The notes: generated by a model not told the origin, from the letters alone. Shown: positions 1-32,000, numbered from the stretch's first letter. The stretch: DNA of 32,000 nucleotides from Nitrosomonas europaea (GCF_900167395.1 NZ_FUWK01000007.1:41554-73553), one strand, 5' to 3'. Numbers and translations: made by a program.

Positions 1-40
1 CCGGTTGGTGGAGAATGATCTGGAGCATACGGGATTGATT

Positions 41-853
41 TTAAGGCTTGATCGGTCGCTTGGTTTCGTCGTTCCCAGGGAGATCGGTTGCTCTTTTTGC
101 GGCCGGGGCACCCGGAAATGCTCTTGCGATCACCCAGGCACGGACATCGGTTGCTCCGTGGCGGCGTATGACCTTGGCCAGTTCATTCAGAGTGGCGCCG
201 CTGGTCATGACATCATCCACGATGGCGACCCGTTTTCCGGAAAAATTCCGGTTACAGGTAAAGGCATTGCGAACATTCTGTGGACGGTTTTTCCACGGCA
301 GCTCAGTTTGCGAGGGTGTGCTGCGGATGCGTGTACAGGCGGCGGACAGCAACTCGACTCCTGTTTGTCTGCATAGATGACGGCTGATTTCGAGTGCCTG
401 ATTGAATCCTCTTTCTCGCAGTCTGGCCGGGTGGAGTGGCACCGGGATGAGGTAATCAGGCAGAGGATCATCTCGGAATCTGCCCAGCAGCAAGCCGGCC
501 AGTATCGGTGCCAGTGGCAGATCGGAGCGATATTTCAATGCCTGCACCAGAGCATCTGCCGGAAAAGTGTAGCGCAAGGCGGCCCGGATATGGCTCCAGG
601 CAGGTGGATTGCGCAGGCAGGTGCCACAAATTTCCGGTGAAGTCATTGGTAACAGGCAGGACGGACAGTGCACGGGGGGCAATCCGGGAAGATCCTGCAG
701 GCAGGCATTGCAAATATCCTGATGATTGGGTGCCTGGCACAATACACAGTGTTTATGGCTGAACAGTTGTGCAATATTTAATCGCCTGTTTAATATTGGA
801 GAGGAAGAAATTGACAATTCGGGTGTTATCCGTAATGATTTCGCACTATTCAT
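41..853 (-). CDS. comF: ComF/GntX family protein (phosphoribosyltransferase-like competence protein F homolog)
   Basis: ORF 41..943(-). It has N-terminal paired-Cys motifs (CVLCQ..CNAC, CPSC..CGTC) and a C-terminal PRTase signature ([16 protein letters not shown]). The start is uncertain: ATG at 853 was chosen, TTG at 817 is also possible, and the ORF-track start at 943 would overlap the bioB start. Confidence 0.7.
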
Positions 854-881
854 TATAACTTGGAGCAGGCTCTCGCCGAGA

Positions 882-1901
882 ATGATCATGGAATCCGCAA
901 CCAGTTTGATTTCTGAAAAACAGTGCGAATGTGCACATCCCAACTCTGATTCGGCAGTACAGGGGTCATCATTGCGCTGGTCGATCGCAGCGATCGAATC
1001 GCTGCTGGATCTGCCATTTTCTGATCTGATTTTTCAGGCACAGACAGTGCATCGCCAGTATCACGATGCTAATGCCGTGCAACTGTCCACGCTGATTTCC
1101 GTAAAAACCGGTGGATGTTCAGAGGATTGTGCCTATTGTCCGCAGGCGGCGCGTTACCACACCGGGGTGGAGAATCAGGCGATTCTGTCGCGTGAGGAAG
1201 TCGTGGCGGCAGCCACTCAGGCCAAGGAAAGCGGTGCCACCCGTTTCTGTATGGGGGCGGCATGGCGCGGACCGAAGCAGCGCGATATCGAGTACATGAC
1301 CGAAGTCATCAGTGCAGTCAAGGCATTGGGGATGGAGACCTGTGCCACACTGGGCATTCTGAAGCCAGGTCAGGCTACTCAGCTCAAACAGGCTGGACTG
1401 GATTACTATAATCACAATCTCGATACTGCCCCCGAGTTTTATGGCGAAATCATTACCACGCGTGAATATCAGGATCGGCTGGATACACTGGAGGAAGTGC
1501 GTGGCGCCAATATCAACGTGTGTTGTGGCGGTATCGTCGGCCTGGGGGAATCTCGCATGGCCCGGGCAGGATTGATTGCACAACTGGCCAATCTCGATCC
1601 TTATCCTGAATCGGTGCCGATCAATTATCTGGTTCAGGTAGAGGGTACACCCTTGTACGGCACGCCTGAGCTCGATCCATTCGAATTCGTCCGTACCATT
1701 GCGGCAGCGCGTATTACCATGCCCAAAGCGATGGTCAGACTTTCCGCCGGCCGCCGGCAAATGCCGGAAGCCATCCAGGCACTGTGTTTTCTGGCGGGTG
1801 CCAATTCCATCTTCTACGGCGATAAACTGCTGACGACGGGTAACCCGGATACGGAAAAAGATCTGGCGTTGTTTGAAAAACTGGGGCTGCATGCATTGTA
1901 G
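882..1901 (+). CDS. bioB: biotin synthase (radical SAM)
   Basis: Radical-SAM motif [10 protein letters not shown] plus YNHNLDT and a GGIVGLGE region. It is the first gene of the bio operon. The ORF-track start at 726 gives an atypical 52-aa extension, so ATG 882 (or 888) fits the usual length of about 335 aa. Confidence 0.93.
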
Positions 1902-1921
1902 TCGGTGTGCAGGGTAGTCGT

Positions 1922-3085
1922 ATGTTGGCGGATCTGAGCGAAGCGTTACGGGAGCGCCAGCAGGAAGGGCTGTACCGTTCACGTCCGGTGCTGGAAGGGC
2001 CACAATCTCCACATGTCACTATCGATGGCAGGGATTTTCTGGCTTTTTGCAGTAACGATTATCTGGGGTTGGCCAATCACCCGGCCTTGATCGAAGCTGC
2101 AGCGGAAGGTGCGCGGTGTTATGGCGTCGGCTCGGGCGCTTCTCACCTGATCAGCGGTCATTTTCGTGCACATCATGAACTGGAGGAAGCGCTGGCGGCA
2201 TTTGTCGGGCTACCGCGCACCTTGCTGTTTTCCACCGGATACATGGCCAATATGGCAGTGGTGACTGCGCTGGCAGGCCGGGGAGATGCGATCTTTGCAG
2301 ATCGCCTCAATCATGCTTCACTCAATGATGCTGCTTTGCTTTCTCGTGCTCGTTTCATTCGTTACCCGCATCTCGATCTCGATACCCTGGCACGGCAGCT
2401 GGAAACGACGAAAGCCCGGCGCCGGCTGGTCGTCACCGATGCGGTATTCAGTATGGATGGTGATATGGCACCGGTTGCCGAGCTGCTGACATTGTGTCAG
2501 CGCTTTGATGCCTGGCTGCTGCTGGATGATGCGCATGGATTCGGTGTGCTCGGGGAACGGGGTAAGGGCAGTCTGTATCATTCGCAAAGAATAGAACGGG
2601 ATACACCCTATCTGATTTACATGGCAACGTTGGGCAAGGCGGCGGGGGTATCCGGTGCTTTCGTAGCGGCACAAGCACCTGTCGTTGAAACACTCATCCA
2701 GCATGGCCGCACCTATGGCTATACTACGGCAGCACCACCTTTGCTGGCGCACACCTTACTGACCAGCCTGCAACTGATCAGTCAGGAGAGTTGGCGGCGG
2801 GAACGACTTGCTTTGCTGATCGAGCGATTGCGGCAGAGGTTGCACTCCCTTCCCTGGCCATTGCTGCTGTCTGAAACCCCGATACAGCCATTGCTGGTGG
2901 GCGAAAGTCAGGAAGCCGTTCGGCTGGATCTGGCGTTGCGTGAGCGTGGTATCTGGGTGCCAGCTATTCGTCCGCCGACCGTACCACAAGGCATGGCACG
3001 ATTACGCATCAGTTTGTCTGCTGTGCATACTGAGGCGGATGTCGATCGATTGGGTGCAGCTTTGCGTGATCTGGCCCAGTGTTGA
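1922..3085 (+). CDS. bioF: 8-amino-7-oxononanoate synthase (PLP-dependent)
   Basis: The translation is typical BioF: LYRSRPVLEG, DFLAFCSNDYLGLANHP, SMDGD and TLGKAAG (PLP lysine). ATG 1922 is preceded by AGGGT. GTG 1907 is an alternative start. Confidence 0.92.
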   Translation: MLADLSEALRERQQEGLYRSRPVLEGPQSPHVTIDGRDFLAFCSNDYLGLANHPALIEAAAEGARCYGVGSGASHLISGHFRAHHELEEALAAFVGLPRTLLFSTGYMANMAVVTALAGRGDAIFADRLNHASLNDAALLSRARFIRYPHLDLDTLARQLETTKARRRLVVTDAVFSMDGDMAPVAELLTLCQRFDAWLLLDDAHGFGVLGERGKGSLYHSQRIERDTPYLIYMATLGKAAGVSGAFVAAQAPVVETLIQHGRTYGYTTAAPPLLAHTLLTSLQLISQESWRRERLALLIERLRQRLHSLPWPLLLSETPIQPLLVGESQEAVRLDLALRERGIWVPAIRPPTVPQGMARLRISLSAVHTEADVDRLGAALRDLAQC

Positions 3086-3086
3086 C

Positions 3087-3845
3087 ATGGCCTCGATACA
3101 TATCGAGACGACTGGAAATGGTCCTGATCTGGTGATGTTGCATGGCTGGGCCATGCACAGCGGTGTATGGGATGGCGTGGTGGAATCGTTATCGCAGCGT
3201 TTCCGGCTGCATCAGGTCGATCTGCCCGGGCATGGTGCCAGCCGTGATTGTGCGCTGGATTCACTGGATCAGATGACCGAAGTGATTGCGGACCGTTTGC
3301 CCGGTCGTTATAGCGTGTGTGGCTGGTCGCTCGGCGGTCAGGTAGCGATCAGGCTGGCATTGCAGGCGCCGGAACGTGTCCAGCAACTGGTACTGGTTGC
3401 CAGTACCCCCTGTTTTGTCAGGCGCGCGGACTGGCCATGGGGAATGGAAGATTCCACCCTGACGCTGTTCATGGAAAATCTGGCGCGCGATTATACCCAG
3501 ACGCTCAACCGTTTTCTGACTCTGCAAGTCAGCGGCAGTGAGGATCAAGCCCGGGTACTGGCATGGTTGCGTAAGAGTATTCTGCGTGGCCAGCCGCCAA
3601 CGCCGGCAACACTTCAGGCAGGATTGAAAATTTTGCAGACCAGTGATTTGAGGGCTGAATTGAATCAGGTCAGTCAGCCTGTACTGCTGATCCACGGCCG
3701 GAACGATGTTATCACCCCGGCCGGCGCAGCAGACTGGATGCAGCAACATTTACCCCGGGCGCGGCTGGTGCTGTTTCCCCATTGCGGCCATGCGCCGTTT
3801 CTTTCTTTTCCTGAGCAATTCGTGAGTTGTTTCGATGCATTATGA
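3087..3845 (+). CDS. bioH: pimeloyl-ACP methyl ester esterase (alpha/beta hydrolase)
   Basis: Motifs are LVMLHGWAMHSGVW, the nucleophile elbow GWSLGG and the C-terminal catalytic His in CGHAPF. ATG 3087 lies 1 nt after the bioF stop. The position inside the bio operon supports the call. Confidence 0.88.
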   Translation: MASIHIETTGNGPDLVMLHGWAMHSGVWDGVVESLSQRFRLHQVDLPGHGASRDCALDSLDQMTEVIADRLPGRYSVCGWSLGGQVAIRLALQAPERVQQLVLVASTPCFVRRADWPWGMEDSTLTLFMENLARDYTQTLNRFLTLQVSGSEDQARVLAWLRKSILRGQPPTPATLQAGLKILQTSDLRAELNQVSQPVLLIHGRNDVITPAGAADWMQQHLPRARLVLFPHCGHAPFLSFPEQFVSCFDAL

Positions 3846-4731
3846 TCATGTACTCGACAAGCGTATGCTGCGTCGATCGTTCGAACAGGCGGCAGCCGGT
3901 TATGACCAGTCTGCTGTGTTGCAGCGGGAAATATGTGACCGCATGCTGTCCCGTCTGGAATACATCAAATATGTTCCCGCCAGAATACTCGATGCGGGCA
4001 GCGGAACCGGTTATGGCACGCGCAAGCTGATCGAACGCTATCCTGCGGCAGAAATCATGCCGATGGATATTGCGCTGACGATGCATCGCTGTGCGCGCAT
4101 GGCGATCTCGGAGCAAATACCAGGATGGCAGCGCTGGCTGCCATTCAGGCGCCACTGGCCCAGAGATTATATTTGTGCGGATATCGAACAGTTACCTCTG
4201 GGCGAAGCCAGTATCGGGATGATCTGGTCCAATCTGGCGATCCAGTGGTGTAATGATCTCAGGCAGACATTCGCGGAAGCCTATCGTGTGCTGGAGAACG
4301 GCGGCCTGCTGATGTTCAGCACATTCGGACCAGATACATTGAAGGAATTGCGGCAGGCTTTCAAGTCAGCGGATTCGTTCAGCCACGTCAATCGGTTTAC
4401 GGATATGCACGATATCGGTGACATGCTGGTGAATTGTGGCTTTTCATTACCAGTCATGGATATGGAATACATCACGCTGACTTATGAGGATGTCAGGGGG
4501 GTGATGCAGGATCTCAAGGCAATCGGTGCTCGCAACGTGACACAAGGGCGCAGGCGCGGATTGACCGGCAAAGCGGCATGGCAGCAAGTAATCGAGCGGT
4601 ATGAGGCGCTGCGTCAGGATGGAAGGCTGCCGGCCACGTATGAAGTGGTGTATGGCCATGCCTGGAAACCGGAATCGCGCCAGGTTCAGTTGAAGCCGGA
4701 GACACGGCGCAAGCTTGGTCTGGAGCCATAA
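3835..4731 (+). CDS. bioC: malonyl-ACP O-methyltransferase (class I SAM methyltransferase)
   Basis: SAM-binding motif ILDAGSGTGYGT. There is an 11-nt overlap with the bioH stop. Operon context supports the call. Confidence 0.88.
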   Translation: MHYDHVLDKRMLRRSFEQAAAGYDQSAVLQREICDRMLSRLEYIKYVPARILDAGSGTGYGTRKLIERYPAAEIMPMDIALTMHRCARMAISEQIPGWQRWLPFRRHWPRDYICADIEQLPLGEASIGMIWSNLAIQWCNDLRQTFAEAYRVLENGGLLMFSTFGPDTLKELRQAFKSADSFSHVNRFTDMHDIGDMLVNCGFSLPVMDMEYITLTYEDVRGVMQDLKAIGARNVTQGRRRGLTGKAAWQQVIERYEALRQDGRLPATYEVVYGHAWKPESRQVQLKPETRRKLGLEP

Positions 4732-5417
4732 TGGCACCCGCCGGATTGTTTGTCACCGGCACCGATACCGGAATCGGTAAAACTGTAGTGAGCTGTGCCC
4801 TGCTGCACGCTTTCTCGGCTGAAGGCCATACGGTGATCGGAATGAAACCAGTGGCGGCAGGCTGTGAAAACGGGCAATGGCAGGATGTGGAAAATCTGAA
4901 GAAAGCCAGCAATGTCAGCATGCCGCAATCACTGATCAATCCCTATGCCTTTGTGGAACCGGTTGCGCCGCATATCGCTGCTCGACAGGCAGGCATCGTT
5001 ATCGACCTGAGGGTGATTCGGCAGGCCTGTGAACAGCTGCAGGCGGCAGCAGAGGTAACGATAGTCGAAGGTATCGGAGGTTTTCGGGTGCCGCTGTCAT
5101 CATCAGGTACACCGAATGGCCGCTATGACACCAGCGATCTCGCCAGAGTGCTGGGGTTGCCGGTAATTCTGGTGGTGGGTATGCGGCTGGGTTGTCTCAA
5201 TCATGCATTGCTGACAGCCCGTGCGGTTGAATCAGCCGGATTGAAACTGGCGGGTTGGGTAGCGAATACCATCGACCCGGAAATGCTGCAACCGGCGGCA
5301 AATCTGCAGACACTGACTGAATGGCTCGACTGCCCGTTGCTGGGTGTTCTGCCGTTTCAGGAACAGCTCGACGTGCAGCAGCTTGCCGGGCTGATCGATC
5401 TGTCCCGACTGGAATGA
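4731..5417 (+). CDS. bioD: dethiobiotin synthase
   Basis: N-terminal P-loop FVTGTDTGIGKT. The start overlaps the bioC stop (ATAATG). It is the last gene of the bio operon. Confidence 0.9.
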   Translation: MAPAGLFVTGTDTGIGKTVVSCALLHAFSAEGHTVIGMKPVAAGCENGQWQDVENLKKASNVSMPQSLINPYAFVEPVAPHIAARQAGIVIDLRVIRQACEQLQAAAEVTIVEGIGGFRVPLSSSGTPNGRYDTSDLARVLGLPVILVVGMRLGCLNHALLTARAVESAGLKLAGWVANTIDPEMLQPAANLQTLTEWLDCPLLGVLPFQEQLDVQQLAGLIDLSRLE

Positions 5418-5454
5418 AGCCGGTATCGAAACAGGATCTGAAGCGTGGCCTGAT

Positions 5455-6405
5455 TTACAGTATCAGTTTGAGTTTCTCGGTGGCCTTGACGAGTTCGATC
5501 AGGATGCCGGGTTCCCAGGCCGAATGGCCGGCGTCATTGACTACGATATAGTCGGCCTGCGGCCAGGCCAGGTGCAGATCATGTGCGCTGACGATCGGAC
5601 AAACGGCATCGTAACGCCCCTGGACAATGACACCAGGCAGATGATGGATCTTATGTACATTTTCGAGCAGGCTGTTTTCCGGCAGAAAGATATTATTTCT
5701 GAAGTAATGGGCTTCTATCTTTGCCAAGCCGAGCGCAACTGTGTCACTGGTGAAATAATCGACTGTGTCAGGATTGGGCAGCAGGGTTGAGCAACTTCCT
5801 TCGTAGCGCCCCCACGCTTTCGCCGCTGGCATGTGGACAGCGGGATCGGGATCCATCAGTAAACGGTAGTAAGAAGAAAGAATGTCGCATTGTTCGATCG
5901 GTGAGAGGCGGGCGACAAATTCGCGCCAGACTTCGGGAAAAAAATTGCGCAAGCCGTACAGGAACCAGTTGATTTCACCGGGCCGACAAAGAAAGATGCC
6001 GCGCAGGATGAATCCCAGACAGCGATCAGGATGAGCTTCGCCATAGGCAAGTGCCAGTGTGCTGCCCCAGGAGCCGCCAAAGATCAGCCATCGTTCGATA
6101 CCGAGGTGCTGCCGCAAGGTTTCGATATCTTCGATGAGCAGCGGAGTAGTGTTGTCTCTGGTTTCACCCAGCGGTAGCGAACGTCCGGCGCCACGCTGAT
6201 CGAAAATGACGATCCGGTAACGGGCAGGATCAAAGAAACGCCGATGGGCAGGTGTGGCACCCGCCCCCGGCCCGCCGTGCAGGAATAAGACGGGGATGCC
6301 GTTCTGATTGCCTGATTGTTCCCAGTACATGGTGTGAGTGTCATCCAGCGGAAGCATGCCGTGATCATGAGGTTCGACTGGGGGAAAAAGCCCGGTATGT
6401 GTCAT
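5455..6405 (-). CDS. pip: proline iminopeptidase (prolyl aminopeptidase, alpha/beta hydrolase)
   Basis: Motifs are LFLHGGPGAG, the GGSWGSTLALAY nucleophile elbow and WEQSGNQNG. The internal ATG at 6405 gives about 316 aa, typical for Pip. The ORF-track start at 6462 adds 19 aa. Confidence 0.88.
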   Translation of the reverse strand: MTHTGLFPPVEPHDHGMLPLDDTHTMYWEQSGNQNGIPVLFLHGGPGAGATPAHRRFFDPARYRIVIFDQRGAGRSLPLGETRDNTTPLLIEDIETLRQHLGIERWLIFGGSWGSTLALAYGEAHPDRCLGFILRGIFLCRPGEINWFLYGLRNFFPEVWREFVARLSPIEQCDILSSYYRLLMDPDPAVHMPAAKAWGRYEGSCSTLLPNPDTVDYFTSDTVALGLAKIEAHYFRNNIFLPENSLLENVHKIHHLPGVIVQGRYDAVCPIVSAHDLHLAWPQADYIVVNDAGHSAWEPGILIELVKATEKLKLIL

Positions 6406-6751
6406 GGTATGTTGTACAGGTTTGTTATAAAGGAAGCACAGATTATGGTTGTGTAATGGCATTTTAGCACTGTGGTATGTCAGGATTGTATCCGGTAGTT
6501 TGGCTGGATGATTGCTGTTAACCAGGTCTGATGCTGCCAGTCGAATGAAAATGGGCTCGCAGAGGTGAGAATACTGTATAGTCGCGCGGGTAGCGCGATG
6601 CCGATGTAATCGGCAGTGATCAGGCCAGGTAGTTTGCAGGAATTTCGTACTGCGTGTGTTGTCTGCTGGACAGAAACTTGAAAAGATAAAACAGGAGCAG
6701 AAGGATTGATGCTGGTAAAAACCGGGATAAGGTAAATTGCCTGTGGACGAA

Positions 6752-7906
6752 ATGGCTTCACAGGGTTCCCAACCGTCGAGACTGGGCCTGGTTTTGACCG
6801 GGGGCGGTGCACGGGCCGCTTATCAGATAGGTGTGCTGCGGGCAATTGCCGAAATGCTGCCCCCGCACGCTCGCAGTCCTTTTCCGGTTGTCTGTGGGAC
6901 TTCCGCCGGAGCAATCAATGCTGCTGGTCTCGCCATGGCTGCAACCCATTTTTCTACCGGAATCAAACGGCTGGAAGCAGTATGGGGCAATCTGCATACT
7001 GGCCAGATCTATCGTTCTGATCTGATCGGGGTACTGCATAATGCGCTGCGTTATTTTGGCTCGATCGTGTCGAGCAGAATGGCAGGTAAACCCGTTTCGC
7101 TGCTGGATAATACACCACTCAGGCAGCTATTGGCCTGTCATTTGCCCTTCAGAGGGATACGCAGGAGTATTCATGCAGGGGCGCTGCACGCGCTCGGCAT
7201 AACGGCCTGGGGGTATGCGTCCGGGCAGTCGGTTACTTTTTATCAGGCCAGTCCCAGCGTCATTCCCTGGAAGCGTGCGCAACGCATTGGTGTTCCTTCG
7301 CGCATTGGTATCCAGCATCTGGTGGCATCTGCTTCGATTCCGTTCATTTTTCCGGCAATCCGGGTCAATCGTGAGTATTTTGGTGATGGCTCCATGCGGC
7401 AGCTTGCGCCGCTCAGCCCCGCATTGCATCTCGGCGCAGACCGCTTGCTGGTGATTGGTGTGAACGAGAAAAAGGAGACTGATTGCGAACGTACCAAGGT
7501 AACCGGATATCCGCCGCTGGCGCAGATTGCCGGGCATGTGATGAACAGTATTTTCGTCGACAGTCTGGATGTCGATCTCGAGCGTTTGCAGCGTATCAAC
7601 CAGACATTGAGCCTGATTCCGGGGATGCAAGCAGGAAACGGTCCTGCGCTGCGCATGGTGGACTGCATGGTGATTACACCCAGCGAAAGGATCGATGAAC
7701 TGACACAAGCGTATGCCAACAGTTTGCCGCGTCCGATCCGCTACTTTTTTCGTGCTGCCGGGGCAATGGGTCCGAAGGGTTCTGCCATGCTCAGTTATGT
7801 ATTGTTTGAGGCTCCTTTTTGCCAGGCACTGATCGATTTGGGTTACCGGGATACCTTGCGCCGGCAGGATGAGCTATTTGCATTTATTTCCGAGCGACGG
7901 GAGTAG
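6752..7906 (+). CDS. patatin-like phospholipase family protein (RssA-like)
   Basis: It has the oxyanion motif LTGGGARAAYQIG, the serine lipase motif GTSAG and a catalytic Asp in a DGS(M) motif. TTG 6737 is an alternative start. Confidence 0.85.
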   Translation: MASQGSQPSRLGLVLTGGGARAAYQIGVLRAIAEMLPPHARSPFPVVCGTSAGAINAAGLAMAATHFSTGIKRLEAVWGNLHTGQIYRSDLIGVLHNALRYFGSIVSSRMAGKPVSLLDNTPLRQLLACHLPFRGIRRSIHAGALHALGITAWGYASGQSVTFYQASPSVIPWKRAQRIGVPSRIGIQHLVASASIPFIFPAIRVNREYFGDGSMRQLAPLSPALHLGADRLLVIGVNEKKETDCERTKVTGYPPLAQIAGHVMNSIFVDSLDVDLERLQRINQTLSLIPGMQAGNGPALRMVDCMVITPSERIDELTQAYANSLPRPIRYFFRAAGAMGPKGSAMLSYVLFEAPFCQALIDLGYRDTLRRQDELFAFISERRE

Positions 7907-7911
7907 AAAAT

Positions 7912-8631
7912 ATGGATGTGACCGATCCACAGTTCTGGATTGCCGTTTTTCAGATCATTGCCATCGATATCGCTCTGGGTGCAGACAATGCCGTGGTGAT
8001 TGCGCTGGCATGCCGGAATCTGCCGGAGAATAAGCGTAATCAGGGAATATTCTGGGGAACGGCAGGGGCGATCGGGATACGAATCCTGCTGGTCTTTTTT
8101 GCACTTCAGCTGTTGGCATTGCCTTATTTGAAAATTACCGGTGGTTTGTTGTTGTTGTGGATCGGCGTTAAACTGCTGTTGCCGGAGCCCGCTAGTGAAA
8201 GCGGGCCGGTTGTGAAAGGGGGAGCGACCACTCTACCGGGCGTGATCAGGACCATCATCATCGCCGATACGGTGATGAGTCTGGATAATGTCATGGGAAT
8301 TGCCGGTGCAGCCAGGGACAGTCTTGCGCTGGTGATATTCGGCCTGCTGTTCAGTGTTCCCATCATCGTCTGGGGCAGCAAGCTGGTGATGAAATGGATC
8401 GAGCGTTTTCCTGTCATCGTCGTTATCGGTGCCGGTTTGCTCGGCTGGATTGCCGGTGATTTGCTCACAGGTGATACGATCAGTCAGGAATGGGTTGCAA
8501 CACAGGCTGCCTACCTGCAATGGCTGGTGCCGGCAGCCTGTTCGCTGCTGGTGATCGGGACCGGAAAATGGCTGACAGCCCGGATACAGAAAAAAGCGCG
8601 GGCATCCATGGATTTACTGGGGAAAGATTGA
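7912..8631 (+). CDS. TerC/YjbE family integral membrane protein
   Basis: Multi-pass hydrophobic protein with the duplicated TerC-type motifs LGADNAVVIAL and SLDNVMGIAGAA. It starts 5 nt after the patatin stop. Confidence 0.8.
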   Translation: MDVTDPQFWIAVFQIIAIDIALGADNAVVIALACRNLPENKRNQGIFWGTAGAIGIRILLVFFALQLLALPYLKITGGLLLLWIGVKLLLPEPASESGPVVKGGATTLPGVIRTIIIADTVMSLDNVMGIAGAARDSLALVIFGLLFSVPIIVWGSKLVMKWIERFPVIVVIGAGLLGWIAGDLLTGDTISQEWVATQAAYLQWLVPAACSLLVIGTGKWLTARIQKKARASMDLLGKD

Positions 8632-8727
8632 ACCTGGAAACTGTTCAGTTGGATGCGCAGTGAGGCAACGGGTTGATCCCGCTAAAACATAGTCTGTGAT
8701 GAAACACACGTGAAAGAGAGGTGCCTT

Positions 8728-9153
8728 ATGTTAAAAATGTTACTGCCGGTCGATGGTTCTGAAGCTTCCGGACGGGCGATCGAGGAGTTTGTGAAAAGGC
8801 TCGACTGGTATCGTGAAAAACCGGAGATTCACCTGCTGAACGTGCGGATGCCGCTGACCGGTAATGTTTCCATGTTTGTCAGCAAGGAAGAGATTGGTGA
8901 TTATTACCGCGAGGAAGGTCTTAGAAATCTGCAGCAGGCTCGCGGCTATCTGGAAGAAAAGGGGGTTGCCTACCGGCACCATATCGTCGTGGGGGAAGTG
9001 GTGACCATGATCCTGCAATTTGCCGAGGAAATACAGTGTGACCAGGTCGTTATCGGTCCGCGCGGATTGGGTGCGGTCAAGGGTTTGTTGCTTGGCTCGG
9101 TTGCCAGCAAACTGATCCAGCTTTCGACTGTTCCGGTTTTGTTGCTCAAATAG
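8728..9153 (+). CDS. universal stress protein (UspA family)
   Basis: N-terminal LLPVDGSE and a C-terminal ATP-binding-type motif VVIGPRGLGAVKGLLLGSVASK. ATG 8728 is preceded by GAGAGG. Confidence 0.85.
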   Translation: MLKMLLPVDGSEASGRAIEEFVKRLDWYREKPEIHLLNVRMPLTGNVSMFVSKEEIGDYYREEGLRNLQQARGYLEEKGVAYRHHIVVGEVVTMILQFAEEIQCDQVVIGPRGLGAVKGLLLGSVASKLIQLSTVPVLLLK

Positions 9154-9239
9154 CAGGAAATCCATCGTAATCCTCCATCTGTTAAAGCAAATGATCTGCC
9201 GGCGGTTGCCGTTAAATCCGGGGTGGAGGGTTCATCAAT

Positions 9240-10004
9240 TTGAAATTAAAAGTATTGGGCTGTGGCGGTGGAATAGGGAGTAATTCTCATACCACCGCAA
9301 TGCTGCTGGACGAGGATATTCTGATCGATGCCGGCACCGGAGTCGGCACGCTCGCGTTGGATGATCTGCTGAAAATCGATCATGTATTCGTCACGCATTC
9401 CCACCTGGATCATATTGCATTCATTCCTTTTCTGGTCGACACGACTGGCAGTCTGCGTGATCGTCCGCTGATCGTGCATGCTCTGCCTGCAACATTGGAA
9501 TGTCTGCAGAAGCACATTTTCAACTGGCATGTCTGGCCGGATTTTTCCCGTATCCCTGATGCCGTCCGCCCCTATATGCGTTACCAGCCATTTGCGGTGG
9601 GTGAGACTATAGTGCTGGGTTCGCGCAGAATTACACCGCTGCCGGCTTGCCATGCTGTTCCGGCTGTGGGCTTTCAGCTTGATTCCGGTCAGGCCAGTCT
9701 GGTATTTACCGGTGATACCACTGCCAATGATGGATTATGGGAAGCTATCAACCGGATTACCAACCTACGCTATCTGATCATCGAATCTGCCTTCAGTGAT
9801 GTCAAACATGACATCGCGAGGCGTTCCGGACATTTCTATCCTGCCTTGCTCGCAGATGAACTGAATAAACTGCAGCATGATGCCGAAATATACATTACCC
9901 ATCTGCGTCAGGGGGAAGCAGAGCTGACCATGCAGGAAATTCTTGCCAGAATCAGCCGTTTTGATCTGCGCAGATTGATGAGTAATCAGATATTTGAATT
10001 CTAG
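9240..10004 (+). CDS. class II 3',5'-cyclic-nucleotide phosphodiesterase (metallo-beta-lactamase fold, CpdP-like)
   Basis: Motifs are KVLGCGGGIG and the metal-binding HxHxDH motif (THSHLDH). Length of about 254 aa fits. The start is TTG, 9 nt after GGAGGG. Confidence 0.8.
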   Translation: MKLKVLGCGGGIGSNSHTTAMLLDEDILIDAGTGVGTLALDDLLKIDHVFVTHSHLDHIAFIPFLVDTTGSLRDRPLIVHALPATLECLQKHIFNWHVWPDFSRIPDAVRPYMRYQPFAVGETIVLGSRRITPLPACHAVPAVGFQLDSGQASLVFTGDTTANDGLWEAINRITNLRYLIIESAFSDVKHDIARRSGHFYPALLADELNKLQHDAEIYITHLRQGEAELTMQEILARISRFDLRRLMSNQIFEF

Positions 10005-10016
10005 GATAGAGTGAAT

Positions 10017-12404
10017 ATGAGCATATCTCTGGCTTCTGAAGCCGGTTCCGGCATCATCCCAGGCAATGGGATTCCGTCGGATTCTGCCGGGCGTTTGCAA
10101 TCTGTGATTGACAGGATTCAGGCGGCGGGAAATGTTGATGAAATCATATTCGAAACAAGCCGGGATATCTGCGAGATTTTCAACGCGGATCGCCTGACGG
10201 TCTATACCCTCGGTGACGATAAAACCAGTCTTACGTCACGTGTTAAAACCGGACTGGATTCCTGGCAGAATCTGAAACTGCCCATCAACGAACACAGTAT
10301 TGCCGGCTTTGTGGGGCTGCACAAACAAGCCGTCAATTTCAGAGATGTTTATGATCGGTGTGAGCTCAGGGAACAGAGTGAATATCTGCGTTTCTTGCAG
10401 GAAGTGGACAAGCGGACCGGCTACCGGACCAAACAGATGCTTGTGGTACCGATTCTGAATGCCGGTGATAACGATCTGCTGGGTGTGGTGCAGCTCATTA
10501 ACAACAAGGCCGATGAACCTTTCTCGCAAAGGGTTGTGGATGAATTGAGTGAAATCTGCCAGGCGTTGGCAGTCGCCATCAGGCAGCGCCAGATGCAGCA
10601 GTTACTGGGCAGAACCCGTTATGATCAGTTGATCGTCAATGCCTTGATCAGTGCCAGCGAATTTGAGTTGGCAACCAGGCAGGCGCGTGAAACAGGCCGC
10701 GATCTGGAAGATGTGCTGATCGATGAATTCGGCATCAGTGTGACGCAGGTGGGTGGAGCACTGGCTGTCTTCTTTGGCGTGAGATATGAACGATACCGGC
10801 CGGATCGGATCAAGCCGATGGACCTGCTCAAGAATCTCAAACGTGAATTTGTCGAGAGCAACAGTTGGCTGCCGATCGATGATGGAACTGAAGGGTTGAT
10901 GGTGCTAACCCTGGATCCCGAACGTATCAGAGCATTACGTATCGTCAACCAGATTTTTCCAAAGCGCAAGATCATCTACGCGGTTTGTACCCGGCGTGAA
11001 TTTCAGGCCATGCTGGATCTGTTTTATGGCGGTAATGAAACCGAGAATCTGGGTGGCAGCATCGATGAAATGCTTTCCAATCTGGGTGAGGGCGATGGCG
11101 GGGAAGAAACCAGAGAGACTGATACGGATGAAGCTTCCGCTGCGGCGGATAACGAACTGGTCAAACTGGTCAACCGCATCATCATGGATGCCTATAAAAC
11201 AGGTGCTTCGGATATTCATGTCGAACCCTTGCCGGGTAAGGGGAAAACCAGTATTCGCTTCCGCAAGGATGGTTCACTGATGCCCTATATCGAAATTCCA
11301 GCCAGTTATCGCAATCCGCTGGTGACCCGTATCAAGATCATGTGTGATCTCGATATTTCAGAAAAGCGTAAACCGCAGGATGGCAAGATCAAGTTTCGCA
11401 AGTTTGCGCCTCTTGATATCGAGCTTCGGGTCGCGACGATTCCTTCGGCTGGCGGTGTGGAAGACGTAGTGATGCGTATTCTGGCGGCTGGTGAGCCGAT
11501 TCCACTGGAGAAAATGGGATTTACCTCCTTCAACCTGGAACGGCTGAAATCGATCATCAGTAAGCCTTACGGGCTGTTCTTCGTCTGCGGTCCGACGGGT
11601 TCCGGTAAAACGACGACGCTGCATTCCATTCTCAAATATCTGAACCGGCCGGAAACCAAAATCTGGACGGCGGAAGATCCGGTTGAAATTACGCAGAAAG
11701 GATTGCGTCAGGTGCAGATCAACCCGAAAGCCGGCCTGACATTCGCCACGATCATGAAATCCTTTCTGCGGGCAGACCCCGATATCATCATGGTGGGTGA
11801 AATGCGTGACAAGGAAACAACCAGTATCGGCATCGAGGCTTCGCTTACCGGACATCTGGTTTTCGCAACCCTGCACACCAACAGTGCACCCGAATCCATC
11901 ATCCGTTTGCTGGATATGGGCATGGATCCGTTCAATTTTGCTGATGCGTTGCTCGGGATTCTGGCGCAACGTCTGGCCAAGCGACTGTGCAAATGTAAAA
12001 AACCTCACGTGGCCAGTCGGGAGGAAATTCGCGCGCTGCTGGTAGAGTATTGTGAAGAACTGAAGAATATCGGGAGCTTCAAGGCCGATCCTGATGCAGC
12101 CTGCCGTGAAATCGAATCTCGCTGGGTTCAGCAGTATGGCGATGAAAACGGGCAGATTACCCTGTATGAGCCGGTTGGTTGTGAGCACTGTACACAAACG
12201 GGCTATGCTGGCCGGGTGGGTTTGCATGAATTGCTGACTGCCACCGACGCACTCAAGAAAAATATACAGGAACACGCACGTGTTGCTGAAATGCTGGTAA
12301 CCGCATTGCATGACGGTATGCGTACCCTGAAACAGGACGGGATAGAAAAAGTGTTGCAGGGAATTACCGACATTCATCAGGTGCGGGCGGTGTGTATCAA
12401 ATGA
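10017..12404 (+). CDS. GspE/PilB-family secretion-type ATPase with N-terminal GAF-like and T2SSE_N (MshEN-like) domains
   Basis: The C-terminal core has Walker A GPTGSGKTTT, an Asp box EDPVE, Walker B DIIMVGEMRD, a His box LVFATLHTNSA and tetracysteine CKCK...CEHC. Residues about 35-195 look GAF-like (LLGVVQLINNK). Residues about 205-340 look T2SSE_N-like. GTG 10011 is an alternative start. Confidence 0.85.
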   Translation: MSISLASEAGSGIIPGNGIPSDSAGRLQSVIDRIQAAGNVDEIIFETSRDICEIFNADRLTVYTLGDDKTSLTSRVKTGLDSWQNLKLPINEHSIAGFVGLHKQAVNFRDVYDRCELREQSEYLRFLQEVDKRTGYRTKQMLVVPILNAGDNDLLGVVQLINNKADEPFSQRVVDELSEICQALAVAIRQRQMQQLLGRTRYDQLIVNALISASEFELATRQARETGRDLEDVLIDEFGISVTQVGGALAVFFGVRYERYRPDRIKPMDLLKNLKREFVESNSWLPIDDGTEGLMVLTLDPERIRALRIVNQIFPKRKIIYAVCTRREFQAMLDLFYGGNETENLGGSIDEMLSNLGEGDGGEETRETDTDEASAAADNELVKLVNRIIMDAYKTGASDIHVEPLPGKGKTSIRFRKDGSLMPYIEIPASYRNPLVTRIKIMCDLDISEKRKPQDGKIKFRKFAPLDIELRVATIPSAGGVEDVVMRILAAGEPIPLEKMGFTSFNLERLKSIISKPYGLFFVCGPTGSGKTTTLHSILKYLNRPETKIWTAEDPVEITQKGLRQVQINPKAGLTFATIMKSFLRADPDIIMVGEMRDKETTSIGIEASLTGHLVFATLHTNSAPESIIRLLDMGMDPFNFADALLGILAQRLAKRLCKCKKPHVASREEIRALLVEYCEELKNIGSFKADPDAACREIESRWVQQYGDENGQITLYEPVGCEHCTQTGYAGRVGLHELLTATDALKKNIQEHARVAEMLVTALHDGMRTLKQDGIEKVLQGITDIHQVRAVCIK

Positions 12405-12703
12405 TGTCGTGGCAGTGGTGTTTTGTTAGTGTGAACATGCCCTGCTGGTAATTTCAGTACAACCGGTTCCTGCTCTTGTCCTGCTGGTAGCCATGAATGT
12501 CTGGCTTGCAGCATGGCTGGATAACCGGCGTGGTTTTCCCCTAATTCCTTCTTTTGCTTTGAATAGATTCTGCTAGTCTTGCTGATGCAGAATGCATGCT
12601 TCGGGATGATGTTCTTCCAGGCTCACAATGGTGCTCCCCAGGCAGCCTTCCGGATATTTCCGGGTGATTACGACGATTGCAGTGAAGTTTCAGGAGGATA
12701 ATC

Positions 12704-13522
12704 ATGCAGATTTCAGATGACAAAAAGATATTACAGCTGGTCAAATCTTCGACTGCCAGTAAGAAGAGGGCGAGGGGGACGGTAAAAGGCCGGAATCCGG
12801 TGATCGGTGCAGATGAGTATGGTCAACAGGTCGAGCAGTACGCGCGTCGTATCCGGGAGACCAGTGATGTAAACGAGATTATCAATATTCTGGATACCGT
12901 GCTGGGAGAAACCCGGAATCTGCGTTACAGCAATGAGGTATATAGTGCGCAGGAACAGGTACGGCTTGCAGAAAAGCAGATCGAATCACTCAAACTGGAG
13001 CTGGAGCAACTGCGGGAGCTGATACATTACGATCCCATGACTGGCGCATTCAATCGGCGTGGCCTGGATGCTGTTTATGTGCGAGAGGCGGCGCGTGCTG
13101 ACCGAAACGAGAACACACTGTGTGCGGTTATGCTTGATCTGGATGACTTCAAGCAGATCAATGATACCTATGGTCATCAGTTTGGTGATGATGTTCTGGT
13201 TCATTTTGTGACGGTTGCAAAGAAATCATTACGGCCAAGTGATGTGGTCGCTCGTTATGGCGGCGAAGAATTTGTCGTATTGCTGCCGGATACCACGCTG
13301 GAATCGGCAGTCTGGGTGATGCAGCGTCTGCAGAATAACTTTTCCAGGAAAGTATTATCGGATATGGAGGGTAATTCCGTTCCGGTGACCTTTAGCGGGG
13401 GCGTTGTTTCCCGGCAGTTTCGCGAAGGTCAGAAGTCTTTGCTCAAACGTGCGGATGAGGCACTTTATCAGGCTAAGCAATCCGGTAAGAGCCGCGTAAT
13501 GATTACACCTGTTAATGAGTGA
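12704..13522 (+). CDS. diguanylate cyclase (GGDEF domain) with N-terminal coiled coil
   Basis: It has the active-site motif RYGGEEF, an I-site RPSD exactly 5 residues upstream and a DLDDFKQINDTYGH metal/substrate motif. ATG is preceded by AGGAGG. Confidence 0.9.
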   Translation: MQISDDKKILQLVKSSTASKKRARGTVKGRNPVIGADEYGQQVEQYARRIRETSDVNEIINILDTVLGETRNLRYSNEVYSAQEQVRLAEKQIESLKLELEQLRELIHYDPMTGAFNRRGLDAVYVREAARADRNENTLCAVMLDLDDFKQINDTYGHQFGDDVLVHFVTVAKKSLRPSDVVARYGGEEFVVLLPDTTLESAVWVMQRLQNNFSRKVLSDMEGNSVPVTFSGGVVSRQFREGQKSLLKRADEALYQAKQSGKSRVMITPVNE

Positions 13523-13528
13523 CATTTA

Positions 13529-14771
13529 ATGGAGAATATTTTTCTGGGTAAGCAGCCGATTCTGGATCGTAATCAGAATCTGGTTGCCTATGAGTTCCTG
13601 TTCCGGACAACAGAGGATAATCAGGCAAATGTTTCGGATGGTTTCCGTGCTTCTGCCAATGTAGTGGTGAATGTGTACGGTCACCTCGGGATTCAGCAGG
13701 TGCTGGGTAATCTGCGCGGATTCATCAACGTCAACCATGAGCTGCTTCTGGATGATGCAGTTTTGTTGCTGCCCAGTAAACATGTGGTGCTGGAACTGCT
13801 GGAAACGATTTCTGCCACACCTGAAGTAGTGCAGCGTTGTATCGAGCTGAAACAGATGGGATACCAGCTTGCGCTGGATGATGTGACCCGGATTGATGAC
13901 AGAATCGGACCATTGCTTCCGATCATCAATGTGGTCAAGGTTGATGTGCTGGCGCTGACTGATAATGAAATCATCGACTTGATCCAGAAACTGAGAGCAT
14001 GGCCGGTCATCCCGCTGGCAGAGAAAGTGGATAGCCCAGAACGTGCCAGAATGTGCATGGACTTGGGGTTCGAGATGTTTCAAGGTTATTTTTTTTGCCA
14101 GGCCGGTAATTGTTTCCGGTGGCAAGATCGAATCCGGAAGATTATCTCTTCTGCGATTGCTGTCGCTGGTGATGCGCGATGCGGAGATCGAGGAAATAGA
14201 ACAGCTGCTCAAGCATGAACCGGGTTTGAGTTACAGTCTTTTGCGAATGGTCAATTCGGTAGCGGCAGCATTGCCGCAGAAAATCGGTTCCATACGGCAG
14301 GCTATCATCGCGATGGGTTACCGGCCTTTGAAAAGGTGGGTTCAGTTACTGCTGTATGCTGCGGATCCTTCCGGAGAACTGAACGAGGCCAATGCGCTGA
14401 TGCAAACCGCAGCTATCCGTGGAAGACTGATGGAACTGATTGCAACCATTGATCGCCCGCATGACAAAAATTACCAGGATCGAGCTTTCATGACCGGGAT
14501 AATGTCTTTGCTGGACACGCTGTTTAGTATGGAAATTCAGCAGATCGTGGATAAGCTGGAAATGCCGGATGAAGTGATTCGTGCCCTGGTGCATCGTGAA
14601 GGTCGGCTTGGTTGTAAGCTGCGGCTGATCGAAGCCAGAGAAAAAGGAAATGCAGAACAGGTCGAGAAAGCCATGGCGGAACTCGAATTTCTCGATCGGC
14701 CTGATCTGGTAAAAGCAGATCTCGATGTTCTGGATTGGGCCAACCATATCAATCGGCCGGCCTCATCCTGA
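13529..14771 (+). pseudogene. EAL-like + HDOD domain signalling protein (COG3434/YuxH-type), split by a +1 frameshift in a T8 run
   Basis: ORF 13529..14218 carries the EAL-like part (VVLELLE, ALDDV, VKVD, AEKVDS, FQGYFF). ORF 14043..14771, in the +1 frame, continues with ARPVIVSGGKIE..LLRLLSLV and an HDOD-like region. Deleting one T at 14089-14096 gives the contiguous junction FQGYFFARPVIV. Confidence 0.8.
14089..14096 (+). repeat. T8 homopolymer at the frameshift site of the EAL-HDOD gene
   Basis: Direct count in the sequence: ggttaTTTTTTTTgcc. Seven Ts would keep the frame. Confidence 0.95.
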
Positions 14772-15053
14772 TCGATGCGGGTTTGTCTGTTGAGTTCTTC
14801 CTGCATGATAGCCATGTACGTGGAGCACAATCCTCAGGCCCGGTTAGGTCGTGTTGTTACTAAAATAGTTACTTCCATTGTAAAAAAATCTGGGTTAGAA
14901 TCATCTTCAGCTTTATGGGTTTGTAGAGGTAAGAAGGTACATAAAGTGAGTAATGCCGGGTACTTGGACTAAAAAGTCACCGTCCGTTTCCCGCGCGAAT
15001 GGGAGTTTATCCGAGGCAGGATAAAGAGTTTAACTATATTAGGAGGATAAAGC

Positions 15054-15194
15054 ATGGGATACAGTGATGCAGCGACAACCCAGAGAGAAATCGAAAAAAA
15101 TAGTGGAGCATGGAAAGTAATTTTGGTTAGTACAGCAGCTTTTATTGTAATCGGAGCTATAATCTGGTTCGGTGGAATCGGCGGCAAATACTAA
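15054..15194 (+). CDS. small (46 aa) predicted single-pass membrane protein, unlisted in the ORF track
   Basis: AGGAGG at 15041-15046 lies 7 nt upstream of ATG 15054. Translation is [46 protein letters not shown], a polar N-terminus followed by one hydrophobic helix. A hairpin plus T-run terminator lies 25 nt downstream. Confidence 0.55.
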
Positions 15195-15218
15195 TATTTA
15201 CCCCTTGTACCATATTCA

Positions 15219-15259
15219 GGCAATCTGGGTCCCGTTGGGTCCAGGTTGCCTTGTTTTTT
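15219..15259 (+). terminator. Rho-independent terminator
   Basis: Stem GGCAATCTGGGTCC / GGGTCCAGGTTGCC (14 bp including 3 G-U pairs), loop CGTT, followed by TTGTTTTTT. Confidence 0.6.
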
Positions 15260-15356
15260 GGGAAGCCGATTTTGTTAAAATTGCTGCCTTATCCGTACGG
15301 GCTCAGTAACTCTCAGTAAGTTTTCCTCTTCCTCCTTCTTAAGCAATTCTTCTTTT

Positions 15357-16745
15357 TCACACCTCTGTCATTTTTTGTGGGTCAACCCATACATCGAATT
15401 GTTCTGCGGTGACATAACCCAGCCTGATTGCGGCTTCTTTTAATGTCAGCATTTCATGATGGGCTTTTTTGGCTATTTCTGCTGCTTTGTCGTAACCAAT
15501 GTGAGGATTGAGCGCGGTTACCAGCATCAGAGACTCCTGTAAATGCTGCTTGATTCGTACTGTATTGGCCGTAATACCGGCTGCGCAATGGGTGTTGAAG
15601 CTTTCTGCACCATCTGCGAGCAAACGTGTACTTTGTAAAAAATTGTGAATGATCAGTGGTTTCATGGTATTGAGTTCGAAATTTCCCATGGCGCCTCCCA
15701 GATTGATTGCAACATCATTGCCCATGACCTGACAGGCAAGCATGACAACTGCTTCCGATTGGGTAGGATTGACTTTTCCGGGCATGATCGAACTGCCGGG
15801 TTCGTTCTCCGGGATAAGGATTTCACCAATACCGCAACGCGGGCCGGATGCCAGCCAGCGGACGTCATTGGCAATTTTGATCAGTATAGCTGCTAGTGTT
15901 TTCAGCACCCCATGCGCATGGACCAGTGCATCATGCGCGGCCAGTGCCTCAAATTTATTGGCAGCTGTTATAAAAGGATAGCCGCTGAGGCGTGCAATTT
16001 CTGCCGCGACACGGCGTGCAAATTCCGGATGGGTGTTGAGACCGGTACCTACGGCTGTCCCCCCCAGCGCCAGTTCGAGCAGATGCGGCAGCGCAGATTC
16101 GAGATGAGCCAGGCCATGATCGAGCTGTGAAACATAGCCTGAAAATTCCTGCCCCAGTGTAAGCGGGGTGGCATCCTGCAAATGTGTGCGGCCGATCTTG
16201 ACGATATCCGAAAATGCTGCCGATTTGGAAGATAATGTTTTACGTAGTGCTTCCAGTGCCGGAATCAACCGGTTGCGGATGGCTTCCACGGCAGCAATGT
16301 GCATGGCAGTGGGAAAAACGTCATTGGAAGATTGTCCTTTGTTGACATGGTCGTTAGGGTGCACCTTGCGACCTTTGCCCCGTGTACCGCCCAGAATTTC
16401 CGAAGCGCGGTTGGCCAGCACCTCGTTCATGTTCATATTGGTTTGTGTGCCGGAACCGGTTTGCCAAACTACCAACGGAAATTCGCCGGCGTGTTCTCCT
16501 GCCAGCACTTCATCGGCAGCGGTGATGATTGCCCGGGCGATGTTCTCGTCCAGTAATCCCAGATCATGATTGACACTGGCAGCGGCGCGTTTGACCAGCG
16601 CCAGTGCGTGGATCAGGGCTGACGGCATGCGTTCGCCCGAGATATTGAAGTTGTTGAGCGATCGTTGTGTCTGCGCACCCCAGAGGGCGCTGGCAGGCAC
16701 CTGTACTGTGCCTATTGCATCATGTTCTTCGCGATACTGGTCCAT
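15357..16745 (-). CDS. fumC: class II fumarate hydratase
   Basis: Fumarate lyase signature [16 protein letters not shown], an N-terminal [13 protein letters not shown] motif and a length of 462 aa. Confidence 0.95.
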
Positions 16746-16790
16746 GGTAGTTTTCCAGAAAAAGTTAGCGGGTTTTGTGGAAAAGAATGA

Positions 16791-17210
16791 TCAGCCGTGG
16801 GTATTGAATTGCTGTTCAAACACTTCGAGTAATACTGGTGGCTGGGGCTGCCATCCTTTCTTACGATGTTCCGCGACGACATTGGTGAAAATACCCCCGC
16901 GCACATAGAATTTCGAAGTCAGCCGGATAAAACGGGGTTTCATGGCGGCCACCAGATCATCCAGAATCCGGTTGGTCACTGCTTCGTGGAAAGCGCCTTC
17001 ATCACGGTATGACCAGATGTAGAGCTTGAGACTCTTGAGTTCGATACATTTTTTGTCGGGAATATAATCCAGCGTCAGTCGTGCAAAATCCGGCTGTCCG
17101 GTTTTGGGGCAGAGGCAGGTAAATTCCGGTATTTCCATGTGAATCCGGTAATCACGTGTCTGGACGGGATTTTCGAAGGTTTCCAGTTGTTTTGAAGGCT
17201 GTGTGGTCAT
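16791..17210 (-). CDS. queF: NADPH-dependent 7-cyano-7-deazaguanine (preQ0) reductase, type I
   Basis: Catalytic Cys context [11 protein letters not shown], QueF motif [12 protein letters not shown] and a length of 139 aa. Confidence 0.9.
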
Positions 17211-17240
17211 GGTTTCCTTGGTTCTTTCAGTTCCTGGTTT

Positions 17241-17257
17241 TTCTAAATCATTTAGAA
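17241..17257. promoter_or_regulatory. perfect 8-1-8 palindrome TTCTAAAT-c-ATTTAGAA in the queF/smc divergent intergenic region (candidate operator)
   Basis: The palindrome is read directly from the sequence. It lies 31 nt upstream of the queF start and 41 nt upstream of the smc start. No regulator is assigned. Confidence 0.3.
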
Positions 17258-17297
17258 TAACCAGTTAGCTCAAAATTATAACCTGTTACCTTCCAAA

Positions 17298-20200
17298 TTG
17301 CGCCTGACCGAAATCAAACTGGCCGGTTTCAAAACATTCGTTGATCCTGCGGTGGTGCCTGTACCGGGGAATCTGGTCGGAATCGTTGGGCCGAATGGTT
17401 GCGGCAAATCCAATGTCATCGATGCGGTACGCTGGGTGCTAGGGGAATCACGCGCCTCAGCATTACGGGGGGAGTCACTGCAGGATGTGATTTTCAACGG
17501 ATCCGCCACGCGCAAGCCGATCGGCCGGGCCAGTGTCGAACTGGTATTCGATAACAGCTCGGGCAAAGCGGCGGGCCAGTGGAAATCCTACAGTGAAATA
17601 GCCATCAGGCGCGTGATTCAGCGCGATGGGGAATCATCCTATTACATCAATAATATTCATGTGCGCCGGCGGGATATCACCGACATGTTCCTGGGAACGG
17701 GTGTCAGCGGGCGCGGTTACGCCATCATCGAACAGGGGATGATTTCCCGCATTATCGAGGCCAGGCCGCAGGAGCTGCGCACTTTTCTCGAAGAAGCAGC
17801 CGGCATTACCCGATACCACGAAAAGCGCCATGAAACCGGGCTGCGCCTGGCTGATGCACGTGGCAACCTGCAGCGTGTGGACGATATTCTCGAAGAGCTG
17901 GACAAACAGCAGCAGCATCTTGAAGCACAGGCGGAATGTGCGGTCCGTTATCAGGATTTGCATAGGCAGTTGACTGCCGCGCAACATACACTCTGGACGT
18001 TGCATAAGCAGCAGGCCGCCGAATCACGACACCAGGCACAGGTAGAGGTTGAACGCTTGGTGCAGGAAATGGAAACCATCCGATCCGGTATGCAGGAAAC
18101 AGGCGAAAAGCTGGATGAGTTGCGCCTGTACCACCGGGTGGTGAATGATCGTCAGCATCAGATTCAGGGAGCGTTGTATGCTGCCAATGGTGAAATTGCG
18201 CGTATCGAACAAAACATCCGGCATATTCGTGCAAACAGAGAGCAGCTCGATCGTCAGCTTGCTGAAGCTGAACTGCAACTGCAGAACCACGAGCAGCAAC
18301 TGAACGAAGTCAACGAAAACCTGACGTCCTGGCAGGATAAACTGGAGCAGGCGAAAAATTGTCACTTGTCCTGCAAAGAGGAACATATCGTGGAAGCCGG
18401 GAAGCTGCCGCAAATGGAATCGGCTGCGCAAGCAGACCAGGTGCGGTTGATCGGGTTGCGGGAAAAGCTGGCGCTGGCCAGACAGAATGAGAAATTGCTG
18501 CAAAACCAGCAGGCGTATGCCGAAAAAACGTTGCATCAGCTGGTGGTGCGTCGCGAACGCCTGCTGGAAGAGCAGTCGAGCCAGCCGGAGATCGATCCGG
18601 TGCAACTGGATGAGTTGCAGATGGAATCTGCAGAGCTTGCTGCCATGCTGGAGCAGAAGCAGCATTCACTCAGCACACTGGAAACGCAGGCGTATACCGT
18701 ACAGCAGGAACGTGACGCGATCCTGCAAATCATTCAGTCGCTCGAGCGGGATATGGCTCGGGCAAATGCCCGGTGTGATGTTCTGCAACGCTTGCAGGAT
18801 CAGATCGAAGATAACCAGGAGTTGAATGCGTGGATGGCCAGACTTCAGTTGAATCTGTTGCCGAGGCTGTGGCAGCAGATTTCGATTGAATCAGGCTGGG
18901 AAACGGCGCTGGAAGCCGTGCTGCGCGAGCGTATCCAGGCAGTTACCGTGGACCGGTTGGAACAGATGCTGGAGTGGGAAGCACAGCGGCCATCGGCAAA
19001 ATGGGCCGTGTGCGAACTCGTTCCGGATCGACCAGTGAGCAATGACACGGATCAACGAACATGGAAGCCACTCAGTACATTACTGAGTTGCCGCAGCCCG
19101 GCGGTGCAGGCCGTGCTGGGAAACTGGCTGTACGGTGTGTTCGTCACTGACAGCCTGACAGCTGCGCTGGCTGACAGATCGCTGCTTACCAGCGGAGAGA
19201 TGCTGGTAACAGCGGAAGGACACAGTATAACCAGTTGCGGAGTAAGCTACTTTGCGCCTGATTCTGCAGTGCATGGTATCTTGCAGCGTCAGCGCGAAAT
19301 TGCTCAAATCAGGGAAGAATGCGAACAAATCGGACAGTCTGTTTTATCCCAACAGCAGACGCTGGCTGCGGTGGAGCAGGATGATCAGCAGATCGCGGCG
19401 GATATCGTACAACTTCGTAAAGTGATCGAAGAAATCAGAACGCAGCAGCACGACCGGCAAATACAGATCGTACGGTTGACACAGCAAATAGAGCGTGTGG
19501 CGCAACAGCAGGCTCAACTTGAAATCGAACTGGCTGATCTGGCAGTGCAGATCGAAGAAGAATCATCACAGAAACAGCAGGCAGAAACAGAGCTCGTTGT
19601 GTGTGAGGCGGAAAGAGTAGAGCTGGAAGCTCAGGTAAATCAGGCAGAATCTGCCTGCCAGTCATCCGGGCGGGCACTGGCATCACAGCGATCACGGGTG
19701 CAGCGTTTATCGGACAGGTTACATGAAACGGCTTTCGGTGAGCAGGATTGTCAGAACAGAGTCATCGATTGTGAACGGCGTATCGGTATGATTACCCGGA
19801 ATAGCGTCATCCTGACTGAAAACATGCAAAGGTTGCAGCACGCTCGTGCTGATCTGGATGAATCGACACTGACAGCAGATACAGTACATTGGCAGATACA
19901 GCGCGATCAGCATGAACAGGCGCTGATGGCAGTTCGGCACGAGCTGGAAAATATGGACGATACATTGCGGGAAATGGAACAGGCCCGGATGTATGCTGAA
20001 CAACGGCTGCAAGAATGTGGTGAGGCGGTTGGTCAGGCGCGGCTCCGTGAGCAGGAAGCGGAAATGACCGAAGCCCGGTTTGCAGACAAGCTGGCGGAAT
20101 CAGGTGAAACTATGCTGGAAATGGTGCCGCAGTTCGTCAATGAATCGCCAGCAAAACTGCAAACACGTATCAACCGGCTTACCGGGGAGGTCACTGCTCT

Positions 20201-20825
20201 CGGGCCGGTCAACCTGGCAGCGTTACAGGAGCTGGAGGCATTGAAATCACGCCGGATTCATCTCGAAGAACAATCTCATGATTTACGTGAAGCCATTACG
20301 ACACTGGAGCAGGCCATTCGTCAGATCGATCGTGAAACCCGGGAGCGTTTGCAGGAAACATTCGATCAGGTCAATCAGAATCTTGCCGGGTTGTTTGCTT
20401 CCATTTTTGGTGGAGGGGTTGCGGAGCTGGTGTTGAGTGGTGAGGATATTCTGGATGCAGGTGTGCAATTGAATGCTCATCCGCCGGGTAAGCGGAACAG
20501 TTCCATCCATCTGCTTTCTGGTGGGGAAAAAGCATTGACGGCACTGGCGCTGGTATTTTCACTGTTCCGGCTGAATCCTGCACCGTTCTGTCTGCTGGAC
20601 GAGGTGGATGCGCCGCTGGATGATAGTAATTCAGTACGTTTTTGTGAGCTCGTCAAGCGCATGTCCGGAGAGACTCAGTTTCTTTTCATCAGCCACAACA
20701 AAATTACCATGCAGATGGCGCAGCAGTTGATCGGTGTAACCATGCGCGAGCAGGGAGTTTCCCGGGTGGTGACGGTGGATATCGGTAAAATCATGGCCGC
20801 CGGGGATTTGCCCGCAAGTGTCTGA
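17298..20825 (+). CDS. smc: chromosome segregation protein SMC
   Basis: N-terminal MRLTEIKLAGFKTF with Walker A GPNGCGKSN, long coiled coils, a central hinge, the C-terminal signature LSGGEKALTALAL and Walker B FCLLDEVDAPLD. The start codon is TTG. Confidence 0.95.
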   Translation: MRLTEIKLAGFKTFVDPAVVPVPGNLVGIVGPNGCGKSNVIDAVRWVLGESRASALRGESLQDVIFNGSATRKPIGRASVELVFDNSSGKAAGQWKSYSEIAIRRVIQRDGESSYYINNIHVRRRDITDMFLGTGVSGRGYAIIEQGMISRIIEARPQELRTFLEEAAGITRYHEKRHETGLRLADARGNLQRVDDILEELDKQQQHLEAQAECAVRYQDLHRQLTAAQHTLWTLHKQQAAESRHQAQVEVERLVQEMETIRSGMQETGEKLDELRLYHRVVNDRQHQIQGALYAANGEIARIEQNIRHIRANREQLDRQLAEAELQLQNHEQQLNEVNENLTSWQDKLEQAKNCHLSCKEEHIVEAGKLPQMESAAQADQVRLIGLREKLALARQNEKLLQNQQAYAEKTLHQLVVRRERLLEEQSSQPEIDPVQLDELQMESAELAAMLEQKQHSLSTLETQAYTVQQERDAILQIIQSLERDMARANARCDVLQRLQDQIEDNQELNAWMARLQLNLLPRLWQQISIESGWETALEAVLRERIQAVTVDRLEQMLEWEAQRPSAKWAVCELVPDRPVSNDTDQRTWKPLSTLLSCRSPAVQAVLGNWLYGVFVTDSLTAALADRSLLTSGEMLVTAEGHSITSCGVSYFAPDSAVHGILQRQREIAQIREECEQIGQSVLSQQQTLAAVEQDDQQIAADIVQLRKVIEEIRTQQHDRQIQIVRLTQQIERVAQQQAQLEIELADLAVQIEEESSQKQQAETELVVCEAERVELEAQVNQAESACQSSGRALASQRSRVQRLSDRLHETAFGEQDCQNRVIDCERRIGMITRNSVILTENMQRLQHARADLDESTLTADTVHWQIQRDQHEQALMAVRHELENMDDTLREMEQARMYAEQRLQECGEAVGQARLREQEAEMTEARFADKLAESGETMLEMVPQFVNESPAKLQTRINRLTGEVTALGPVNLAALQELEALKSRRIHLEEQSHDLREAITTLEQAIRQIDRETRERLQETFDQVNQNLAGLFASIFGGGVAELVLSGEDILDAGVQLNAHPPGKRNSSIHLLSGGEKALTALALVFSLFRLNPAPFCLLDEVDAPLDDSNSVRFCELVKRMSGETQFLFISHNKITMQMAQQLIGVTMREQGVSRVVTVDIGKIMAAGDLPASV

Positions 20826-20893
20826 TATTCGTTGATGAACTACTTGAGTGCGTGCAGAACGATTATAATCGTGCCAAAGGGGGATAACAGTTT

Positions 20894-22027
20894 ATGAGTG
20901 ATTTGCAGATCAGTCTGGTTATTATCGGCGCAGTCATTATTGTCGGTGTCGTCATATTCAACAGAATTCAGCTGGCACGCTATCATCGCAAGGTCCAGAA
21001 TGTATTCAGGCACGAGCACGATGATGTTCTGCTGAATGATGAGCGTAAACCAGTGTTCGGCAGTGGGCGGATCGAGCCGCAATTTGGTGATGAAGCGCCA
21101 TCAATACCGGATGCTGCTGTGGGTTCTGCCAATACCCCGGTTGATCGGCAAATCGCGGATGATCAGCCAGCAAAAGAGCCTGGTGTGCAGAGGAAAACGG
21201 CCGATATCGACAGCATGATCAATTACATTGCTGATATCCGCGCCAGTTCACCCATCCCCCACGAGAAACTGATTGATCTGCTGCAGCAGAAGTTTGACTA
21301 TGGCAAGCCAGTACGCTGGTTCGGTCTGCAAGAAGGGCAGTCGTGGGAGGAAATCTCGCTCGATACGCTCAGCCCCAGGAATACTTATATCCAGTTAAAA
21401 GGATGTTTGCAGCTTGCGGATCGTTCCGGACCGGTCACTGAAATCAATCTGTCGAGATTTCGTGATATGGCCGAAGATTTTTCCGCACAGGTTCAGGCGG
21501 AAGTCGAATGCCCCGATATTTCAGAAGCACATGCCAGAGCAATTGATCTGGATAAATTCTGTGCCGATGTCGATGTGATCATGGGGATCAATATCATCAG
21601 CAAGGATGGTGGTGCCTTTGTCGGGACCAAGATTCGCGCGCTGGCAGAAGCTTCCGGCTTCCGGCTGGAATCCGACGGTGTGTTCAAATATCGTGACAGT
21701 GAAACTAATGAGGTAATGTTTTCACTGGGCAATTTTGAGTCGGCCCCATTTTTGCCTGCCAACATGCGAACACTGACTACCCACGGCATCACTTTTCTGC
21801 TGGATGTTCCCAGAGTCGCAAATGGTGAAAGAGTATTTGACCAGATGGCGCATATTGCCAGACTTTTTTCATCGACACTGAACGGTATTCTGGTTGATGA
21901 CAACAGGGTGCCGTTAAGCGAGAACGGTGTGAAAAGAAGCCGGCAGCGATTGGCCGATATCCAGTCCACCATGGCAGCGCGTAATATTGCTGCGGGTAGT
22001 GAGACAGCGTTGAATCTGTTTGACTGA
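20894..22027 (+). CDS. zipA: cell division protein ZipA homolog
   Basis: N-terminal single TM helix (LQISLVIIGAVIIVGVVIF), then a charged linker and a globular C-terminal domain. The position directly after smc is typical of beta/gamma-proteobacteria. Confidence 0.7.
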   Translation: MSDLQISLVIIGAVIIVGVVIFNRIQLARYHRKVQNVFRHEHDDVLLNDERKPVFGSGRIEPQFGDEAPSIPDAAVGSANTPVDRQIADDQPAKEPGVQRKTADIDSMINYIADIRASSPIPHEKLIDLLQQKFDYGKPVRWFGLQEGQSWEEISLDTLSPRNTYIQLKGCLQLADRSGPVTEINLSRFRDMAEDFSAQVQAEVECPDISEAHARAIDLDKFCADVDVIMGINIISKDGGAFVGTKIRALAEASGFRLESDGVFKYRDSETNEVMFSLGNFESAPFLPANMRTLTTHGITFLLDVPRVANGERVFDQMAHIARLFSSTLNGILVDDNRVPLSENGVKRSRQRLADIQSTMAARNIAAGSETALNLFD

Positions 22028-22060
22028 CAGTATCCGTAACTCGTCAGCCGAAATCGAACC

Positions 22061-22297
22061 ATGGGTGAATCCGGGACGAAATCCAGATTTCCGATCCGGG
22101 TTCAATTGGAAGCCAATAAACAGTATTACTGGTGCCGATGTGGACTCAGCCAGTCACAGCCATTTTGTGATGGTGCTCACCGGGGGACCGGGATGAATCC
22201 TGTAGTATTTGTCGTCAGAGAAACCAGTCCAGTCTGGCTCTGTGTCTGTAAGGAAACAAAAAATATCCCTTTTTGTGATTGTTTCCGTACTGACTGA
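22061..22297 (+). CDS. CDGSH iron-sulfur domain protein
   Basis: It has a canonical motif CRCGLSQSQPFCDGAH. The second motif CVCKETKNIPFCDCF is degenerate and lacks the GSH part. Confidence 0.7.
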   Translation: MGESGTKSRFPIRVQLEANKQYYWCRCGLSQSQPFCDGAHRGTGMNPVVFVVRETSPVWLCVCKETKNIPFCDCFRTD

Positions 22298-22315
22298 ATC
22301 AAGAAGATTGGAACT

Positions 22316-23938
22316 TTAGGAATTACTGTGGTTGATTGGTGGTTCTACCGATTCCTGATGATAATTCCGCTTAGATATCGAAGTCTGATCAAACATTGCT
22401 TCAAATACCAGCAGTTTCTGGTTGGGTTTGCGCCGATCTGCCACACGTTTATTTCCTGAAGGATTGCTTTGATTCTGTATCCTTCTGTCATTCCGCGGGT
22501 TATGTTCTACAAAAGGACGCAACTGGATGCCGCAGCGTTCGTTTATGCGCTTCTGAGCTGAAGTTACGAAATTCTCGATTTTATCTTTTATTGTTCTGAC
22601 ATCTGCATCCAGTAAACGTATATTGACGACGACGGCGTATTGGTCTTCGTCGCTTGATGACGGGGCTTTATTTTTGATTACATGTACCAGTGAGTCCATG
22701 CTGGGCCTCAGTTCCTGTGAAAGCATACGGACCAGGTTTTCCGCTTCCTTGGGAGTATAGCTGCCCAGGAAGAAACCATGACTTTGTGTCGGGGTAAGTC
22801 CCCAAAGTGTATGAAATTGGCGCAAGGCCGTAATAAAGTACCAGGGATGGAGAGACAGGTAGAAATACCCGGAAAAAAACAGCAGAAAACCCGTGAGCAT
22901 TGTGAGCTCATTGACTCCCAGATACAGGCCGGTGAGCCCGATCAGACCAAACAGCAAATGTATTGAGACAATGGCAAATATGACATCGCTGACACGATAG
23001 CCGGCATTGAGAAGGATATGGTGTAAATGATTATGATCCGGTTCAAATGGTGACTTGTGCTGCCAGATTCGGCGCAGCATGATACTAATGGTATCCATCA
23101 GGGGGACCGAGAACAGCCAGAGAGCAGTGACGGGTGTCATGGCACGATTGCTGCCTTGAGAAAGATCTATCAAAAGCCAGGTAATCACGAATCCCAACAG
23201 CATACTGCCGTTATCACCAAGAAATACTCTTGCTCGGGGTTGCAGCCTGTAGCGGAGATTGAAAAACAGAAATCCCATGGTACCACCGGTGAGCGCAATG
23301 ATGATGATGAGGTTGGGCTGATTGTCGGCAATCAGCGCTGCTGAACCGAGTAGTATCAGGCTCATTAATGTTACGGAACCGGATAATCCATCTATTCCAT
23401 CGATCATGTTCAGTGCGTTGATGCCTCCAATAGTGGCAAAGAGCGTGAAAGGTATGGCGAAAATTCCCAGTGCCAGAATTCCGCCAGGGAAAATACTACC
23501 AAGATCAGTCAATACAACCCCGCTTACCAGATTCATGATCAGGACGGCGACAGTTTGTACGATCAGACGTGTTTTGTAATGAAGTTGAAGGATGTCATCG
23601 GCAAAACCCATGATAAAGATAATAGCGGAACTGATCCCCAGTCCCAGCCACTTCACTGATTGTTCCGGATAATAGCCGATTAAAAAACAGAGGGCGATGA
23701 GCAGGGCAGCGAAGATTCCGGTCCCTCCTACGAATGGTGTGAGGTGCTTGTGCTGTTTGTGCTGCCCCGGGCGATCCAGAATGCCGTAAGTATGTGCCAG
23801 AGAAATTGCCAGCCGGATGATAAGGCCGGCCAGTATTGTACTGATGGTAAATAGAGTAATTTGTTCTGAAAGATCAGGCCTGACTGGTTGGCTTATGTCT
23901 GTAGAAATACTGAAAAATGTAGAGGTGAGTTCATTCAT
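22316..23938 (-). CDS. polyprenyl-phosphate N-acetylhexosamine-1-phosphate transferase (WecA/WbpL/MraY family priming enzyme) with a soluble C-terminal extension of about 170 aa
   Basis: Family motifs GFADDI, NALNMIDGIDGL and LGDNGS, with about 10-11 hydrophobic segments through residue ~370. Residues ~371-540 are hydrophilic. The start overlaps the wzc stop (ATGA). Confidence 0.82.
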   Translation of the reverse strand: MNELTSTFFSISTDISQPVRPDLSEQITLFTISTILAGLIIRLAISLAHTYGILDRPGQHKQHKHLTPFVGGTGIFAALLIALCFLIGYYPEQSVKWLGLGISSAIIFIMGFADDILQLHYKTRLIVQTVAVLIMNLVSGVVLTDLGSIFPGGILALGIFAIPFTLFATIGGINALNMIDGIDGLSGSVTLMSLILLGSAALIADNQPNLIIIIALTGGTMGFLFFNLRYRLQPRARVFLGDNGSMLLGFVITWLLIDLSQGSNRAMTPVTALWLFSVPLMDTISIMLRRIWQHKSPFEPDHNHLHHILLNAGYRVSDVIFAIVSIHLLFGLIGLTGLYLGVNELTMLTGFLLFFSGYFYLSLHPWYFITALRQFHTLWGLTPTQSHGFFLGSYTPKEAENLVRMLSQELRPSMDSLVHVIKNKAPSSSDEDQYAVVVNIRLLDADVRTIKDKIENFVTSAQKRINERCGIQLRPFVEHNPRNDRRIQNQSNPSGNKRVADRRKPNQKLLVFEAMFDQTSISKRNYHQESVEPPINHSNS

Positions 23939-26202
23939 CGTTTTTTACTCCGGTAATCGTACTGGTATACATACTGACCATATCTGTGGCGTGACAAGGT
24001 TTCAGGGATGCCATTGAATATCACTCCTTTCAGATTCACGCCCGCCTGTACAAGTTTCTTTACACTCTGTTCAAGTTCCCGTAGGGGGTGAGTTCCGGCT
24101 CTGACTGCCATTAGGGTGACACTGGCCAGACGGCCGATGATGGCGGCATCGGTGGCAGCCAGGATGGGTGGCGAATCAATGATGACCAGATCATATTGAT
24201 TACTGACAGTCTCCAACAATTGACCAAAGCGTTCATGCAGCAATAATTCCGACGGATTGGGCGGGACTTTACCGGTCGGAATAAAATCGATAGCTGCCAG
24301 TGGAATCGATTTGATCGCATCGTTCAGATCGATTGATCGGCTGATCAGTTCGGAGAGACCATTTTCTCTGCTCAGGCGCATGTGTTTATGAATATTACCC
24401 CGGCGTAAATCTCCATCTATCAGTAATACCTTTTTGCCGGCATCTGCCATTGTGACGGCCAGATTCGCTGAAACAAACGTTTTGCCGATCCCTGGGCTCG
24501 GTCCGGTAATCATGACGATATTGTTGTGTGCCTCCAGAAACGCAAAGTGCAGGGTGGTACGCAAACTGCGCAGACTTTCCATCGCAAGATCTTCTTTGTT
24601 TTCCAGTGCCAATAAAAGTGGAGGGTGATTGCCCGATATTGGTTCACTTTTTAGTTTCTTTTCGATTAGTTTCTGATATTTGCTGTACTGGACCGTTGCA
24701 TAAACTGGTATACCTAAAGATTTTTCGATTATGCCGGGATCTTTTATACCATAACTGAGTGATTTGCGAATAAAAGTAATTATTATTCCCATCATAAGCC
24801 CTGCCATCAATGCAACACCCATGATCAGAACTTTTCTGGGTTTGATTGGAAGATCAGGCAGCATGGCGTAATCAATGATTCTTACATTACCTACTGTGCC
24901 CGCTTTAGCAACACGTATGGTCTGGGCATGATTCAGCAGCGTGGTGTAAAGTTCAGCATTGACTTCCACATCTCGTGACAGTCTCAGAATGATTTGCTGG
25001 GTTTCTGGTAACCCTCCGATTTTCTTATCAAAAGCATTGATCTGTGCCTGCAGTCTGCTGATCTGCTTGTCGATTGCAATGACATTAGGATGAGATTCCG
25101 TGAATTTCTGACGTAATTCATCCCGCTTTTGCTGCAGGAGCGTAACCTGAGTATTCAGTTCGACTGTTCCCGTCAGTATGTTCTGCGTTTCGAGGTCAAG
25201 ATTGATCGAGCCCTTGCGGATTCTGTAATCGTTTAGTGCACTGGTGGCCGTTTCCAATTGTTCTTTGAGTGCTGGTAATTGTTTCTCCAGGAATTCGAGT
25301 GTTTTCTGGGATTCTGCCGATTTCTGCTCGACATTCTGCTGAAGATAGGTGTTGGCAATTTCATTGACGATACGAACGGCTTCTTTCCGATCGTCTGATT
25401 CAATGGCTAATTCAAGGATACCGGTACCCTTGCCAATTTCTGTAATGGAAAGAGCTTCCTTCAATCGCCGAATTGCTTCACCTTTGGAGCGACGTGTCAG
25501 AGTGAACATGGTATCCGGGCGAGATTGCAGATAAGTGACAAAAATTTTGACGGGCTGCAGATAGCCTTCCGGCTGCTTGACAGCCAGCTTGCCGACTTCA
25601 CCTTCAAGAAAGACTTCATCCTGATAGATGAGTTTGAACTGGCTTTCATTGATCGCCTGTAAAATGATTTCTTCATTTTTCCAGCTTTCAGGCACTTCGA
25701 GTGTATCCACCTGAATGGCTTCACCCCCCCATGCATAATGCGATAACCCAAATGGCGGGCTGGACAGGACGTCGCTGCCATTGAACCGTTGAAGCCATCT
25801 GGCTACTGCATTTCCTATAAGAGGGAAAAATTTAGGCATTGCAACAATGTCGAGGTGCAGATTTCTGATCGTTTTCCCTAAGATCATTCTGGATTTGATC
25901 AGCTCAATTTCGGTTTGTACCGGAGTTTTGGTCTCGAAGAAATTTGACAGCGAATCCAGTTGTTGCACCATGGATTGGCTGTTTTCCTTGATCTGTAACA
26001 AGCTGTCTGCTTTATAGATCGGACGGCTCAGAAACGATATGGCAGCACCGATAAGGCAGGTGATGAATGTGATGACAAGAATCAGCTTTTTGTTATCGGC
26101 CAGTACATCCAGCAATTCACCCAGATCAATTTCGTCATTGGCCTGGCTGGTTACGGGCTCCATAAGGTTTCTCGATGAGTCGGATGGCATATCAGATGAC
26201 AA
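23935..26202 (-). CDS. wzc: polysaccharide co-polymerase / tyrosine autokinase (Wzc/Etk type, PCP-2a)
   Basis: N-terminal Wzz-like region with a TM helix and a long periplasmic coiled coil. It also has a second TM helix, Walker A GPSPGIGKTFVS and Walker B-like LVIIDSPP. The C-terminal tail RHRYGQYVYQYDYR is tyrosine-rich. Confidence 0.9.
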   Translation of the reverse strand: MSSDMPSDSSRNLMEPVTSQANDEIDLGELLDVLADNKKLILVITFITCLIGAAISFLSRPIYKADSLLQIKENSQSMVQQLDSLSNFFETKTPVQTEIELIKSRMILGKTIRNLHLDIVAMPKFFPLIGNAVARWLQRFNGSDVLSSPPFGLSHYAWGGEAIQVDTLEVPESWKNEEIILQAINESQFKLIYQDEVFLEGEVGKLAVKQPEGYLQPVKIFVTYLQSRPDTMFTLTRRSKGEAIRRLKEALSITEIGKGTGILELAIESDDRKEAVRIVNEIANTYLQQNVEQKSAESQKTLEFLEKQLPALKEQLETATSALNDYRIRKGSINLDLETQNILTGTVELNTQVTLLQQKRDELRQKFTESHPNVIAIDKQISRLQAQINAFDKKIGGLPETQQIILRLSRDVEVNAELYTTLLNHAQTIRVAKAGTVGNVRIIDYAMLPDLPIKPRKVLIMGVALMAGLMMGIIITFIRKSLSYGIKDPGIIEKSLGIPVYATVQYSKYQKLIEKKLKSEPISGNHPPLLLALENKEDLAMESLRSLRTTLHFAFLEAHNNIVMITGPSPGIGKTFVSANLAVTMADAGKKVLLIDGDLRRGNIHKHMRLSRENGLSELISRSIDLNDAIKSIPLAAIDFIPTGKVPPNPSELLLHERFGQLLETVSNQYDLVIIDSPPILAATDAAIIGRLASVTLMAVRAGTHPLRELEQSVKKLVQAGVNLKGVIFNGIPETLSRHRYGQYVYQYDYRSKKR

Positions 26203-26336
26203 ATAAGTTATAGGATTCGGGGAGGGTAGCTTCTTGTTGAAGCAGTGGTGCAGTTACAGCCATGCCTCAATTTTGTATGTCTTTATGCTGTCGGCCTGAC
26301 AGCGGTGTAGTGATACAAGATGAAATGATACTGGTG

Positions 26337-27554
26337 CTAACGTCTCAGAAATGGTTGAACTCTCAGTGCACCATCGAATGCATTCAACAGATTGATCGTC
26401 GGTTGAATTTGTCCGATGATCTGGTTCCAGCGTATTCCTTCGGCCCGGTCGACATAGATGACATCACGGGGTTGCAGTGGGAAACGGTCAGCCAGAAGCA
26501 GGGCATCAGGTGATTTTGCGTTCAGATGATAGATTTCCGGTTTACCCAGTCCTCCGCGGAAGACGAAGATTCTGGCAGGATCGGAGGTTTCCTGATCAAA
26601 GCCACCGGCTTCACTGAGTGCTTCAGTCAGTGTCATGCGTGCCTTATTCATTACCAGACTGCGTGACCGGCCGATAGCACCGCCAGCAACGAAATGATTG
26701 GTTTCTCCCAGTACGAAAACTTTGTTCAGTGAGCTGTCAGGCACATTCAGTACATCGCCGTGCCGGAGGAGAACATTTTGGGTAACATCTCCCCCTTCAT
26801 ACAGGCTAAGCAGGTTGATACTGTAGGTTTTGTCATCCCGGGTCAGGATGATATTGCGCAAATCCGCGTCAGAGTTTACGCCACCGGCATTGTTGATGGC
26901 CTCCAGTACCGTCAGGGGAATATCTCTGACCAGTTGAACGCCAGGTTGAGCAACTTCGCCTACTACGTAGACCCGCTGGCTGCGGTAGGACGCTACCCGC
27001 ACATCGAGTTGTACAAATTCGATGTATTTTGAAAGTCTCCTGGTCAGTTCCTCGCGAATGTCCTCGACTGTTCGCCCGGCAGCCTGCACGATGCCGACAT
27101 AAGGATAGAAAAATGTGCCATCTTCACCGACGACATTTCCGGCAGCCTCGGCAGAGCGGAATTCTCCGGCTGGGATGGTGAGTTCAGGATGATCCCAGAC
27201 AGTGATATTGAGAATATCTCTCGGCCCCACCCGGTATTGGGTATAGGGCTCATTTTTCATGGGAGTACCCTTGATGGCGCTGGAGCCGATACGATAATCG
27301 AAGTAGTGATTGGCAACGTTATCAGGGGCGAGGCTGAAGTTTTTGTAATTTTTCTCGAGCTCGATGATCAGTTCAGCATTGATCGTCTGAATGTTGAGCT
27401 TTTCCAGAATGGCTTCGTCATTTTCTCGTGTTGGCATTTCCACACTGGATTGACGCGAGAACGGGCTCATATGCTGGCCCGGTATTATGGTACAGGCTGC
27501 AAGCTGGCAAAATACCAGCAGAATAAGACCGAATCTGGTAAATGCGATGATCAT
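26337..27554 (-). CDS. wza: outer-membrane polysaccharide export lipoprotein (Wza/OPX family)
   Basis: Lipoprotein signal with lipobox LAAC when started at ATG 27554. It has a Poly_export-type motif YRVGPRDILNITVWDHPELT and SLBB-like repeats. The ORF-track TTG start at 27608 adds 18 aa before the signal peptide. Confidence 0.88.
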   Translation of the reverse strand: MIIAFTRFGLILLVFCQLAACTIIPGQHMSPFSRQSSVEMPTRENDEAILEKLNIQTINAELIIELEKNYKNFSLAPDNVANHYFDYRIGSSAIKGTPMKNEPYTQYRVGPRDILNITVWDHPELTIPAGEFRSAEAAGNVVGEDGTFFYPYVGIVQAAGRTVEDIREELTRRLSKYIEFVQLDVRVASYRSQRVYVVGEVAQPGVQLVRDIPLTVLEAINNAGGVNSDADLRNIILTRDDKTYSINLLSLYEGGDVTQNVLLRHGDVLNVPDSSLNKVFVLGETNHFVAGGAIGRSRSLVMNKARMTLTEALSEAGGFDQETSDPARIFVFRGGLGKPEIYHLNAKSPDALLLADRFPLQPRDVIYVDRAEGIRWNQIIGQIQPTINLLNAFDGALRVQPFLRR

Positions 27555-27653
27555 ACTTGGAGGGGTCTGCTGGCCTTGGTTAAGGTGCACATCAACTCTG
27601 GGAGTCAAAGTATTTACGGGGTCAGGTACGCATTTCAGATAAATGGCAAGCTT

Positions 27654-28094
27654 TCATAATTTCGTTGCCCACTGTGCTGCGCCTTGTTCAATGAGTATCA
27701 GCGAGCGTATGAATTCTGATGAGTCTTTCCGGTACGGGTCGCTGATATCGATTTTTTCCCATTCTCCGAGGCGGAATACTTTTCCTTTTGCACTGGGTGT
27801 ACGTGCTTCTATCGCAGCTTTTTGCCATGTTTCCATGACCAATATGAGATCGGCCCTGCGTATCATGTCGTCAGTCAATTGCCGGGCGCGATGGGTGGAA
27901 ATATCGAGTCCTTTTTCGGCCATCAGTCGGCAGGCTGTAGGATCAGCTTCATAGTCTATCAATGCGCCTAAACCGGCAGAACTGACGAAATGATCCGTTT
28001 TTCCCGCTTGCACCAGTGTATGTTTTAGAACCGCTTCTGCCATAGGGCTTCTACATATATTACCTACACAAACAATTAATATATTGCGGAACAA
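27654..28094 (-). CDS. wzb: low-molecular-weight protein-tyrosine phosphatase (Wzb type)
   Basis: N-terminal CX5R(S) P-loop VCVGNICRSP, a C-terminal DP motif (ISDPY) and a length of 146 aa. It lies upstream of wza-wzc. Confidence 0.9.
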   Translation of the reverse strand: MFRNILIVCVGNICRSPMAEAVLKHTLVQAGKTDHFVSSAGLGALIDYEADPTACRLMAEKGLDISTHRARQLTDDMIRRADLILVMETWQKAAIEARTPSAKGKVFRLGEWEKIDISDPYRKDSSEFIRSLILIEQGAAQWATKL

Positions 28095-28480
28095 CCCTGA
28101 TTTCCCATGTTAAGTCGAAACTATAAAATTTAGCAGGATCTTTCTCCGACCATGTCAAGTATGCATTATAGTATCAGAAATACAAAGCAGGTATGACGGT
28201 GTAATTGCTATGCCATTGAAAATATTATGATATGTTTTACCATCCTTTGATGGATTTGCATAGCCTTGAGAAGAGCCTGCTTTATTGTTTTATCCTTTGG
28301 TTGAATGCAGCGAATCCGGCAGTAATCTTGACTTTATATGCCCGTGGACTGCATTTGGTAGCATTTGGGACATAGCGGTAATATCCGGTATCAGCGCTGT
28401 TGCTATTGGCCGGAAGGCCGAGGTTTCGGTTGATTTTACCGGCGAGTTTTGTCCCAATGATTTTGTTTGGGAGTGATTGA

Positions 28481-29488
28481 TTGAAAGTACTTATTACCGG
28501 TTCAGCCGGCTTTATTGGATCTACACTGGCGCTGCGGCTGCTTGAGCGTGGTGACACCGTTATCGGTATCGATAACCATAACGATTATTATGATCCCAAA
28601 TTAAAGGAAGATCGCCTTGCCCGATTTGCTGATCACCCCGATTACACTCATTTGCGCCTGGATCTGGCGGATCGTGAAGGTATCAAAACCTGTTTTGAAA
28701 CTTACAAGCCGCAACGGGTGGTGAATCTGGCAGCCCAGGCCGGGGTGCGCTATTCCATTGAAAACCCGCTTGCCTATATCGACAGCAACATCGTTGGTTT
28801 TGCTCATATTCTCGAAGGTTGCCGCCATAACGATGTCGAGCACCTGGTGTATGCCAGCAGCTCCAGTGTCTATGGTGCCAACACGATGATGCCATTCTCG
28901 GTACATCACAACATCGATCATCCACTCAGTCTCTATGCAGCCAGCAAGAAATCGAACGAGCTGATGGCACATACCTACAGCCATTTATATAATCTGCCGA
29001 CTACCGGCTTGCGCTTTTTCACTGTCTATGGCCCCTGGGGACGCCCGGATATGGCGTTGTTCAAATTTACCAGAGCGATGCTGGCCGGAGAGAAAATTCC
29101 AGTCTTCAACTATGGCAAACATCGCAGAGATTTCACTTATGTCGATGACATTGTGGAAGGGGTCATTCGTGTGCTGGATCAGCCCGCTCGATCCAATCCA
29201 GCCTGGAGTGGAGCAAACCCGGATGCCGGCACCAGCCTGGCCCCCTGGCGTGTCTATAACATAGGTAACAACAGCCCGGTGGAGCTGATGGATTACATTG
29301 CTGCACTGGAAAAAGCGCTTGGCAAAAAAGCCGAGATGGAAATGCTGCCTTTGCAGCCCGGGGATGTACCGGATACTTATGCCGATGTTTCCGATCTCGT
29401 CGAACAATTTGATTACAAACCTGCTACTCCGGTTGAGCAAGGGATAGCCAACTTTGTGACGTGGTATCGCAATTACTTCAATCTGTAG
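28481..29488 (+). CDS. NAD-dependent nucleotide-sugar 4-epimerase (UDP-glucuronate 4-epimerase-like SDR)
   Basis: Rossmann motif [29 protein letters not shown] and the catalytic YAASK. The start is TTG, 7 nt after GGGAG. Confidence 0.85.
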
Positions 29489-29496
29489 GAGACGAA

Positions 29497-30771
29497 ATGC
29501 AATTTCAGGACATCAGGCTTGCCGTTGTCGGGCTTGGCTATGTGGGCCTTCCACTGGCTGTCGAATTTGGCCGCAAGCGCTCTGTGGTCGGGTTCGATAT
29601 CAATCAGCGCCGCATTGATGAACTCAAAAACGGAAATGACTTTACGCTGGAAACCACCCGGGAGGAGCTGGCAGCAGCAAAGTACCTGACGTACACTACG
29701 AACATCGATGATCTGCGTGACTGCAATTGCTATATTGTTACTGTTCCCACACCGATTGACGAACACAAACGTCCTGATCTCACTCCACTTATCAAAGCTT
29801 CTGAAACGGTTGGCAAGGTATTGAAGAAAGGTGACATTGTCATCTATGAATCCACGGTTTACCCCGGCTGTACCGAGGAAGATTGTGTGCCGGTACTGGA
29901 ACGTGTATCCGGCCTGAAATTCAACCAGGACTTTTATTGTGGCTACAGTCCGGAGCGTATTAATCCTGGTGACAAGGAGCACCGCGTCACCACCATCAGG
30001 AAAGTGACATCCGGTTCCACTTCGGAAGTCGCTGATCTGGTGGACGAGTTGTATAACGAAATCATTACCGTCGGCACGCATAAAGCGGAAAGCATCAAGG
30101 TGGCTGAAGCTGCCAAAGTGATTGAAAACACCCAGCGTGATCTGAACATTGCCCTCATTAACGAACTGGCATTGATTTTCAACAAGATGGGAATTGATAC
30201 CGAGGCCGTACTCAAGGCGGCAGGCAGCAAATGGAATTTCCTGCCGTTCCGCCCCGGTCTGGTGGGTGGCCATTGCATCGGGGTTGATCCGTATTACCTG
30301 ACTCATAAAGCCCAGGCGATCGGCTATCACCCGGAAATCATCCTTGCCGGTCGGCGGCTGAATGACAGCATGGGGACTTACGTCGTTGCCCAGCTGGTCA
30401 AGGCCATGACCAAAAAACGTATTCAGGTGGAAGGTGCCCGGGTACTGGTCATGGGCCTCGCTTTCAAGGAGAACTGCCCGGATCTGCGCAACACCCGCAT
30501 CGTGGACATTGTGGCTGAACTCAAGGACTACAATTGTGTAGTAGATGTATACGATCCCTGGGTATCTCTCCAGGAAGCACAGCACGAATATGGCATTACA
30601 CCAATCGGAACTCCCAAGCCCGGCAGTTATGATGCCATCATTCTGGCTGTGGCACATCATCAATTCAAAGACATGGGTGCTTCTGCCATTCGCGCACTGG
30701 GTAAACCCGATGCCGTTCTGTATGACCTCAAGTATGTGCTTGACCCGCAGGGGGCAGATTTGAGGCTGTAA
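29497..30771 (+). CDS. nucleotide-sugar 6-dehydrogenase (UDP-glucose/GDP-mannose dehydrogenase family, TviB/WbpO/VipA-like)
   Basis: N-terminal [15 protein letters not shown] motif and a catalytic Cys context [11 protein letters not shown], about 424 aa. ATG 29497 is preceded by AGGAG. The ORF-track start at 29461 overlaps the epimerase gene. Confidence 0.87.
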
Positions 30772-30886
30772 GGGAACAATGCGACTCGTGCACTCATAGT
30801 AGTTGAGGGTGTGGCGTGCCCACTTCTCATATTTACTGAAATGTTTATCTCGATATGTATCCGGATCAAAATAAAAAGTTATCTCG

Positions 30887-31687
30887 GTGAAAAAGACAAA
30901 AGTAATCGAAAATTTTCTATCTCTTGCAATCTTGAAGGGATTTGATTTTATTGTTCCACTGATAACATTTCCATATTTGGTGCGAGTAATTGGTTTAGAA
31001 AAATTTGGATTGATAAGCTTTGCCAGTGCATTATCCGTGTATTTTGGCTCGCTAATTCAGTATGGTTTTGGGATTACAGCAGCACGGGATGTCGCCAGAT
31101 CCAGAGACAATATTAATGACCTGAATAAAGTATATTCTCGAACGTTTTCCACTAGCATAGTATTTTCACTGTTTGCACTCGTTACCTTTACACTTATTGT
31201 ATGTGCCGTGGGAAGGTTTAATCAGCACCTTTTTCTATATGAAGCCAGCATCGTAAGCGTTATTGTTCAATCTGTGTTTCCTGTCTGGTTATTCCAGGGC
31301 GTCGAACAGATGAGGTTCATAACCCACCTGAATTTAATAGCAAAGGCTATATTTTTAGGTGGACTCTTCCTCCTGATTAGAGAGGAATCAGATTATTTTC
31401 TGGTTCCCGTGCTTTATGCGGTGTCATCTGCTCTGAGTCTTATTTCCGCGTGGTGGATTGTGAAAAATAGAATAGGGGTGAGCTTTTCGTTTTCTTCAAC
31501 TCGTGTAATAAAGAAGGTTATTGTAGAAGGACGACATGCTTTTGTTACTCAGTTTGCTCCAAGTCTATATAACAACACCTCTATATTTTTATTGGGATTC
31601 TTCGGGAGCCCCTCTACGCTTGGCAGTTACTCGGCAGCCATCAAAGTAATAGATGCAGCCATGTCGCTAGGTCGAATCGACATTTAA
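30887..31687 (+). pseudogene. wzx: Wzx-type polysaccharide flippase (MOP superfamily), 3' part removed by IS insertion
   Basis: N-terminus is typical of Wzx (ILKGFDFIVPLITFPYLVRVIGLEKFGLISFA), with multiple hydrophobic segments. Only 266 codons are present against the 400+ usual for the family. The reading frame runs into the IS end and stops there. The start codon is GTG. The gene is visibly AT-rich compared with its neighbours. Confidence 0.75.
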
Positions 31688-32000
31688 AGCCATAAAGTTG
31701 CTGCAGCCAGATGTATGAAGGCGGAGAAGTAAATAGCTTTACGGTCATATCTGGTTGAAAGTCTGCGCCAATGCTTGAGTTTGTTGAATGTGCGCTCAAT
31801 GATATTTCTGCATTTATAGATTTCGCGATCATACGTTCTTCGTATTTTGCGGTTTGATCGCGGTGGGATGACAGGCACGGCCTTCATGGAGGCAATGGCG
31901 TCGAGAATATTATCGCTGTCGTAGCCTTTATCCGCCAGAACATGCGAGGGCCTGAACCCGCTGATCAGATCAAGAGCCTGCGTGCAATCATTGCGCTGTC
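31671..32000 (-). mobile_element. IS5-family insertion sequence, one end only; the inner boundary is approximate
   Basis: The transposase stop is at 31684. Wzx-like sequence ends around 31660-31672. A CTAG tetranucleotide at 31667-31670 may be the target site. The other end lies outside the window, so inverted repeats and the target duplication cannot be confirmed. Confidence 0.6.
31684..32000 (-). CDS. IS5-family DDE transposase, C-terminal part (gene continues beyond the window edge)
   Basis: The minus-strand frame is open from the window edge: ..HVLADKGYDSDNILDAIASMKAVPVIPPRSNRK..RNIIERTFNKLKHWRRLSTRYDRK..LWL. The DKGYDS and ERxFxxLKxxRRxxTRYD(K/R) blocks are characteristic of IS5-family transposases. 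Confidence 0.85.
   Translation of the reverse strand, partial: QRNDCTQALDLISGFRPSHVLADKGYDSDNILDAIASMKAVPVIPPRSNRKIRRTYDREIYKCRNIIERTFNKLKHWRRLSTRYDRKAIYFSAFIHLAAATLWL

Follow-up and report, generated by a model that had tools for sequence, protein, structure and literature searches.

What does a small phosphodiesterase (PDE) gene do directly upstream of a secretion-type ATPase gene in Nitrosomonas europaea, and which machine does the ATPase serve? The original prediction, made from the window (the whole 32,000-nt stretch of DNA analysed), was a cyclic-nucleotide-gated ATPase whose ligand is reset by the adjacent PDE, acting perhaps on the EPS apparatus or on a distant pilus. From sequence comparison, the best reading is that the ATPase is probably a PilB-like motor that cAMP gates and that has a PDE of its own. 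The features concerned are these:

9240..10004, + strand: PDE gene; 254-aa metallo-beta-lactamase (MBL)-fold phosphodiesterase, class-II-PDE-like (CAD86203.1 of N. europaea)
10005..10016, + strand: 12-nt spacer from PDE stop to ATPase ATG, with a ribosome-binding motif (AGGA) that overlaps the stop
10017..12404, + strand: ATPase gene; 795-aa GAF-N1-T2SSE protein, PilB/GspE-superfamily assembly-type motor (CAD86202.1)
10086..10616, + strand: GAF sensor domain, ATPase residues ~24-200 (Pfam GAF, CyaB2 PDB match, family conservation, AF2 model)
10614..11039, + strand: N1 (T2SSE_N) domain; four-helix-bundle region at residues ~200-252, then alpha/beta half at residues 253-341
11040..11171, + strand: acidic low-complexity linker, ATPase residues ~342-385 (from sequence)
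11145..12383, + strand: T2SSE ATPase core (N2 + CTD); Walker A 525-532, Asp box, Walker B, catalytic E595, His box, Zn-type cysteines
12704..13522, + strand: GGDEF diguanylate cyclase, 272 aa; GGEEF motif, RxxD site upstream
13529..14771, + strand: EAL-HDOD gene, split in the window by a frameshift at a T8 run (~14089-14097)

Both open reading frames lie where they were first placed, with the PDE stop at 10004 and the ATPase ATG at 10017, 12 nt apart. The PDE start codon is TTG, not ATG; GGAGG stands 9-14 nt 5' of it, and the resulting N-terminus, MKLKVLGCGGG, agrees with 254-256-aa orthologues. The ATPase has an alternative in-frame GTG at 10011, and its start was taken as 10017 because orthologues and an exact database entry (795 aa, CAD86202.1) favour that position. 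The 12-nt gap, the lack of any terminator-like site between the two genes and the retention of a gap of 10-22 nt in all 14 Nitrosomonas-type loci suggest that the pair forms one operon, which we hold with moderate confidence as part of the explanation as a whole.

The ATPase core and the search for its machine

The secretion-ATPase core is intact in all the motifs claimed for it. Pfam T2SSE (PF00437) matches residues 377-789 at 383 bits (cut-off 24.9), with Walker A GPTGSGKT at 525, Walker B and the catalytic glutamate in IIMVGEMRD at 590, and His box LTGHL at 610. Across 39 family sequences, E595, H613, H620 and the Asp-box residues are invariant or nearly so, the latter (E553, P555, E557) being invariant in the family; the tetracysteine C658, C660, C722 and C725, spaced CxC...CxxC, is invariant in 39 family members. 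The nearest solved structures are Thermus PilF and Myxococcus PilB, followed by Vibrio EpsE. T. thermophilus PilF and M. xanthus PilB (5oiu, 6f8l, 3jc8) align over N2+CTD with E ~1e-101 and have all catalytic motifs in common with the N. europaea protein, although in the latter the insert separating CxC from CxxC is longer, and PilF carries three N-terminal GSPII/MshEN modules in place of a GAF domain and one degenerate N1.

With PilB also the best NCBIfam model, the ATPase might be a PilB orthologue with an incidental GAF, serving as the organism's usual extension ATPase for type IV pili, in which case there would be no separate orphan motor and the PDE would be a housekeeping cAMP PDE. We consider this unlikely. 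The PilB equivalog (TIGR02538) reaches 474 bits, under its cut-off of 675.65, and the GspE equivalog (TIGR02533) 439.2 bits, under 630.25; neither profile therefore names the machine of this ATPase. The PDE gene, moreover, is tightly coupled at 10-22 nt rather than scattered, and gene order in relatives, considered below, bears on the same question.

The window itself offers biotin genes, hydrolases, TerC, Usp, GGDEF, EAL/HDOD, FumC, SMC, ZipA and Wzc/Wza/GT4/sugar genes, as judged from Pfam scans of all ORFs of at least 150 aa. None of the scanned ORFs is a pilus or T2SS gene (platform protein, prepilin peptidase, pilin or secretin), no frame of the window encodes a prepilin-type N-terminus, and a pilin seed had no tblastn match in it, so the predicted absence of platform, pilin or pseudopilin, peptidase and secretin genes from the 32 kb holds. 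Nor does the window contain a cyclase gene as a source of cAMP. A link to the window's EPS genes finds no support: the PDE stays adjacent to the ATPase in other Nitrosomonas genomes, yet the flanks of the pair are otherwise wholly different there.

Candidate nucleotide-sensing modules and the phosphodiesterase

The GAF domain foreseen at the N-terminus passes its Pfam profile (residues 40-188; 40.2 bits, cut-off 22.4), and the domains that come closest to it in sequence and fold are cAMP/cGMP-binding GAFs. The top PDB sequence match is the cAMP-GAF of CyaB2 (1.2e-22), followed by the GAFs of PmGH and PDE5/6/2/10. With an AF2 model of the domain (pLDDT 76), the best 28 Foldseek matches are the predicted fold's likenesses to the PmGH GAF and then to the CyaB2 and PDE2/5/6/10 GAFs; the Lcd1 cAMP-GAF is also recovered. 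Conserved positions comprise S94-I-A-G, D131-x-x-T134-G-Y-R-T138, G156, Q159, N162-x-K and F169, and the NKFDE motif is matched only approximately (NKADEPFSQRVVDE). SIAG and DxxTGYRT are kept across 39-49 GAF-ATPase family members and recur in the GAF of the HD-GYP protein that neighbours the ATPase in relatives' clusters. By alignment, S94-I-A-G, D131, T134 and T138 are candidate ribose-phosphate-contacting residues; the pocket contacts in PDE2A GAF-B are I-A of GIAG and D, T and T of Y..D..TGFRT.

These candidate pocket motifs are common to CyaB2 (Anabaena, 1ykd), the PDE2/5/6/10 GAFs, Lcd1 (Leptospira, 5w10) and GacB (M. xanthus), and cyclic-nucleotide (cNMP)-binding GAF proteins of this kind provide the best sequence and fold matches. 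Lcd1 and GacB set a precedent for cAMP-GAF control of output domains, since cAMP bound to their N-terminal GAF activates the output domain. Where these proteins have cyclase, PDE or GGDEF output domains, the N. europaea protein has a secretion-type ATPase, and its ligand specificity is predicted. Persephonella PmGH (4mcw), a GAF-HD-GYP c-di-GMP phosphodiesterase, has the GAF that is the top fold match and second-best sequence match, and a protein of the same architecture is a conserved downstream neighbour of the ATPase in relatives. That neighbour carries a paralogous GAF and is not the same protein as the ATPase; the N. europaea window lacks it and has GGDEF and EAL-HDOD genes in its place.

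The T2SSE_N-like module also proposed for the ATPase stands as a profile match but not as a c-di-GMP site. Pfam MshEN/T2SSE_N (PF05157) matches residues 253-341 at 47.2 bits (cut-off 23.1), a match that covers only the C-terminal alpha/beta half and not the nucleotide-binding helices. The c-di-GMP motif was sought in relaxed form, as two tandem 24-residue stretches of RLGxx(L/V/I)(L/V/I)xxG(L/V/I)(L/V/I)xxxxLxxxLxxQ (PMC5013675). It is absent from the window ATPase, from all 120 orthologues and from all 36 distant GAF-type relatives, yet it occurs in 35 of the 114 other PilB/GspE representatives that served as a control. Where motif I would begin with RLG, the family consensus reads (K/R)(F/Y)D. 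With the match confined to the alpha/beta half and the 24-residue motif missing even when relaxed, MshEN finds no support as a c-di-GMP site. A reading in which the ATPase is a c-di-GMP receptor through MshEN, as in V. cholerae MshE, with flanking GGDEF, EAL-HDOD or HD-GYP proteins setting the ligand and the GAF secondary, could appeal to the Pfam score and to the c-di-GMP enzymes encoded 3' of the ATPase gene in most loci; given the missing motif we regard it as highly improbable. The acidic linker that had been noted after this module is present and varies in length among orthologues.

The c-di-GMP-gated MshE/PilB-type ATPases (V. cholerae MshE, PA14_29490, C. perfringens PilB2; PMC5013675, PMC11656802) nevertheless belong to the same superfamily, share the N1-N2-CTD layout and likewise place a sensor of a nucleotide second messenger in the N-terminal module of the motor itself. 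The N. europaea ATPase differs in lacking their c-di-GMP motif, in its extra GAF before N1, with a cyclic mononucleotide as predicted ligand, and in its coupling to a PDE gene of its own. GAF-type or direct cAMP control is not listed in a 2024 review on PilB regulation.

The PDE is spanned over its whole length by Lactamase_B_2. PDEase_II (PF02112) scores 44 bits against a gathering cut-off of 23.7, the match being limited to residues 46-103 around HSHLDH, or profile positions 83-142 of 340 (58 positions); all 27 PDE orthologues scanned pass the same gathering score (best E 6.9e-17). The HxHLDH signature is present as HSHLDH at residues 53-58, and in the 27 orthologues the metal ligands H53, H55, D57, H58, H138, D159 and H221 are invariant, as is H198. 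The MBL fold with HxHLDH is shared with class II PDEs (yeast PDE1, 4ojv; PF02112) and with Apyc1. Similarity to the class II enzymes that have been characterised does not extend over the full length: yeast PDE1, at 369 aa against 254 aa here, aligns specifically over ~60 residues, the same ~57 residues as the profile, and includes a counterpart of the PDE's 'LPxTLxxLQKHIFN..WPD' stretch. The NCBIfam model for cyclic nucleotide-degrading phosphodiesterases (NF041851) gives 28.3 bits, far under its cut-off of 400. Apyc1 (PF23023) appears among precomputed Pfam hits of PDE orthologues but is absent from hmmscan at E<=0.01 for the window PDE and the 27 orthologues; a PDB profile search with the PDE family returned no Apyc1 structure, and a PADLOC run gave no match. 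Apyc1 is a phage anti-Pycsar MBL enzyme (PMC9117128), whereas the PDE here lies in a chromosomal signalling context.

In PDB sequence comparison the PDE family resembles a generic RNase Z/beta-CASP/PDE1 MBL enzyme, with matches mostly to nucleases, and its best NCBIfam E-values come from RNase Z models. Many GAF domains, for their part, bind ligands other than cyclic nucleotides. The GAF might accordingly sense a metabolite, a redox state or a protein partner, or only dimerise, beside an RNase Z-like or other hydrolase that is adjacent for a different reason. We judge this very unlikely. The ribonuclease Z model (TIGR02651) reaches 57.6 bits against a cut-off of 292.95, over the N-terminal half only, while PDEase_II is passed by every orthologue scanned; the GAF's closest relatives bind cyclic nucleotides and its candidate phosphate/ribose-contacting motifs are kept. 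Neighbourhoods in relatives add a point on each side.

Conservation of the pair and its cluster

The pairing of PDE and ATPase is not a matter of chance. Gene-neighbourhood comparison covered 70 species-level GAF-ATPase loci (one genome per species, with enough flank), and 65 of them have the PDE on the strand of the ATPase and no more than 2.3 kb 5' of it. Gallionellaceae and other Burkholderiales carry it inside a conserved cluster, ordered CHASE2-Ser/Thr kinase, PP2C, FHA, CHASE2-adenylate cyclase, PDE, (cNMP-binding/rhodanese), GAF-ATPase, GAF-HD-GYP and type IVa pilin. The class III adenylate cyclase is directly 5' of the PDE in 44 of 64 loci, GAF-HD-GYP is present in 53 of 65, and the cNMP_binding-rhodanese gene in 23 of 70; in one Gallionella locus there is also a Ser/Thr kinase with a fused cNMP_binding domain. 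All 40 cyclases detected have DKY[MI]GD and A-Y-T, the Lys/Thr adenylate-cyclase signature, in agreement with CyaB and CyaC, which are adenylate cyclases; Cya2, a guanylate cyclase, has DEFMGD and Y-G instead. In most relatives the PDE is flanked by an adenylate cyclase on one side and by cNMP_binding proteins on the other, which argues against a non-nucleotide ligand; Desulfobacterota members, distant GAF-ATPases whose surroundings in the loci examined contain neither PDE nor cyclase nor pilus genes, are in its favour. The GAF-N1 module occurs in at least 569 species genomes.

Among loci with Gallionellaceae-type clusters, 31 of 57 have a type IVa pilin as the second gene 3' of the ATPase, and this points to a pilus. 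It also favours the ordinary PilB orthologue, against which stands the pilB-pilC-pilD arrangement, never seen around the GAF-ATPase gene in the 86 loci examined. In loci L001-L006 and L087-L090, none of the genes with Pfam annotation encodes PilC/GspF or a secretin; of the pilus/T2SS operon components, the pilin gene is the one that occurs in relatives. The description of the ATPase as an orphan suits the window and the Desulfobacterota relatives; the pilin gene of the Gallionellaceae-type clusters qualifies it.

Nitrosomonas retains the PDE and ATPase alone of this cluster. In the N. europaea lineage GGDEF and EAL-HDOD genes then follow: the GGDEF gene begins after a 300-nt gap and is conserved there in the N. 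europaea/eutropha lineage alone (+2.6-2.75 kb in L007-L010), and EAL-HDOD, an intact 414-419-aa ORF in L007, L009 and L010, sits in the slot held by GAF-HD-GYP in other Betaproteobacteria.

The type VI secretion system is under threonine-phosphorylation control by the PpkA kinase, the PppA PP2C and Fha1. Relatives similarly place Ser/Thr kinase, PP2C and FHA genes beside a secretion-type motor, a likeness of gene neighbourhood alone; the machine is not the same, and the N. europaea window has no kinase, PP2C or FHA gene of this set.

A predicted cAMP signalling unit

The idea of a cyclic-nucleotide-gated ATPase with a ligand-resetting PDE gains from the conserved pairing, the frequent upstream cyclase, the further cNMP-binding proteins and the cNMP-type GAF; what it loses is c-di-GMP as the MshEN ligand. 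What follows on ligand and PDE substrate, on the way regulation runs and on the machine served is inferred from these comparisons. The PDE-ATPase operon would be a small cAMP signalling unit. Its ATPase would be a PilB-like assembly motor, hexameric and catalytically competent, with a cAMP/cGMP-type GAF ahead of N1, and a cyclic nucleotide, most likely cAMP, would bind the GAF and act as an allosteric switch on assembly, activity or partner docking. The co-transcribed MBL-fold PDE would hydrolyse the same nucleotide and keep the local signal transient.

The pair may be the retained core of the larger betaproteobacterial cluster, in which the CHASE2-adenylate cyclase would make the signal, the CHASE2-Ser/Thr kinase/PP2C/FHA set would supply a phosphorylation input, and GAF-HD-GYP would tie the same signal to c-di-GMP breakdown, next to the type IVa pilin gene. 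For N. europaea the cyclase is assumed to be elsewhere in the genome, and the GGDEF and EAL-HDOD genes would fill the c-di-GMP slot. The most likely target of the motor is a filament machine of the type IV pilus kind whose genes lie elsewhere.

A literature search found no biochemical study of any member of the PDE/GAF-ATPase family, and the pair is best read as a new and uncharacterised variant of second-messenger-controlled pilus ATPases. The two-gene unit matters for its setting in relatives, where it is part of a more extensive cAMP signalling cluster that has not been described, next to a gene for a type IV pilin. We tentatively suggest that it could form the core of a signalling system that is widespread in Betaproteobacteria and has gone undescribed, in which a CHASE2-sensed extracellular cue leads to cAMP synthesis and Ser/Thr phosphorylation, and cAMP binds a dedicated PilB-like motor directly and lowers c-di-GMP via the paralogous GAF-HD-GYP. 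If so, one messenger would switch pilus assembly and c-di-GMP state post-translationally, and the ATPase would be the first case, within the type IV filament superfamily, of a motor ATPase serving as a cAMP receptor in its own right.

The gene pair and its products

A phosphodiesterase (PDE) gene and a gene for a secretion-type ATPase carrying a GAF domain (the GAF-ATPase) stand in tandem:

9240-10004, same strand as the ATPase gene: PDE gene, 254 aa
10017-12404, same strand as the PDE gene: GAF-ATPase gene, 795 aa

The ORF listing and the DNA itself confirm the originally predicted order of the two genes and their 12-nt spacing. The PDE gene begins with a TTG preceded by GGAGG, an AGGA overlaps its stop (ending at 10004), and the ATPase ATG (10017) lies 12 nt further on, with an in-frame GTG ahead of it at 10011. 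No terminator-like site was found at the 10004/10017 junction. Exact-sequence look-up assigns both proteins to Nitrosomonas europaea, where they are annotated as 'Bacterial type II secretion system protein E:GAF domain' (CAD86202.1, the ATPase) and 'cAMP phosphodiesterases class-II:Metallo-beta-lactamase superfamily' (CAD86203.1, the PDE). The GAF-ATPase architecture has been visible in genome annotations ever since that of N. europaea.

The PDE is a metallo-beta-lactamase (MBL)-fold enzyme, with Pfam Lactamase_B_2 spanning its full length. The PDEase_II profile proposed for it passes the gathering score, limited to HSHLDH and the adjoining 'LPATLECLQKHIFNWHVWPDF' stretch, which aligns to yeast PDE1 as well. 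The MBL metal ligands are all invariant in 27 PDE orthologues, and PDEase_II is passed in 27/27. RNase Z and other NCBIfam models score far under their cut-offs against the PDE, and PDB profile-search matches of the PDE family comprise only generic MBL nucleases and PDE1, with no Apyc1 among them. A single-sequence AlphaFold model of the PDE reached a pLDDT of 33.7, too low to be informative. An anti-phage defence or anti-defence context was rejected: PADLOC matched the PDE to nothing and the ATPase only through its P-loop, which is trivial.

Pfam recovers all three domains originally predicted for the ATPase:

Residues 40-188: GAF
Residues 253-341: MshEN/T2SSE_N (the N1 domain)
Residues 377-789: T2SSE

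The core has Walker A, Walker B with the catalytic Glu, and a His box; the Asp-box residues and C658, C660, C722 and C725 are invariant among 39 family members. NCBIfam scores favor PilB (474 bits) over GspE (439 bits), both far under the equivalog cut-offs, and the nearest solved cores are Thermus PilF and Myxococcus PilB, then Vibrio EpsE. These scores and cores place the protein among the assembly-type motors of the PilB/GspE superfamily, but not as a recognized PilB or GspE orthologue.

A 300-nt non-coding gap (12405-12703), whose sole terminator-like feature is a weak hairpin at 12516-12529, separates the ATPase gene from a GGDEF gene that probably has its own promoter; no Rfam match was found in the whole window, this gap included. 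Further on, an EAL ORF (13529-14218) and an HDOD ORF (14043-14771) overlap in different frames, with the break at a T8 run (~14089-14097) just after the EAL 'QGYFF' motif. The EAL-HDOD gene is a single intact ORF of 414-419 aa in three relatives' loci (L007, L009, L010), and in this strain the break may reflect a pseudogene, slippage or a sequencing error at the homopolymer. A ComF-like ORF (41-943, - strand; phosphoribosyltransferase with a double zinc ribbon) is divergent from the bioBFHCD operon, at a distance of 8 kb from the pair. In other bacteria, ComF proteins work together with type IV pili to take up DNA.

Conservation of the pair and a wider cluster

Scanning a single genome for each species with a profile of the GAF-N1 region finds relatives in at least 569 genomes. 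The best 80 of these loci were examined, and they are biased to Betaproteobacteria because a closely related alignment served as the query; they come from Nitrosomonas, Nitrosomonadaceae, Gallionella, Sideroxydans, Ferrigenium, Pelomicrobium and other Burkholderiales.

Neighbors of the GAF-ATPase gene, counted by tblastn with seed proteins; denominators are loci with enough flank among the best 80
PDE at most 2.3 kb upstream, same strand: 65/70 loci
CHASE2-class III cyclase upstream of the PDE: 44/64 loci
cNMP_binding-rhodanese between PDE and ATPase: 23/70 loci
GAF-HD-GYP directly downstream of the ATPase: 53/65 loci
Type IVa pilin after GAF-HD-GYP: 31/57 loci

The pairing of PDE and ATPase is therefore conserved. 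In Pfam-annotated contigs it lies within a larger cluster in the order CHASE2-Ser/Thr kinase, PP2C, FHA, CHASE2-cyclase, PDE, (cNMP-rhodanese), GAF-ATPase, GAF-HD-GYP, pilin and TPR proteins. This cluster of about 10 genes, ending in a TPR protein of about 545 aa, is found in Gallionellaceae and other Burkholderiales (loci L003, L004, L005, L006 and most of L017-L086, e.g. L029:1-21020). The description of the ATPase as an orphan holds only locally, for the window and for Desulfobacterota relatives, since clusters of the Gallionellaceae type carry the pilin gene (31/57 loci).

Nitrosomonas genomes retain the PDE and ATPase only, 10-22 nt apart, even with unrelated flanks. The N. europaea/eutropha lineage has GGDEF and EAL-HDOD genes downstream in place of GAF-HD-GYP, and the flanks in other Nitrosomonas genomes include pgaABCD upstream and Band7/NfeD downstream. 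The suggested link to the exopolysaccharide (EPS) genes of the window (Wzc/Wza/GT4, 22-32 kb) does not survive as a conserved feature, since the flanks are unrelated in other Nitrosomonas genomes. In an uncultured Nitrosomonas-like genome (L001:2065-7986, the same as L011), the pgaABCD (poly-N-acetylglucosamine) operon lies upstream of the pair with two small ORFs between. This makes two distinct polysaccharide loci in the vicinity of the pair, a proximity that could be functional or fortuitous.

Five loci have a GAF-ATPase without an upstream PDE (L016, L032, L052, L053, L054). The cyclase abuts the ATPase in L032 (Ferrigenium straubiae, a complete genome, which also has cNMP-rhodanese), L052 and L053, and no cluster genes accompany the ATPase in L016 (N. 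communis) and L054. One Gallionella locus (L029) has a downstream gene that fuses a Ser/Thr kinase with a cNMP_binding domain, and an M48 peptidase-TPR gene recurs on the opposite strand near the GAF-ATPase in Gallionella, Ferrigenium and a Desulfobacterota contig (entries for the two genes: L029:17731-19056; L029:16247-17656; L032:16533-19385; L089:11420-13258).

The ATPase itself extends further. Among 50%-identity representatives, searched exhaustively, dozens of clusters align from the GAF through to the C-terminus with identities of 35-56%, and some of them have two GAFs. At the Desulfobacterota loci examined, the GAF-ATPase gene stands alone: its neighbors are housekeeping genes, and neither a PDE or cyclase gene nor a pilus gene is close by. 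These stand-alone genes and wide representatives mark the GAF-ATPase as an old, widespread architecture and the PDE and cyclase coupling as a betaproteobacterial elaboration. A metagenome-assembled genome found with the Desulfobacterota-type relatives (GCA_022571095.1, L090:6057-11832) holds tandem GAF-GAF-N1-T2SSE paralogues of 963 and 943 aa amid topoisomerase and gyrase genes. In a neighbor-joining tree of 145 alignable representative cores, which is too crude and too confounded by fragments to show whether the GAF-bearing proteins are a single clade, GAF-bearing and other long-N-terminus proteins interleave; several non-GAF neighbors have an N-terminal region of about 200 aa without a Pfam match, then a motif-positive MshEN.

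The sensor domains and the candidate messenger

The best PDB sequence match of the GAF domain is to the cAMP-binding GAFs of Anabaena CyaB2 (E 1.2e-22), followed by the GAF of the HD-GYP enzyme PmGH and then the cGMP/cAMP-binding GAFs of PDE5, 6, 2 and 10. An AlphaFold model built from 49 sequences (pLDDT 76) ranks the same GAFs highest when compared by fold, and the cAMP-bound Lcd1 GAF is also among its matches. The SIAG and DxxTGYRT motifs are conserved family-wide; they probably correspond to the motifs that hold the ribose-phosphate in PDE2A GAF-B. The paralogous GAF of the neighboring HD-GYP has motifs in common with that of the ATPase (E 1e-10). GacB and Lcd1 provide precedent for cAMP-GAF control of output domains. 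Proteins P0271-P0274 (e.g. a 540-aa 'GAF domain-containing protein' of Undibacterium flavidum) are stand-alone GAF-GAF-N1 members of the family without an ATPase domain, so the sensor module also exists as a separate protein.

The choice of nucleotide is informed by the cluster cyclases. Class III adenylate cyclases carry Lys and Thr (or Asp) at positions where guanylate cyclases carry Glu and Cys (or Gly). DKY[MI]GD and A-Y-T occur in 40/40 parseable cluster cyclases, and the same positions in alignments hold Lys and Thr in the adenylate cyclases CyaB and CyaC, and Glu and Gly in the guanylate cyclase Cya2. Because of this Lys/Thr signature, the cluster cyclases are predicted to be adenylate cyclases, which makes cAMP the likely messenger of the pair. 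As the window contains no cyclase gene, this assignment rests on relatives.

Binding of c-di-GMP through the MshEN domain, as in MshE-type ATPases, was a possibility raised originally. The Pfam MshEN match of the ATPase covers the alpha/beta half only. A relaxed form of the published c-di-GMP motif (PMC5013675) is absent from the window ATPase, from 120/120 Nitrosomonas-like orthologues and from 36/36 distant GAF-type representatives, yet 35 of the 114 representatives of other PilB/GspE proteins carry it, often in the tandem arrangement that is expected. The GAF-ATPase family has (K/R)(F/Y)D at the place of the MshE RLG. Given this family-wide absence against a positive control set, a c-di-GMP-binding N1 is unsupported, and c-di-GMP gating via MshEN was rejected.

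Proposed mechanism and significance

In the proposed mechanism, cAMP would be supplied by the CHASE2 cyclase in relatives and by some other cyclase in N. europaea. Its binding to the GAF domain would switch the motor, and the PDE, presumably co-transcribed with the ATPase, would remove the signal. The paralogous GAF on the neighboring HD-GYP would couple the same signal to c-di-GMP turnover. The weakest step is the partner machine, most likely a type IV pilus, judging from a core that resembles PilF and PilB and from the cluster's pilin gene. Taken whole, a cAMP-gated motor with its own PDE is a reading we hold with moderate confidence. The earlier interpretation is supported in part: cyclic-nucleotide gating with a dedicated PDE endures, but its c-di-GMP-binding MshEN and EPS link do not.

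Known cAMP control of type IV pili acts through transcription, by Vfr/CRP-type regulators, and direct second-messenger control of motors is known for c-di-GMP only, via MshEN or PilZ/FimX partners (PMC11656802, PMC5013675). The messenger of those PilB-family motors is c-di-GMP (PMC5013675), whereas cAMP is predicted for the GAF-ATPase. A 2024 review of PilB regulation treats cAMP as a transcriptional input only and does not mention GAF, and no literature was found on GAF-fused PilB/GspE secretion ATPases or on the cluster. The GAF-ATPase/PDE system is uncharacterized, and comparative genomics supports it well as a predicted system.

The PDE and ATPase are small and soluble and lend themselves to direct testing. 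If the mechanism is true, a cAMP-reading motor with its own cyclase and PDE alongside would constitute a new post-translational control point and would reveal wiring among cAMP, Ser/Thr phosphorylation and c-di-GMP. The carriers include ammonia oxidizers (Nitrosomonas) and iron oxidizers (Gallionella, Sideroxydans, Ferrigenium), whose attachment and biofilm formation bear on wastewater treatment and iron cycling.
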